Shown here piece by piece: positions 1 to 64,000 of a DNA stretch of 64,000 nt (position 1 is the stretch's first letter; the number at the start of each line of letters is the position of its first letter). The notes under the pieces are model-generated. The model saw only the letters and a program-made list of their open reading frames with translations, was not told the origin of the DNA and made no database searches. The position numbers and the translations under genes are program-made. The stretch is from Cyanobacteria bacterium P01_A01_bin.123 (GTDB lineage: Bacteria > Cyanobacteriota > Cyanobacteriia > Phormidesmidales > Phormidesmidaceae), in the NCBI GenBank assembly GCA_039815185.1, contig JBCBZT010000023.1:32001-96000 (forward strand), written 5' to 3'.

Positions 1-1
1 T

Positions 2-2128
2 GATCAAGTCAATCTGCAAGCGGTGATCAAAACCCAGCGGCCCCATTTAACTCAGATCCATCCAGATAGCCCCTATTTAGATCTTGCTGAACTTGCAAAG
101 CAAGGCATTGTGATGACCATCTCTGTTCCGCTAAACGTTTTAGGGCAGACGATCGGATCATTAAATGTGGCAGCTAAAACAATGCTCCTCGACCATCCTG
201 ACATCATTGAACTGATAGAACAGATTGCCACGCTCCTGGCGATGAACTTGGAGCGGCAGTCTTTATACGATCAAACCCAATTTGCTATGGAGCGTTATCG
301 TTCCTATACCGACCAACTGCGCATCCTCAATGAAATCGGTTGTCAATTATCTGCTGCGGTCACTAAAGCTGAGGTATTTGACACAATTTCCCAGGCAATT
401 TCTCAAGTCATAAATGTCGATCGAGTCAGCTATGCAGTGCCGATGGATGATGTACAGGGGTTTCAGATCTTTCGTTTTTCGGGTAACAACTATATCCCGA
501 CAGATATCGTCATTCCAGCGGCTGGATCAGGGTTAGAGCACACTTATCAAACTGGACGACCGACATTCTTTGACTTAAGCGATCAGCGATATAGTGAACA
601 TCGGATCTTGGCTAGCTTTGGCCTTAAAGTGGGTTGGAGCGTGCCGGTTCGCATCTCAAACCAAATTATTGGTATTTTGAATGCAGCCTCTTCTCGTACC
701 GATTTAGATGGGCAAGAACAGCTCGATCTACTGACAACCCTGGGTGGCCTGATGGGGGCAACCCTTGAGCGCATTGCTGTGCAAGATGAGGCCGCCATGA
801 TCCTCAAGGAAATTGCTTACCAGGCCCGCTATGATACCCTAACAAATTTACCCAATCGCGCCCTTTTTTACCAACAGCTTGAAGATGCACTGGCGGCAGG
901 CCAGTCAAATGATCAGCAGCTAGCGGTGCTTTTTATCGATTTAGATCGGTTCAAGCATATTAATGACACGCTGGGTCATACGATTGGCGATAAGCTCTTG
1001 TGTGCGATCGCTAAGCAACTACAGCAAATTTTTCCCTCATCAGATACTGTGGCTCGCTTGGGCGGAGATGAATTTGTCGTATTGTTACCCCAGATTAACC
1101 ACCCGCAAGCAGTTGCCCAAACCGCTCAGACGATTCTGACTGCGCTAGAGACGCCTTTGCAGGTTGATGGACACAGTATTTTCTTGGGAGGAAGTATTGG
1201 CATTAGTCTATTTCCTGCTCATGGGACGACCCCCGGTACGCTGATGAAACATGCTGATATCGCGATGTATCATGCGAAGGAACAGGGGCGTAATAACTAT
1301 CAATTTTATGATGCTAAATTATCGACTCGGCTACAGCGACGAATTGCCATTGAGCACGCCCTCCGCGATGCGATCGCTAATGATGAACTATCTTTGGTCT
1401 TCCATCCCCAGATTTGCTTAACCTCAGGCAATATCGAAGGCTTAGAAGCATTAGTTCGCTGGAAAAATTCAGCATTGGGCTCTATTCACCCAGATCAATT
1501 TATCCCAATTGCAGAAGAAAGCGGTTTAATTGAAGCATTGTCTGATTGGGTATTGGATCAGAGCTTGGACACAATTAAGCGACTTAGAAGAAGTCATCCC
1601 GAATTGTACGTTGCTGTTAATTTCTCGGCCCAAGAATTTTCTAGCGTCACCTCTTTTCTGAATCGAGTGATAACGACCCTAAGAAAACACCAACTCCCCG
1701 CTAGCGCTTTGGAACTAGAAATTACGGAAAGTGTTTTTTTGCAAGCAGAAGCGACGACTAAACAGCTTATGCAAGCCCTGAAAGCCGAAGGGATACGCAT
1801 CGCAATTGATGATTTTGGGACTGGATTCTCCTCACTCTCTTATTTAGTGAATCTGCCCCTTGATATCCTCAAAATCGATCGGTCATTTATCCATCGTCTT
1901 GGGCATGATCCTCGTAACGATGGTATTGTTCGCGGCACCATTGAAATTGCCAAGAGCCTTGGAATGGCTTGTGTAGCTGAGGGGGTTGAAACGCTGGAGC
2001 AACTATCACAGTTGCAACAGTTAGGATGTCAATGCTGTCAGGGGTTTTTGTTTAGCAAGCCCGTACCTGCTAGTGAACTCGACGCCCTGCTGCAACAAGA
2101 TCTCAATCCCCTAATGACGACATCCTAA
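2..2128 (+). CDS. GAF-GGDEF-EAL diguanylate cyclase/phosphodiesterase (5' end lies outside the window)
   Basis: Frame is open from position 2. GAF-like segments, ARLGGDEF, GLEALVRW, IDDFGTGFSSL, AEGVE. No RxxD I-site (PSSD) before GGDEF. Confidence 0.93.
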   Translation, partial: DQVNLQAVIKTQRPHLTQIHPDSPYLDLAELAKQGIVMTISVPLNVLGQTIGSLNVAAKTMLLDHPDIIELIEQIATLLAMNLERQSLYDQTQFAMERYRSYTDQLRILNEIGCQLSAAVTKAEVFDTISQAISQVINVDRVSYAVPMDDVQGFQIFRFSGNNYIPTDIVIPAAGSGLEHTYQTGRPTFFDLSDQRYSEHRILASFGLKVGWSVPVRISNQIIGILNAASSRTDLDGQEQLDLLTTLGGLMGATLERIAVQDEAAMILKEIAYQARYDTLTNLPNRALFYQQLEDALAAGQSNDQQLAVLFIDLDRFKHINDTLGHTIGDKLLCAIAKQLQQIFPSSDTVARLGGDEFVVLLPQINHPQAVAQTAQTILTALETPLQVDGHSIFLGGSIGISLFPAHGTTPGTLMKHADIAMYHAKEQGRNNYQFYDAKLSTRLQRRIAIEHALRDAIANDELSLVFHPQICLTSGNIEGLEALVRWKNSALGSIHPDQFIPIAEESGLIEALSDWVLDQSLDTIKRLRRSHPELYVAVNFSAQEFSSVTSFLNRVITTLRKHQLPASALELEITESVFLQAEATTKQLMQALKAEGIRIAIDDFGTGFSSLSYLVNLPLDILKIDRSFIHRLGHDPRNDGIVRGTIEIAKSLGMACVAEGVETLEQLSQLQQLGCQCCQGFLFSKPVPASELDALLQQDLNPLMTTS

Positions 2129-2139
2129 GCCCTCTCTAA

Positions 2140-3864
2140 ATGCGTTTTTCTCGTTTTGCTCAATGCTGGGTGTGCTTCGTTTTGTCACTGCTGTTGGTGA
2201 GCGGTTGTCATCGCTGTTTGAATCGCCCGGCTTCATCCCTTTCGGTGGTAGAACCGCCTATTGTGACTCCAGAAGTACTGGCTGGGCATACCCTGGTGCC
2301 CTTGGTTCAGCCAGGGCCTTGGCCCGATATCACAGGTTTGATTGGCTACGGCGATCGCCTCTGGTTTGCTAATAGTGTTGCTTTTGGCAATCATAATTCT
2401 GCAGATGTTTACAGCTACGCGCCAGCAACTGGGCAAACGCGCTACGAACGGCATCTTTTTAGTCAAAGTGTCGGCAAGCCAGCCGTGGCGGATGGATTGC
2501 TGTACTGGCCTTTTGAAGATCCTCGGTTTTCTGCTGACTTAGGCGAGTATATGGTTACTAACGGAGAAGACTGGCAATGGCGTCTCTTCCCTAATGGTGA
2601 AGCGTTTCACGTTCATACCATGGCTGCTCAAGGTGACTCGCTATTTGCAGGGACGGGTGCTTGGGCGGGTAGATTGCAGCGATCGCAAGATGGGGGGCAA
2701 ACCTGGCAAGTCATCTACGAGCACCCCACTCCAGACAGACAGGTTAGCCGTGTCACCCAACTAGCTGTGCTAGACGAGCAGCTGTATGTCGGCATCACTG
2801 CCCGCCAAGAAGCTGGTATCAAACTCCTGCGGTGGGATCAAGAGATGCTCCAAACGATTGACAGCTGGCCTAGGGGTAAACGTGTCAGTGATTTAACCAC
2901 CTATGATGGCTGGCTATACGGGATTAATCTGAATCCAGACGATAGCACTGCCATCTGGCGCACCCATGACCAGCAGACTGAACCAGTGGAAGCGTTAAAC
3001 GGTTATCCCATAAGGGCATTAGCTGCTGGTTCAGATGCTCTGTGGGCAGTGAGCAGCAATGAGGCAGGCGGATTTCTTTGGCATAGTTCAGATGGCGTAG
3101 CGTGGACTGCTGCCCAGCAGTTCCAGACATTGCGACCGCTGGATGTTGCCGTCTATGCTGGCAACGTCTACGTGGGGGCAAGGGATGAAGGTGGGCGCGG
3201 TGTTTTATTAGGGCCAACTGCTCCAGAGAGCGCTGGTGAAGCAACTTCGACACAAATGCCAACTATCCAGGCTGTATCCCCATCTCCCCAGCAGTTGCAA
3301 GCCATGCTGAATCAGCTAGATGAGGTGATGGCAAATCGCTCAAGCTACGCCAATGGCAACACCCAAGATGTGCTGTCTCAGACGTTAAAACCCCTTGCTA
3401 TCAGCAGTATGCCAGAGGTTGGCGAAGCCCTATCACAGCGTTTAGGCCACTCACCCCCGCAGGTGGATGCAACGCTATTCGACGATGTTGTTACAGAACC
3501 CGCGACAGATGTGCTGCAGTGGTACTTGCTTTGGGCGATCGCTCTGAATGGTCACGGTCAGATTCCAGTTGAGCTGCTGGCTATCCCTTGGACAACCCCC
3601 AGTAACTCTCGAGAAAAGTATTGGCAACCCGTTCCTGCTGCTGCTTGGGCCGTTGCTCAATTAGGTCAAGCCGATGTTGAGACCCTAGCCGCCTTAATCA
3701 ATCGCCTCAGCTTCAAAGATGATCCCATTTGGCTCAAAGGCGATTTTATTGGGGCCTTGAGTGCGTTAACGGGCGAACAATTTGGCTACGATCAGGGCGC
3801 CTGGCAAACCTGGTGGGCACAGCAAGCTAACGATTTCCTTAACGGGGTCTCAGCCTTAAGCTGA
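2140..3864 (+). CDS. Putative lipoprotein with BNR/Asp-box beta-propeller and helical C-terminal domain
   Basis: Signal peptide with lipobox LVSG-C23; Asp-box motifs RSQDGGQTW and HSSDGVAW; starts 11 nt after the upstream stop. Confidence 0.7.
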   Translation: MRFSRFAQCWVCFVLSLLLVSGCHRCLNRPASSLSVVEPPIVTPEVLAGHTLVPLVQPGPWPDITGLIGYGDRLWFANSVAFGNHNSADVYSYAPATGQTRYERHLFSQSVGKPAVADGLLYWPFEDPRFSADLGEYMVTNGEDWQWRLFPNGEAFHVHTMAAQGDSLFAGTGAWAGRLQRSQDGGQTWQVIYEHPTPDRQVSRVTQLAVLDEQLYVGITARQEAGIKLLRWDQEMLQTIDSWPRGKRVSDLTTYDGWLYGINLNPDDSTAIWRTHDQQTEPVEALNGYPIRALAAGSDALWAVSSNEAGGFLWHSSDGVAWTAAQQFQTLRPLDVAVYAGNVYVGARDEGGRGVLLGPTAPESAGEATSTQMPTIQAVSPSPQQLQAMLNQLDEVMANRSSYANGNTQDVLSQTLKPLAISSMPEVGEALSQRLGHSPPQVDATLFDDVVTEPATDVLQWYLLWAIALNGHGQIPVELLAIPWTTPSNSREKYWQPVPAAAWAVAQLGQADVETLAALINRLSFKDDPIWLKGDFIGALSALTGEQFGYDQGAWQTWWAQQANDFLNGVSALS

Positions 3865-5014
3865 TATGCACTAGATTTCGGAGTGGCTCAGGGGCAGTTG
3901 GATGAAGAATCTGGGTAATGGATTGAAAACCACTGGATGCATCCGGATAGACAAATGTTGATGCTTCTTGTTCGGCAACATACGCATAGATAGCCAGTTC
4001 TTCAAGCAAATATATGCATGATCGATTGACGTAATAGTCAAAACGTTGGGAATCTTGTTGAAGATACCTCTTAACAAAGACGTCAGCAAAGTTACGAACA
4101 GCAGTAGAAAAAGTTTTGTCAGCTTCAAATAGCCATCGTATCTCTTCAGCATAAGCTTGGAATTTCTCCTCAGCCAAGACATCAGAGAAGAATCGCATTT
4201 CGAAGCAACAGTGATCTGCATATCGATCAAAGATAGATAATTTCTCATCTCTGATTTTACGTCCAAAACTGATTGCACGATTTAAAGCATGCTGTTCTGA
4301 AAAACCTTGCATTTCTAAAACAATTTGATAGGCAAGATCACCGATTAAAACCTGGCAGTTGGAAAAATTCTGACTAATCCACTCAGTCATTCCTGCCAGC
4401 TTGGCCGTTGTAAAGTTCTTATCTTGCAAACTGAAGCCTAACATACAGGTCTCGTACTTTTGCAGTTGCCCCAAAGCCGATTCAGGCTTAACGGTAACGA
4501 CTTGGGCTTCATATCGAGCACTGGTTTTAATTTCAATATTTTGATGAGGTTTAGCCACACATCGGTAATCTTCAAAGCTCATGCGAATCCGCTGAGCTTG
4601 AGATTGAACACAGAAGGAAATTTCTTGAAAAATATGTAACTCTTGGGTGAAAAATACTTCTAAGTTAAACAGGCACCCCAACGGTGGTAAAGTACCTATT
4701 TCATAATCAGGAAACAACTTCTGAGTTTGGCCTTTGCCTACAAAATCGATGTTGGGATTATTGAGAGAAACCCGTAGCGAGTCTAACTCGATTTTACGCG
4801 TAACAGGCACCACAATCATCGCATATCGATTGGGAGCAGTGCAGATCAGGACTGCTTCAATTAGCTCATAACCTAGGGAAAACTCATCAACCGCAATATC
4901 TTGGAGCGTGTAAGCTGGTGAGTAGGAAACCGTGAGATATCGTATTTTCTGGCTATCTAACAAATCCTTGATAGGGTCAAGCGCATTTGTTTTAGAGAGT
5001 GCAAAAGCTGCCAT
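3839..5014 (-). CDS. Fusion of YbaK/ProX-like aminoacyl-tRNA deacylase domain (aa ~12-156) and tRNA-dependent cyclodipeptide synthase domain, XYP type (aa ~167-391)
   Basis: N-terminal part has LFPDYEIGTLPPLG (YbaK GxxxP loop) and RIRMSFEDY. C-terminal part has CMLGFSLQDKNF (S195), W..F...VLIGD, SCIYLLEEL (Y335/E339) and FVYP (Y356/P357). Confidence 0.85.
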   Translation of the reverse strand: MAAFALSKTNALDPIKDLLDSQKIRYLTVSYSPAYTLQDIAVDEFSLGYELIEAVLICTAPNRYAMIVVPVTRKIELDSLRVSLNNPNIDFVGKGQTQKLFPDYEIGTLPPLGCLFNLEVFFTQELHIFQEISFCVQSQAQRIRMSFEDYRCVAKPHQNIEIKTSARYEAQVVTVKPESALGQLQKYETCMLGFSLQDKNFTTAKLAGMTEWISQNFSNCQVLIGDLAYQIVLEMQGFSEQHALNRAISFGRKIRDEKLSIFDRYADHCCFEMRFFSDVLAEEKFQAYAEEIRWLFEADKTFSTAVRNFADVFVKRYLQQDSQRFDYYVNRSCIYLLEELAIYAYVAEQEASTFVYPDASSGFQSITQILHPTAPEPLRNLVHISLRLRPR

Positions 5015-5207
5015 AGGAAAGACTCTTTCGATTTAGATAGCTAGATAGAACGATTTGACTATCACACTAGTCCAATTTTTCCCATTCCAACGATGTAATT
5101 AACGATTCTATTCGAGGCACTGCCGACCGTCCCCGGAAATTTAGGATCAAACTGCTAAAAGTCTTAATCCTAAATTTCCTCTGCTCTGTTTAGTTTAACG
5201 ATGACCG

Positions 5208-6158
5208 TTATGCCCAGAAACCACTGCCTTGGTATGTCACGCCGGGGATAAACCAACTTTGAGGATTGACGTAGCGAAAGCGGATATCAACCTCGTCGAT
5301 CGCAGCTCGGGCTTTGGTTGAAAGGTCATGGGATGCAGCCACAAGATTTTGAGCGATGCGGTCTGGATTAGTTGATTTAGGAATAACACTTGTTCCCCGG
5401 TGAATCGCCCAGGCGATGAGGAGTTGTGCAGGCGTTAGCCCTTCGTCGCTGGCAACAGACTTGACCCGATCATTTTCTAGCACGGGGGGCTCGTCACTGG
5501 CTTTCATGCTGTCGGGGCGATCGCGAGAGCCCAGGGGTGAGTATGCCGTCAAGTGGATGCCTTGATCTTGGCAGTAGGCTAGCAGTTCGTTTTGGGGGTT
5601 GTAGGGATGCAGTTCCACTTGGTTGACAGCTGGAGTGGCGCCACTCTCTGTGATCAACTGATCGAGCTTTGAGATACTGAAATTAGAAACCCCGACACTT
5701 TTCACCAGTCCTTTGTCGCGGAGCTTCAGCATGGCCTCAAAGGTTTTGGATAAAGGCATGTCAGGTAAGGGCCAAAATCCTTCTGCATCCTCCGGCATGA
5801 CTAAGCCGGGACGAAAGGCGACGGGCCAATGCATGAGATACAAGTCGATATAGTCAAGACCGAAGGCGGTAAGCGTTGCCTGACAGCCCGCCTCAACATC
5901 ATCGGGGGCGTGGAAACTGTTCCAAAGTTTAGAGGTGACAAAGACGTCTTCGCGGGTGACGTTACCGTCTGCAATAGATTCGCAAATGGCGCGACCCACC
6001 TCTTTTTCGTTGCCATAGATCCAAGCGCCGTCGATATGGTGGTAACCAATGCGGAGGGCTTCTTTGACGGCTTGATAGGCGTCCCCTTCGTGGGACTTCC
6101 AGGTGCCGAGACCGAAAGCAGGAATTGTGTTGCCGTCATTGAGGGTAAATGTCTTCAT
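5208..6158 (-). CDS. Aldo/keto reductase (AKR1/5-like)
   Basis: FGLGTW, HIDGAWIY, VTSKLWN, DLYLMHWP, GVSNF, NQVELHP, AYSPLG, VIPKS. Confidence 0.95.
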   Translation of the reverse strand: MKTFTLNDGNTIPAFGLGTWKSHEGDAYQAVKEALRIGYHHIDGAWIYGNEKEVGRAICESIADGNVTREDVFVTSKLWNSFHAPDDVEAGCQATLTAFGLDYIDLYLMHWPVAFRPGLVMPEDAEGFWPLPDMPLSKTFEAMLKLRDKGLVKSVGVSNFSISKLDQLITESGATPAVNQVELHPYNPQNELLAYCQDQGIHLTAYSPLGSRDRPDSMKASDEPPVLENDRVKSVASDEGLTPAQLLIAWAIHRGTSVIPKSTNPDRIAQNLVAASHDLSTKARAAIDEVDIRFRYVNPQSWFIPGVTYQGSGFWA

Positions 6159-6264
6159 GAGTCCTCTTTGAGATGTGTAGACTGTGGGCCAAATAATTGA
6201 GGAAATAGGCTCCAGTCCTCAATGCTTTCAAGCTCATTTAGCTTAACGTCTAGATTAGTTGCAG

Positions 6265-6388
6265 CTAGGGGCTGTCATCAATATTGCTTTTAGAACAATG
6301 GTTACAGTCCCCTAGCTCGTTGAGTTGGGTCGGGCATGGCAAGGCTCAACCATAGGGCTTTTCGGGTTGAGTTGATGACATGCCCTAG
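6265..6388. mobile_element. MITE-like non-autonomous element, ~124 bp, with 17 bp terminal inverted repeats bounded by CTAG
   Basis: Left end CTAGGGGCTGTCATCAA (6265-6281) matches the reverse complement of the right end, CTAGGGCATGTCATCAA (6372-6388), at 15/17. No ORF inside. Confidence 0.7.
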
Positions 6389-7551
6389 ACGGTGGACAGG
6401 GGAATACCGTCAAATCGATTCAGGGCGACTAGTGTCAGACTGAGCAGTGGCACTATCATCCAAGGCGGTAAGCCTGCGCCCATGGGGATCAGGCATAGTG
6501 CGAAAAATGCCAAAAGCGATCGCGCGATGATGACCCCCTCAGGCAAACAATTTGGCGACGCCCATTGCAGTGCTGTGACGCCAGTCAGAAAAACGGCAAT
6601 TCCACCGCAGAGAATCGTGCGAGCTTCTGCAATGAAGCTATGTCCAGAGGCTGCCTCAATGGCAAACTGGATGCCAATACCCGTGGCGACAATGCCCATA
6701 AAGACGAGAACGTGGCTGTAGCCATAGATATAAGACCGCAGCAATGCCAACCGACCGCCTCGCAATGCCCAGTTGATCACCGATTCATCTGCCCGTTCAA
6801 AATACATCCACCACAGACTGACGGCGGTCAAAAAGCCGCCCATGCCAGTCAAGACACTTTGCCACTGCCAATTAGTTTGGGCCACGCCTGTGGTGACTGC
6901 AATAATGGCTTCCCCCAGCACGATAATCACAAACAAGCCAAATCGCTCGTCCATGTGGGATTTCTGGGTGGGGACGTTGCGAATGGTGAGGTAGGTGATG
7001 GGGCCGTTGCTGATTTCAATCAGTAATGCGATCGCCCACAGCCAAAATCGAGCTGGTTCAGGTACTGCAATGGATAGGAGCCATAGCAAAAACGCGATAG
7101 AGAAACTGGTGATGTATCGCGCGGTAAGTTCTCTAGATTGGGGCACAAACCGCCAGGCTTGGGTGTACAAAACAATAATTACCAACCGTAGCGTGCTGTA
7201 AATGGCGGCAAAGTTAGCTGAACCCCCTTGTAGGGCATCGTGAATGGTCAGGGCCATCACCACCAGCCCAAACATCACACCCAGCATGACAAGACGATAA
7301 GGCCCCCGGTCAACGTCAAACTGATCGGCGTAGTAGCTAAAGTCGATCCAAAGCCACCATACCGGAACAAAGAGCGCTGCGAAGCCTGCAATTCCTGTCC
7401 AGCTTAAGTCGCCATGGAGGAGATGGGCTAATTCTGCGATCGCGAACACAAACACCAGATCAAAAAACAGTTCCAGCCAAGTGGCATGGCGAGTTTCCTC
7501 ACGGTCTTTACCCAGATGCAGCCGCAGTGGATGAGAACGTTGACGGGTCAT
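6385..7551 (-). CDS. ltrA: Low temperature requirement protein A (LtrA) family membrane protein
   Basis: RHATWLELFFDLVFV and HMDERFGLFVIIVLGE motifs; multiple TM helices. ATG 7551 preferred as start. Confidence 0.9.
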   Translation of the reverse strand: MTRQRSHPLRLHLGKDREETRHATWLELFFDLVFVFAIAELAHLLHGDLSWTGIAGFAALFVPVWWLWIDFSYYADQFDVDRGPYRLVMLGVMFGLVVMALTIHDALQGGSANFAAIYSTLRLVIIVLYTQAWRFVPQSRELTARYITSFSIAFLLWLLSIAVPEPARFWLWAIALLIEISNGPITYLTIRNVPTQKSHMDERFGLFVIIVLGEAIIAVTTGVAQTNWQWQSVLTGMGGFLTAVSLWWMYFERADESVINWALRGGRLALLRSYIYGYSHVLVFMGIVATGIGIQFAIEAASGHSFIAEARTILCGGIAVFLTGVTALQWASPNCLPEGVIIARSLLAFFALCLIPMGAGLPPWMIVPLLSLTLVALNRFDGIPLSTV

Positions 7552-7877
7552 TGGAATTTTTGGGTTGCTGATTGTACAGACAAACACTGATTCAAGCCTA
7601 TTAAGGCACGCTTCGATATGCTAGTAAACAGCGTACTCCTCAAAGCCTATGGTTCAGACAATTGCCGTTACCGATGCAATCACTAACTTGAATCAGGTTC
7701 ACGAGCGCTTTGGCTTGCAGCCCAACCCGACCCCAGACTGTTTTAGCCACAATCTGCATCAGGCTGTGAGAATCCTCAAGCGACTCACTGCCTTGGATTA
7801 AGTCCCTGTCTAGATGGCCGAGGGATACCTTTCGCGTTAATATTCGTAAAGAATCTTCACGAAAGGTCAATTCGGTC

Positions 7878-8669
7878 ATGGGCCCAAAGCCATCCATTAT
7901 TTCGCAGGTCCGCAGCTGGTTTCAGCCATCAACGGGCAACTGGCAGCAGTTTAGAGAACCGTCGCAGGTATTTATCGAACTGCGCCACCTGAGCAAAGGC
8001 TTCATTGAGGGCACGACTCAGCGGCAGGTACTCAATGAGTTGACCACGACCTTTGATGAAGGCAGTTTTATCGTGCTACTGGGGCAAAGCGGTAGCGGCA
8101 AAAGTACCTTGCTCAACCTGATTAGCGGCATCGAGCGCCCCACTGCTGGGACGGTTTTGATTGATGGTGTTCCGATTACTGAATTAAATGAGCGGGCTTG
8201 CACCCTATTCCGCCGGGATCAGATTGGCTTTATCTTTCAGTTTTTTAATCTGATTCCGACTCTAACGGTGTTGGAGAATATCACGCTGCCGCAGGAGTTG
8301 GCCGGTAATGCACCCAAAGCGATTGAAACTCAAGCGCGATCGCTGTTAGAAAAAGTTGGTTTGGGCGATCGCGCCGATGCCTTTCCCGACAAACTCTCCG
8401 GTGGACAACAGCAGCGGGTTGCCATTGCCCGTGCCCTCGTCCATGAACCGCGTCTGATTTTGGCCGATGAACCGACAGGCAACCTCGATGAAGACACAGG
8501 TGCAACGGTCTTAACCCTACTCCTAGAACTGACTCGCAACGCCAACAAAACCCTGATCATGGCGACCCACAACCCCGAGATTGCCAAACACGCCGATCGC
8601 ATCCTGCGAGTCCATGAAGGTCATCTCGAAGACGCCACCGCCGAACTCACGGAGGCCGTCGCCGCCTAA
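7878..8669 (+). CDS. ABC transporter ATP-binding protein (LolD/AttE-like)
   Basis: [32 protein letters not shown]. Confidence 0.95.
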
Positions 8670-8670
8670 T

Positions 8671-11349
8671 ATGTCCACTCCCCGTTCGGCTGAGCTCACG
8701 TCGAAGCCACTCCCCCCCTCCCTGTCTCTCCCCCTCCCTGTCTCCAATACTCCCCTCTGGCGTCTCGCTTGGCGACGGATACGTCGCCGCCCGTTTCAAT
8801 ACGTTCTGTTCATTTTGGGCATTGCCATTGGCGTGGCGATGATGGTGTCGATTGATTTGGCCAACGGGTCAGCTCAACGGGCGTTTGAGTTGTCAACGGA
8901 TGCGATCGCGGGGCGTACAACTCACCGCATCGAGGCGATTTCTCCCATTGGTGTGGATGAATCTGTTTACCGAGATTTACGGACTCAGTTGGGCTATACC
9001 CGCTCTGCTCCAATCGTAGAAGGCTATGTTGTTGCCGAAGATTTGGATCGTCAGCCGATGCGATTAGTGGGCGTCGATTTCTTTGCAGAAGCGCCGTTTC
9101 GCAGCTATCTAGACGGGGATGCTGACGGTGACTCAGAGCAGGGCATCGAGGCGCTGACGGCTTTTTTGACCGAACCGGATACGGTGATTTTGGCGAAAGA
9201 TACGGCTGACCAGTATGGGGTGCAAGTGGGCGATCGCCTCAAGTTAACCCTAGCAGGCCAACCGATTGCGGCTCGCGTCGTCGGCATTTTACAACCTGCG
9301 AATGCCCTGACTCGCGATGCCCTCAGCAATGTGCTGTTCACTGACATCGCCTCAGCCCAGGAAGTTTTGGGTATGCAGGGTCACCTCAGCCACATTGACC
9401 TGATTGCCGATAGCGAGGCTGACCTCGCCCCCATTCGCGCAGCCCTACCAGAAGGCGTCAAACTCGAAACTGCCCAAGCGCAGAAAAACGCGGTGCAGCA
9501 GATGACGGCGGCATTTGAACTCAACCTAACGGCATTGAGTTTGCTGGCGCTGGTCGTGGGCATGTTTTTGATTTATAACACCGTCACCTTTAGCGTCATC
9601 CAACGGCGATCGCTGTTTGGCACCCTACGATGTTTGGGTGTCACCCAGGGACAGCTCTTTCAGCTGATCATGGGTGAGTCGCTGGTGCTGAGCATTGTCG
9701 GCTCTATTTTGGGGTTAGGGCTGGGGATAGTGCTGGGTCGCAGCATTGTGGGGCTGATTACCCAAAGCATCAACGATTTCTATTTTGTGGTCTACGTCCG
9801 CGATATCAGCTTGAGTCGCTTGACTCTAATTAAGGGTATGGTCATCGGCATCTTTGCCGCCCTCTTTGCCTCCTTGATTCCCGCGATCGAAGCGATGCGG
9901 ACGTCGCCCCAAAGCAGTTTGAAGCGTTCAACCCTGGAAGGCAAAGTCCAAAAGATTTTGCCCTGGCTGGTTTTGGCCTGGGGACTCTTTACCCTAGGCG
10001 GAATTGGTCTACTTAGGATTGAAAATGGGGGGTTAGTGATCGCTTTTGGTGGGTTGTTTGCGATTTTGCTGGCGGCAGCGCTGTTGACACCGCCGCTCAC
10101 CGTGCTGTTGATGAAGGGCTTGACTCCTATCCTCAATGGACTGCTGGGTGTGCTGGGCAAAATGGCCCCGCGTGATATTAATCGGTCATTGAGTCGCACT
10201 TCGATCGCGATCGCGTCTTTGATGGTGGCGGTCTCGGTCATCGTTGGCGTGTCGGTGATGGTGGGTTCCTTTAGAACGACAGTGGTGCAGTGGCTTGACC
10301 AAACCCTACAGGCCGACATTTATGTCACCCCCCCGAGCACCACCGCCAACCGTATCTTGGGCAGCATTGATCCGGCTGTGGTTGAAGTAGCCTACACTTG
10401 GCCCGAAATCGACCACATCGTCACCTACAAAGACGCCCAGGTGGATGTGATTGGCTTCAATCGAGATGCTGCTAGCAGCGCCGAAATGCAAATTAATCGA
10501 CAAGCTATCTTGATTTCTGCCGATGGGGATGTTTCCAATGGCCAACGGCCCTATGCCTGGATTCGTGACGATGTGCGCAATCCATGGCCGCAGCTTGAAG
10601 CTGGAGAGGGGGTAATTATCTCAGAGGCGCTAATGTTGCGCACAGGCGTTTTTGAACCGCCGGAAACGGTCACGCTAGAGTCTCCCCAAGGGCCACAGAC
10701 GTTTCCAGTGCTGGCTGTCTTCTATGATTATTCTTCCGATCGGGGCACGATATTGCTCGATAACGATCTCTACTTAGCGCTGTGGCAAGACCCTGATATT
10801 GCTTCCTTAGGGCTATTCGTAAAACCTAATGTCTCAGTCGATGGGGTCGTCGCTCGTCTTCGAGAGACCTTTAAGGGCCGTCAAGATCTCGTTGCCCAGT
10901 CTAATCGCAATCTGCGCCAGGGGTCCTTGGAAATCTTCGACCGCACCTTTGCGATTACGGGGGCACTGCGATTGTTAGCGGTTGTTGTCGCCTTTATCGG
11001 TGTCTTGAGTGCATTGATGAGCCTCCAGCTAGAGCGCACCCGAGAACTCGGGATCTTGCGGGCTAATGGCATGACGCCCCGACAAATGTGGCAGCTAACC
11101 TTACTTGAAACCGGCATTATGGGCAGTTTAGCGGGGTTCTTTGCGATGCCTTTGGGCTACGTTTTGGCCTGGATTTTGATTTATGTAATCAATGTCCGTT
11201 CGTTTGGCTGGACGTTGCAAATGCAAATTGAACCCGGCTACTTTTGGCAAGCCTGGGTGGTGGCGGTGATTGCAGCCCTATTAGCCGGGGTGTACCCGGC
11301 GTGGCGGTTGGGCAAGATGGCAGTGGCCACGGCGATTCGACAGGAATGA
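8671..11349 (+). CDS. FtsX-like/MacB-type ABC permease (AttF/G-like, two repeats)
   Basis: Two FtsX-like halves (GIAIGVAMMVSI; RTRELGILRANG). ATG lies 1 nt after the ATPase stop. Confidence 0.9.
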   Translation: MSTPRSAELTSKPLPPSLSLPLPVSNTPLWRLAWRRIRRRPFQYVLFILGIAIGVAMMVSIDLANGSAQRAFELSTDAIAGRTTHRIEAISPIGVDESVYRDLRTQLGYTRSAPIVEGYVVAEDLDRQPMRLVGVDFFAEAPFRSYLDGDADGDSEQGIEALTAFLTEPDTVILAKDTADQYGVQVGDRLKLTLAGQPIAARVVGILQPANALTRDALSNVLFTDIASAQEVLGMQGHLSHIDLIADSEADLAPIRAALPEGVKLETAQAQKNAVQQMTAAFELNLTALSLLALVVGMFLIYNTVTFSVIQRRSLFGTLRCLGVTQGQLFQLIMGESLVLSIVGSILGLGLGIVLGRSIVGLITQSINDFYFVVYVRDISLSRLTLIKGMVIGIFAALFASLIPAIEAMRTSPQSSLKRSTLEGKVQKILPWLVLAWGLFTLGGIGLLRIENGGLVIAFGGLFAILLAAALLTPPLTVLLMKGLTPILNGLLGVLGKMAPRDINRSLSRTSIAIASLMVAVSVIVGVSVMVGSFRTTVVQWLDQTLQADIYVTPPSTTANRILGSIDPAVVEVAYTWPEIDHIVTYKDAQVDVIGFNRDAASSAEMQINRQAILISADGDVSNGQRPYAWIRDDVRNPWPQLEAGEGVIISEALMLRTGVFEPPETVTLESPQGPQTFPVLAVFYDYSSDRGTILLDNDLYLALWQDPDIASLGLFVKPNVSVDGVVARLRETFKGRQDLVAQSNRNLRQGSLEIFDRTFAITGALRLLAVVVAFIGVLSALMSLQLERTRELGILRANGMTPRQMWQLTLLETGIMGSLAGFFAMPLGYVLAWILIYVINVRSFGWTLQMQIEPGYFWQAWVVAVIAALLAGVYPAWRLGKMAVATAIRQE

Positions 11350-11408
11350 GGCGATTTTGGATTTTGGACTGGTTCTGAGTTTGTGGAACGGATGGGGGAT
11401 TTTAAAGA

Positions 11409-12569
11409 ATGAAACGTCTGCCGTGGGTTGTGTTGGGACTTGTGCTGACTTTGCTGCTGGTGTTTTGGCCACGACCCGGCATTACCAACAGTGGTCAGGC
11501 GTCTGTGGCGTGGTTGTCAGGTCAAGAAGTCGGGCTTGACGATGGCTTTGCGCGGGTGAGCGGCCCTACAGAATTGAAATTTCCCCAGGATTTGGGGCCC
11601 CATAATCAATATCAAACCGAGTGGTGGTACTACACGGGGAATTTAGAAACGGATGCGGGGCGCGCGTTTGGTTATCAGCTGACGTTCTTTCGGCGGGGGC
11701 TGACGCCGGAAATAGCATCAGTGGAGAAGGCTTCAGACTGGCGATCGAATCAAATTTATTTTTCGCACTTTACTGTTAGTGATATTGAAAACGAGGCGTT
11801 TTATCCCCATGAGCGATTTAGTCGCCAATCGGCGGGGTTGTCTGGGGCACAAGCTGATCCCTATCGGGTGTGGTTGGAGGATTGGTCGGCCACTGCGATC
11901 GCGCCGGGGCAAGTTCACTTAGTCGCCGATGCCGGAGATGTGACCCTGGATTTGACCCTAACAGAAACGTTGCCGCCTGTGCTGCAGGGCGATCGCGGTT
12001 ATAGCCAAAAAGGCCCAGAACCGGGGAATGCCTCCTATTACTACTCGATTGTGCAGCAGCAGGCCCAGGGCACGATCATGGTGGCGGATGAGGCTTTTGA
12101 AGTCAGCGGGTTGACCTGGAAAGATCACGAATATTCCACCAGTGCGCTGAGTCCCGGCACTGTCGGATGGGACTGGTTTTCGTTGCAGCTTGATGATGGT
12201 TCGGCTTTGATGCTGTATGGCTTACGAAAAGATGATGGGGCGATCGCAGACTTATCAAACGGCACCTACATCAGCGCTGATGGCACGACCCAAGCCATTG
12301 ATCATAACGACTGGCAAATTGACGTGCTGGACACCTGGCATAGTCCTAACAGTCAGGCCGACTATCCCTGCCAGTGGCACATTGAAATTCCTAAGTTAGC
12401 CTTAGTGCTTGACGGCAAATCACTGATGCTAAATCAAGAACTGAATATCTCAACCACCTACTGGGAAGGGGCCGTTGCATTTGAGGGGATAGTGTCTGAG
12501 CAGCCCGTTAGCGCGAAAGGGTATGTAGAAATGACAGGCTATGCCGCTCGATTAGATACGGTGCTCTAG
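11409..12569 (+). CDS. AttH/CrtC-like lipocalin-fold secreted protein
   Basis: FPQDLGPH..QTEWWYYTGNL, SYYYS, WKDHEYS, GWDWFSLQL, YWEG, GYVEMTGY; N-terminal signal/anchor. Confidence 0.9.
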   Translation: MKRLPWVVLGLVLTLLLVFWPRPGITNSGQASVAWLSGQEVGLDDGFARVSGPTELKFPQDLGPHNQYQTEWWYYTGNLETDAGRAFGYQLTFFRRGLTPEIASVEKASDWRSNQIYFSHFTVSDIENEAFYPHERFSRQSAGLSGAQADPYRVWLEDWSATAIAPGQVHLVADAGDVTLDLTLTETLPPVLQGDRGYSQKGPEPGNASYYYSIVQQQAQGTIMVADEAFEVSGLTWKDHEYSTSALSPGTVGWDWFSLQLDDGSALMLYGLRKDDGAIADLSNGTYISADGTTQAIDHNDWQIDVLDTWHSPNSQADYPCQWHIEIPKLALVLDGKSLMLNQELNISTTYWEGAVAFEGIVSEQPVSAKGYVEMTGYAARLDTVL

Positions 12570-12678
12570 TGGGAGATGTTCCAGTTAGTACGATTGCACG
12601 GGGAAAGATTTTACGGTTAGGAACTTGTTACAATGTGGGGCCGCGATCGCCTCACAAATCCCAGACTCAACGTCGAGT

Positions 12679-14280
12679 ATGCTACGCCTCAACGAAATCA
12701 AATTACCGCTGGATCATCCTGAATCAGCACTCCAAGACGCCATTCTCAAAAAGCTGTATATACCTGCGACTGAATTGATCCGCTACACCATTTTCAAGCG
12801 CAGCTATGACGCCCGCAAGAAGGGAAAAATCATCCTGGTATATATCGTTGATGTCGAGACGGCAAAAGAAAAAGCGCTGCTTCAACGGTTCAAAAAAGAT
12901 CCCCATGTTGTGCTTGCGCCTGACATGACCTATCACACGGTTGCCCAGGCACCCCAAGAGCCTCGAGTGCGCCCCATCGTCATTGGCACGGGGCCTTGCG
13001 GCATGTTTGCAGGGTTAATGCTGGCGCAAATGGGGTTTCGCCCGATTTTGCTAGAGCGCGGAAAATCGGTGCGCGATCGCAGCGTTGATACCTTTGGTTT
13101 TTGGCTCAAAAAACGGCTCAACCCTGAATCGAACGCCCAGTTTGGTGAAGGGGGTGCGGGTACGTTTTCCGATGGCAAACTCTACAGCCAAGTCAGAGAC
13201 CCCAAATATTATGGTCGTAAGGTATTGACCGAGCTGGTGAATGCTGGCGCTGCTCCGGAGATCCTTTACATCAATAAACCTCACATTGGTACCTATCGTT
13301 TGGTCAAAGTTGTTCAGAATTTGCGCGCCAAAATCGAGGGGCTGGGCGGCGAAATTCGGTTTCAATGCCGGGTCGAAGATATTGATATTGATCACGGTCA
13401 GGTCCGCGGTGTGAGTTTAGACAATGGGGAGTACATTGCCAGCAATCAGGTTGTGTTGGCGATAGGCCACAGCGCCCGTGATACATTTCAAATGCTCTGC
13501 GATCGCGGTGTGTACATTGAGCCCAAACCCTTTTCCATCGGCTTTCGGATCGAGCATCCCCAATCGCTGATTGATCAGTGCCGTTTTGGTGAACAGGCGG
13601 GTCACGCTCGCTTAGGATCCGCAGATTATAAGTTGGTTCACCACTGTGAGAATGGTCGATCCGTTTATAGTTTTTGCATGTGCCCTGGCGGCAAGGTCGT
13701 GGCGGCGGCGTCAGAACCAGGACGGTTAGTGACCAATGGCATGAGTGAATATGCCCGTGATGAGTCTAATGCGAACAGCGCAATTGTGGTGGGAATTACC
13801 CCCGAAGACTATCCTGACGGGCCGTTAGCGGGCATTACTTTGCAAAGGAGTTTAGAAGAACGGGCCTTTGCCTTGGGGGGGGGTACCTACGATGCACCGG
13901 GGCAATTAGTGGGGGATTTTCTCGCAGATCGCCCCTCTACTGCCTTTGGACAGGTTTATCCATCCTATAAGCCGGGCGTGATATTGGGTGATTTAAGTTC
14001 GAGTTTGCCGCACTACGCGATCGCGGCTATTCGGGAAGCGATTCCAGCTTTTGATAAAAAGATCCGTGGGTTTGCGATGGATGATGCCGTTTTGACAGGT
14101 ATCGAAACCAGAACGTCGTCGCCCATCCGTATTAAGCGGAATGAGAATTATCAAAGTTTAAATACGGTAGGGCTTTATCCTGCGGGGGAAGGAGCCGGAT
14201 ATGCCGGGGGGATTTTGTCCGCTGGAATCGATGGGATTAAGGTGGCAGAGGCCGTTGCATTGAGTATTGTGGCGGGATGA
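12679..14280 (+). CDS. NAD(P)/FAD-dependent oxidoreductase, uncharacterised FAD-dependent dehydrogenase family
   Basis: IGTGPCG Rossmann motif, FGEGGAGTFSDGKL, SFCMCPGG, ETRTSSP, YPAGEGAGYAGGI. Confidence 0.9.
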   Translation: MLRLNEIKLPLDHPESALQDAILKKLYIPATELIRYTIFKRSYDARKKGKIILVYIVDVETAKEKALLQRFKKDPHVVLAPDMTYHTVAQAPQEPRVRPIVIGTGPCGMFAGLMLAQMGFRPILLERGKSVRDRSVDTFGFWLKKRLNPESNAQFGEGGAGTFSDGKLYSQVRDPKYYGRKVLTELVNAGAAPEILYINKPHIGTYRLVKVVQNLRAKIEGLGGEIRFQCRVEDIDIDHGQVRGVSLDNGEYIASNQVVLAIGHSARDTFQMLCDRGVYIEPKPFSIGFRIEHPQSLIDQCRFGEQAGHARLGSADYKLVHHCENGRSVYSFCMCPGGKVVAAASEPGRLVTNGMSEYARDESNANSAIVVGITPEDYPDGPLAGITLQRSLEERAFALGGGTYDAPGQLVGDFLADRPSTAFGQVYPSYKPGVILGDLSSSLPHYAIAAIREAIPAFDKKIRGFAMDDAVLTGIETRTSSPIRIKRNENYQSLNTVGLYPAGEGAGYAGGILSAGIDGIKVAEAVALSIVAG

Positions 14281-14289
14281 ATTGAGGAT

Positions 14290-14883
14290 TTAGCCTGAAT
14301 ATGCCCTTGACTCTACTGTAAACATAGGAATGTCCTCCATTTCAGATGGGGTTAGAGCATACTGCTCACACACTAAACTTAAGCGGCTTCCGATTGTTTT
14401 GACGGGATTTACCGCATGGGTCAAATCACCTTGAAAGTAAATGAGAGAATTAGCGTGAGGAACAATTTTCCCAACGTGACGTTTGGCTGATTTGAGGATT
14501 AATTCTCCCCCGCTCATATTTTCGGGTATTCGTACATAGAGCACACTGACTAAGAAGGGAGGTTCAATTGTTTTGCAATACGATCGTAAAGAACGATCAA
14601 TATGAGGATCGACACGGGAACCTTCTTTCAGCAGTAAAGGGTTTAGATAAAAAGCATTACAGTCCGGCTGAATTGCGATCTCTAGATAAGGTTTGAGGAA
14701 TGGAAATTTCTGCTCAACTATAGGCAACCCATCACGTTGGAAAACGATGGAGAATCCTTTTGTCTGAACAAAATCTCGATTTAGGTTATTGATAGCGAAA
14801 TAAGAATTTGAAGTGATTTTATGCCACAGTTTATTGAGGTAACGATCAGACAAAACGTTATTTTGGATTTGGTAATATTTCAC
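14290..14883 (-). CDS. 2OG-Fe(II) oxygenase family protein
   Basis: HxD (PHID), GGEL, distal His (LTHAV), RxS (RLSLV). GTG 14883 is the likely start. Confidence 0.85.
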   Translation of the reverse strand: MKYYQIQNNVLSDRYLNKLWHKITSNSYFAINNLNRDFVQTKGFSIVFQRDGLPIVEQKFPFLKPYLEIAIQPDCNAFYLNPLLLKEGSRVDPHIDRSLRSYCKTIEPPFLVSVLYVRIPENMSGGELILKSAKRHVGKIVPHANSLIYFQGDLTHAVNPVKTIGSRLSLVCEQYALTPSEMEDIPMFTVESRAYSG

Positions 14884-15209
14884 CTTGTCTGTTCCCATAG
14901 AATTTGTTCAGCCGTTCCAGCTAAAAACTCAACTCGCTCATGTGGGGTTGCTGCCATTCTCATATCTGTATTGGGTTCGATTGCCATAACCTGAACATCT
15001 CGATCTGCCAGCAATCTTGCCCCAATTCCTGTCCCTGCTCCAATATCAGCAGCAACTAATTGAGTTTGAGAATTCAAGCCTGACAGAATTGCGTCAATCG
15101 CTGAAGCGGCATGAATTGGGCGATATTTTTCATAATCTTCGCTCCGCCCAGAGAAATAGTTCAACGAGTTTGTTGCTGAATCTGAGGCACTAGAGAAATC
15201 AAAACTCAT
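14880..15209 (-). pseudogene. Truncated class I SAM-dependent methyltransferase (N-terminal ~100 aa only)
   Basis: Y.KYRP, ADIGAGTGI, AIEPN, GTAE, then a premature stop; downstream motifs are absent. Confidence 0.75.
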
Positions 15210-15269
15210 ATTTCTATCCTCACAAAGAATCAGCAGTCCGCTGCATTGAGGTTATTATGCCGTACGGAG

Positions 15270-16094
15270 CTAAACGTGCAAGTTTTCCCACCATTGAATC
15301 GCACGTTTTCTCGTTGAGCCCCATCGGTATCCTCCCAACGCGCCACTTTGTTGAATAACGCGGTGGCAAGGAATAAGAAATGCCACTGGGTTGGCGGCGA
15401 TCGCATTGCCAACTGCCCTTGATGATTGTGGTCGACCTATAGCGGCTGCTACTTGTGAGTAGCTAGTTATGATTCCTGAGGGAATTGATAAAAGCGCTCT
15501 CCAAACCGCAATTTGGAAATTGGTACCCGCAATGTGGAGCGATAGCGGTCGATCAGTGATGGCCACACCTCCGAACATTGCATCAATGATATGCTGCGTT
15601 GCTTTCTCATTCTTTGTGAGCGATGCCAGAGGCCAAATCTTCTGAAGATCCATTAGATGTTCTTCGATATTCTTGGCATCTAAAAAGGCGGCTCGACAAA
15701 CCCCTCTTTTTGTCATCGCTATAAATATTGATCCAAAAGGGCTTGAATGAATGCCATACTCGATTTCAAGCCCTTTACCTTTGCTTTTGTACTCACCTGG
15801 AGTGACAGCCTCAAGCCTAATAAAGTGATCGTGCAACCTGGAACTACTGCTCAAACCTAGGGAATTAGAGAGATCAAGTAACGATCCTGAGTCGTGCAGA
15901 AGTTTTTTCCCCCGTTCGAGGGTCATAACCTGTAGAAATCGCTTTGGGGTTGTGCCAGCCCAACGGCAAAAGAGGCGTTGGAAATGATAGGGACTTAGGT
16001 GAACATGATTTGCAATCTCTTCCAAGCTTGGCTGATCGGCAGTTCTGTCAGCGATATAGGAAATTGCCTCTGTAATCCTTTCGTAATCAGACAT
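15270..16094 (-). CDS. AraC-HTH / O6-methylguanine-DNA methyltransferase (Ada/Ogt-like)
   Basis: HLSPYHFQRLF HTH; GTNFQIAVW; RAVGNA; IPCHRV active site. Confidence 0.93.
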   Translation of the reverse strand: MSDYERITEAISYIADRTADQPSLEEIANHVHLSPYHFQRLFCRWAGTTPKRFLQVMTLERGKKLLHDSGSLLDLSNSLGLSSSSRLHDHFIRLEAVTPGEYKSKGKGLEIEYGIHSSPFGSIFIAMTKRGVCRAAFLDAKNIEEHLMDLQKIWPLASLTKNEKATQHIIDAMFGGVAITDRPLSLHIAGTNFQIAVWRALLSIPSGIITSYSQVAAAIGRPQSSRAVGNAIAANPVAFLIPCHRVIQQSGALGGYRWGSTRKRAIQWWENLHV

Positions 16095-16105
16095 CGTGCT
16101 CTACC

Positions 16106-16870
16106 CTACATGCGGTTGATTGATAAACCACCATCTACCAGCATGGCTGAACCCGTGGTGAAACTTGAAGCGTCTGACGCCAAATAGAGTGCTGACAGCG
16201 CGATCTCATGCGGTGTTGCTATGCGCTTCAGGGCATGAAAGTTTTGGACAAGAGTTAGGGTTTCCGGTGTGCTGGTAAAATCACGCCCCATCGGTGTATC
16301 AGTACCCCCCGGGAGTAAGGCATTAACCCGAACCCCTTGCCTACCATATTCAGCAGCCAACACCTTCATCAGCCCGATCAGCCCGGCTTTGCTAGCTGCA
16401 TAGGCAGCCATCCCAGGCATACCCACAGTGTAGCCAACAAAGGTTGACGTAAAAATCAAAGAGCCACTCCCCCGATCAACCATCGCGGGTAGTTGGTACT
16501 TTGCCCCCAGAAATGCGCTTGTTAGGTTTGTAGCAAGCACAGTGTCCCATTCATCCAGAGAGAGTTCAGTTACAGCTCCAGGATGCCCGGTAATCCCTGC
16601 ATTGTTGAATGCTATATCCAGTCCGCCAAATTCTTTTACGGCTATGTCCACCAAAGCCTTTGCAAACACTTCGTCTTTTACGTCACCGGCCAAAGCGACT
16701 GCACGACCGCCTGAGTGATGAATAGAGTCAACTAATTCATCGAGTTCCTTCTGCCGTCGAGCTGCAACAACGACTGCAGCTCCTTCTTCAGCGAAGAGTT
16801 TAGCGGTTACGTAGCCAATACCAGCACTGGCACCAGTGACAATAGCAACTTTTTTCGAGAGCGTGTTCAT
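16106..16870 (-). CDS. SDR family oxidoreductase
   Basis: TGASAGIG, NNAG, YAASK. Confidence 0.95.
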   Translation of the reverse strand: MNTLSKKVAIVTGASAGIGYVTAKLFAEEGAAVVVAARRQKELDELVDSIHHSGGRAVALAGDVKDEVFAKALVDIAVKEFGGLDIAFNNAGITGHPGAVTELSLDEWDTVLATNLTSAFLGAKYQLPAMVDRGSGSLIFTSTFVGYTVGMPGMAAYAASKAGLIGLMKVLAAEYGRQGVRVNALLPGGTDTPMGRDFTSTPETLTLVQNFHALKRIATPHEIALSALYLASDASSFTTGSAMLVDGGLSINRM

Positions 16871-17438
16871 GATGTCGTTCTTGAAGGTTTAGTGATACGA
16901 ACATCATTTTCAACGGTCAGATGTTTGTCGACAATCCAAATCTTGCTATGTTGCACCGAGGCATAGCATTGACTATCACCTGTCGCAAACAACCTCCAAT
17001 CCCCAACAGATAACCTCTCGACAGTCAGGTGTGTGGGCGTTGTTAGTCGCATTACACCTAGATGTAACGATAGCGCGTCATAACTAATTGTAGGAAGCAG
17101 CCCCCAGCTGTAAGTCTATTGAGGGTAGGTTGTTCTACTGCATCTTCCGCTTATTTGAGGGTGAGCAAACCCGCTCGATTCCCATGAAGTTTGCGCCCTA
17201 AACACAGTCTCAGCATACCAACGCCGAGGAGGCAGTTGAGTCGGCGACTTCAGATTGCCTGAACAGAAACGAATGAGCAAACATACTCATTGTCTTATTC
17301 CTAACTTGGAATTATTCTTAGATAAGACTAAATTCAACAATCATTAAAGCGATCTTGGCTTGGTATAGGTCGTTTTGAGTCTGAGTGCGAGTCTTCCATC
17401 AAACATTAGGTTGTTCAAGAACTAGACAAGAGATCACG

Positions 17439-17735
17439 ATGAAAGATGAGAATAATGGTTCTATTCCGGAAGATACACCTAACTTGGCACGAGAAGGAAA
17501 TAATAAAGTTGAATTAGATCTTCGTGCAGAGTTAGGCCATAAGTTACGTGAAATCCTGATCGAGAAAAGGCTGAAGCAAAGGGAACTTGCAACATTGCTG
17601 GCTATCCAGCAACCCGAGGTATCGCATCTATTTAATGGTCATTTTACTCGATTTACAACAGATAAATTGATTCAGCTTTTTAATCGGCTAGGGTGGGTTG
17701 TTCAATTTCAAATCTACCCAGGTGAGACCGACTGA
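17439..17735 (+). CDS. XRE/HTH_37-type helix-turn-helix regulator
   Basis: LKQRELATLLAIQQPEVSHL..G..RFTTDKL. Confidence 0.8.
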   Translation: MKDENNGSIPEDTPNLAREGNNKVELDLRAELGHKLREILIEKRLKQRELATLLAIQQPEVSHLFNGHFTRFTTDKLIQLFNRLGWVVQFQIYPGETD

Positions 17736-18452
17736 ATATACTTCAGCTAAATCTCAGAAGAAGATCCAAAAGCTAACCTATTTTTTGCATATCCCTTCAA
17801 AAATGAGGTATAAGCGCCAGAAATTTCAAATCTATGAATATCAATTAGGTTGGCTAAACGCTATGAAAGGTAGTTTTCAGCGGTAGAGCTACCTAAAAAA
17901 TAGAATCACCACAAAATTCACGAAATTACTTATAAGAATTAAAACTATTTCAGGATTTAGGGAATAGTGGAGAAATACAGGAAATTAAAAATCTCCTCGT
18001 TCCATTAGTCTAGGAGCAATAGGCTGCCTATGATCTATGTATGATATGGCTTTCAGTCAAAAATTATCTTATAGAATTAGACAAAAATGCCCCAGGTAAA
18101 ATGATAGTGCTTGTGGGGGAATAGGCTATCAAATCATTATTTACCTCATCTATTCTCGAATCTTGCCCGTATTTTTAGGATACAAAAATCACTATAAGCT
18201 TTTCCATATAGGAATACAACTACTTTTTTGAATCCCGAGCATGAATTTTATTAATTTCCTTAGAATCCTGATAAAATTGCCTTCTTAAAATCAATACAAT
18301 TGCCGCATGAGTATTTATGCCTGAAGCTGTAATTTCATATTTTTATATAAAAAATCCTATGAGTTGGCATCTCATTAATATAGGAAAAATTCTATAAAAT
18401 AAAGTTTTTAATAGCCGCTTTTTTGCGCAATTAAGGTTTAGTATTATTTTAA

Positions 18453-20801
<2,349 letters not shown>

Positions 20802-20834
20802 TCTCAGTAAACAGGTCTCCAAGGGAGACTGAAT

Positions 20835-20865
20835 GTAGCCCCACCCAAGCATCGGGTGGGGCTAC
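20835..20865 (+). terminator. 12 bp GC-rich hairpin downstream of katG (terminator or RNA-stabilising stem)
   Basis: GTAGCCCCACCC-aagcatc-GGGTGGGGCTAC is a perfect stem, but there is no clear U-tract. Confidence 0.55.
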
Positions 20866-20950
20866 GTAAACCCTCAGAATTCTTGAACACAGATGGAAAC
20901 CAGATATAAAACTCACGGCAGTATTTCAAGGAAATTGGAGAACGGGAGAC

Positions 20951-21082
20951 ATGATGAATGAATCGACGTGTCAACTATTTCGTGGAGTTCTCTTCATTTT
21001 GGATGTATTTGAACTGCTAGCTGACGAGTTGTTCTGGCTAGCCGCGACATGCCTATGGATATATTGGATATTTGTCTTTTAG
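20951..21082 (+). CDS. Putative small membrane protein, 43 aa (MMNESTCQLFRGVLFILDVFELLADELFWLAATCLWIYWIFVF)
   Basis: GGAG motifs directly upstream of the ATG; hydrophobic C-terminus; below the ORF-track size cutoff. Confidence 0.45.
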   Translation: MMNESTCQLFRGVLFILDVFELLADELFWLAATCLWIYWIFVF

Positions 21083-21218
21083 ACGAGTGTTCGTTCTTAG
21101 CTAGAAGGCGTGAGGGTGGATAACTGTTGACCCTAGGGTAGTGTCTCTACGCATCAACCTCGTAGCTCAGAAAGGGTCGACTGACTCTACTGTTGCATAC
21201 GAGTAAGGAGCTAGGAAA

Positions 21219-21794
21219 GTGGTGTTTGATTATAAAGGCCAGCGTGTTCCTCAAGTAACCTTTTGGATGTTTGCTGAGGGGGGATGGTACAAGCTTTCGA
21301 CAGCAGATCTCTTTGATCACAAAACCGTGGTGGCGTTTGCGGTGCCGGGGGCCTTTACCTATCCTTATTCTTCTATTCAGCTATTAGGCTACAACGAGTA
21401 TGCCAAGGTATTTCGAGCGAACGGTGTGGCTGAGATCTTTTGCATTTCGGTAAATGATCCGTTTTCGCTAGCAACTTGGGCTGAAAAAGAAGGAGCCAAT
21501 CAGGTGAGCTTTATCCCTGATGTAAACGGTGACTTTACTCGCGAGATGGGGATGATGGTAAACCTTTCTAGTAAAGGGATGGGCTATCGCTCTTTGCGCT
21601 ACTCCATGCTAGTGCGAGACGGGGTGATTGAAAAAATGTTTGTTGAACGAGATGCGGTTGAAATAATCCCGGTGATTTCTAATGCCGAAACAATGTTGAA
21701 CCATATTAACCCAGAGGCCGAGAAGCCTGAGCAAACGATTGTGCTGATGCAAATGTGGCAGACGATGCTTTCTGACTCAACAATTGGTGAATAA
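21219..21794 (+). CDS. Type II (Prx5-like) peroxiredoxin homologue lacking the peroxidatic Cys
   Basis: AVPGAFTYPYSS (canonical PGAFTPTCS), CISVNDPF, PDVNGDFT, RSLRYSMLV.DGVIEKMF; AAGGAG RBS. Confidence 0.85.
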   Translation: MVFDYKGQRVPQVTFWMFAEGGWYKLSTADLFDHKTVVAFAVPGAFTYPYSSIQLLGYNEYAKVFRANGVAEIFCISVNDPFSLATWAEKEGANQVSFIPDVNGDFTREMGMMVNLSSKGMGYRSLRYSMLVRDGVIEKMFVERDAVEIIPVISNAETMLNHINPEAEKPEQTIVLMQMWQTMLSDSTIGE

Positions 21795-21969
21795 AAATAA
21801 CGCAGAAAAAAGGTTCTTGAGGGTTTTGAAGCATCGCCTCAAGCAATCGTCTCATCTGATGATTACTTGAGGCTCAGGACTAGGTCGAGGTGACGCAAAC
21901 CTTCGCAAATCCTTAATGCGGATGAAAGCTAGAGACACTGCTCCACTCAAGTATTTCAACCTTTTACGG

Positions 21970-22923
21970 TTAGGTTCCAAACCGCACTCCTGCTAGCTGT
22001 TGTAAACAGAGCAGAAAAAGTTTGGCGTTAGGCATGTTGCTGTAGGCAAAACTGTATTTCCCTTTGCCTGACCACCACTTGGCATCCCGGTGTTTGAACT
22101 TAAAGTGACCCGCCTTCAGTTCAACATTCTGCATGTCCGCCACAGCAGTCCGCTGGCTATCGCCCTGCTTAGTAACAAACTCTAGGAAGTTGTTGCCCAC
22201 CTTTACAGCCTGGAGATTGCCTTGAAGTGGGAATTCTATGAATCCCTTCTCTGCTAAATCCTGGTTAGCGAATTTGAGGAGATACTGTGTCCAAGAGATT
22301 TCGGCTGAGGTGGCAAGATAATAAGGGTGTAGGACGGGTGGTTGGCCTGATTCGCTGGTGTGAGCGCCTGCGAGCGTTTGATTAGGCTGGTTGCGCTGCT
22401 TCCAGACGTAGCGATAGCTGGTGTATTGGTACTGTCCATTTTTGTAGGTGCGGGTTTGTGTGGTTCGCAGGTCGACGGCATCTGCGAAGTGCATCACCAT
22501 AGCGGTTGGATTGCCTGTAGGTGAGCCTTTGAGGGTATATCGCGCGATGCCCAGCTGACCCACGTAGGAGCATTCTGCTCTAAAGATTTCACCTTCGTAA
22601 TAAGACCATGCTCCTACCGCGATCGCGACCGTTAGCACGATCACTGTCATCAGTGGAGTTGAGATCGACAGCCCAGTAAATGACACCATCATCGCCGCAA
22701 ACCAGGTGGCAAACCCTATGCCAACAGCTGCCAGCAAGGGTAATCCGATCTTTTGGAGCAATGTTCGGGACTTCGGCTCAGACGATAACGAACTGGCGGC
22801 GGTAATGACTGGGCCAATTGTGGCAGGGGGTGCAGCAAAGAATATCTGGTCGGGCGTAATGGGCGTCCCAGCATGATTTCTGACATTCTCTGGAGGCGTC
22901 CAAGCTGGTATCGGGGTTTCCAT
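21970..22923 (-). CDS. Hypothetical membrane protein (2 TM plus soluble domains)
   Basis: 317 aa ORF with two TM segments; C-terminal MPNAKLF resembles IPNFPIF of the ORF at 48004-48840. Confidence 0.7.
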   Translation of the reverse strand: METPIPAWTPPENVRNHAGTPITPDQIFFAAPPATIGPVITAASSLSSEPKSRTLLQKIGLPLLAAVGIGFATWFAAMMVSFTGLSISTPLMTVIVLTVAIAVGAWSYYEGEIFRAECSYVGQLGIARYTLKGSPTGNPTAMVMHFADAVDLRTTQTRTYKNGQYQYTSYRYVWKQRNQPNQTLAGAHTSESGQPPVLHPYYLATSAEISWTQYLLKFANQDLAEKGFIEFPLQGNLQAVKVGNNFLEFVTKQGDSQRTAVADMQNVELKAGHFKFKHRDAKWWSGKGKYSFAYSNMPNAKLFLLCLQQLAGVRFGT

Positions 22924-23064
22924 GACAGGTCTTGATAGAATTGCAAGTCATCTCTGTCTGTCAACAACGGCTTCCCTTCTCATTTCGGATGTGGCAGTGA
23001 TTCATGAATTCGGTAGGGTTTGATGCACACCTTTGTGTTGATATGGAGGCTTAGCTCTTACGGA

Positions 23065-23114
23065 TTGACAAAAATCTGATATCGAATATCATTATAGAAT
23101 GAACATTCGATCTA
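23065..23114 (+). promoter_or_regulatory. sigma70-like promoter and palindromic TetR operator overlapping the tetR start codon
   Basis: TTGACA (23065) and TATCAT (23087); imperfect palindrome TAGAATGAACATTCGATCTA (23095-23114). Confidence 0.6.
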
Positions 23115-23674
23115 GTGATAAAAAGCAGCGCATTTTCACGGCCACTATGGAGTTGGTGGCAGAAAACGGGCTGCATGCTACCCCCATGTCCCAAATTAGT
23201 AAGCGATCGCAAGTCTCAGCGGGTGCAATTTATCATTATTTTCCGAGCAAAGACGCCATTATCAATGAACTTTATCTTGAACTCAAAAAAGAAATGATGG
23301 TGGCCGTCTTCCAAGGCTACGACATTCAGATGCCTTACCAGGAGAGGTTTCTGTTGATATGGCACAATGCCCTTGACTACTTCCTTGCAGAGCCTTTGCA
23401 ACTGTCTTTTACGGAGCAATGTGCCATTTCGCCTTTGATCTCTGAGGCAGTATGCACGGAGGTTAATCGTCTTTTGGCCCCTTTAATGGGATTTGTGGCG
23501 GAAGGAATTGAGTCGGGGCAGCTCAAGCGGATGGAGATTCCCTTATTGCTAGCGTTAATCCAAAGCTCAATTGTTGCGGTAGCCAAGTTACAGACCGCTG
23601 GAAGCCACGCCATTAGTGATGAGCAACGGCAAATAGTCGCGCAGGTTTGCTGGGACGGGCTCAAGGGAAGTTAA
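23099..23674 (+). CDS. TetR/AcrR family regulator
   Basis: GLHATPMSQISKRSQVSAGAIYHYFPSK HTH. Confidence 0.93.
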   Translation: MNIRSSDKKQRIFTATMELVAENGLHATPMSQISKRSQVSAGAIYHYFPSKDAIINELYLELKKEMMVAVFQGYDIQMPYQERFLLIWHNALDYFLAEPLQLSFTEQCAISPLISEAVCTEVNRLLAPLMGFVAEGIESGQLKRMEIPLLLALIQSSIVAVAKLQTAGSHAISDEQRQIVAQVCWDGLKGS

Positions 23675-23702
23675 TCTTTCATCTCAATTTTTTTGCCTCG
23701 AC

Positions 23703-23721
23703 TAGAATGAACGTTCAATTT
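23703..23721 (+). promoter_or_regulatory. Second copy of the TetR operator, upstream of the SDR gene
   Basis: TAGAATGAACGTTCAATTT is near-identical to the site at 23095. Confidence 0.6.
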
Positions 23722-23735
23722 GTGTTTTAAGCTCA

Positions 23736-24539
23736 ATGACTCAATCAATGGAGACCCTCATGGCAAATACGGCATTAGTGACTGGCGCATCGAGCGGAAT
23801 TGGCAAAGAGTTGGCCCGGCTACATGCGCGCAAGGGCGGGGATTTGGTGCTAGTGGCCCGGCGTAAGGCGGCGCTCAATGACCTGAAAGCTGAGCTGGAG
23901 CATGCCTATGGTATCCAAGCCATGGTGATTGCGGCAGATTTAGCCCAACCCGATGCGGCCCGGCAAATCTTTGCGGCCACAGAAGCCGCCAACGTTCAAG
24001 TGGATGTCTTGATAAACAATGCGGGCTTTGGCGGCTATGGCAAGTTCCATGAGCGGGACTTAGCCAAAGACCAAGCCATGATGCAGGTGAATATGGTGTC
24101 GCTGGTGAACCTGACGCATTTGTATTTGCAGGGAATGGTGCAGCGCAACAGCGGCAAGATTTTGCATGTGGCTTCTACCGCCGCATTTTTGCCAGGGCCT
24201 TTGCAGGCGATTTACTATGCCACCAAATCATTTGTGCTGTCATTTTCTCAGGCGATCGCCCAAGAACTTTCTGAAACCAATGTGACTTCAACCGTGCTCT
24301 GCCCAGGGGCGGTGGCCACAGGATTTGTGGCCGCTGGAGACTTAGAAGGCAATGAACTATGGGAGAACGCGGCTACTCCAGAATCTGTGGCTGAGTGTGG
24401 CTACACGGCCATGGAAAAAGGTGAGCTGGTGAAAATTAACGAGCGCCGCTTGGGCTTTCTGTTGAATTGGATTATTCCCTTCTTACCCAGAAAAATGGTG
24501 CTGAAGATGTCGCAACAGTCCATGGAAAAAAGTCATTAG
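23736..24539 (+). CDS. SDR family oxidoreductase (DltE/17beta-HSD-like)
   Basis: TGASSGIG, NNAG, YYATK. Confidence 0.93.
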   Translation: MTQSMETLMANTALVTGASSGIGKELARLHARKGGDLVLVARRKAALNDLKAELEHAYGIQAMVIAADLAQPDAARQIFAATEAANVQVDVLINNAGFGGYGKFHERDLAKDQAMMQVNMVSLVNLTHLYLQGMVQRNSGKILHVASTAAFLPGPLQAIYYATKSFVLSFSQAIAQELSETNVTSTVLCPGAVATGFVAAGDLEGNELWENAATPESVAECGYTAMEKGELVKINERRLGFLLNWIIPFLPRKMVLKMSQQSMEKSH

Positions 24540-24574
24540 ACATTGCCATTAGCTGTTCACTGGGACTTCACCTA

Positions 24575-25750
24575 TCAGGTTGTCTTCCCAACCGTAACCA
24601 AATATAGGGCAGCTTCCTCCGCTCCATCGATATCGAGTAACTGATTGAGCGGATCGTCGAAAAATGCCCCGATGCTGCATACGCCAAGGCCCAACGCCGT
24701 GGCTGCTAGATAAAGGTTTTGGCCCAGATGCCCGGCTTCCATCAGCACATAACGGTAGGTGCGCTCATGATATTTCCAGCGGGTGCGCTGAAAAATGCCG
24801 GATACGACAAAACACACATTGGCTTCTCCTAAGAATTCTTGGTTGAGTCCTGCTTGAATCAGCGGTTGGCGTAAGTCCCCAGCCTTCACCAGTTCTAGTT
24901 TGTGGTGTTCGATAGCGTGGTGGTATAGCCCAGGTTCTAAGCCTTCAACGTGATTAATAATCGGGTAAATCTCCAGGGGATATAGGGCACCAGAAGACGG
25001 TACGGTGCGGAAGTCTCGTTCATCCCAGGTGATGCCTTGGGCCAGGTGTAAGACCTGGGATAGGTGGGCTAAAGATAAGGTGCTGTTTGTGTTGTAGTTG
25101 CGGCGTGATCGCCGTTGGGTAAGCGTGGTGACGAGATCGGGTATTGTGCCGCCGTTTACGGTAGATGGGTTGATTCCTGGATCTGGGAGATCAATCTGTT
25201 GTGCGTTCGGATAGGTCTTGTAGAGGGATGGCTTACTGCCCCAGTTGAGTAGAGTGCCAATCGTTTCTGCATATCCGGGCTGACTCCACCGGTGATAGAG
25301 CAGGCCAAGGTCTGGTTCCGCGTCGGATAATTCCAAGCTTTCACGTGGCGTGATCAAGCGATTGAAGCCAATGCCGGTCGCGATCGCGAGAATAGCCAGC
25401 ACAATATAGCGCCGCCCGGTAAGTTTTGGGCTGGCAGCTTTGACCGGGGCTGGACCGATTGCTGAAGTAACTGTTGTTTGGGGAAGTGTTGTTTGTGGAA
25501 GGGGTTTACTGATGCGATCGCTTGGGTTTTCAGCCCTGGTACGAAACCGATTGCGGACAAACGCTTTGACCCTAACCCAGGTCTGGATCAAATGGGCCAC
25601 AGCTAAAGACATCCAAAGGTACCCGACCTGGCTGTGAAATCCGAAGTGATGCAGGCCCATCGTATCTGCAATCAGGCCCGTAATAAACACATAGATGCTG
25701 CTACCCACCAACAAAACGATCACGACGTAGTCGAGATCACGTCGTTTCAT
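24575..25750 (-). CDS. SagB/ThcOx-type nitroreductase-fold flavoprotein with N-terminal His-bearing membrane domain
   Basis: RRSRRNY, RTVPSSGALYP, KYHERTYRY, EAGH, GVCSIGAF. N-terminal TM helices carry His residues. GGAGG RBS before ATG 25750. Confidence 0.88.
   Translation of the reverse strand: MKRRDLDYVVIVLLVGSSIYVFITGLIADTMGLHHFGFHSQVGYLWMSLAVAHLIQTWVRVKAFVRNRFRTRAENPSDRISKPLPQTTLPQTTVTSAIGPAPVKAASPKLTGRRYIVLAILAIATGIGFNRLITPRESLELSDAEPDLGLLYHRWSQPGYAETIGTLLNWGSKPSLYKTYPNAQQIDLPDPGINPSTVNGGTIPDLVTTLTQRRSRRNYNTNSTLSLAHLSQVLHLAQGITWDERDFRTVPSSGALYPLEIYPIINHVEGLEPGLYHHAIEHHKLELVKAGDLRQPLIQAGLNQEFLGEANVCFVVSGIFQRTRWKYHERTYRYVLMEAGHLGQNLYLAATALGLGVCSIGAFFDDPLNQLLDIDGAEEAALYLVTVGKTT
25472..25501. 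repeat. 15 bp tandem duplication encoding LPQTT twice in the linker
   Basis: TGTTGTTTGGGGAAG followed by TGTTGTTTGTGGAAG. Confidence 0.8.
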
Positions 25751-26004
25751 ATTGCCTCCAGGGACTTTCGCCCCGTTTACCCAGACTTTCACATCATAGC
25801 CAAATGGCTACAAGGTTAGAGTCCAGGAGGCAACCTTAACTAGGCTGCAACCACAGCTCGATAGCGTGCCTTACCATCCCGAACCTGTTGAATAGCTTGA
25901 TTGATATCTTTCATTGCAAACTGTTCGCACATCGGCGTGATGTTGTGGGTAAAGAGCAATTTTGATCGGGTTGATCGATAACACTCTAGAAGTGCAATTA
26001 GTTT

Positions 26005-26949
26005 TTATACAATCGCTAAAACAGCCTTACCTTCAAATTTTCGATCCAGTAAATCCTGGGCATAGCGGGGTGTTTCTGACCAATCTGCCTCAATGATGTT
26101 TGGAACTGTCAACTTTTGATCTGCGACAAGCCGCAACAGTCTTGCTAACGCCATAGAAGAGGGCTGCAATTCGACCTCGGTGTAGAGGGTGAGCCCATAG
26201 ATAGTACGCTGGCCCCCGTTGCCGAAAAGCGCTGGATAGGAAGAAAATTGGAGATCATAGCCACTTGATGCGCCGTAACTGACCAAGATTCCACCTTTTG
26301 CTGTGTTTTCTAGCAACTTACCAAATAGCGAACCCCCCACCCCATCGACAACTAGGCGATAAGGCCCTTCAGTGTTCAATCCAGTGCCGTCGGTGGTCAC
26401 AACCACAGCATCAGCACCCAGAGTATGGGCAAAATCTACCTGCTCCGGCTTGCGAACTTGAGCCACAACCCGCGCTCCGCTGAGTTTAGCTAACTGCAAG
26501 GCAAAAGAGCCAACGCCTCCGGTGATGCCGTTGACCAGTACTGCACTGCCAACCAAGCGAGTTCCTTTGTCAATCGCTGCTAAAGCTGTTAAGCCAGCGA
26601 CAGGTAGGGTGGCAGCTTGGGCATCTGAGACACTGTCAGGAATCGGTGCAAGATAGTTAGGATCACCGATCACATATTCGGCAAAAGCATCCATTTCCGG
26701 TCTCCAGCCAACCACCCTTGTCCCTGTTGGAGGGCCATTACCATCGGCTGCAGATTGGAAGATGGTGCCGACGTAATCCCAGCCAATCGATCTCCCTTTT
26801 TCGGCGTTTTGGGCGGCTGCTATCTCTCCCCGATTAAGCGAAAAATGGGTTACCTTGACCAAATTTTGATGAGGCAGCGGTTGGGGGTCTTGCGTCTCGC
26901 TGAACGTGAGTAAACTGGTCTGGCTAGCGTCTATGATGATGCGTTTCAT
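26005..26949 (-). CDS. Zinc-independent MDR / quinone oxidoreductase-like protein
   Basis: SLNRGE, AATLPVAGLTA, NGITGGVG, GKAVL. Confidence 0.9.
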   Translation of the reverse strand: MKRIIIDASQTSLLTFSETQDPQPLPHQNLVKVTHFSLNRGEIAAAQNAEKGRSIGWDYVGTIFQSAADGNGPPTGTRVVGWRPEMDAFAEYVIGDPNYLAPIPDSVSDAQAATLPVAGLTALAAIDKGTRLVGSAVLVNGITGGVGSFALQLAKLSGARVVAQVRKPEQVDFAHTLGADAVVVTTDGTGLNTEGPYRLVVDGVGGSLFGKLLENTAKGGILVSYGASSGYDLQFSSYPALFGNGGQRTIYGLTLYTEVELQPSSMALARLLRLVADQKLTVPNIIEADWSETPRYAQDLLDRKFEGKAVLAIV

Positions 26950-26996
26950 ATCTATGTTCTTTTGATGATTGAAGAGAGATCCTGGATCATGAATGC

Positions 26997-27287
26997 TTAC
27001 TGTGCAAATAACTCTGCCAGGCCTGTGTAAGGCTTGAGGGAAATAACCTCACAGGTTAGAACACCTGCTTTGACCATGGGCAATTTTTGCAGCTCTGCTT
27101 CAACTGCTTCAAGACTGGACATATCCCAAACCATGACAGCACCGCTCATGTCAGCGATGTAATATACAGCGCGGAGCTTTTCGGTGGCGTAAGCATCCCA
27201 GACCTGAGCGGCTTCTGGCTTCACCAATGGCAAGACTTGTTCGGTGGGTGTGCCTGTTGCAATACGGCCAATCACTAAAACTTGCAT
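26997..27287 (-). CDS. Small dimeric alpha+beta barrel protein (muconolactone isomerase-like)
   Basis: EA..VW..Y.....R, GAV, L.KLPM..AG, L.PY pattern; co-oriented with the MDR gene. Confidence 0.65.
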   Translation of the reverse strand: MQVLVIGRIATGTPTEQVLPLVKPEAAQVWDAYATEKLRAVYYIADMSGAVMVWDMSSLEAVEAELQKLPMVKAGVLTCEVISLKPYTGLAELFAQ

Positions 27288-27703
27288 CGTTGAGGCTCCC
27301 TTAGAAGTGTTGACCGACTCATGCATCTTCTAGGCTTTTGGTGGAACAACTAGAGATGACAACATGAACATTGATCTCTCAGCCTGTTTTTGCAATGCCC
27401 TAAGGACAGTTGTAGTGTGTCGTAAAGCCCATCATAAAATAATCAAAACGCCCGATTTTTACCTGATGAAACATTCAAGGTTAGTATCAACCCAAGTCAA
27501 CATATTTGGGATGAAAATTAGGTGTTTAAGTCGGAGAGATTTAGCTTGATTTTCTCATGCTTGATCTTCGATCAAAATAATAAAATAAGAAACGGTATAA
27601 GCAGTTTAAGCATGTATTTGTACACTAATAACGACCCGCAAATTTGTCAAATAAATATGATAGATAGCTGGTATTGATACAGCCGATTTGGAACTTTCCT
27701 GCC

Positions 27704-28669
27704 GTGACAATTGACTACACCAGGCTCCGTAAACTCGACCTCAACCTGTTGCTTGCGCTCGATGTCTTAATTGAAGAGGCCAGTGTGACTAGGGCGGCAG
27801 AGAAGTTGAACCTGAGCCAGTCTTCGATGAGTCATTCGCTGAAACGATTGCGATCGCTGTTGGATGATCCCATCTTGGTTCGCACGTCGCGAGACATGGA
27901 GGTTACGCCCTATGCTCGTGAAATGAGGATTGCGATTCGTCAGGTGCTTACAGATATTCAGAGCATGCTATTTGAAAGGGAAGCTTTTAACGCCAGAACA
28001 GCCCGTGAGGATTTTCGGATTGCTGCCAGTGATTATGTTGAAGCTACTCTAGGGGGTGATCTCCTACAGAATCTGAGAAACCAGGCTCCCGGCATCCGGA
28101 TCCGCATCAGCAACATTGATCGTGCTGCTGTATTAGAGGGGTTAGACAACGACAGCATTGATCTATTTATTGATGTTGATCTCCCGCATAAAGGCTGGCA
28201 TGTCAAGCAGGATTTGTATCAAGAGGAATTTGTTTGTGTGGTGAGTCGTGTACAAGCTGGTGGGCAAGGCGATCGCGAAAGCGGCTCCTCTGCATTGGAC
28301 AATCGCACGACCGATGAACTATCGCTTTCAGACTATCTCGCGCGATCGCATGTTTTGGTATCCATGCGAGATGATTTTCAAGGGAAAGCAGACCTCATTC
28401 TGGCGCAACAGCAGCAAACGAGAACTGTGGTTTGGTCAACTGCTCACTTCATGGCGGTTCCTTTTTTAATCGAAAATTCCGACTGTGTGGCATTACTCCC
28501 AAGACGGTTGGCTCAAAAGTGTGCCCAATCGATGGGATTACAGTTACTGCCACCCCCCATTGACATAACTGGGTTCACAGTTTCAATGTTTTGGCATCAA
28601 CGCAACACGAATCTGCCACAACATCAATGGTTACGCAATCAGGTTATGGAATCAGCCCAGATGCTTTAA
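27704..28669 (+). CDS. LysR family regulator (NodD/LeuO-like)
   Basis: LDLNLLLALDVLIEEASVTRAAEKLNLSQSSMSHSLKRLR; divergent from the MDR operon. Confidence 0.95.
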   Translation: MTIDYTRLRKLDLNLLLALDVLIEEASVTRAAEKLNLSQSSMSHSLKRLRSLLDDPILVRTSRDMEVTPYAREMRIAIRQVLTDIQSMLFEREAFNARTAREDFRIAASDYVEATLGGDLLQNLRNQAPGIRIRISNIDRAAVLEGLDNDSIDLFIDVDLPHKGWHVKQDLYQEEFVCVVSRVQAGGQGDRESGSSALDNRTTDELSLSDYLARSHVLVSMRDDFQGKADLILAQQQQTRTVVWSTAHFMAVPFLIENSDCVALLPRRLAQKCAQSMGLQLLPPPIDITGFTVSMFWHQRNTNLPQHQWLRNQVMESAQML

Positions 28670-28760
28670 CCGACCTGCCAGCACGCCATCATCAACAGGC
28701 AACACCATCATCCAAGCGGTGTCCTCAGATGCCAAAAATAACAGCCTTTCTTCCAGCTCT

Positions 28761-29351
28761 TTAGATCAAGTAGAACTGAACAAAGACGACTAAGAACAAA
28801 ACATTGCTAAAAATGAGCAGGCCTTTGGTGAGTGGAGATTGCAACAACCGAAACACATACACACTCGTCACCAATGCCAACCCCAACTCAAAAATTACAA
28901 AAATATCCCCATTATGGGCTGGATCCCAATAGGAAATCGGACTCTCAAACCGATAGTTTGTTAATGGCCAGAAATGACGATGGGCATCTTCTCGGTGTAC
29001 GGGTAAATCTGCTAAACAGTGCATCACGATGCTGAAACAACACAGTGCTGCTGCCATGCCCAGGGCTCGATATCGCTGCTGACGGCTGAGCCACAGCCCA
29101 AGACCCACCCCTAATAGCGCTAATGGAATCGAATTCCAAAAATCGAACAGGTTTTGCCAAAAAGGCTCATAGTAAGCCTCACCCCAAATCTGCGATTCGG
29201 ACATATCCGTTGCGAGCTTGCCCCAACCATAGAAGACAAACATCGCCAAGTCAGGTATGAGCCCACCCCAAATAATTGGCCCGTTCCACTCGGGGCGAGA
29301 CTTACGGCCCAGAATGGCAAGATTCAGAATGGCATGGGTCGGTGTATTCAT
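28761..29351 (-). CDS. Membrane protein, metal-dependent hydrolase-like
   Basis: TPTH, G.L.PD, H...D...H..DAHRHFWP, SPISYWD motifs. Confidence 0.7.
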   Translation of the reverse strand: MNTPTHAILNLAILGRKSRPEWNGPIIWGGLIPDLAMFVFYGWGKLATDMSESQIWGEAYYEPFWQNLFDFWNSIPLALLGVGLGLWLSRQQRYRALGMAAALCCFSIVMHCLADLPVHREDAHRHFWPLTNYRFESPISYWDPAHNGDIFVIFELGLALVTSVYVFRLLQSPLTKGLLIFSNVLFLVVFVQFYLI

Positions 29352-29450
29352 AACCCTTATGCTACCGCGCCCAATGATTGCAGGGTCGCTTTTTGAGCTA
29401 CCGTCAGGCCCACTATGCCGTCAATCTTCATGACTTAGCAGCTATAGGCC

Positions 29451-31049
29451 CTAACGCCGAGTCGGTGCAAGATTTTGGTGCATCGGTCGTTCAATCATCA
29501 GAGCCGCCATTGCCGCACTGGCGATCGCCAGTGCAACAGCAATTCCCATCACCACTCGAAAGCCATCAACAAAGGCGATCGCGATCGCCTGTTCCACTGC
29601 CTGATTCATGGCATTGCTCAAGCCGGGCGGAACTGCTGTGGCAGCTAAATTAATAGACTGGGCAGCTAAAGACTGTCGCGCTGATGAGGGTAAATCCAGT
29701 GGTGCGAGGCGGGCTGCAAGGCTAGATGAAAATACCGTCAGCATGACGATGCCTAAAATCGCGATCGCCAGCAAACTCGCTACCCGCGAAACCGCATTAT
29801 TGATGCCAGAAGCGGTGCCCGCATAACGGGTTTCAACCGCTTCCATCACGGTGGTTGTCAACGGAGCAACGCTAATGGCCATGCCCAAACCCAGCACCAC
29901 AATCGCCGGAAAAAACGTAATCCAGTAGCTGCCGCCCACCTGGGGAATCATCATCAGGCCGAAGCCAATTGCCGCGATCGCTGGACCAATGATCAGCGGT
30001 CTACGCGCACCATACTGACTCACCAAGCCCCCCGACCAACGCGATAAGAAAAACATAATCACCGGAAACGGCACTAAAGCCGCCCCTGCCCCTGTTGCTG
30101 AATAGTCTTGTACCTGAATCAAGTTAAACGGCAGAAAAAACAGCACCCCTCCCAAAGCCGCATACAGCAAAAACGTCAATACATTAGCCCCAGCAAAGGT
30201 TTGCGAGTGAAACAACGACAACGGCATCATCGGATTAGCCGTCTGTGCTTCAACCCGCAAAAAAGCGACTAAGAGAAGCACACCGATTGCAATCGACCCT
30301 AAAATCCAAGGATTGCCAAGCCCCAAATTTGCCGATTCCAGCAATCCAAAAACAACACTCCCCAGGCCAAGCACCACTAAAAAAGCCCCCCAGCGATCCA
30401 GGTGCTTCGCAGCCCCCTCGTCTCGACTTTCCGGCACTCGCCCCAGGCTAATGCCAAGGATGACCAGGGCTAAAGGCACGTTCATCCAAAAGATCCAACG
30501 CCAAGATAGTGTCTCAATCAGCCACCCCCCCAGTACGGGGCCAATTGCAGAAGTAATTGCCGTAAAGCCCGACCACAAACCAATCGCCCGACCTCGATCA
30601 GCCGCCGGAAAAGACGCACTAATGATGGCCAGGCTACCCGGAATCAAAAGTGCCCCGCCAATGCCCTGAATGCCTCTAGCCCAGACAAGTTGGGTGATAT
30701 CGGCTGCTAAGCCACAGCCAGCCGACGCGATCGCAAATAGAGCCACCCCCAACACAAAGATACGTCGCCGTCCGAAGCGATCGCCCAACGACCCACCGAC
30801 TAAAATCAGCGCCCCTAAAAGCAGGGCATACGCTTCTACAATCCACTGCACATCTGAGACCGTTGCATTCAGTTGGCTTTGTAGCGTCGGTAAGGCCACA
30901 TTGACCACTGTGCTACTGATGAACGCCATGCTTGAGCCCAAAATCGTTGCGGCAAGCACCCAAGGCCGTGCCTGCTGCTGACAGGGGATTTTACAAGGCT
31001 GAGCGAGAATCACGCCTGCATCACAGGGTTGTCGAATAATGTTGGCCAC
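29451..31049 (-). CDS. MFS transporter (DHA2, 14-TMS)
   Basis: STVVNVALP, GSLGDRFGRRR, GPVLGG..SWRWIF. GTG 31049 overlaps the upstream gene end. Confidence 0.93.
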   Translation of the reverse strand: MANIIRQPCDAGVILAQPCKIPCQQQARPWVLAATILGSSMAFISSTVVNVALPTLQSQLNATVSDVQWIVEAYALLLGALILVGGSLGDRFGRRRIFVLGVALFAIASAGCGLAADITQLVWARGIQGIGGALLIPGSLAIISASFPAADRGRAIGLWSGFTAITSAIGPVLGGWLIETLSWRWIFWMNVPLALVILGISLGRVPESRDEGAAKHLDRWGAFLVVLGLGSVVFGLLESANLGLGNPWILGSIAIGVLLLVAFLRVEAQTANPMMPLSLFHSQTFAGANVLTFLLYAALGGVLFFLPFNLIQVQDYSATGAGAALVPFPVIMFFLSRWSGGLVSQYGARRPLIIGPAIAAIGFGLMMIPQVGGSYWITFFPAIVVLGLGMAISVAPLTTTVMEAVETRYAGTASGINNAVSRVASLLAIAILGIVMLTVFSSSLAARLAPLDLPSSARQSLAAQSINLAATAVPPGLSNAMNQAVEQAIAIAFVDGFRVVMGIAVALAIASAAMAALMIERPMHQNLAPTRR

Positions 31050-33429
31050 TTTGAATCCTTTTGAGTTGGGCAGGGGCTTGAATTTGAGTGAATAAGGCGA
31101 TCGCGCGATCGCCTGCCTTTCCCGCTGCATCTGTTTGACCGATTTGCTGATAAGTCAGGGCAAGCTGAAAATAAGCATCTGCTAAGTCACATTTCGCGCC
31201 AATGTCTTCCAGCAGCTCAATCGCTTGTTGGTGCAGGGCAAGTGCCGTTTGATATTGTCCCTGAGTCCGCTCAATTTCTGCTAGCCCTTTGAGAGCATTG
31301 GCCTTGACTTGAATGTAGTGGCTGGTTTCGGCAAAAGCGATCGCGGTTTGGTAAAGTTCCACACTGGTAGACGTTTCCCCCAGCAGCGCATAGGTTTGCC
31401 CCAGCCGCTGAATAAAGTAGGCAAAGCGACCGCTTTGTGCGGGTGGTGCAGCACTTAAAAACGTGTGTTTGGCTTCTGCTGCTAGGGTCAGTGCCATTTG
31501 TGTTTCCCTCAGGTAGGCTTTGACCAGGGCGAGGCCGACGGTGGCTTTTTCGGCCCATCGGTAATGGCGGGTGCCTTGGGCCAGGTCAATCACATCGTTG
31601 AACAGTTGAGCTGCAGTGTCGAGTTCCCAAAGATCGAGGTGATATAGCCCCAGACTGAGCAGTGAATCAACCTCTAACATCCGGAAATAATAGTGCTGGC
31701 GTTGATTGTCTGGGTGATCTGCTAGCGATTGTAGACAAGCCTGGGCTGTTTGGATAACGTGCTGCTGATCTGCGATCGCAGTGTGAATCTGCCCCGTAAT
31801 CCAGTGCAGATCGCCCAAGATATTTTGCAGCTCGCTGGTTTGTTGGGGGTTATTGAGATGATCGAGAATGGCCGCGATCGCCTCCAAAACGGGCTGGACC
31901 AATCCCATGCGATACAAACTGCTGGCCAGGGGTAAAAACTGCTGCCACCGATTATCTCGACTTTGAAGCAAAACCGCCGCCGCCGCTTCGTAGTCAGCGA
32001 TGGCGCAGTAGTGATAATAGGCTTCTAGGGCTTGCAGGGCGTCCTGCCTTTGGGTGATGCGAGAGACCCGCGTGCTCCAAAATTCTGCTGCTTTGCGATT
32101 TGTGATGATCCAATCGGGGGAAGGGCGCAGCCGGGCGATCGCCGCAGCCCGAATCACCGGATGTAACCAGTATTCACCCTTGTGAAAGTCCACGAAGGAA
32201 CGATTCCGCAAAGAAGTAAGCAGCCCTCGTTGCTTGTCTGACGGGACGTCCCACAAGAGGGCAAATAAAGCCGCTTTGCTCAGCGTGGCGATCGCTTGAT
32301 AGCGGTAGCAACCCAAGCGGTAAAACAGGCGATGGGCATCAGGGTCGAGGGTGGCTAATCGGTTGACCTGGCTGATGACCAAATTATTTAAGTCAGTCAC
32401 GCCCAAGGGATGATCGTAAAACTCTTGCCAGTAGGCAACCATATCCCCCTCAAAATCGGTTTGTATCGCGCCGCAAAGTAGTCCCATAGCTTTGGCGTTA
32501 CCCCCATAGGCTTGGTGCATGGCGTTGAGGGTAGGGCGGTGAATCGCAACGCCTCGCAGGCGGTAAAAATCCTGCCAGGCTGCTGATGTGAGCCCCGGTA
32601 ATCGAAAATGTTCGGTTGGGATGCTGGGTTCACAGAGGCGATCGCGGCTGGTCATCAATGTTACGGATTGAATGCGACGATCGGCCAACACGCGCATCAG
32701 TTCCACATAGCGGCTATGGGGGGCAATGAATTTACCCGCAGCATCTAGGGCGGGTTCTAAGTTGTCAATCAAAATGCCAATGGGGCGTTGGTGCAGTTGA
32801 CGTTTAAGACGCGCCAGGCTGACGCCAAACTCCCGCCCCGGCTCAGTGTCAAAATCTTGCCGCAGCCATTCTTCCACGACCCGATCGACGGCAACAATAT
32901 CCTGAGGTTCTTGGGCCATCAGCAGTTCTAAGACCACTTCAAACTGCTGGGTTTGAAAGTAGTGTTGGGCGAGCGTAGTCTTGCCAATGCCGCCTTCCCC
33001 CTGGATGACGATCAGCTTATGACCCTGGTTGACTAAGGTGTTGATGGCCGCTATCGCGGCGTCTCGACCCACAAAGTTGGGATCATTGGCTGTAGCAGGA
33101 GCTGGCGGGGCGACTGTTGTCCCGGGCTTATCCTGGTGCAACTTGGGAGCCAGTGGGGGTGGCAGGGTGGCATAAAGGTATCGTTCTACCGCTGTCCGAA
33201 AGCTATGCTTACCGACTTTTTCACCCAGGGATTGCGATAGCTGATGCCAAAGCTCGGCGGCCACATCTTTCACATGGCCTTCAGTACAGCCATAAGCATC
33301 AGCAATTTCAAAATATTTTCGCCCCTGCCAGACTTGATCTACGATGGTTCGCTGCAAATCATTCAGGGGTTTACCGGTTGCTGCGAATAGTAATTTATCT
33401 GCCAGGTTTAGGACGATCTCTACACCCAT
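31021..33429 (-). CDS. STAND-class NTPase: N-terminal HTH-like domain + NB-ARC-like ATPase + TPR repeats
   Basis: N-terminal LNDLQ...W.G..Y.EIA..YG...GHVKD....LW..LS..LGEKV; Walker A GEGGIGKT; Walker B ILIDNLE; TSR; LHP; C-terminal TPRs. Confidence 0.88.
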   Translation of the reverse strand: MGVEIVLNLADKLLFAATGKPLNDLQRTIVDQVWQGRKYFEIADAYGCTEGHVKDVAAELWHQLSQSLGEKVGKHSFRTAVERYLYATLPPPLAPKLHQDKPGTTVAPPAPATANDPNFVGRDAAIAAINTLVNQGHKLIVIQGEGGIGKTTLAQHYFQTQQFEVVLELLMAQEPQDIVAVDRVVEEWLRQDFDTEPGREFGVSLARLKRQLHQRPIGILIDNLEPALDAAGKFIAPHSRYVELMRVLADRRIQSVTLMTSRDRLCEPSIPTEHFRLPGLTSAAWQDFYRLRGVAIHRPTLNAMHQAYGGNAKAMGLLCGAIQTDFEGDMVAYWQEFYDHPLGVTDLNNLVISQVNRLATLDPDAHRLFYRLGCYRYQAIATLSKAALFALLWDVPSDKQRGLLTSLRNRSFVDFHKGEYWLHPVIRAAAIARLRPSPDWIITNRKAAEFWSTRVSRITQRQDALQALEAYYHYCAIADYEAAAAVLLQSRDNRWQQFLPLASSLYRMGLVQPVLEAIAAILDHLNNPQQTSELQNILGDLHWITGQIHTAIADQQHVIQTAQACLQSLADHPDNQRQHYYFRMLEVDSLLSLGLYHLDLWELDTAAQLFNDVIDLAQGTRHYRWAEKATVGLALVKAYLRETQMALTLAAEAKHTFLSAAPPAQSGRFAYFIQRLGQTYALLGETSTSVELYQTAIAFAETSHYIQVKANALKGLAEIERTQGQYQTALALHQQAIELLEDIGAKCDLADAYFQLALTYQQIGQTDAAGKAGDRAIALFTQIQAPAQLKRIQSGQHYSTTL

Positions 33430-33590
33430 CGATCGCTTCAGGGAAACCACAATCCTCGTTCAAGCCGTGCTCAACTTTAGCCTACCCGCTCTCTGCTAAA
33501 CCATGTCCAACTCGGGAAGGGGCTTGTTCTGATTAACAAAACGCCTGTTCTGGACGTGGAAACGGTGTAGAGAGCAGATCCAGTCGAGAC

Positions 33591-33672
33591 CCGACCTTTT
33601 CCGACGTGATCGGTTCAAGCCCTGTTGAAGTTTTAGTAAAGTCTGCCGACCCAATTGCCGACTTTGCCCGAC
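33591..33672 (+). promoter_or_regulatory. Five CCGAC direct repeats in the divergent promoter region
   Basis: CCGAC at 33591, 33601, 33646, 33658 and 33668. Confidence 0.6.
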
Positions 33673-33729
33673 TGACATTGGCTGTGTGTCTGCTTAGGGT
33701 GGATGGGAACAGTCATCTAAAGGGTCACA

Positions 33730-34764
33730 ATGGTGAATACGATAATGCTGCCGTCAGTTCAAGTTGATCTTGCTGGGACGGTTTATAGTCAGCCCAATCT
33801 CTTTCAGATTCAAAAGCGCCTCCGGCAGCTTGTACAGCGCTATGTGACGCAAGACATTTTGCGCGATCGCTTAGAAGATTTGCCCCAGCAGTTTGCTCAT
33901 CCGTCGCCGCGTCCTTGGCAAGCGATTGATTGGCAGGGCATTCATCCCGACCAAATTATTGGCATTGATCCCCAAATCTTTTTGGCTACCCTATCGGGCA
34001 CCATCGATACAGAAGCACCCATCCGCGGCTATACCCAGGCGAGTCGACAGTATCTAGCCTTTAACTATCCTCACATGGCCCGTTTTGTGGGAGGGCAGCT
34101 AGATCAGAACAACACATTGGTGGAGTTAGGACTGTGGGAGAAAGAAGAACGCCGCCATACGCCCACCCTGACGAAGCTCTACACACTGTTGGCAGGGCAT
34201 CAGCCGACGGTAACACCCCATAATGCTCGTGCCTACCGCCCCAGTCAGGATCCTCGAGAGTCTTTATACCGTCATGGGTTACATCGGGTGGCAACGGAGT
34301 ACGGTGCAACCTGTCTCTATCTCTGGATGATGGCCTATACAACCGGGCCGCTCCAGGCTGTGTTGGCAGAAGTCTTAATTGATGAAATTAACCATATGAC
34401 AAAATTTTGGGGTTACGGGGCGTGGATTTTTCCCGAATCATCACCGCTACGAATTGGGCACACTTTATTCAAGGCGCTGGCTGAACGAAAGCGGAATAAA
34501 CTGATCCAGGGTAGCTTGCTGCACACCCTGCGTCGGATGTTTCGTGTGCTCCACTGGCGCGATTGGAGTCTGACACAGCGGTTGGCGCTGTTCTACGGTG
34601 CTGACCAAGTGATGCGCCAACTGTGGCAGTGGCATGCTACGTTAACGCCGGATTATCTAAATCCGCTATTTGTCCCGTTTGTAGCCCCGTCATCGACAGA
34701 CATACCGTCTATCAGTACGCAGCCCGATCAAGTGGGTCGTATCTCACGGTGCGATCGCGCCTAA
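33730..34764 (+). CDS. Ferritin-like diiron carboxylate protein
   Basis: Paired E...ExxH motifs: DTEAP, KEERRH, TEYGA, DEINH. Confidence 0.8.
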   Translation: MVNTIMLPSVQVDLAGTVYSQPNLFQIQKRLRQLVQRYVTQDILRDRLEDLPQQFAHPSPRPWQAIDWQGIHPDQIIGIDPQIFLATLSGTIDTEAPIRGYTQASRQYLAFNYPHMARFVGGQLDQNNTLVELGLWEKEERRHTPTLTKLYTLLAGHQPTVTPHNARAYRPSQDPRESLYRHGLHRVATEYGATCLYLWMMAYTTGPLQAVLAEVLIDEINHMTKFWGYGAWIFPESSPLRIGHTLFKALAERKRNKLIQGSLLHTLRRMFRVLHWRDWSLTQRLALFYGADQVMRQLWQWHATLTPDYLNPLFVPFVAPSSTDIPSISTQPDQVGRISRCDRA

Positions 34765-34907
34765 GGGCCAGTCGATGAGTATCGCGTTTAGATCTGGTCT
34801 GGTCTGTAACCTGGTGTTCTTTTCGTAGGACAATCGATCAGTTTCGACTGATATTGAGTCTTAAATCTCTTTCTTCCTATACTTAACTTTCAAGAAACCC
34901 AACTCCT

Positions 34908-35675
34908 ATGCTGCTCAAAACCCTACCGCCCGATCTTGACACGAACCGTTTGCCTAAGCATGTGGCGATCATTATGGATGGTAATGGTCGCTGGGCTAAG
35001 CAAAAAGGACTGCCCCGAATCGCTGGGCATCGTCAAGGGGCAAAAACCTTGAAAGACCTACTGCGCTGCTGCAAAGACTGGGGCATTGGCGCGTTGACGG
35101 TCTACGCTTTTTCGACGGAAAACTGGCGACGCCCGCTAGAAGAAGTCAACTTTTTGATGGTGCTGTTTGAGCGGATGTTAGTAAAAGAACTTGCAGAAGC
35201 TCAAAAAGAGGGCGTCCGCATCCGTATTTTGGGTGATCTCTCTGGCGTATCGCCGTCGCTGCACCACACCATGAAGCGAGTGATGGCAGAAACGGCTCAC
35301 AATAGTGCGGTAGATTTCAACCTAGCCATTAACTATGGTAGCCGTCATGAGATTGTCCGCGCGGCTCAAGCCCTAGCGACCCAGGTGCAGACTGGAAAGT
35401 TGAATCCTGAAGATATTACTGAAGCAATGATCAGCGATCGCTTGGATACCGCAGGGCTACCAGACCCTGATCTCCTGATCCGGACGAGCGGCGAAAAGCG
35501 TCTGAGCAACTATTTGCTATGGCAACTCGCCTATGCAGAAATGATTTTTGCTGATTGCCACTGGCCTGACTTTGACCGCGCCCAGTTTCACCAGGTATTG
35601 AAAGTATTCCAAAGTCGAGATCGCCGTTTTGGTGGCTTAAAAGAAACTGAACGAACCCCCGTCTTATCTGCTTAA
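34908..35675 (+). CDS. uppS: Isoprenyl transferase (cis-prenyltransferase, UPP synthase family)
   Basis: [47 protein letters not shown]. Confidence 0.93.
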
Positions 35676-35902
35676 TTCACGAGCCTTGGCTTCTTGATTC
35701 CTGTACTCTTTGCTGTGCAATCGGTATAAATCCCATTGACATGATATGAAGACCCATCAAGTTAGGTGTAAAGACCGTAAAATCTCTGAACTTTCCTAAT
35801 CTATCCGGTTGATTCATATCGACTTAGAAATCTAGATTAGAGGATGATTTTGTCGTTTTTAAACAACTATCTCATCGTCTAATTTAGAATACTGCAAGGA
35901 TA

Positions 35903-36313
35903 GTGCTGATGGATTCTTTGAAATTTCGTCTCCAACTTCAAAGCCAGGGCTTAAATGCTAAGCTCTATCCCTATGAGGCTCGGTTGTATATTCTAGTTGA
36001 ATCAAAAGAGATACCAGCTAAAGAACACGCTGTAAAGCTAGTGCGCCAAGCCTTACAGTCCTCATCTTGGTTGAGTGCTGACTATCGAGTTTATATTTAT
36101 GGGCGCTCCAGTAGCAACTTCTTACCCGACTGGGTGCAGGCATTTAGCTGCCGCGTGACTCAGAGTGGAATCGAATTTGCCAACCCTAACTTCTACTGCA
36201 ATCAAACCTTTCCAATTTTGCATCAGAAGCATTGCCAAAAGAGCATTTGCTTACCGTCACCGGGTCAGAAATTAAACCCCCAATATCGTCGCCTATTGGA
36301 ATCAGTTGCCTAG
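35903..36313 (+). CDS. Hypothetical protein
   Basis: 136 aa ORF with L.ILVES..P and V.IYGR.....PDW pattern. Confidence 0.55.
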   Translation: MLMDSLKFRLQLQSQGLNAKLYPYEARLYILVESKEIPAKEHAVKLVRQALQSSSWLSADYRVYIYGRSSSNFLPDWVQAFSCRVTQSGIEFANPNFYCNQTFPILHQKHCQKSICLPSPGQKLNPQYRRLLESVA

Positions 36314-36418
36314 CAGATATCAAGATCTTAAACAAAGTCTGCCAGCTTGTTGAAAACGAGCTACAGTATGCCAACATAGGCAGCTAAAGTATTTGAGTCG
36401 TGGAGGCGGGCAAGATCT

Positions 36419-37096
36419 GTGAGAGGTCGATTGAGTGCTTTGGGTTTGTTCATATTGGTGGCAGGCACCTTTGGGATGGCAGCTGGGGGAAATACGGCTG
36501 ATTTCCCACCCTGTCCGCCGCCTAGTGCTAGTGAATATTTACTACTGGTGCGGGGGGAGACTGAGGCAGACCGCGATCGTGTGCAAGATTTGCTCCCGGC
36601 CAGCAGTACTGTCATGGTTTGCGACTACCTTGATGATGTGGTCGTGCGGGCTGGCGGATTCACCAGTCTAGAAACAGCCAATGCCTGGGCCCAGTACATG
36701 ACTGAAGTTGAAGAATTACAGGCTTTCGTTGCCCGCCCCCCGACTGCTAGTGAAGTTGTGGCAACAACTCAGCCAGCACCGGAAACTGCGGCTGAAGCCG
36801 CTGCTGTGGCCTATGATCCTCAACCCTTGGCCCCTGGTTATGCCGTCTTAGTGGATTATTTCAATCGTCCGGAAGTGGCGTTGGATGTGCAGCAATCCCT
36901 CAGCCAATCCGTCGGGTTGGTGGTGTACCGTCAGCGCCCCTACTTGTTGGTTAGCCAAACCGAAGATGCTGTCGCGGCGGGTAGTACTTTACAAACCCTC
37001 AGCAACCAAAACTTTACGGCAGTAGTGGTGGATAGTCGCCAAGTGGTGGTGCTAACGCCACGCGTGGCCTTTGCTGATGGCACAGCAAGTCAATAG
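36419..37096 (+). CDS. Hypothetical secreted protein
   Basis: Signal peptide; PPCPPP..EYLLLV; two alpha/beta segments. Confidence 0.7.
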   Translation: MRGRLSALGLFILVAGTFGMAAGGNTADFPPCPPPSASEYLLLVRGETEADRDRVQDLLPASSTVMVCDYLDDVVVRAGGFTSLETANAWAQYMTEVEELQAFVARPPTASEVVATTQPAPETAAEAAAVAYDPQPLAPGYAVLVDYFNRPEVALDVQQSLSQSVGLVVYRQRPYLLVSQTEDAVAAGSTLQTLSNQNFTAVVVDSRQVVVLTPRVAFADGTASQ

Positions 37097-37545
37097 GCGG
37101 GGGCTGCTAGACAGGCGATCGCGGCACCGAGAGCCGACCCGGCAATCACCTGAACCGGGGTATGCCCCAAAAGCTCTTTGAGGCGGTCTTCATTAAATTC
37201 TGGATTTTCCTGAAACAGCTCATCTACCATTTGATTGAGTACACGGGCCTGTTTGCCAGCTGCTTGCCGAACGCCAGCAGCATCGTACATGACGATAATG
37301 GCGAAAATAGCCGTAGCTGCAAAAATTGGGCTGCTCCAGCCCAGACTTTGCCCAACTCCAACGGCTAACGCGGTGACTAAAGCAGAATGGGAGCTAGGCA
37401 TGCCGCCTGTTTCTACTAGAACCCGCAGGTTAACTTTGCCGTGTCGAGAAAACTCAATCACGAGCTTGAGGAGCTGGGCGAATAGGCAAGCAAAACCTGC
37501 TACTAGCAGCACCCGATTGTTCAGGATTTCACCAATGTCCCCCAT
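37090..37545 (-). CDS. Divergent PAP2 family protein (DUF212)
   Basis: TGGMPSSHS, VMYDAAGVR, LKELLGHTP.QV; lies downstream of crtE. Confidence 0.93.
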   Translation of the reverse strand: MGDIGEILNNRVLLVAGFACLFAQLLKLVIEFSRHGKVNLRVLVETGGMPSSHSALVTALAVGVGQSLGWSSPIFAATAIFAIIVMYDAAGVRQAAGKQARVLNQMVDELFQENPEFNEDRLKELLGHTPVQVIAGSALGAAIACLAAPAY

Positions 37546-37558
37546 GTGATTGTCGTCC

Positions 37559-38482
37559 TTAATGAGTACGAGCGGTAATGTAATCTGCGATCGCTAAGAG
37601 TGGTTGGTTGAGACAACCAAACGACTTTAATTCTTGCTTAGCTTGATCAACTAACTGGTGTGCCTGACGTTTCGATTCGTCAATGCCCCACAAACTGGGA
37701 TAGGTCGCTTTTTGAGCGGCTTCGTCTTTGCCAATGGATTTCCCTAATTCTTCTTGGGTTGATGTGATGTCTAAGACATCGTCCACAATTTGGAAAGCTA
37801 GGCCAATGTTTTGGGCATAGCGTGATAGGTTTGCCAAGATTTCGGGGGGTGCCCCTGCGATCATTGCGCCCGCTGTGACCGATACCTCTAGTAGAGCAGC
37901 GGTTTTGTGCCGATGGATAAAGTTGAGCGTATCTACGGTCACATCAGTTTTACCTTCAGATTCTAAATCGACCACTTGCCCTCCCACGAGCCCATCCGCT
38001 CCCACAGCCCGACCCAGGGCTGCCACTACTTTCAAGAGATGTTCAGCCGGGACGTTTTGAGTTTGGGTGGCAATGAATTCAAAGGCGTAGGCCAATAGGG
38101 CATCTCCGGCCAAAATGGCAACGTCATCCCCATAAATTTTGTGGTTCGTTAATTGCCCCCGACGGTAGTCGTCGTCATCCATCGCGGGTAAATCGTCGTG
38201 AATCAACGACATGGTGTGCACCATCTCTAAAGCACAAGCGGTAGGCATGGCCATCTCGATAGTTGCCCCAGTGAGTTCAGCCGTAGCGAGGCAAAGAATA
38301 GGGCGTAACCGTTTGCCCCCAGCCATTAAGGAATAGCGCATAGACTCATAGATCGTCTCTGGGTACACGACCTTAATTGCTTGATCGAGGGCGTGCTCGA
38401 CTGCTTGCTTGCGCGCTTTTAGGTAGGTGGCAAGTTTAAAGGACGACACAGAAGGCTGGGGGGTGGAATCGGTGAAAACCAT
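37559..38482 (-). CDS. crtE: Geranylgeranyl diphosphate synthase
   Basis: [34 protein letters not shown]. Confidence 0.95.
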
Positions 38483-38554
38483 GACGGACAGTTTCAAAGA
38501 GACAGCATAGCAGGCGCTTTCAATAATTTGGTGCTGAGTTGGGTTGAACAACCA

Positions 38555-39427
38555 TTACTCATGAAGCTGTTGACGGCGGCAATAGCTCCATACTGTATTT
38601 TGCAACAGCATGGTCACAGTCATAGGGCCAACGCCACCGGGGACAGGGGTAATTGCCTGAACGGTAGGTTCAACCCCATAAAAGTCTACATCGCCGACGA
38701 GCCTAGCTTTTCCAGTTTCTAAAGTGAGTCGGTTGATGCCCACATCAATCACGACACTGCCCGGTTTTACCATATCAGCTGTAATTAAGTTGGGGCGACC
38801 CACTGCGGTGACTAAGATATCGGCACTGCGCGTAATCTCGGCTAAGTTCTGGGAACGAGAATGGGCAATGGTGACTGTGGCGTTGGCTTCCAACAGCATC
38901 AATGTCATCGGTTTACCGACCAAAATACTGCGGCCCAAGACAACGGCCTGTTTGCCGATTAGGTCAATATCATAGGTTTCAAGCAATCGCATGATGCCTG
39001 CCGGTGTACAGCTTCTTAGCCCCGATTCACCCCGTACCAGACGCCCTAGGCTAATTGGGTGCAGGCCATCAACATCTTTGTCGGGGTTGATGGTATTCAG
39101 CAAGGCAGTGGCGTCTAAGCCCTGGGGCAGCGGTAACTGGATTAAGATACCGTCTACCCGAGTGTCTTGGTTGAGGGCGTGAACTAGGGCAGTGAGCTCG
39201 GCTTGACTGGTCTCGGCTGGAAGGTGCTGGCCAAAAGAGACAACCCCAATGCGATCGCAGCTACGTTCTTTATTGCGCACATAGGCTGCACTGGCTGGAT
39301 TATCTCCTACCATCAAAACGGCTAGCCCAGGGGGACGACCATACTGTGCCTGCAGGGATTGAATCTGATCACGCAAGTCAGCTTGAATTTTATTCGCTAA
39401 GGATTTGCCGTCGAGCAGCTGCGCCAT
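38555..39427 (-). CDS. folD: Methylenetetrahydrofolate dehydrogenase/cyclohydrolase
   Basis: [42 protein letters not shown]. Confidence 0.97.
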
Positions 39428-39467
39428 AGTCAAAGAGCATAAACTTTAAGTTAATAGTTTCTCAGAT

Positions 39468-39977
39468 TTGGTTCCGCCTATGGCGATCTTTAAGCTGCCG
39501 CGTGATATTGATATCTCTATTGATTCCCTTGAGTCATTGCGAAAGCTATTGAGCCTGAGCACTGCGGTATTCTTGCTCGGTTTGGGAGGATGCAGTTTTA
39601 ACCAAGCTAGTCCCCTTTCCAATCTAGATGTGCCGAATCCACTAGGCATAGATGGACCCATTACCCCTGTGGCTGATATTTATCAGCAACCAGAGGGAGT
39701 GGTGTCTGAACCCACTGAACCTGCTACGGCTGAGGAACCCGTTTACCTACGGGGGCGAGTTGCCCAACGGCTACCCTTACTGGAGGGATGGCTGTATCAG
39801 GTGGAAGATGAGACGGGCTTGATTTGGGTGATCACGTCTGGCGTTGCACCTGAAGTGGGCGATCGCGTCACGGTGAAAGGCACCGTTGCCTTTGAAAGCG
39901 TCCCGATTGCTGACGAAGAGCTAGGCGACTACTACATTCAAGAATTAGAGCATGAGGTCAGGGCGAATGTGAAGTGA
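39468..39977 (+). CDS. Putative OB-fold lipoprotein
   Basis: Lipobox LGGC; V.L.G.V..., Y.V.D.TG.IWV, GD.V.V.G pattern. Start codon uncertain. Confidence 0.65.
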   Translation: MVPPMAIFKLPRDIDISIDSLESLRKLLSLSTAVFLLGLGGCSFNQASPLSNLDVPNPLGIDGPITPVADIYQQPEGVVSEPTEPATAEEPVYLRGRVAQRLPLLEGWLYQVEDETGLIWVITSGVAPEVGDRVTVKGTVAFESVPIADEELGDYYIQELEHEVRANVK

Positions 39978-40375
39978 GACAACGATTTGTGGTCGAATAT
40001 GCCCCCCAACTTGAGATCCTCCAACGGGCAACGTTGATGATCACCCACGCTGGCATGAATACAACGATGGAATGCCTGATGTATGGGGTGCCGATGGTGG
40101 CGATTCCGGTCGCTAATGATCAGCCAGGGGTTTCGGCTCGGATTGTTTGGAGTGGGGTGGGAGAACGTGTCTCTTTGAAAAACCTGAGCGTTGAAAAACT
40201 ACGGACAGCCATTCAGGCTGTGTTAACTAATTCTGCTTATAAGCAGACAGCTCTCGCATTACAAGCCGATTGTCAGCATACGGGTGGTGTGCAGAAAGCT
40301 GCTGACATTATTGAAACCGCGATCGCGACTGGCCAGCCTGTTTTAGCAAAGACATCATCAGTCATCCAGTTTTAG
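39974..40375 (+). pseudogene. C-terminal fragment of a GT1/MGT-family glycosyltransferase
   Basis: Begins at the UDP-sugar motif YAPQ..L.....ITHAGMNT..E....GVPMVAIP...DQ; the N-terminal domain is absent. Confidence 0.8.
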
Positions 40376-41383
40376 TGCCGATCCGTCAGGGGCCTCTAGC
40401 ACAAACCCAGCGTCGCGAATCATGGTGTAATCTTGTTGAGCAGCTTGACCAGGGGTGGTCAGATAGTCACCCACGAAGATGGAGTTAGCCGCATAGAGAC
40501 CGAGGGGTTGTAGCGATCGCAGCTGCACTTCCCGACCCCCTGCAATCCGAATTTCCTGAGCGGGCAGTAAAAATCGAAACAAACACAGAATCCGCAAGCA
40601 CTGGCGTGGCGTCAGCACAGATTTACCTTCAAAGGGCGTACCCGGAATCGGAATCAAAAAATTCAGCGGCACACTAGTCACATTGAGCTGTCGCAAGGAG
40701 AGGGCTAAATCAATCACGTCATCATCAGATTCGCCCATGCCTAGAATGCCTCCCGAACAAGTCGTTAATCCTGCTGCCTGGACTGCTTTGACCGTATCAA
40801 CGCGATCGCTAAACTGATGGGTTGAGCAAATATCACTGTGGAAGGCTTCGGCGGTATTTAAGTTGTGGTTGACTCGATCGACCCCGGCGGCTGCAAGTTC
40901 ATGGGTTTGGGCGTTGTTCAATAAACCTAGACAAGCACAAATCTTCAGATCATGGCGAGCTTTGACAGCGTGGACAGACTCTAGCACTTGGTTGAAGACT
41001 TTTTCTGACGGCGATCGCCCCGAAATCACCATGCAAAAGGTTCCCGCCTTGAGTTCAGCGGCGCGATCGGCGGCAGCTAAAATCTGCTCCCGGGCCATGA
41101 AAGGATATTTTTCAATTTCGGCGGTAGAAATTTTAGACTGGGAGCAATAGTGACAATCTTCTGGACAAAGACCACTCTGAGCATTGAGCAAAAAATGCAG
41201 CCTCACTCGATTGCCCCAATGGTGGTGACGCACTCGGTAAGCCGCAGCCAGTTGAGCCAAAAGTTCGGTGTCGGGAGCTTGTAAAACAGCTTGAGCCGCT
41301 GTTCGTTCAATCTCTTGTCCAGCCAGGGCTTGATCCGCCAGGTGACCCCAGTCCTGAGTGGACACTACCGTATTGGTTATCAT
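40358..41383 (-). CDS. bioB: Biotin synthase
   Basis: [11 protein letters not shown] radical-SAM motif, [30 protein letters not shown]. Confidence 0.97.
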
Positions 41384-41611
41384 TGCTATTGTCTTTCCAT
41401 TCGCCAAATCTCACTCTAAACCACATTCTGACCGCGATCGCGAGTGTCAAAACTTTCGAATTGCGTACCGCGTGATGCCTAGAGCTGAGACAATGCGAAG
41501 TTGCGTAAACTAAGCTGCCTGGAGCCGCTAATTTCAACATCCTGATTGTGTTAGATCGCTAGAGTATAGCTATAGCATGCCAATGACTAAAGCCCGTTTG
41601 AGGAACTCAAC

Positions 41612-42529
41612 GTGATGAAAAAAGCCTACTGGTGGCTGGCTGGCATTGTCGGAGTCTCGCTGATTGTGGGAGGAAGCTGTGCAGTCATGCGCAATCCAGA
41701 TTCCCCATCTGCTGACTCTACGGTTTCAGAGACCGCTACCCAAGCCGAATCAGAGGCCGAATCTACACCAGGGGATCAAGCGGCTGAGGTAGATCAGACC
41801 CCGACGCCAACGCCTGATCCTGATCAAGCCCTAACAGATTTTGACCATCGCCGTCTTGAGGTGATTGATAAGGTGAACTCAGGCAGCGAGTTTGCCCAAT
41901 TCCGCAATGACTTTGCCGCAGCGGTGAAAGGGCGCGATCGCAACTTTATTACTGCGTTGATCCCTGCGGATGGCTTGATATACGGCTTTGGCGGCCCGAT
42001 GCAGCCTGAAGATCTAGATTTAGCAGAAGAAGACGGTTGGTTTTGGCAAGAGCTTGAAAAAATAGTTGCCCCCAGTAGTTGCGAAGTTACCGATTATCCA
42101 TCAACTCAGCAGGGCCAGGATGTTTGGGTTTGTCCCAATATTTCAGCGTCCTTTTACCGTCAATATCCTGTGTCAGATATCCCGCCAGAGACCTTAGGGG
42201 AAGACGAAGGGCTGGGCGTCGAATTTGAAACGGTGATTGTCTACGGTAACGGTGTGAATGTTCGATCTGCGCCTAACACCAAGGCTGAAGTGGTTGGCAA
42301 GCTCTCCAATGAACTGGTCACCTTAGATCAAGTTGCGATGGAGCAGCTCTACGACGAAGCCCCGGATAGTGCATCCGGTGCGGTTGACGGCTGGACAGCA
42401 ATTGTCTTACCTAATCAAGTCCGTGGCTATGTTTATAACCAATTCGTTTACCAGCCCCTAAGCCCCCGGGCGCTGTTTGAAGAAATTGACGGTGAGTGGC
42501 AAATCGTACGGATTCTAGCAGGAGATTAG
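41612..42529 (+). CDS. Putative lipoprotein with C-terminal SH3b-like domain
   Basis: Lipobox GGSC; low-complexity linker; GVNVRSAP...VVG.L...GW......GYV. Confidence 0.7.
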   Translation: MMKKAYWWLAGIVGVSLIVGGSCAVMRNPDSPSADSTVSETATQAESEAESTPGDQAAEVDQTPTPTPDPDQALTDFDHRRLEVIDKVNSGSEFAQFRNDFAAAVKGRDRNFITALIPADGLIYGFGGPMQPEDLDLAEEDGWFWQELEKIVAPSSCEVTDYPSTQQGQDVWVCPNISASFYRQYPVSDIPPETLGEDEGLGVEFETVIVYGNGVNVRSAPNTKAEVVGKLSNELVTLDQVAMEQLYDEAPDSASGAVDGWTAIVLPNQVRGYVYNQFVYQPLSPRALFEEIDGEWQIVRILAGD

Positions 42530-42536
42530 GCTGACC

Positions 42537-43757
42537 ATGGATTTCTCCGAAAGCTTCAAAATGGCGGTCAAAACGCTGACAGCCAACAAGCTGCGGAGTA
42601 GCTTGACTATGTTGGGCATTATCATTGGAAATGCCTCTGTGATTGCCATGGTGGGTATTGGTGAGGGGGCACAACGGTATGTGAATGAACAGCTCCAATC
42701 GTTAGGGCCAAATGTCTTGTTTATTGCCCCCGGCAATCGAGAAACGCGGGAATTGGGCGGCCTGGATATTCCAAAGACTTTGGTAGTTGCCGATGCGACT
42801 GCGATCGCTCAACAGGTTCCTTCAGTGGTGGCCGTCGCGCCTGAAAATACAACCCGTGGGTTGGTGACCTATCGCAACCGCAATACCAATACCAGCATTG
42901 TTGGCACCAGTCCTGATTTTCCGAAGGTGCGTAGTTTTGATGTGGCTCAAGGAAGATTTCTCAGGGATTTAGACCTGAGGCGTAATGCCCAAGTGGTGGT
43001 GTTGGGGGCGACTTTAGCCGAGCGACTATTTGACGGTGAGCTGCCATTAGGGCAGCAGGTGCGGATTCAGGGTACCAGCTTTGAGGTGATTGGGGTGATG
43101 GCCACTAAAGGGTCAAACCTGGGGCTTGACTATGACGACGCGGTGATGATTCCCATCACGACCCTATCGAGCCGGATTGTGGGGCGTACATCACCCTATG
43201 GCATAGAGGTGTCGTTTATTTCAGTGTCGGCAACGAACCAAGAAAGCATGTCCACTGCTGAGTTTCAAATTACCAACCTGCTGCGCCTCCGCCACAACTT
43301 AACTGGAGAAAACGACTTTTTCATTCAAAGCCAGGACACGCTGCTGACCATTGCCAATACGATTACCGGGGCGCTAACGCTAATGCTGGCTGCGATCGCG
43401 AGCATTTCCCTCTTGGTCGGCGGCATCGGCATTATGAACATTATGCTGGTATCAGTGCGCGAACGGACCCAGGAAATCGGCCTGCGCAAGGCGATTGGGG
43501 CGTCTCAGCAAGACATTTTGGTGCAGTTTATCATCGAAGCCGTGATTCTTTCTGTTGCGGGTGGCATGGTGGGGACAGCTTTAGGGCTATCGGGCATTGT
43601 GTTGATCAGTGCCGTGAGCCCGTTTGAAGCGGGCGTGTCAATGGGCGCGATCGCGATCGCTGTCAGTGTTTCCGGCGGCATCGGTTTGTTCTTCGGCGTC
43701 TTCCCTGCTAGGCAAGCCGCAAAGCTGGATCCAATTGTGGCCTTAAGGAGTGCCTAG
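42537..43757 (+). CDS. MacB-like ABC transporter permease
   Basis: NKLRSSLTMLGIIIG, GGIGIMNIMLVSV.ERT.EIG.RKAIGA. Confidence 0.95.
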   Translation: MDFSESFKMAVKTLTANKLRSSLTMLGIIIGNASVIAMVGIGEGAQRYVNEQLQSLGPNVLFIAPGNRETRELGGLDIPKTLVVADATAIAQQVPSVVAVAPENTTRGLVTYRNRNTNTSIVGTSPDFPKVRSFDVAQGRFLRDLDLRRNAQVVVLGATLAERLFDGELPLGQQVRIQGTSFEVIGVMATKGSNLGLDYDDAVMIPITTLSSRIVGRTSPYGIEVSFISVSATNQESMSTAEFQITNLLRLRHNLTGENDFFIQSQDTLLTIANTITGALTLMLAAIASISLLVGGIGIMNIMLVSVRERTQEIGLRKAIGASQQDILVQFIIEAVILSVAGGMVGTALGLSGIVLISAVSPFEAGVSMGAIAIAVSVSGGIGLFFGVFPARQAAKLDPIVALRSA

Positions 43758-43775
43758 TCGTTTGAGGTTCATACA

Positions 43776-44135
43776 ATGGAAGTAGGTCAAAAATATTCAT
43801 TCGAGATCAATGGTGATCACCCCAATCCCTATTTCATCGTTTGCAAAATCGATAAAGATCATGGGAAAGAAATTATCAGTATTTCAATTGCTGGTCTTAA
43901 ATTTATCAATCCACATTCAGAAACGGGGTTTGGACATGCAATCAGCCATGCCCCAGTAGAGCTCAAAGCTTTATCAAACTCTCCAATTAAATTGGTTGGC
44001 GAAAATGAACAATTACCAGATTATGAAGAAGGCTATTCAACATGGCGTGAAGCCTTTGAATCAGGTCAAGGGGGTTATTTTACAATTTCTCCAGATAAAA
44101 TAGTCGAATATATTGTGAGCAGTATCTTGCAATAA
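43776..44135 (+). CDS. Hypothetical AT-rich protein located between the permease and ATPase genes
   Basis: 119 aa ORF, GAGG RBS, GQK.., H.P, Y.EGY..W.E....G..G.F pattern. Confidence 0.7.
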   Translation: MEVGQKYSFEINGDHPNPYFIVCKIDKDHGKEIISISIAGLKFINPHSETGFGHAISHAPVELKALSNSPIKLVGENEQLPDYEEGYSTWREAFESGQGGYFTISPDKIVEYIVSSILQ

Positions 44136-44326
44136 CACCGGCCAAAGGGATGAGCCGAATCCAAAAAATACGTGATCCAGTCGTTTCGGTATAAGCAAAC
44201 GAAAGTAATTTTTAGGGGGGCAATCCCCGTCGTTTTAGACCCTTCAAAAAGATGTTGCGATTCTTAAGCTGATTCAATTAGAGGCAGTAAATATCTTAGC
44301 GTTTCTGCGTTCACGGATAATTCAAA

Positions 44327-45043
44327 ATGGCAGCGCTGATTGATCTAAAACATATCTGTAAAGTTTACGGCTCTGGCAATACTGAAGTGCGAGCGCTGTG
44401 GGATGTCAGCGTGAGTGTAGAACCGGGGGAATACTGCGCGATTATGGGGCCGTCGGGGTCGGGTAAATCGACAGCGATGAATGTGATTGGCTGCCTCGAT
44501 AAACCTACCTCAGGAGACTATTACTTAGACGGTGAAAATGTGGCAATGTTGGAAGAATCAACCCTCGCCCACGTGCGCAATCGCAAAATTGGCTTTGTGT
44601 TTCAACAGTTCCATTTATTGCCCCAGCTGACAGCGCTTGAAAATGTGAGTTTGCCGATGGTCTATGCTGGCGTGTCCGCTACGGAACGCCAAGTACGGGC
44701 AACAGAGGCTTTAGAACGGGTCGGTTTGGCAGATCGTCTGAAAAATCGCCCCAATCAGCTTTCTGGCGGACAACAGCAGCGGGTCGCAATCGCCCGTGCC
44801 ATCGTCAACCGTCCCCTACTCTTGCTAGCCGATGAACCGACGGGTGCCCTCGACAGCCAAACCACTCAAGATGTGATGGCTATTTTTGCCGAGCTCAATC
44901 AGGCTGGCATTACGGTCGTGATGGTGACCCATGAAGCGGAGGTGGCTCGCTTAAGCCGCCGAGTTATCTGGTTTAGGGATGGTGAGGTGGTGCATAGCAA
45001 CCTCGCCCCTGATGAGTTAGGGCATGTGACTTCCATGGTTTGA
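44327..45043 (+). CDS. ABC transporter ATP-binding protein (MacB/LolD-like)
   Basis: [27 protein letters not shown]. Confidence 0.96.
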
Positions 45044-45125
45044 TCGCCCATGCCCCTACCCAAAATTTTCTGCCAAATGCCATTCCGATTTTGAGTTTTT
45101 GCAGTATCCTCGACACCAGTAGCGG

Positions 45126-46061
45126 ATGCGAGGTAAAGCGTCTATGGAATATTCAAAGGTTCTAATTGCGCTGTCTTTGTCTCTTAGTGGGGCAGTGATA
45201 GGGGACTCTATTGCGATCGCGTTTCCCATCCAATCCCAACCGTTAACTGTAGCCCAAGCGCCTCCGGCAGACCTAACGCCAGCCGAGACAGAACTCCAGC
45301 GCGGTACCGATCTGATTCAGCAAAATGATGTTGAGGGGGCGCTCGCAGCATTTCAGAAAGCGATTGAGCTTGATCCGAGTTTGGCCCCGGCCCACTACAA
45401 CTTGGGCTTGACCTACCGCCGCCAAGATCAACTGCAAGAAGCCGCCAGTGCCTTTTGGCAAGCAACCCAAGCCGATTCAACCTTTGCGATGGCCTATGTG
45501 AATTTGGGGGCTGTTTTACTCGAAGGCAATAACCTTGACCAGGCGGATGAATATTTGAACCAGGCGATTGCCCTAGAGCCAGAATTGGGGATTGCCCATT
45601 ACAATTTGGGTTTAGTGCATCAACGTCAGGGCAATATGGACGCTGCAATCGTGTCCTTTGATCTAGCTCGGGCGCTGAGCCCTGATTTGCCAACACCTTA
45701 CTATCAGTTGGGGGCAATTTATTTGGTGCAAAACCGTTTGACTGAAGCAGAGCAGGCTTTTCGCGGCGCGATCGCCCGCGATAGCAATTATGCCGATGCC
45801 CACTATAATCTGGGTTTGATTCTCTATGAGCAGGGCAACTTCTCTGATGCATTGGCATCTTTTCAGCAAACCGTCAATGCCAACGCTAACTATGCCGACG
45901 CCTATTACAGTGCTGGGCTCACACTGATTCAAATGACAGAATACCAGCGCGCGATCGAAGCCCTAGAGTATGCTCGTGGACTTTACATTACCCAGGGGCG
46001 TAATGAGTGGGCTTCTAATGCCCAGGCCCATTTGAATCAGATTCAGCAACCGACTGAATAA
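45126..46061 (+). CDS. Secreted tetratricopeptide repeat protein
   Basis: Repeated AHYNLG/AYVNLG TPR units; N-terminal signal. Confidence 0.9.
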   Translation: MRGKASMEYSKVLIALSLSLSGAVIGDSIAIAFPIQSQPLTVAQAPPADLTPAETELQRGTDLIQQNDVEGALAAFQKAIELDPSLAPAHYNLGLTYRRQDQLQEAASAFWQATQADSTFAMAYVNLGAVLLEGNNLDQADEYLNQAIALEPELGIAHYNLGLVHQRQGNMDAAIVSFDLARALSPDLPTPYYQLGAIYLVQNRLTEAEQAFRGAIARDSNYADAHYNLGLILYEQGNFSDALASFQQTVNANANYADAYYSAGLTLIQMTEYQRAIEALEYARGLYITQGRNEWASNAQAHLNQIQQPTE

Positions 46062-46076
46062 GCAATATCCTGCTTT

Positions 46077-47711
46077 TTAAGATACGACCATAGGTTTGCG
46101 ATCGCGTAGCAAATACGTTTCCATCATGCCTTTGCCTTTGATCGGGATCTCGCCGCGGGGATTGAATTCAAAATTTCCTTGTAGGGCTGCATAGGTCGCC
46201 TGCGTGACCTGGATTTCACCCGCGATGCCGGATGATTCCATGCGGCTGGCAATATTGACCGTATCGCCCCATAAATCGTAGATAAACTTTTTCGTGCCGA
46301 TTACTCCTGCGACTACAGGCCCTGTGTTGATGCCAATGCGCATCGTAACGGGGCGCTCCTGTTGTTGGCTAAAGGCTTTGATGGCAGTTTGCATATCTAA
46401 GGCCATCTCCGCGATCGCAGCGGCATGATCATCCCGGTGTTCTGGCAACCCCCCAACAACCATGTAAGCGTCCCCAATGGTTTTGATTTTTTCGAGACCA
46501 TGTTTCTCCGCAAGCGCATCAAAGGTGGAAAAAATCTCGTTGAGCATAATCACTGTGGCTTGGGGTGACAACTCCGTAGCTAGGCGGGTAAAGTCAACAA
46601 TGTCAGCAAACAAGACGGTCACTTCAGCAAAGTGATCGGCGATCGTGCCTTGCTGTTGTTTCAACCGAGTTGCAATCGGTTGAGGCAAAATGTTGAGCAA
46701 TAGTTGTTCAGACTTTTCTTTTTCTGCCTCGAGCGCTAGGCTCGCCCGTTTGCGCTCGGCGACGCTGGCGGCCAACGCGAGAGCTGTAATGACCAGCACG
46801 CAGATATAAGCTTCCAACGCCAAAATCGCTTGTTCTGGCTCTGTAGAAAAATGATGAAAGAATGGGCCTTGGTTTTGGATAAACCCCCAACAGGCAAAGC
46901 CCGTCGTCAACAGAATTGCGGCTGCGGCCCCAGGAGACCCTAACTGTAAGGCTCCCCAAACAATGAAGGGAAATGGCAAATATTCCAGCGGAAAGGGCGT
47001 AATGGCCATCCCATTGGGGGGCGCAAAGACTAACCAGCTCAGTACCCCCAAGCTGACCAACCAGACTAGCCCGCTGATTCGTTGGGAGGTCGTTTGAAAC
47101 TGTTTTGGCCACTCTGGCAGCAGCAGCACGGCGGGAAATAGGATCAATACGCCACTGACGTTACCAATCCACCAGTTAAACCAAATAGTGCCGAGGATGC
47201 CGACATCTGTTGTCATTGATGAACAACACTGAATCACCCCAATGGAGGCACTCACCGTGGATGGTACCAGTGCGCCCAAAACAATCATCAGTCTGACGTC
47301 GCGCAGATGGTCTAAGCGTGGCGAAAACCCTGCTCTCATGAGCAACCATGCTCCCAGTAATGCCTGCAAGGTATTATTGAGGGCTGTAATTATTCCACCC
47401 ATCCATAGGGTTTGGCCCTCCGTCAGGGCTGTATTGAGCAGAGATCCCAAAGCTACCGCTGGCCAAAATTTGAGTCCAAGCAATAGCAAAATGAGTTGAC
47501 TGTAGGCGGCGGGAGGCCAAATGGGATAACCGGGGAAATCGACAGGGACAGGAAATTGAAATACCAGCCATACCAGTAGGCGATAACCCACGGCAAGTAA
47601 CGCGATCGCCCCGATATATTTCCATCCCTGTAATCGGCGTGCCCATTTTGAATACACTGGGCGACGACGAGGGCGCAAGGTATCCCACCAGTTATTGCTT
47701 CGGAACGGCAT
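46077..47711 (-). CDS. MASE1-domain class III adenylate cyclase
   Basis: PIWPP, WWIGN..G, LEYLPFP..VW.A (MASE1); LFADIVDFT, EKIKTIGDAYM, KFIYDLWGDTVNIASRMES (Lys/Asp give ATP specificity). Confidence 0.92.
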   Translation of the reverse strand: MPFRSNNWWDTLRPRRRPVYSKWARRLQGWKYIGAIALLAVGYRLLVWLVFQFPVPVDFPGYPIWPPAAYSQLILLLLGLKFWPAVALGSLLNTALTEGQTLWMGGIITALNNTLQALLGAWLLMRAGFSPRLDHLRDVRLMIVLGALVPSTVSASIGVIQCCSSMTTDVGILGTIWFNWWIGNVSGVLILFPAVLLLPEWPKQFQTTSQRISGLVWLVSLGVLSWLVFAPPNGMAITPFPLEYLPFPFIVWGALQLGSPGAAAAILLTTGFACWGFIQNQGPFFHHFSTEPEQAILALEAYICVLVITALALAASVAERKRASLALEAEKEKSEQLLLNILPQPIATRLKQQQGTIADHFAEVTVLFADIVDFTRLATELSPQATVIMLNEIFSTFDALAEKHGLEKIKTIGDAYMVVGGLPEHRDDHAAAIAEMALDMQTAIKAFSQQQERPVTMRIGINTGPVVAGVIGTKKFIYDLWGDTVNIASRMESSGIAGEIQVTQATYAALQGNFEFNPRGEIPIKGKGMMETYLLRDRKPMVVS

Positions 47712-48003
47712 AGGCTACCCAACTTAGACAGCACCAGTCTAATCACTAGAAGTCTCCACGACCAAGACACCCTAGTGCTGATCGAGCACATTACTAATGA
47801 AGCTCAAATCTTCAAAAAGTTTGGATGAAACGAGCCACAGGACAAAATCTTCAAGCGTGATGAGAAATAATCCCTAAAATTTACACTTATCTGTCACATT
47901 GATCGATAAGACTTTACTTTAAGGGGGTATCTGGCAAACTTGACCGATCAGTCTTGCCATAGACAAGGGTACCTGGTGGTCTGGGTTGAAGTGCTAGAAA
48001 TGC

Positions 48004-48840
48004 CTACCGTAGTCCACCCGTTAAAAACTGCTTGGTCCAATTCCAGGGAGACAAGGGAGCTGGCGTGCCGCCGCGTTGAATACCGCAGGTTTCTGCTAAT
48101 AAAGTTTCAAAGATAGGGAAATTGGGAATTTCGTAATCTGCAACCTGAGCCCAGCGCTTGGGTTTAGGACCTGTTGCCCAAATCGTAACTGTGCCTTCTG
48201 CGTATCTAACCGCTTCAACCGCTGACCACGGCAGGGAGGCAGATTGCCCGGTTTGAGCCATGGGAGACTTTTTTAGAAATCCTTCTCGCGTGATGCCGAG
48301 GGTCTTGAACCAGATGGGGTTGCCAGCTTGATAGTCTGAACGGATTTGAGGCATTTTGCACTCTAAAACCCGAGCTTGTATCCATTGCCCCACAGTCGGC
48401 AGCCTCAGCATCAACCGTTTACCCCGACGATCTTGAATCGTGTAGAGATATTCGGTGGTTTGATGGCGCAAATTTTGATCAAGAATTTTGACGATCCGCT
48501 GCCAAACGGTTTCAATCTGGTCATATCGGGTGATGTAGCGCCCCCAAGCGGAAACGTGAATGAGTCCTTCTTCATAGATGTAGAGACTATTACGAGCGAT
48601 CGCAAGATAGAGTAGCCCTGCCGATGCGATCGCAATCAACGCGCCAAAGATTGGATAACCTGCGACGAAAACATATAGTGATACGACAGCGCCAAGCGTA
48701 ACCAGGATCGCCAGCAGCAACACCATTTCTGAACTGGACTGATGGGAGTCTACAAGATTGCCCAAGTTATGTGTTGTGGCAAGCTGGTTGATGGATTTGG
48801 GAGTACGGTGAGCCATCTGATTATGAATAGGGGCGTTCAA
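48004..48840 (-). CDS. Hypothetical membrane protein (2 TM plus PH-like domains, DUF6585-like)
   Basis: Two TM helices, then LYIYEEGL, I.F..L.IT.EG, LPW..V, IPN..IF. Confidence 0.65.
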   Translation of the reverse strand: MNAPIHNQMAHRTPKSINQLATTHNLGNLVDSHQSSSEMVLLLAILVTLGAVVSLYVFVAGYPIFGALIAIASAGLLYLAIARNSLYIYEEGLIHVSAWGRYITRYDQIETVWQRIVKILDQNLRHQTTEYLYTIQDRRGKRLMLRLPTVGQWIQARVLECKMPQIRSDYQAGNPIWFKTLGITREGFLKKSPMAQTGQSASLPWSAVEAVRYAEGTVTIWATGPKPKRWAQVADYEIPNFPIFETLLAETCGIQRGGTPAPLSPWNWTKQFLTGGLR

Positions 48841-48973
48841 TACTATCTCGATGTATTTCTCGGTACAGATTAGATATTCAAAATTTCTGATCCAAGACTG
48901 CTGTTCCCTAACATCCTCAAGAACAAGGCTGCCAGCCAGATTGCTTGCAGTCTGAGCATCCCAGCGACACTCG

Positions 48974-48997
48974 GTGCTGCCAGCTTGCTGGCAGCAC
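48974..48997 (-). terminator. GC-rich hairpin right after the relic ORF stop
   Basis: GTGCTGCCAGC-TT-GCTGGCAGCAC is a perfect inverted repeat. Confidence 0.5.
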
Positions 48998-49133
48998 TAT
49001 AAATCAGCTATCCAACCCTCGATATTCCCCTCTTGGTTAATCCCAGTGCCGACAATTGTTAAACCATCTGCAGAAATTCCAGTCACCGTGCCCAAATTAG
49101 TCAATGTCTGCAGCGGACTCAAATCTGAGTTGA
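48997..49133 (-). pseudogene. C-terminal relic of an extracellular HAF-repeat-type protein
   Basis: Minus-strand translation ...LTNLGTVTGISADGLTIVGTGINQEGNIEGWIADL*, with no N-terminal part. Confidence 0.6.
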
Positions 49134-49895
49134 CTAAATGACACCTTCCATCACTTGTTCCCCTGCAGTTGCCGGATCGGGCGGCATCGCTTTGACATCA
49201 ATGGTGACTGAAAGTTGGGTCGCTTTGACACCCTGAGGTGGTGTTTCTAGCGGGGTGAATCTAACGAACACAGAGCCATCGTTATCCGTATTAAATTCAC
49301 CGCAATAGATGATCTCGCCGTTCTCAAGCACTAACCACATCCGATAAATCTGATCGGGAGGTAAAGGCGGCAGATTGCCTAGGGAAACAATGACTTCCTG
49401 CCAACGACCGGGGGTGAACAGCAGTGTCCCCGCTGCATCGGTGCTGCTACCCGTGAGGGCAATCAGACGGCTATTAGGCTGTTGTAAGATTCCTGCAACA
49501 TAGTCTTCATTCGCTTGCTGCGCTATACGGAGTTGGTTCCGTAGTCGGAGATTGTCTAAGGCAAGGAGTAGGGCCGCGATCGCGATTAACCCTGCCAATA
49601 GCTTGAAAATAGAACCTGTCAATCGGGGTTGAGCAGCCCGATTTGTGATTGGCTGAATAGGAGTGGCGGTAATTTTTTCCCGCAGGGCCATTGGGGGCTC
49701 TACTGTTGACAATGCCTGAGGTATGAGGTCAAAGCTGGCTTGCAGGGCCTGAACTTCTTCGAGAAACTGAACATTGGTAGCAGCAAGTTGCGCGAGTTGC
49801 TCCGCCTCTTCAGGGGTTAAATCCCCGATGACGTAACCTGCGGCTAGTAGCTTTTCTGCCTCTGAAAGCGGTTGTGGCATATTGGTATCTTTCAT
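49134..49895 (-). CDS. Anti-sigma factor (RskA-like)
   Basis: LAAGYVIGDL.PEE, PP.ALR..I, TM helix, LPPLP..Q.Y.MW. Confidence 0.9.
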   Translation of the reverse strand: MKDTNMPQPLSEAEKLLAAGYVIGDLTPEEAEQLAQLAATNVQFLEEVQALQASFDLIPQALSTVEPPMALREKITATPIQPITNRAAQPRLTGSIFKLLAGLIAIAALLLALDNLRLRNQLRIAQQANEDYVAGILQQPNSRLIALTGSSTDAAGTLLFTPGRWQEVIVSLGNLPPLPPDQIYRMWLVLENGEIIYCGEFNTDNDGSVFVRFTPLETPPQGVKATQLSVTIDVKAMPPDPATAGEQVMEGVI

Positions 49896-50455
49896 TCGAC
49901 CGCACCTCCCAGGTGTTGCCTTAGCTCCATCAAGCCTCTACGGGCCCTGGTTTTTACGGTGCCGAGCGGTATGTTTAACTGACGGGCAATTTCTGAGTGG
50001 CTAATCCCCTGATAAAAATTCATTTCTAAAATCTGGCGTTGTTGGGATGAGAGTTGAGCTAACGCCTGTTGAACAGTAGCTTTTTGATCTGCTAAAGAGG
50101 CTTTTTCGAGTGGCGTAACATTTGTGCGATCGGGCAAGGAACGCTGCAATCGCTGTAGAGACCGTTGGCGACTGCTGTGGCTTGCCAGTCGGTTAAGCGC
50201 CCGCGATCGCGTCATGATGCAAAGGTAGGTACTCAAGGCCGCGCGGCTAGGGTCAAATTTATCTTGCTCCCAGAAACGACAAAATATTTCCTGAGTTAGG
50301 TCTTCTGCTTCTGCTGGCCGTTTCAGGAGTTTTAGGGCAACGGTATAGACCAAACTGCCATAGCGGTCATAAATGATAGTGAGGGCTTCCTGGCGTCCTG
50401 ATCTCAAGCTTTGAATCAGCTCGATATCAGATGCATCAGTAGAGACACGGGCCAT
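49892..50455 (-). CDS. ECF sigma-70 factor (SigK-like)
   Basis: IYDRYG..VY, AEDLTQEIF, SHSEIA..L.IPLGTVKTR; 4 nt overlap with the anti-sigma gene. Confidence 0.94.
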   Translation of the reverse strand: MARVSTDASDIELIQSLRSGRQEALTIIYDRYGSLVYTVALKLLKRPAEAEDLTQEIFCRFWEQDKFDPSRAALSTYLCIMTRSRALNRLASHSSRQRSLQRLQRSLPDRTNVTPLEKASLADQKATVQQALAQLSSQQRQILEMNFYQGISHSEIARQLNIPLGTVKTRARRGLMELRQHLGGAVE

Positions 50456-50763
50456 ACATCATTGAGGATTGGGTGGACTGACATCCGGTTAAGGATAATC
50501 GGTAGTACAGTTCAAGGGGACAAACCTGACCTGTACTATTGAAATTCACGAGTGCCTCTACTATTTCAGTACAGGCTATTCTTGCAAGTGGATTTAAAGA
50601 CAATATCAATCCTGACTATTTAACGCTTCAGCGGTCAAATCAATCACACTAGATTTAAAAACCTGAGTAGAAGCACAGAGCTCCGCTTCTATAAAGGAAA
50701 AACAGGGTGTTGATCTCGGTCAAGATTTAACTTTACATCGGCACGGGCGATCGAAAAAACTGC

Positions 50764-50794
50764 TTGACTTAGAGTGCGCTCTAACTTCTAGGGT
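50764..50794 (+). promoter_or_regulatory. MerR-type promoter with 19 bp spacer and dyad operator
   Basis: -35 TTGACT (50764), palindrome TTAGAGTGCGCTCTAA (50769-50784), -10 TAGGGT (50789). Confidence 0.85.
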
Positions 50795-51229
50795 ATGGAT
50801 ATGGCTCAGGAACTCACTATCCAACAAGTGGCTGCAGCCACCGGGCTCAGCGTCCACACCTTGCGCTATTACGAGCGGTGCGACCTGATTGCGCCAATCC
50901 ACCGCGCTAGGAATGGTCACAGGCGCTATTCTGCGCAAGATATTAACTGGATTAAGTTTCTAACCAAGCTGCGAATGACGGGGATGCCCATTCGTCAGAT
51001 GCAACAGTATGCCACGTTGCTTCGGGAACGACCGGATGCTGTGCAAGCAAGACGGGCACTTTTGGAAACTCACCGACAAACCGTTGTCGAACATTTGCAG
51101 CAGCTCCAGGAAAACCTCGCTGTGATTGAATGGAAAATTCAACACTATAAAGATCTCGAAGAGAACCTCTCACAGACATTTCGTTACCCTGCGCTTGCGC
51201 CTAGGGAAATGCAGAAAAACGATTCATAG
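50795..51229 (+). CDS. MerR family regulator (NmlR/AdhR-like)
   Basis: TIQQVA..TGLS.HTLRYYE, NGHRRY, LR.TGMPI, KI.HY. Start may be ATG 50801. Confidence 0.93.
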   Translation: MDMAQELTIQQVAAATGLSVHTLRYYERCDLIAPIHRARNGHRRYSAQDINWIKFLTKLRMTGMPIRQMQQYATLLRERPDAVQARRALLETHRQTVVEHLQQLQENLAVIEWKIQHYKDLEENLSQTFRYPALAPREMQKNDS

Positions 51230-51502
51230 GCTTAGCGTGTGAATCAATAGCGTTGGGGTCTGATGCTGCTAACACGCCCTGACGCGAGATGATTTTGGCT
51301 GGGATCTCCCGTTTAAAGGTGGGTCTCAGGGTTGATGGCGTCTCACGCTGGTGATCTCGATGATTTATGGCGCTGGCCGGATTGCTTAATGCACCTAGTA
51401 TCGCTGGGATGCCCAATACACAAGCAATCTGGCTTGCCGTAGTGCACAAAGCTTTGTGGCTACGACTATATCTCCCTTAAACCCATTACCTAAGAGGCTG
51501 AG

Positions 51503-51937
51503 ATGGAAATAACTGCTAATCAACAGATGATTGAGTCCGAACGCTACCAGCAGGGGTGGCAAAAGCTGAAAGAGATTGATGGTAAAGCAGGCGAAAAGGT
51601 AATTGACAGTCTGCAGAACATCGCGCCTGATTTAGCCCGCTACGTGATTGAATTTCCCTTTGGCGATATCTACTCGCGTCCGGGGCTGGATTTGAAATCG
51701 AGAGAAATTGCGACCGTTGCTGCCCTGACAGCTTTGGGTAACGCTCAACCACAGCTTAAGGTGCATATTCACGCGGCTCTGAATGTGGGCTGTACGCCTG
51801 AGGAGATTGTGGAATTGGTGATGCAAATGTCTGTCTATGCCGGGTTTCCGGCTGCGCTGAATGGCATGACGATTGTCAAACAAGTTTTTGCTGAACGAGA
51901 AATAATCCCATACGTTTCTGGAGAGTCATTAAGATGA
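51503..51937 (+). CDS. Carboxymuconolactone decarboxylase family protein
   Basis: [33 protein letters not shown]. Confidence 0.92.
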
Positions 51938-52911
51938 AAACGCGCAAACTAGGTTCAGAATTGGAAGTCTCTGCCATTGGCCTGGGCTGCATGGGCATGT
52001 CCGAGTTTTATAGCGGTCGCGATGAAACTGAAGCGATCGCGACCCTACATCATGCTCTCGATCCGGGTGTCACCTTCCTCGATACTGCCGATATGTATGG
52101 TCCCTATACTAATGAACAGCTCGTGGGGAAAGCCCTGAAAGACCGTCGCGATCAGGCAGTAATCGCCACTAAATTTGGCATCATTCGCACCGCTGAGGGT
52201 GGTTTTGGCGGCGTCAACGGCCAACCAGAATACGTTCATCAGGCCTGCGATGCCTCTCTGCAGCGGTTGGGTGTCGATGTGATTGACCTCTATTATCTGC
52301 ATCGGGTTGATCCAAAGGTTCCCATCGAAGAGACTGTTGGGGCGATGGCGGAGTTAGTGCAGCAGGGCAAGGTACGCTACCTCGGTCTGTCTGAAACCGC
52401 ACCTGCAACGCTGCGCCGAGGCCACGCTGTTCATCCCATTGCTGCACTCCAGACAGAGTATTCGCTTTGGAGTCGTGATCCAGAAGATGATATTCTCCCT
52501 ACCGTGCGCGAGCTGGGGATTGGGTTTGTCCCTTACAGCCCGTTGGGTCGGGGCTTTCTCTCGGGTGCGATTAAAAGTTTGGATGATTTAGCGGAGGATG
52601 ATTACCGCAGACATTCCCCACGTTTTCAGGGAGAGAACTTCGCGAAGAATCTGGCAGTGGTTGAACAAGTCAACGCGATCGCGGCAGAAAAAGGCATCAC
52701 GGCGAGTCAACTGGCGATCGCTTGGCTGCTGGCTAAAGGCGAAGATATTGTCCCAATTCCCGGCACGAAACGCCGCCAATATCTAGAAGAGAACGTCGCA
52801 GCCGTTGATATTGAACTGACACCAGCTGATCTGGAGCGGATTGAAGCGGTTGCGCCACAGGGGATTGCTGCGGGCGATCGCTACCCCGACATGAGCAGTG
52901 TTAACCGTTGA
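51934..52911 (+). CDS. Aldo/keto reductase (AKR13-like)
   Basis: [33 protein letters not shown]. Confidence 0.95.
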
Positions 52912-52935
52912 TGCTTAACTGCCGGATTAGAAGAC

Positions 52936-53415
52936 ATGACAATGATGAATTTAAATCGACGGCGGATGTTCACCCTTGGGACAATTGCTGCCGCTGGCTT
53001 AACAGTAGCCCGTAAAGCACTTGGAGTAGAGAGAGAGATGCCCATTGAACGCAAGAATTATCCCCACCTGGATGCCCCTGTTGGCCCCTATGTCCATGCG
53101 GTGAGCTACAACGGCCTACTCTTTTTGTCAGGCATGACGGCATTCAACACCCCCGCACAAAATCAAGATCTGGCAGCCCAAGCTGAAGCGGTTTTTGCTC
53201 AGATCAGCAGCATCCTCGAAGCAGAGGGAACTGGGCTTGAATCTCTAATCAAGGTGACGATCTTCGTCACTGAGTTTGAGGCGCTCGATCGGTTCAGATC
53301 TGTCTTGTTTGATGCCTATCAAATTCACCTGCCTGCAAGTGCTTTGATTCAGGTTCGAGGGCTCTTTTCGCCAGATTTGAAAATAGAGGTCGAAGCGATC
53401 GCAGCTTTAACCTAA
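52936..53415 (+). CDS. RidA/YjgF family protein with twin-arginine-like N-terminal extension
   Basis: PVGPYVHAV, LFLSG, IKVTIF, IEVEAIA. Internal ATG 53038 has a purine-rich RBS. Confidence 0.88.
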   Translation: MTMMNLNRRRMFTLGTIAAAGLTVARKALGVEREMPIERKNYPHLDAPVGPYVHAVSYNGLLFLSGMTAFNTPAQNQDLAAQAEAVFAQISSILEAEGTGLESLIKVTIFVTEFEALDRFRSVLFDAYQIHLPASALIQVRGLFSPDLKIEVEAIAALT

Positions 53416-53487
53416 AAACTGGGTGTATTAAACTCCTCACTCAAAAACAGGTGGCCATATTGTGTCAGATGATCGCAGGAGAAGGTA

Positions 53488-54201
53488 TCAGCTAGCAGCT
53501 ATTGGATGGTGAATATATTGCGTAACAGCTTTTAGAAAGGCTGTGACAATTGGATGGGGCACTTCAGGCGTTGAGTGTGCCTGGGGGACAAATAGCGTAC
53601 CGATGAAAAAAGGATGACTCGGTAATTCAATTACCCGCACATCTCCTTCAAGATCTGCCCCTGTAATTTGGAGCGATTGTTGCTTGAGCAAAGGGACATA
53701 GTCTGGATTAACGCCAAAGTTACAGTAATACTGCTCAATGGCAGTCAAAGAATCATAAATCTCTGCAATTCTAGATCCTTCCGTAAAAGTTAACTGCATT
53801 TCTCGCCCCGCCAATGAGCAAGCCAGTTGGGTAATAAACAGTTGCGATGCATAGGGATTGTTGTCTTCACTTTCAGCCTCTTGAAAACCCAACATATGCC
53901 GCGCATATTCCAAAATCATGTGCTGAAAACCACCGCAGGTACCGAAACAAGGCACGTTATTTTCACGGGCATATTGAATGGCCCAGAGCATCTTTTCCAT
54001 GTTCTTATAGGGGCTACCAGGGGCGACCCAGATACCGGAGTACTGCTCGAATAACGAGGGGGTAATCGCTTCAGTTGAAACCCAATGACCTGTGACTTCA
54101 ATGGCAAGGGATGAACTGGAATGCGCGATCGCAGCTGTAGTGGCAATGTGGGGTTCAAAGGTGGACTGATATTCGCCCAAGATGGCAATCGCAGGTTTCA
54201 T
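53488..54201 (-). CDS. Stand-alone CTP-synthase-like glutamine amidotransferase domain protein
   Basis: GIWVAPGSPY, GTCGGFQH..LEYAR, HPFFIGTLFVPQ; no synthetase domain. Confidence 0.85.
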   Translation of the reverse strand: MKPAIAILGEYQSTFEPHIATTAAIAHSSSSLAIEVTGHWVSTEAITPSLFEQYSGIWVAPGSPYKNMEKMLWAIQYARENNVPCFGTCGGFQHMILEYARHMLGFQEAESEDNNPYASQLFITQLACSLAGREMQLTFTEGSRIAEIYDSLTAIEQYYCNFGVNPDYVPLLKQQSLQITGADLEGDVRVIELPSHPFFIGTLFVPQAHSTPEVPHPIVTAFLKAVTQYIHHPIAAS

Positions 54202-54280
54202 AGGCTGAACGATTCTGCACAACAACTCGAGCTTAATTGCTGTAGTATGATGAGTCAAATTAATCTAAGACATAATTTAT

Positions 54281-55174
54281 ATGAAAAGAATTAATTTAAC
54301 CCTGGCTCAAGTTGAAGTGTTTGCTGCGGTTGTCAAGGCAGGGAGCTTCACAATCGCGAGTGAAACATTAGGCATGACGCAATCAGCCGTGAGTCATGCT
54401 ATGGCAGCGTTAGAAAAAGAATTAAAAGTGTCTCTTCTAGAGCGCGATCGCAACGGAATTGCGTTGACAGACATTGGGCAACGCGTCCTGATTCAAGCCG
54501 AGAGGATGCTAACTGCTGCAGAGCAAATCCGTCAGGAAACGTCAGCTACAGTCGGCCTAGAAACTGGCAAAGTTCGCTTAGGCAGTTTTCCCAGTGTGTC
54601 GGCTCGGTTTTTGCCTGGGTTATTGCGTCAGTTTCGACAGCGTTATCCGGGCATCGATGTAATCTTGTTTGAAGGCACTGATGAAGAGGTGCGACAGTGG
54701 ATTCATGCCCGTACAGTTGATGTTGGGGTGGTGACTTTGCCGAGTGAAGGATTAGCGTCGGTCGCGATCGCACGGGATGAATTCTTTGCAGTTGTTTCAG
54801 AAAATCATGCCCTGGCAGACCAAGCACAGATTCAGATTCATCAGCTGGCTCAAGACCCTTTCATTATGTCTAAGGCAGGTTGTGAGCCCATGATTATAAC
54901 GATGTTTGCAAAGGCCAAAATTGTGCCTAAAATTCAGTTTGAGGCGATTGATTTGCGAACCATTTTTGCCATGGTTCACGAAGGTATCGGCGTTACGATT
55001 GTGCCCGAAATGGCGTTGCCCACTAATTTATCAGGGCTTCATACTTTGAGGCTTAAGCCCAACCAATTTCGACAGCTTGCCCTTGCAGTGCCATCACTGG
55101 AATCAGTTTCCCCTGCGGTTAAGGCTTTTCTAAACGATGCTAAGGATTGGGCACAATATCAGGGTTTTTCGTAA
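54281..55174 (+). CDS. LysR family regulator
   Basis: GSFT.A...LGMTQSAVSH; divergent from the GATase gene. Confidence 0.95.
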   Translation: MKRINLTLAQVEVFAAVVKAGSFTIASETLGMTQSAVSHAMAALEKELKVSLLERDRNGIALTDIGQRVLIQAERMLTAAEQIRQETSATVGLETGKVRLGSFPSVSARFLPGLLRQFRQRYPGIDVILFEGTDEEVRQWIHARTVDVGVVTLPSEGLASVAIARDEFFAVVSENHALADQAQIQIHQLAQDPFIMSKAGCEPMIITMFAKAKIVPKIQFEAIDLRTIFAMVHEGIGVTIVPEMALPTNLSGLHTLRLKPNQFRQLALAVPSLESVSPAVKAFLNDAKDWAQYQGFS

Positions 55175-55204
55175 CTAAAATTTTGACGCCTGATAACAAA
55201 CTTG

Positions 55205-55651
55205 CTAATCGTAGTATACATTAACACCAGTTTGAATGACTTGGTCGTCGCTGTTAAAACAAACATTATAAGAAAGCCAGGCAAAGTCCCAAAACATAGC
55301 AGCTCCGTCTGAGCCATATTGCCAACATGACTCTACAACACCAGAGGTTTGTTGGTAAACTTCGTCAAGCTCTTCTCGATAGGCAAACGCAAAATCTCTT
55401 TGAGAAACAGATATGGGTTGTCCAAGTAATGATTCGATATTACTCGCATTCATACCAAGTCTAATCTGGTGGAAGTTCTGCTCAAAATTGGGGGGTAAAA
55501 CTGTATCCACTGAAGGATATAAAGGGAAGTATGACTCTGTGTAGTAAAGACCAGTCGCGAATACGCCTACAACTATTGCCGCTATACCAAGTATCAACTT
55601 TCCCACTACTCTACTCCTAGGGCAATCACTATTTCTTTGGATAGACCACAA
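55205..55651 (-). CDS. Hypothetical AT-rich membrane-anchored protein with SmpA/BamE-like motif
   Basis: N-terminal TM; F.QI.LGM....I..LLGQP, W.Y. Confidence 0.6.
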   Translation of the reverse strand: MWSIQRNSDCPRSRVVGKLILGIAAIVVGVFATGLYYTESYFPLYPSVDTVLPPNFEQNFHQIRLGMNASNIESLLGQPISVSQRDFAFAYREELDEVYQQTSGVVESCWQYGSDGAAMFWDFAWLSYNVCFNSDDQVIQTGVNVYYD

Positions 55652-55737
55652 ACCTAATCAGGGTTGTTCCGGTGATTGTACGCTGATTCACAATCTCTTG
55701 ATATCCGATCTCTAGCTATAAACTTCGAATCTCGTCG

Positions 55738-55975
55738 GCGATCGCTCGGGATGAGTTTTTTGCCGTTATTTCAGAAAATCATGCATTGGCAGGCCAGGAA
55801 CAAATTCATATTCGCCAGCTAGCTCAAGAGCCTCTTATCATGTCTAAGGCAAGTTGTGAGCCAATGATTATGGCGATGTTGGCAAAGGCCAAAATTGTGC
55901 CAAAGATTTAGTTTGAAGTGATTGATCTGCGCACTATTCTTGCTATGGTTCACGAGGGCATTGGCGTTATGATTC
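55738..55975 (+). pseudogene. Degenerate partial duplicate of the LysR gene (copy of ~54764-55001)
   Basis: Colinear nucleotide similarity (e.g. TTTCAGAAAATCATGC, ATGTCTAAGGCA.GTTGTGAGCC, GCAAAGGCCAAAATTGTGCC); in-frame CAG to TAG stop. Confidence 0.9.
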
Positions 55976-55984
55976 TGAATGGAG

Positions 55985-56872
55985 CTAAGGTATGGGCAGA
56001 ATACCAGGGATTTCCTCAACTAAAGTTTTGACGATTGCAGATGGGTCGTCACGTCGCCACGCGATCGCAATCTCTAGGGTTGGCGCTCTATTGTTGATGG
56101 CAAGATGGCTGACTCCGTCTGGTTCGAGGCATTCCATCCCCGATGCGATGAAGTGAATCCCTTGTCCAGCAATAAGTAGCGCCATGCAGCTTTGATCATG
56201 ACCCTTTTGCCGAATACGTGGCGCAAATCCGGCGTCGGTGCAGCATCTCAAAATGTCATCGTACATCGCTGGGTTTTCAGCCCGTGGGTGCATAATGAAC
56301 AGCTCATCAGCGAAATCTGTCAGTTTGACTGATGTTTCATGGGCTCGGGGGTGATCTTTTGGCACAGCCAGTTTCATCGGTTCTCGATAAACACACTTGG
56401 TTTCTACAAACGGTGAATACATAGGCTGAAAGATAAATCCTATGTCGATTTCTGCACGGTTCAACTCGTTCACTAAAACTGCGGTAGTTCTGCGTTCGTG
56501 CAAATCTAGCTCAAGGTCTGCAAAGTGGGTACGACAAAGGTTGAGAATTTTGGGCAAAACGGTGTAGAGCACTGAGGGAATATAACCAATACCCAAGCGC
56601 TTTGACGCCGGTGAAGTACCATGGCGTACCTGTCGTGCAGTTTCATCAGCATGAGCGAGGAGTCCTCGGGCTTCTTTTCGCAACACTTGACCCGCATCAG
56701 TGAGTTCAACGCTGCGGGTAGTGCGCTGAAACAAGGTGACGCCTAATTCATGCTCAAGTCGCCTAATTAATCGCGTTAAAGGAGGCTGTGACATGTGGAG
56801 CTGTTCAGCCGCCTGCCGAAAATTTAACGTTTCGGCAAGAACCATGAAACAGCGGAGGTCTCGAATTTCCAT
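55985..56872 (-). CDS. LysR family regulator (HcaR/AlsR-like)
   Basis: LAETLNFRQAAEQLHMSQPPLTR.I..LE.ELG..LF.R. Confidence 0.95.
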   Translation of the reverse strand: MEIRDLRCFMVLAETLNFRQAAEQLHMSQPPLTRLIRRLEHELGVTLFQRTTRSVELTDAGQVLRKEARGLLAHADETARQVRHGTSPASKRLGIGYIPSVLYTVLPKILNLCRTHFADLELDLHERRTTAVLVNELNRAEIDIGFIFQPMYSPFVETKCVYREPMKLAVPKDHPRAHETSVKLTDFADELFIMHPRAENPAMYDDILRCCTDAGFAPRIRQKGHDQSCMALLIAGQGIHFIASGMECLEPDGVSHLAINNRAPTLEIAIAWRRDDPSAIVKTLVEEIPGILPIP

Positions 56873-56880
56873 AACTGCAT

Positions 56881-56899
56881 TGATACATTTTTGATATCA
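56881..56899. promoter_or_regulatory. LysR recognition box (T-N11-A dyad)
   Basis: TGATAcatttttgaTATCA between the divergent LysR and oxidoreductase genes. Confidence 0.6.
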
Positions 56900-56976
56900 A
56901 TACTATATCTAAATCAGAAATACTGTTCATTCAGGAATGAATTAACTTGGGATTATTCGCTTGACTCAGATGTTTC

Positions 56977-58038
56977 ATGCAGTGGACTCAACTCGCTCGT
57001 CGCACTTTTTTAGCCCTATCAGGCGCTGCTTTGATAGTTGGACTTTATCCTAAGCAAGGACTTGAAATCATGATGGATGACGCACAAGCCAGTGATGCAG
57101 CTCTCGAACCAAGGAATTTTGATGTAGTTGTTGTAGGGGGCAGTTTTGCAGGATTGTCTGCTGCGTTGCAAATTGCCCGTACCCGCCGCCGAGTGTTAGT
57201 CATTGACGCGGGTAAACCTAGAAATCGTTTTGCCGCTGGTTCTCATGGCTTTTTGGGGCAAGACGGCCGCACCCCGGCTCAAATCTTTCAAATTGGTCGT
57301 GAGCAATTATTGCAGTATCCAACTGCAGAATTCGTTGAAGGCAAAGCAATCCATGCAGAACGCCGTGAAGATGGTGCTTTTGCGGTGACGTTGGCATCAG
57401 GAGACACGTATCAAAGCCACCGCATCATCTTGGCAGTTGGGGTTGTCGATCATTTACCTGAGATTCCGGGGGTAGCTGAGCGCTGGGGCAAAACTGTAAA
57501 TCAGTGCCCCTATTGTCATGGTTACGAACTCGCGGGGGGCATTTGGGGCGTGCTTTATACCGGGGCAGCCTCGCTTCATCAAGTTAGACTGATGCAGGAT
57601 TGGAGCGATCAGGTCATTTTGTTTTTAAACGGAACTGATCAACTCAATGCTGAAGATCGCGCTGGCCTAGTGGCGGCTGGTATCACGCTAGAAGAGACGC
57701 CAGTCGAGGCTTTGGTGGGCGAAACCGACGATCTTAGGGGTATAAAATTACGAGATCAGCGGGTTGTGCCAATCAAAGCGCTGTTTTTAATCACGCGCTC
57801 TTCTATTGAAAACCCTCTGGTTGCACAACTGGGTTGTGAACTCGAAGATGCCCCCTTTGGTGTCATGATTAAGACCAATGAATTGAAAGAAACGACGGTG
57901 TCAGGGGTATTTGCTGCGGGTGATGTGGCCCGTTCTTTGCATAATGCGACTTGGGCTGCATCGGATGGGGTTTTAGCCGGGATCTTTGCTCACCAGTCTT
58001 TACTCGTCCACAATAATCCCTATTCTGGTGGATCATAG
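56977..58038 (+). CDS. Thioredoxin-reductase-like FAD oxidoreductase with twin-arginine-like leader
   Basis: GGSFAG, CPYCHGYE, GVFAAGD; N-terminal ARRTFL plus hydrophobic stretch. Confidence 0.9.
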   Translation: MQWTQLARRTFLALSGAALIVGLYPKQGLEIMMDDAQASDAALEPRNFDVVVVGGSFAGLSAALQIARTRRRVLVIDAGKPRNRFAAGSHGFLGQDGRTPAQIFQIGREQLLQYPTAEFVEGKAIHAERREDGAFAVTLASGDTYQSHRIILAVGVVDHLPEIPGVAERWGKTVNQCPYCHGYELAGGIWGVLYTGAASLHQVRLMQDWSDQVILFLNGTDQLNAEDRAGLVAAGITLEETPVEALVGETDDLRGIKLRDQRVVPIKALFLITRSSIENPLVAQLGCELEDAPFGVMIKTNELKETTVSGVFAAGDVARSLHNATWAASDGVLAGIFAHQSLLVHNNPYSGGS

Positions 58039-58101
58039 GCTGACTTGCCTCTGACCAGTTCGACGAAAGCCTGGCAAACATAGCAAGCGCTAAACCTTGC
58101 C

Positions 58102-59559
58102 TTAAACCCCTAAGATTTGTGCGAGTTGCTCAATGCCCTGATCAATTTTCTCCGGTGCTAAGTTGGCATAGCCAAATAAGAACTCGCCCTTTCCACCCGG
58201 CTTCAAGTAAAAAGACGCTGCACTGGTCAACCCGAGACCTCGCTGAGCACCAAAAGTCAGAATATCTTGATCGCTGATATTGGTGTGCAACTGCACCATC
58301 AGATGAATGCCAGCGGCATCGCCAAGAATAGAAACATGCTTTCCGAGCTTGGTCTGTAGAGAGTTGAGCAGCGCTTGGCGGCGCTTACCGTATAACGTTC
58401 GCATGCGTCGGAGGTGCCGCTCTAAATGACCTTGATTGATGAAATCAGCTAAGACCAGTTGTTCGAGCGAAGGAGAATGCCGATCTAGCAAGCGCTTTGC
58501 TTGGGCAAAGATTTTGACCAATCCTGGTGGCAGTACCAGATAACCTATACGCAGGGCTGGAAACAACACTTTAGAAAACGTCCCAACATAAATGACAGAA
58601 TTATGCTGATCTAACCCTTGCATGGCTGGAATCGGCCTTTCTCCGTAGCGATATTCGCTGTCATAGTCATCTTCAATAATGATTGCCCCTCGTTGCTGTG
58701 CCCAGGCTAAGAGTTCAAGCCGTCGAGGCAGAGAGAGAATCGTGCCGGTCGGAAACTGGTGGGAGGGTGTGGTGTAAACCAGCTTGATCGGAGCTGACAT
58801 CGATTGCAGTGGTTCAACGATGAGGCCAGCCGTGTCTACGGGTAGCGGTAATACCTCTGCCCCTTGACTGTGAAAGATGCGACGCGCACTTAAATATCCA
58901 GGATCTTCTATGACAACTGAATCCCCTGGGTTGATAAATAAACGGGCGATCAGATCTAAGGCTTGTTGTGTCCCATTCACAATAATGACTTGCTCAGCAT
59001 CGCAATGAACTGCGCGCGATCGCACGAGATAATGCGCGATCGCCTCTCTCAGTTCTTTTTGACCCAGTAGGTCAGCGCTATAGTCTAGTGAATCCGGCGA
59101 CTGGAGACGGCGGGTCGTGAGTTTGCGCCAAATGGTTAGCGGAAAGTGATCAAACGCGGGTTGCCAGTAGCAAAAGTCGATTGCAGGGTTGCGGTTGGAA
59201 GGCTTGGGTAATGCCCGATGGGCAAAATTTTGGGCATAGGTGGATAGCCCTGTCGTGGCTAAAGCGCCCGAGCAATGGGGCTGCGGAGGCATGGCTAAAG
59301 GAGACGGTTCAGGAATGTGTTGGCAGACAAATGTGCCAGAACCCATCACAGTTTCTATGTAGCCTTCGCTTAAAAGCTGCTCGTAGCTCAGCTTTGCGGT
59401 ACCCCGTGAAATACCCAGTGATGTTGCCAGTGCTCGTGTAGAAGGCAGTCTTTCGCCAGGTATTAGTTTGCCAGTCAAAACAGCTTGACGGAGAGCTTCA
59501 TAGAGCTGTTGGTGTAGCGGAGTCGTGATTGCCTCATCTAATAAAATTGCCAGATCCAT
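58102..59559 (-). CDS. MocR/GabR-type GntR regulator with PLP aminotransferase domain
   Basis: LPSTR.LA..LGISR, YTTPSHQFPTG, EDDYDSEYRY, GTFSK...PALRIG. Confidence 0.95.
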   Translation of the reverse strand: MDLAILLDEAITTPLHQQLYEALRQAVLTGKLIPGERLPSTRALATSLGISRGTAKLSYEQLLSEGYIETVMGSGTFVCQHIPEPSPLAMPPQPHCSGALATTGLSTYAQNFAHRALPKPSNRNPAIDFCYWQPAFDHFPLTIWRKLTTRRLQSPDSLDYSADLLGQKELREAIAHYLVRSRAVHCDAEQVIIVNGTQQALDLIARLFINPGDSVVIEDPGYLSARRIFHSQGAEVLPLPVDTAGLIVEPLQSMSAPIKLVYTTPSHQFPTGTILSLPRRLELLAWAQQRGAIIIEDDYDSEYRYGERPIPAMQGLDQHNSVIYVGTFSKVLFPALRIGYLVLPPGLVKIFAQAKRLLDRHSPSLEQLVLADFINQGHLERHLRRMRTLYGKRRQALLNSLQTKLGKHVSILGDAAGIHLMVQLHTNISDQDILTFGAQRGLGLTSAASFYLKPGGKGEFLFGYANLAPEKIDQGIEQLAQILGV

Positions 59560-59573
59560 GGTGTGGCTTTATG

Positions 59574-59606
59574 AAGTGGGCCAGTTGTTTGATACAAAAG
59601 TGGGCC
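59574..59606 (+). promoter_or_regulatory. AAGTGGGCC direct repeats, putative MocR operator
   Basis: Exact copies at 59574 and 59598; partial AAGTGG at 59859. Confidence 0.6.
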
Positions 59607-60103
59607 TTGTGGATGCCCGCTTTTGTCGTTAATCTGACCCTACAGCACCTAAATGGGTTTGTCGATAGGTTGGAGCGTTGAGAAAACAGTATTTTCCTCA
59701 GCCATAAAATTGTCATCAGCAAAGTACTAACTTTTATCTGGCGACCAACTTTTGAAAATAATGGCTGCCCTAGAAAATGAAGTTCAGCTGTCTCTAAAAC
59801 CATCGGCTTATCTTGGCTAGAGTTGAACTTTAAACCTTGCAAGTTTGTGATTTCCCAAAAGTGGATACGAGTATTTCTGATTATTTGAAGATTTCTTTGG
59901 CATGAAATAATATTGATACCTGAGTTTTGATGGGTGATTCAAGTGCTTTAAAGAGCAGTATTTGAATCACTCTTGCGTATGCTTATTTGATAGATTTCTC
60001 AAGCTTAAAATCATCAGTAAAATGTACTGTTAGGCACTGTTTTGACAGTAATAGTTGATATTAAATAATTCACGTGAGTCGTTAGTTTATCTGAGAAAAA
60101 ATT

Positions 60104-60745
60104 ATGAACGCTATGGTTAGCGCTCGGGGAGAGTTGAGACAGAAAATTTGGGCGATGTCACCTGAATCAACCCATGATTTTCTAGAAAAGACATTTGTGG
60201 TTCGGGTTGGCACAGTTGATGATGAGGGGTTTCCCTATGTGGTACCACAGCTTTTTGTGTATGAAAAGGGTACAGTTTGGCTGCATCAAACCTCTGCCAA
60301 GGGACATTTCAGACGCAACATAGAGTTCAATTCAAAAGTTTGTCTTGAATTTGATGAGCATGGTGAATTTTTCCCTTATGGGCCAACCCAATGCGATACG
60401 GTTGTGGCTTATAAGAGTGTGATTGCTTTTGGTTCTATTCGAGTCGTTACCAGCGATGAAGAAAAACTGACATTCTTTGATAGGTTCATGATCAAATATG
60501 CTGGTGCCTCTTGGGGCAGACAAGAGCATACCTATCCTCGGATGGATCCCACTGCAGTTTATGAAGTGCAGCTTGAGAAAGTGACAGGCAAATATCAAGA
60601 AGCGGATGTCACTTTGAAACGATGGGATGGAGCTGAAGAAAAGGTCGGTGGCCCTGGTACCTATGGCTGTCCGTTTCATCAAGTGGCTTTAGAAGCAGAG
60701 CAGCAAGCGGCTGACATAAGTGGCGGCAACGCTAAGGAAGTTTGA
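60104..60745 (+). CDS. Pyridoxamine 5'-phosphate oxidase-like FMN-binding split-barrel protein
   Basis: PYVVP, H....G, N.KVC.E, Y.SVIAFG, ..TGK; C-terminal GCPFH. Confidence 0.85.
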   Translation: MNAMVSARGELRQKIWAMSPESTHDFLEKTFVVRVGTVDDEGFPYVVPQLFVYEKGTVWLHQTSAKGHFRRNIEFNSKVCLEFDEHGEFFPYGPTQCDTVVAYKSVIAFGSIRVVTSDEEKLTFFDRFMIKYAGASWGRQEHTYPRMDPTAVYEVQLEKVTGKYQEADVTLKRWDGAEEKVGGPGTYGCPFHQVALEAEQQAADISGGNAKEV

Positions 60746-60762
60746 GGGGAATACCCTTGCAG

Positions 60763-61947
60763 TCAGGAGCCCCTCCAAAACAGCCCAATCAACAGAGCGA
60801 TTGGAGAAACGACCAAGATCCATAGGGCATTTTCTAGCCCAAATTGCTGGGCCACCATCCCCAACCCTAATGGCGCTAAACTCCCGACAAAACCAAACAG
60901 ATTGTTGAGGGTCATAACGGTGCCACTTTGTTGGGGCATGGCCGTGTACAGTTGCCCCTGCAAAATTGAGTACCAGCCAGCGTTGAGGAATCCTAGACAC
61001 CCCAAAAGGACTATCTTGGCGATGGGATTGGGCATCAGCAAAAAGGCCGGGTAAAGGCATAGCACCAGACTAACACTGACTCGCAGATAGGACAGACTCC
61101 GAATCCTCTCCAGTAGGGGAACTAAGAGAAAATCTCCGAGTAAACCAATGCCCAACCAAATCGCGATCGCGAGACTGGCCTCGGCAGTAGTTACCCCCAC
61201 CACCTTGACAAAGTAAAGGGCCACAAACCCGGCTAACACATCCAGCATCAGATCGGAAAATTGCAGCAGCGTCAGCCAACGCAATACAGACGATCGCCTC
61301 AATGCCGCAATGGCATTTTTGAGCCCCGCTTTAAAACTGCTGGGCTGGCGTTCTTCGGATGGCGTCGCAAAGCTGATCGGGTATTTCCAGAGTCGTGATA
61401 GCAGTAGGCCTGTGGCCATGCCTATTAGGAGAAACGCACCACGCCAGCTTTGATGCAGCGCGATCGCGCCTGTCAACATCAACGGCCCCATCACATTGCC
61501 CAGGGAACCGGCCAACACCCAACGGGCCATGTTTTGCTGGTGACGGTTGGGTTCGAGATCCATTAAAGTGGCCTGGCACAAGTTGACAAAGCTACCGGAA
61601 GACGGTGCCAGGAGCACTAGCCCAGCCAGCAATGTGACAAAGTCTTGGCTCAGGTAAAGCAAAAATGTGGCGATCGCAAAGCCAACCCCGCCCCCTAAAA
61701 TCAAGGCCCGCCGTGGGCCAATATCACCCCAAATCCCCACAATGGGCTCTATTGTGCTGGCGATGACGTTAGGGAGGGTCATCGCTAGCCCGAGCTGGAT
61801 GTAGGAAAGGTGTAAATCTTCAGCAATTAGGGGCCAAGCACCAACCAGTACCCCATAAATTAATTCGTCTAGCAGTTCAACAGCCAGGAAGATAAAGGTC
61901 ACCCCCATGACTGCCCTAGCAGTTTTGTGTTTACCCGTGAATGGCAT
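60763..61947 (-). CDS. MFS transporter
   Basis: About 12 TM helices; EP..G..GD.G.RR, QA.LMD, MARW..AGS.G..GP. Confidence 0.9.
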   Translation of the reverse strand: MPFTGKHKTARAVMGVTFIFLAVELLDELIYGVLVGAWPLIAEDLHLSYIQLGLAMTLPNVIASTIEPIVGIWGDIGPRRALILGGGVGFAIATFLLYLSQDFVTLLAGLVLLAPSSGSFVNLCQATLMDLEPNRHQQNMARWVLAGSLGNVMGPLMLTGAIALHQSWRGAFLLIGMATGLLLSRLWKYPISFATPSEERQPSSFKAGLKNAIAALRRSSVLRWLTLLQFSDLMLDVLAGFVALYFVKVVGVTTAEASLAIAIWLGIGLLGDFLLVPLLERIRSLSYLRVSVSLVLCLYPAFLLMPNPIAKIVLLGCLGFLNAGWYSILQGQLYTAMPQQSGTVMTLNNLFGFVGSLAPLGLGMVAQQFGLENALWILVVSPIALLIGLFWRGS

Positions 61948-62179
61948 TGTGGAAATCCCCTGCGTTTAAAGCATCTGTTCAGTGCAAATTGCGTCGAGGC
62001 ACTGGACAGGGTGGGGGAATCCACGAACAAAACTGTTGCCTTACCTGTTCTTGCGAGATGGGTGAGGCAAATGCTGGCTGTAAAGGGGAATTAGAAAGTT
62101 ACCAGGGCGGAAATTTCATCGCGAATCATGAATCAGAACATTTGTAGTGTATTGTAGCACAATGAAATTCTTTGCGGCC

Positions 62180-62635
62180 TTAAGTCTTTTCACGTCGCAG
62201 TACGAGACCTGCTGCAGCAAAATCTTCATTGCCCTCGAGTCTGCCTTCAACTCGCTTGATCACCTTAAACCCTTCAGAGAGATATAGTCCTAGGGCAGGT
62301 GTGTTGCCTTCAAGTGTTTCAATTTCTAGGGTTGTTGCTGAGTCTGCCACAGCATGACGAACCAGCGCTCGCCCCACCCCTTTGCGATAAAACTTCGGAT
62401 CAACATAGAGCCAAGTGAGTTCTCCATCACCGTAAGCCACAAACCCCTGGACGATATTATCGACTTCTGCCACAAAGACCTTGGCATCAAATAGACCTTC
62501 GTTATCGGCAGTTTGCTCAAGGGTAAGAAATGCATCTGTACCGACGGTTAAACCCAGTTCATCTAGTCGTGATGCGTCATGTATTTTGCAGAGTCTAGAC
62601 CAGTCGGCAGATTCATAAGGGCGGATGTTGATCAT
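62180..62635 (-). CDS. GNAT family N-acetyltransferase
   Basis: WLYVDP...RKGVGRAL, N.PA..LY...GF. Confidence 0.93.
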   Translation of the reverse strand: MINIRPYESADWSRLCKIHDASRLDELGLTVGTDAFLTLEQTADNEGLFDAKVFVAEVDNIVQGFVAYGDGELTWLYVDPKFYRKGVGRALVRHAVADSATTLEIETLEGNTPALGLYLSEGFKVIKRVEGRLEGNEDFAAAGLVLRREKT

Positions 62636-62805
62636 AGATAATTACTAATGATTGAACGCTTCAACTGCTTCGTCTTCAAGACGGAACTCAATAGCAGTCT
62701 CATCTTTATCTACTATTGCTAGATATCTCTAAGAAGATACGACCAACAGTTCATCAGAGTTTGCCCTGTAGCCAATCTTAGTCAAACTACCAACTACTAC
62801 AACCC

Positions 62806-63468
62806 CTAGCATGGCTTGAGGCAGGCGATCGCCCGTTGAAAAAGCCCCTTAGCAAACGCCTCATCCAACGGCAAATGCTGCACCAACAATCGATAGTAGA
62901 TGGGCCCATACAAAATATCTATCGCCAAGTCTGGATCTAGCGCTGGGTCAAATTCACCTGACTCCATACCCTGCATAATCACCTGCCGAGCTGCGTCGCG
63001 ACGGGGGGATAGGAAGCGATCGCGAAAGCTCTCTAACGCCCCTGGCTCACATTGCCCTTCCGCAATAATCTGAGCCACAATTCGTCCGACATCGCCACGA
63101 AAGACTCCTACCAGTCGCTGCATCTGTTGTGCTAAAGCTTCGGCAGCAGTTTCTGTTTCGGGGAAAGGTAAGACGGTTTGCACTTGGGCTAAAAAGGCAT
63201 CGACAATCAACGCGGCTTTGCTAGGCCACCAGCGGTAAATGGTGGTTTTGCCGACCCCAGCTGCACGGGCGATCGCCTCGATAGAGACCTGTTTCACACT
63301 GCTCTCTTGCAGTAGCCGCCAAGCTGCCGCCAAAATTGCCTGTTCAGAGTCAACTGAGCGAGGCCGCCCCATGGGAGACGGAGGGGCGACTGCTGTCTGA
63401 TTTGCTGTTGTTTGAGTGGACTTGCGGACGGATGGCTTAGATTTTGCAGCTACTTTTTGTCGTGGCAT
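62806..63468 (-). CDS. TetR/AcrR family regulator
   Basis: GRPRS, SIEAIARAAGVGKTTIYRWWPSK, GPIYYRLL. Confidence 0.94.
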   Translation of the reverse strand: MPRQKVAAKSKPSVRKSTQTTANQTAVAPPSPMGRPRSVDSEQAILAAAWRLLQESSVKQVSIEAIARAAGVGKTTIYRWWPSKAALIVDAFLAQVQTVLPFPETETAAEALAQQMQRLVGVFRGDVGRIVAQIIAEGQCEPGALESFRDRFLSPRRDAARQVIMQGMESGEFDPALDPDLAIDILYGPIYYRLLVQHLPLDEAFAKGLFQRAIACLKPC

Positions 63469-63510
63469 ACCTTGCCCTTCAGCGACTCTGAGCTTTTCTA
63501 AGATTATATA

Positions 63511-63600
63511 CGATACGCAGCGTAAAGAAACTTCTTCAAAAGGGTTGACACTTTCGATACGAATCGTTTAGAAAATATGTATACGAAACGAATCGTTTCG
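63511..63600. promoter_or_regulatory. Three TetR operator-like dyads overlapping divergent promoters
   Basis: CGATACGCAGCGTAAAG (63511), CGATACGAATCGTTTAG (63555), CGAAACGAATCGTTTCG (63584); TTGACA at 63545. Confidence 0.7.
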
Positions 63601-63636
63601 ATAGTCAAGTGCTATTCGCAAAAGGACATTGAGCTG

Positions 63637-64000
63637 ATGAACATCCAAGCAGCACCACAAACGTTTAACTTAGGCGGCGACTTGACCGTTAAGCGCCTTG
63701 GCTATGGCGCGATGCGCCTTACGGGGCAACCCGGTAATTTTGGCCCCTATGCGGATTGGGAAGGGGGCAAAGCCCTGCTGCGTCGTGTTGTTGAACTTGG
63801 CGTGAACTTTATCGATACGGCTGAGGCTTATGGGCCGGGTGCCAATGAAGACATCATTGCCGATGCCCTGCATCCCTATCCAGAAAATTTGGTCATTGCC
63901 ACCAAAGGCGGGATTTCCAAACCTGCCCCAGACAATATTCGAGTCGACGGCAGCCCTGAGAGCCTGCGGCGTGGGGTTGAGGGTAGTTTGCAGCGACTGA
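63637..64000 (+). CDS. Aldo/keto reductase (YdbC-like), truncated by the window end
   Basis: Manual translation MNIQAAPQTF..RLGYGAMRL..FIDTAEAYG..IATKGG..SLQRL; not in the ORF track. Confidence 0.92.
   Translation, partial: MNIQAAPQTFNLGGDLTVKRLGYGAMRLTGQPGNFGPYADWEGGKALLRRVVELGVNFIDTAEAYGPGANEDIIADALHPYPENLVIATKGGISKPAPDNIRVDGSPESLRRGVEGSLQRL

Follow-up and report, generated by a model that had tools for sequence, protein, structure and literature searches.

The window analysed here, a stretch of 64,000 nucleotides of cyanobacterial DNA, contains a gene whose 391-aa product (P0001) joins a YbaK/ProX-fold domain of the INS superfamily to the N-terminus of an XYP-type cyclodipeptide synthase (CDPS). 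The catalytic residues of the synthase are conserved throughout a family of such fusions, and in P0001 the lysine needed by INS-type hydrolases is exchanged for glutamate. The explanation that we favour, and to which we give about an even chance of being right from the sequence comparisons below, is that P0001 is a working BcmA-like XYP CDPS carrying a non-hydrolytic N-terminal binding module that would gate or feed the synthase, and that it was horizontally acquired and has a signal-like role.

Outside the ribosome, few protein families work on the aminoacyl ester of tRNA. CDPSs and INS-type editing domains are two of them, and a natural fusion of the pair offers a direct handle on how synthases choose and hold aminoacyl-tRNAs, a matter of continuing debate for XYP enzymes. 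The analysis below establishes the gene and its two folds, the conserved catalytic residues, the Lys-to-Glu exchange, purifying selection, and the distribution and contexts of the family; for P0001 we infer enzymatic activity, product, and the ligand and role of the N-domain as follows. The CDPS half would consume two aminoacyl-tRNAs to make a cyclic dipeptide, most likely of hydrophobic residues. The N-domain would have its origin in a family of stand-alone aminoacyl-tRNA deacylases of the YbaK/ProX type (3OP6/lpg1207-like), having preserved the fold, the aminoacyl-pocket loop (G107..P110-P111) and D149, and having exchanged the hydrolase lysine for a conserved acidic residue (E53). Its ligand, bound but not hydrolysed, would be an aminoacyl group, the aminoacylated CCA terminus of a tRNA or a similar small molecule, and through this binding the domain would gate the synthase, feed it or select its substrates; proofreading by deacylation would not be its task. 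The gene itself would be a stand-alone unit gained horizontally.

Table 1. Positions in the window of the fusion gene, its domains and key residues, and its upstream region.
Feature	Position	Strand	Evidence
Whole gene, 391-aa YbaK-like + XYP-CDPS fusion protein (P0001)	3839..5014 (incl. stop codon)	-	ORF, Pfam, PDB search, AF2, independent contigs
N-terminal YbaK/ProX-fold domain (INS superfamily, 3OP6-like), aa 11-160	4535..4984	-	PF04073, 3OP6, Foldseek
Glu53 codon, at position of catalytic Lys of YbaK (K46)/ProRS INS	4856..4858	-	Alignment to 3OP6 and stand-alone profile
Lys94 codon; invariant Glu in stand-alone relatives (charge swap reciprocal with E53)	4733..4735	-	Column counts
G107-T-L-P110-P111, GxxxP aminoacyl-pocket loop of editing fold, retained	4682..4696	-	Family alignment, YbaK alignment
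XYP-type cyclodipeptide synthase domain, aa 166-391	3842..4519	-	PF16715, TIGR04539, 9J61, Foldseek
Catalytic Ser195 codon (BcmA S43/AlbC S37)	4430..4432	-	BcmA alignment; 26/26 fusions
Y335-L-L-E-E339, catalytic Tyr and Glu (BcmA Y185, E189)	3998..4012	-	BcmA alignment; 26/26 fusions
Y356-P357 of XYP motif (BcmA Y206, P207)	3944..3949	-	BcmA alignment; 26/26 fusions
Low-GC upstream intergenic region, own promoter presumed	5015..5207	-	Base composition, repeat

The fusion gene and its family

The reading frame is uninterrupted, as the sequence-only reading had stated, and it is also intact in contigs from two other studies. One of these (X5, 8900 bases) covers the gene region in full with 39 substitutions and 0 gaps, and the other (X8) has indels at positions 3834 and 5204 only, both outside the ORF. 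The assembly behind the window is metagenome-derived, and the single frame could in principle be an assembly or frameshift artefact that fuses two separate genes; however, with no indel in the frame in either contig, and with homologues of equal length and architecture in many unrelated genomes, we regard this as exceedingly improbable. The 24 ORF substitutions listed against the contigs of other studies are 18 synonymous and 6 non-synonymous, with the N-domain accounting for 6 and 2 of these respectively, a pattern which indicates that the fusion gene and its N-domain are under purifying selection. The AF2 model of P0001 has a pLDDT of 85.4 and a pTM of 0.79. Prediction of the N half and the CDPS half as a complex (alignment A3) gave a score of 0.00 and was non-informative.

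P0001 belongs to a family of YbaK-CDPS fusions with at least 25 clusters at 50% identity, present in 7/201 Nostocaceae-family and 6/201 Methylococcaceae-family genomes; the combination is rare and mobile. What had been put forward as a candidate new system is therefore not unique to this genome, although it appears to be undescribed: we found no account of a YbaK-CDPS fusion, characterised or otherwise, in the literature searched. Members of the family carry the database label 'tRNA-dependent cyclodipeptide synthase' only, and the N-domain may have been mistaken for a start-codon problem in earlier activity screens. Members from Nostoc sp. NIES-3756 and Methylococcaceae Sn10-6 are included in the supplementary pocket tables of Gondry et al. 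(PMC5816076), the available portions of which make no mention of the extra domain.

The cyclodipeptide synthase domain

The C-terminal part of P0001, previously assigned to the CDPSs from about aa 167 to 391, matches Pfam PF16715 over aa 185–357 (E 3e-12; 47.2 bits against a cut-off of 27) and NCBIfam TIGR04539 tRNA_cyclodipep (E 6e-23; 81.5 bits against a cut-off of 45). The best match of aa 166–391 in a PDB sequence search is SsBcmA (9J61; E 1.7e-36), and Foldseek comparison of the AF2 model with the same structure gives a TM-score of 0.91 (of target) at 33% identity, with 5OCD, 4Q24, 5MLQ and 3OQV as further matches. The domain is thus predicted to have the Rossmann-type fold of CDPSs, and the assignment holds in both sequence and fold.

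All of the residues in the signatures G193-F-S195-x-x-D198-x-x-F201, Y335-x-x-x-E339 and V355-Y356-P357 are present as had been noted. For a fourth signature, given as 'W..F...V.IGD', the residues are correct and the spacing is not; W212 is followed after four residues by F217, and this after four more by V222-L-I-G-D226. By alignment, S195, Y335, E339, Y356 and P357 map onto BcmA S43, Y185, E189, Y206 and P207. BcmA, likewise an XYP enzyme, makes cyclo(Ile-Leu) in the bicyclomycin pathway, and its catalytic residues have been equated with AlbC S37, Y178, E182 and Y202 (PMC11580168), through which the proposed correspondence to AlbC is upheld. D198 occupies the X position (AlbC N40) and Y356-P357 replaces Y-H, in agreement with membership of the XYP subfamily. 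The five mapped residues are invariant in 26/26 fusion sequences, at 25–69% identity.

P0001 and BcmA have the same catalytic Ser, Tyr and Glu and the same Y-P motif; BcmA, however, is a stand-alone enzyme (a 249-residue chain in 9J61), whereas P0001 adds a 160-aa N-terminal domain. The pockets of P0001, P1 MGLGFIYF and P2 FDVKDSS, differ from those of BcmA at 4/8 and 3/7 positions, and both differ from all of the pocket-table entries examined. The BcmA P1 pocket, FGLGCIFM, is typical of cL-X-forming XYP enzymes; it is found unchanged in two family members (P0014 and L035), whereas P0001 is identical to it at 4/8 positions only. Furthermore, D358 of P0001 stands where BcmA has G208, and the G208A substitution abolishes BcmA activity (PMC11580168). 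Because of these pocket differences, D358 included, the product and even the activity of P0001 are uncertain. In the available portions of Gondry et al. 2018 (PMC5816076), many cyanobacterial XYP CDPSs are inactive in E. coli, and the CDPS domain of CDPS 71 formed cWY on its own, which shows that CDPSs can work within larger proteins. The multi-domain enzymes described there, again as far as the available text goes, are NYH CDPSs with C-terminal P450, methyltransferase or 'ABC-transporter' fusions, which are tailoring or ligand-binding partners; P0001 differs in that its partner is an aminoacyl-tRNA-editing fold, lies at the N-terminus, and is joined to an XYP enzyme.

The N-terminal YbaK/ProX-fold domain

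Resemblance of aa ~12–156 to YbaK/ProX proteins had been suggested, and is borne out by profile, fold and motifs. Pfam tRNA_edit (PF04073) matches aa 50–149 (E 9e-8; 32.7 bits against a cut-off of 25.5), the best match of aa 14–156 in the PDB sequence search is 3OP6 (E about 1e-20 to 6e-20), and Foldseek with the AF2 model gives TM-scores of 0.86 to 3OP6 and 0.76 to YbaK (1DBU), with 2DXA and 8HUZ also matched. Three motifs can be seen in the domain, VVP..RKI.L..L (aa 68–80), LFPD.E.G..PP.G (aa 100–113) and I.M...DY (aa 143–150). The closest structure, 3OP6, is lpg1207 of Legionella pneumophila ('uncharacterized / oligo-nucleotide binding protein'), for which no paper was found in the literature searched, and it has in common with the N-domain an HSPAYT-like start, a VxP strand and a GxxPPxG loop. 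Our guess is that the 3OP6/lpg1207-type family is one of ProXp-7/8/9.

The N-domain shares its fold and Pfam family with the INS/YbaK/ProX editing enzymes, which act on the aminoacylated 3' end of tRNA; but these hydrolyse mischarged tRNA and need a lysine, whereas in P0001 a synthase is attached to the domain and glutamate takes the place of the lysine. The conserved catalytic lysine of the superfamily (YbaK K46, ProRS K279) is replaced by Glu53: E53 aligns with K45 of 3OP6, and in a profile of 18 stand-alone relatives the invariant lysine (18/18) aligns with K46 of 1DBU and with the AKT lysine of the ProRS INS domain. Fused N-domains (n = 23) have Glu or Asp in this column in 17 cases, Lys in 4, Arg in 1 and Ser in 1, whereas unfused relatives have Lys in 35/39. 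Because of this exchange classical proofreading is unlikely, and the proofreading function raised in the sequence-only reading comes out as the least supported of the roles it listed. The alternatives it offered, that the domain recruits or selects aminoacyl-tRNA or that the protein senses it, are those that we prefer, and the domain is more likely to be a non-hydrolytic binding or sensing module than a proofreader. If true, the exchange would clearly exemplify how an editing fold can be turned to a task other than hydrolysis.

It is nonetheless conceivable that the N-domain is an active deacylase, proofreading in cis by hydrolysing unwanted aminoacyl-tRNAs, either to keep the synthase to a single clean product or to spare essential charged tRNAs from depletion. 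INS and CDPS families share the aminoacyl ester as substrate, and the GxxxP loop and D149 are retained along with the fold: G107, P110 and P111 are invariant in the 8 closest family members and in 12/12 crown members, and G107-T-L-P-P111 aligns with YbaK VGGISPLG. Lysine itself is kept in 5/26 fusions (P0015, P0021, P0023, P0031 and L008), so that the ancestral domain may have been hydrolytic and some members could be so still. A second exchange also bears on this. The 3OP6-type relatives are stand-alone proteins of about 150–170 aa with invariant Lys, Glu and Cys (K44, E84 and C94 in P0103 numbering), which correspond to E53, K94 and Y104 in P0001; the K94 column is Glu in 18/18 stand-alone relatives, and Lys in 10 and Gln in 2 of 12 crown fusions. 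By this reciprocal swap K94 could re-supply the pocket lysine from another strand, judging from the alignment, or the conserved glutamate could itself act as general base. Against an active deacylase stand the predominantly acidic lysine column and the use of ProRS K279A as an editing-defective enzyme in the available part of PMC3973320.

Decay of the domain in related enzymes points the same way. Other BcmA-like CDPSs have N-extensions of 90–165 aa that are degenerate homologues of the YbaK-like N-domain; an alignment of 14 of these together matches it with an hhalign probability of 97% (E 7.8e-11), with the loop region missing from the extensions. Such loss would be unexpected for an essential hydrolase, and is consistent with a structural or binding role that outlasted catalysis. 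On balance we consider an active deacylase unlikely, and retain the non-hydrolytic binding module as the preferred reading.

Neighbourhood, acquisition and possible roles

The fusion gene is a low-GC singleton, and its GC content of 0.41 against about 0.53, together with its absence from all 40 relatives searched, argues for horizontal acquisition. A perfect 13-bp inverted repeat (5135–5179) lies in the upstream intergenic region, just past the stop codon of the upstream aldo/keto reductase gene. A consensus promoter/terminator scan of 3500–5400 found no sigma-70-like site in this region; its one promoter-like site is intragenic, where chance alone would give 3.2 over the range scanned. There are no tRNA genes in the window.

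Other neighbours in the window encode LtrA, a beta-propeller-like protein and a GGDEF-EAL protein. Tailoring oxygenases of the bicyclomycin pathway are clustered with its synthase, whereas none adjoins the fusion gene, and the sole 2OG oxygenase of the window is 9 kb away behind unrelated genes. These observations bear on the possibility that the N-domain of P0001 is a functionless relic and its CDPS an ordinary one serving a small natural-product pathway. The upstream aldo/keto reductase and the low GC of the distant oxygenase could fit such a pathway, degenerate N-extensions occur in related CDPSs, and 47/109 relatives are stand-alone. However, the N-domain is under purifying selection and is about as well conserved as the CDPS half (identities in Nostocaceae pairs of, e.g., 68 vs 72%, 92 vs 90% and 54 vs 54%), its pocket residues are invariant, the lysine column is acidic consistently and not at random, and none of the loci examined, in the window or in the family, has a tailoring enzyme next to the fusion gene. 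We find this reading very doubtful.

Neighbours in the family loci are signalling or defence genes, and the sister CDPSs have fusions of their own, with cNMP_binding in 19/65 long matches scanned and a receiver domain in P0051. Family neighbours and sister fusions suggest regulated, signal-like production over an antibiotic pathway, and this suggestion has its basis in gene neighbourhood, which varies between lineages. In a midpoint-rooted FastTree of CDPS domains, read without support values, the cNMP fusions group together and the YbaK fusions look old and paraphyletic, which we take as a hint.

Elsewhere, the BcmA-like core is seen joined to cNMP-binding or receiver domains, and beside c-di-GMP enzymes, hybrid kinases and, in Nostocaceae, a SIR2/STAND immune-type cassette. 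These contexts point to roles of cyclodipeptides beyond antibiotic precursors in cyanobacteria and methanotrophs. A wider and speculative proposal, which we hold to be unlikely as a whole, is that the BcmA-like CDPS clade is a signalling device and not a family of natural-product enzymes, its cyclic dipeptide being a messenger that would report on how the tRNA pool is charged or on another sensed ligand; in the YbaK branch the Lys-to-Glu change would have turned a hydrolase into a reader of aminoacyl-tRNA ends that gates the synthase.

The Nostocaceae cassette raises a further possibility, that the protein belongs to a conflict system (anti-phage or programmed death) as effector or signal generator, draining charged tRNAs or making a cyclodipeptide alarm under a partner sensor. 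In 7/7 judgeable Nostocaceae-family loci the fusion directly follows two genes of its own strand, one for a Metallophos-SIR2 protein and one for an nSTAND1-WD40 NTPase. Of 201 genomes, 6 have both the fusion and the SIR2 protein at full length, and 1 genome has each alone, both on short contigs. The three cassette genes diverge as a mosaic (e.g. 91/75/54% and 73/62/81%), and the SIR2 protein matches the PADLOC PDC-S60 and 'Effector' models. In contrast, the fusion protein has no PADLOC match, the SIR2 and nSTAND1-WD40 genes are absent from the window, and a search for the SIR2 protein in the genome of the window (G000) and in the Methylomonas and Zetaproteobacteria genomes did not find it; the Nostocaceae genomes are moreover related, such that the seven loci are not independent. 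The suggestion of an aminoacyl-tRNA drain in the sequence-only reading thus gains indirect support from Nostocaceae and none from the window or its genome, and we rate a conflict-system role for the protein as rather improbable.

Two observations concern other genes of the window. Co-transfer of the fusion with the nearby GGDEF-EAL gene was considered and rejected; the window protein, which has a GAF sensor, and its Methylomonas counterpart, which has PAS sensors, are 37% identical in the catalytic part only. For a 574-aa neighbour, G004 is the sole relative with an orthologue (55% identity), in a locus without conserved synteny.

The fused reading frame and its two domains

Contigs from other public runs were compared with window positions 3700-5300; run X4 contributed none. 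An 8900-base contig from a different study covers this whole stretch with 39 substitutions and no gaps, and in the contigs of a third study (run X8) indels occur only at 3834 and 5204, both beyond the ORF. The YbaK-CDPS fusion is thus not an artefact, an alternative to which we assign next to no probability. The substitutions listed within the fusion ORF number 24, of which 18 are synonymous and six non-synonymous (21 more differences in the stretch fall outside this listing); those in the N-domain are six synonymous versus two non-synonymous.

P0001, the product of this ORF, matches NCBIfam TIGR04539 (E 6e-23). In PDB sequence searches its residues 166-391 retrieve SsBcmA (9J61; E 1.7e-36) and residues 14-156 an uncharacterised Legionella protein, 3OP6 (E 6e-20). 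An AF2 model with eight family sequences as input (pLDDT 85.4, pTM 0.79) was used with Foldseek, which returned 9J61 (TM 0.91 of target), 3OP6 (0.86) and YbaK 1DBU (0.76), and also E. coli YbaK 2DXA and ProX 8HUZ. These matches, together with Pfam scores above the cut-offs, bear out the two domain calls of the sequence-only reading, YbaK/ProX-like and cyclodipeptide synthase (CDPS). Every motif that it listed is found in P0001, although the spacing it gave for 'W..F...V.IGD', and that alone, was wrong. In the BcmA alignment S195, Y335, E339, Y356 and P357 of P0001 correspond to S43, Y185, E189, Y206 and P207; the accessible part of PMC11580168 equates BcmA S43, Y185, E189 and Y206 with AlbC S37, Y178, E182 and Y202.

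Features of the window and of related loci and proteins
Feature	Position	Strand	Details
Fusion ORF	3839..5014	minus	391 codons, uninterrupted
CDPS (PF16715)	aa 185-357		Pfam, E 3e-12, above curated cut-off
tRNA_edit (PF04073)	aa 50-149		Pfam, E 9e-8, above curated cut-off
Gene overlap	3839-3864		26 bases; 3' ends of fusion gene and convergent 574-aa gene
Insertion, related strain (run X8)	3834		3 bases, within end of convergent 574-aa gene
Inverted repeat	5135-5179		perfect, 13 bp, 19-nt loop
2OG-Fe(II) oxygenase (PF13640)	14290-14898	minus	202 aa
Nitroreductase-family protein	24575-25792	minus	405 aa, domain C-terminal
Methylococcaceae locus L002	3208-11105
Methylococcaceae locus L004	3602-11521
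Methylococcaceae locus L001	2613-4777
Methylococcaceae locus L038	1173-4444
Nostocaceae-family copy L023	G167:C228:7047-8195		in-frame TAA stop; short contig ends just upstream
Nostocaceae cassette loci			L003, L005, L006, L007, L034, L035, L036
Degenerate-extension CDPSs			P0027, P0028, P0029, P0034, P0037, P0053, P0058, P0064, P0093, P0096, P0113 and others; GxxPP loop region lost
cNMP-binding CDPSs			P0033, P0045, P0054, P0059, P0060, P0066, P0067, P0069, P0073, P0075, P0097, P0099, P0106, P0107, P0126, P0130, P0132, P0140, P0146

The inverted repeat, 29 nt past the stop codon of an aldo/keto reductase gene, belongs to the low-GC spacer that precedes the fusion gene; it might act as an operator or form a terminator hairpin.

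The editing domain and its lysine position

A lysine is invariant in 18 stand-alone relatives of the N-domain (3OP6-type homologues with no CDPS). In the profile of these relatives it falls on H. influenzae YbaK K46 (numbered by the 1DBU chain), itself an important residue, and on the lysines of YKT in E. coli YbaK and AKT in the ProRS INS domain. P0001 has Glu53 in this column. Fused N-domains are E/D in 17 of 23, with K in four, R in one and S in one, whereas unfused domains have K in 35/39; the remaining four are two fragments of fusion type (P0041 and P0090) plus two rows that are shifted in the alignment. The accessible part of PMC3973320 treats ProRS K279A as the standard editing-defective enzyme. 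The invariant glutamate of the stand-alone relatives (E84 in P0103) is Lys94 in 10 of the 12 fusions of the crown group, and by alignment E53 and K94 appear to be a reciprocal charge swap relative to those relatives. P0001 still has the GxxxP loop (G107..P111) as well as D149.

Further BcmA-like CDPSs carry N-extensions of 90-165 aa that HMMs fail to detect. Fourteen of these, aligned jointly, match the YbaK-like domain (hhalign probability 97%, E 7.8e-11) but lack its loop region; such extensions are its degenerate homologues. The domains therefore make up a series from lysine-bearing ones, through acidic ones with the pocket intact (P0001), to degenerate ones. We put at about an even chance the reading that P0001 is an active XYP cyclodipeptide synthase in which the former editing domain is now a non-hydrolytic binding or sensing module. 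A still-active cis-proofreader is unlikely, and a relic domain is very unlikely.

Other N-domain relatives (P0030, P0035, P0102 and P0155) are found in proteins with two or three tRNA_edit domains in tandem and, in one case, joined to a region resembling eRF1 domain 3.

No description of a CDPS fused to a YbaK or editing domain was found in the literature searched, subscription-only papers (e.g. Jacques 2015 and CDPS reviews) being outside the search. The accessible text of Gondry 2018 (PMC5816076) has fusions only at the C-terminus of NYH enzymes, that of a 2026 review of aminoacyl-tRNA-dependent enzymes does not mention this architecture, and CDPS and YbaK terms are absent from a paper on STAND conflict systems (Kaur et al. 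2020). According to a 2024 review, INS-superfamily members except INS are single-domain proteins. The finding is real. The fusion is already in databases but is undescribed and untested within the literature searched.

The synthase half and its product

The catalytic residues are invariant in 26/26 fusions. By the BcmA pocket lists, P1 is MGLGFIYF in P0001 versus FGLGCIFM in BcmA, and P2 is FDVKDSS versus FDYKGFS; some fusion-family members have the BcmA P1 pocket exactly. In the accessible part of the supplement of Gondry et al. 2018 (PMC5816076), Nostoc sp. NIES-3756 is in the cLI/cLL sheet with pocket FGLGCVFM. For the family, a hydrophobic product of the Leu type is plausible, albeit not as a prediction for P0001. 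The position of BcmA G208 is D358 in P0001, and likewise Asp in its 69% relative; in BcmA, G208A abolished activity (PMC11580168, accessible part).

Distribution and gene neighbourhoods

A word-indexed search gave seven other clusters of the same length, and for six of these both Pfam domains are recorded; an exhaustive representative search gave 1079 proteins (E <= 1e-3). Among the best 150 of the 1079, our own HMMs of each half identified 25 proteins with both halves and a near-complete CDPS domain. Named members come from Anabaena, Nostoc, Synechococcus, Methylococcaceae/Methylomonas, Bacteroidota, Spartinivicinus and a Zetaproteobacteria MAG, and all are annotated as 'tRNA-dependent cyclodipeptide synthase' alone. 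The family is rare: in a set of 41 genomes surrounding the window it was found only in the one that holds the window, and it occurs full-length in 7/201 of a Nostoc family sample (one with an in-frame stop) and in 6/201 of a Methylomonas family sample. Copy L023 may be a pseudogene.

GC content is 0.41 for the window's fusion gene versus ~0.53 for its neighbours, and 0.30-0.34 versus ~0.41 in Nostocales. The fusion gene falls below most or all neighbours at the first eight related loci and in the window, and Nostocaceae loci added later show the same pattern; one Methylococcaceae locus added later, L037, departs from it. We read the fusion gene as a mobile single-gene unit.

At all seven Nostocaceae loci long enough to judge, genes for Metallophos-SIR2 (~720 aa), nSTAND1-WD40 (~1300 aa) and the fusion follow in that order on one strand, with varying flanking genes; these genomes are kin, so the loci are not seven independent observations. 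Full-length SIR2 protein and full-length fusion occur together in 6/201 genomes, and either is present without the other in one genome, in both cases on a short contig. The three genes disagree in pairwise identity (e.g. 91/75/54% and 73/62/81%), and the cassette looks to be recombining, with mosaic divergence. The SIR2 protein matches the PADLOC PDC-S60 and 'Effector' models, and no copy of it was found in the genome of the window; that the window's gene is a conflict-system effector or signal maker is quite unlikely.

No tailoring enzyme adjoins the fusion gene in any locus examined. Its neighbours in the window are the aldo/keto reductase, LtrA, the convergent 574-aa beta-propeller-like protein and a GAF-GGDEF-EAL protein. 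The 2OG-Fe(II) oxygenase gene, 9 kb off with unrelated genes between, is equally low in GC (0.40) and may be another foreign gene. The nitroreductase-family protein is encoded 20 kb from the fusion gene; the cyclodipeptide oxidase AlbA belongs to the nitroreductase family.

In Methylococcaceae a PAS-GGDEF-EAL gene adjoins the fusion in 3/6 loci (L002, L004 and L038), Dpp/Opp-type permeases lie downstream in three (L001, L002 and L004) and a REC-Hpt fragment adjoins it in L037. At L001, L002 and L004 the fusion has a family-5 solute-binding protein or PAS-GGDEF-EAL gene on one side and two Dpp/Opp-type permease genes on the other; in L038 it converges with a PAS-GGDEF-EAL gene of this type and the transporter is absent. 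A hybrid histidine kinase gene precedes the fusion at the Zetaproteobacteria locus.

Among sister CDPSs no description of cNMP-binding or receiver domains was found in the literature searched, whose coverage was limited. A sister group of BcmA-like CDPSs, 19/65 long hits scanned, has a cNMP-binding domain at the C-terminus, and its members cluster in a rough tree. In P0051 (697 aa) a receiver domain stands at the N-terminus, and the long N-terminus of P0047 (713 aa) has no assigned domain.
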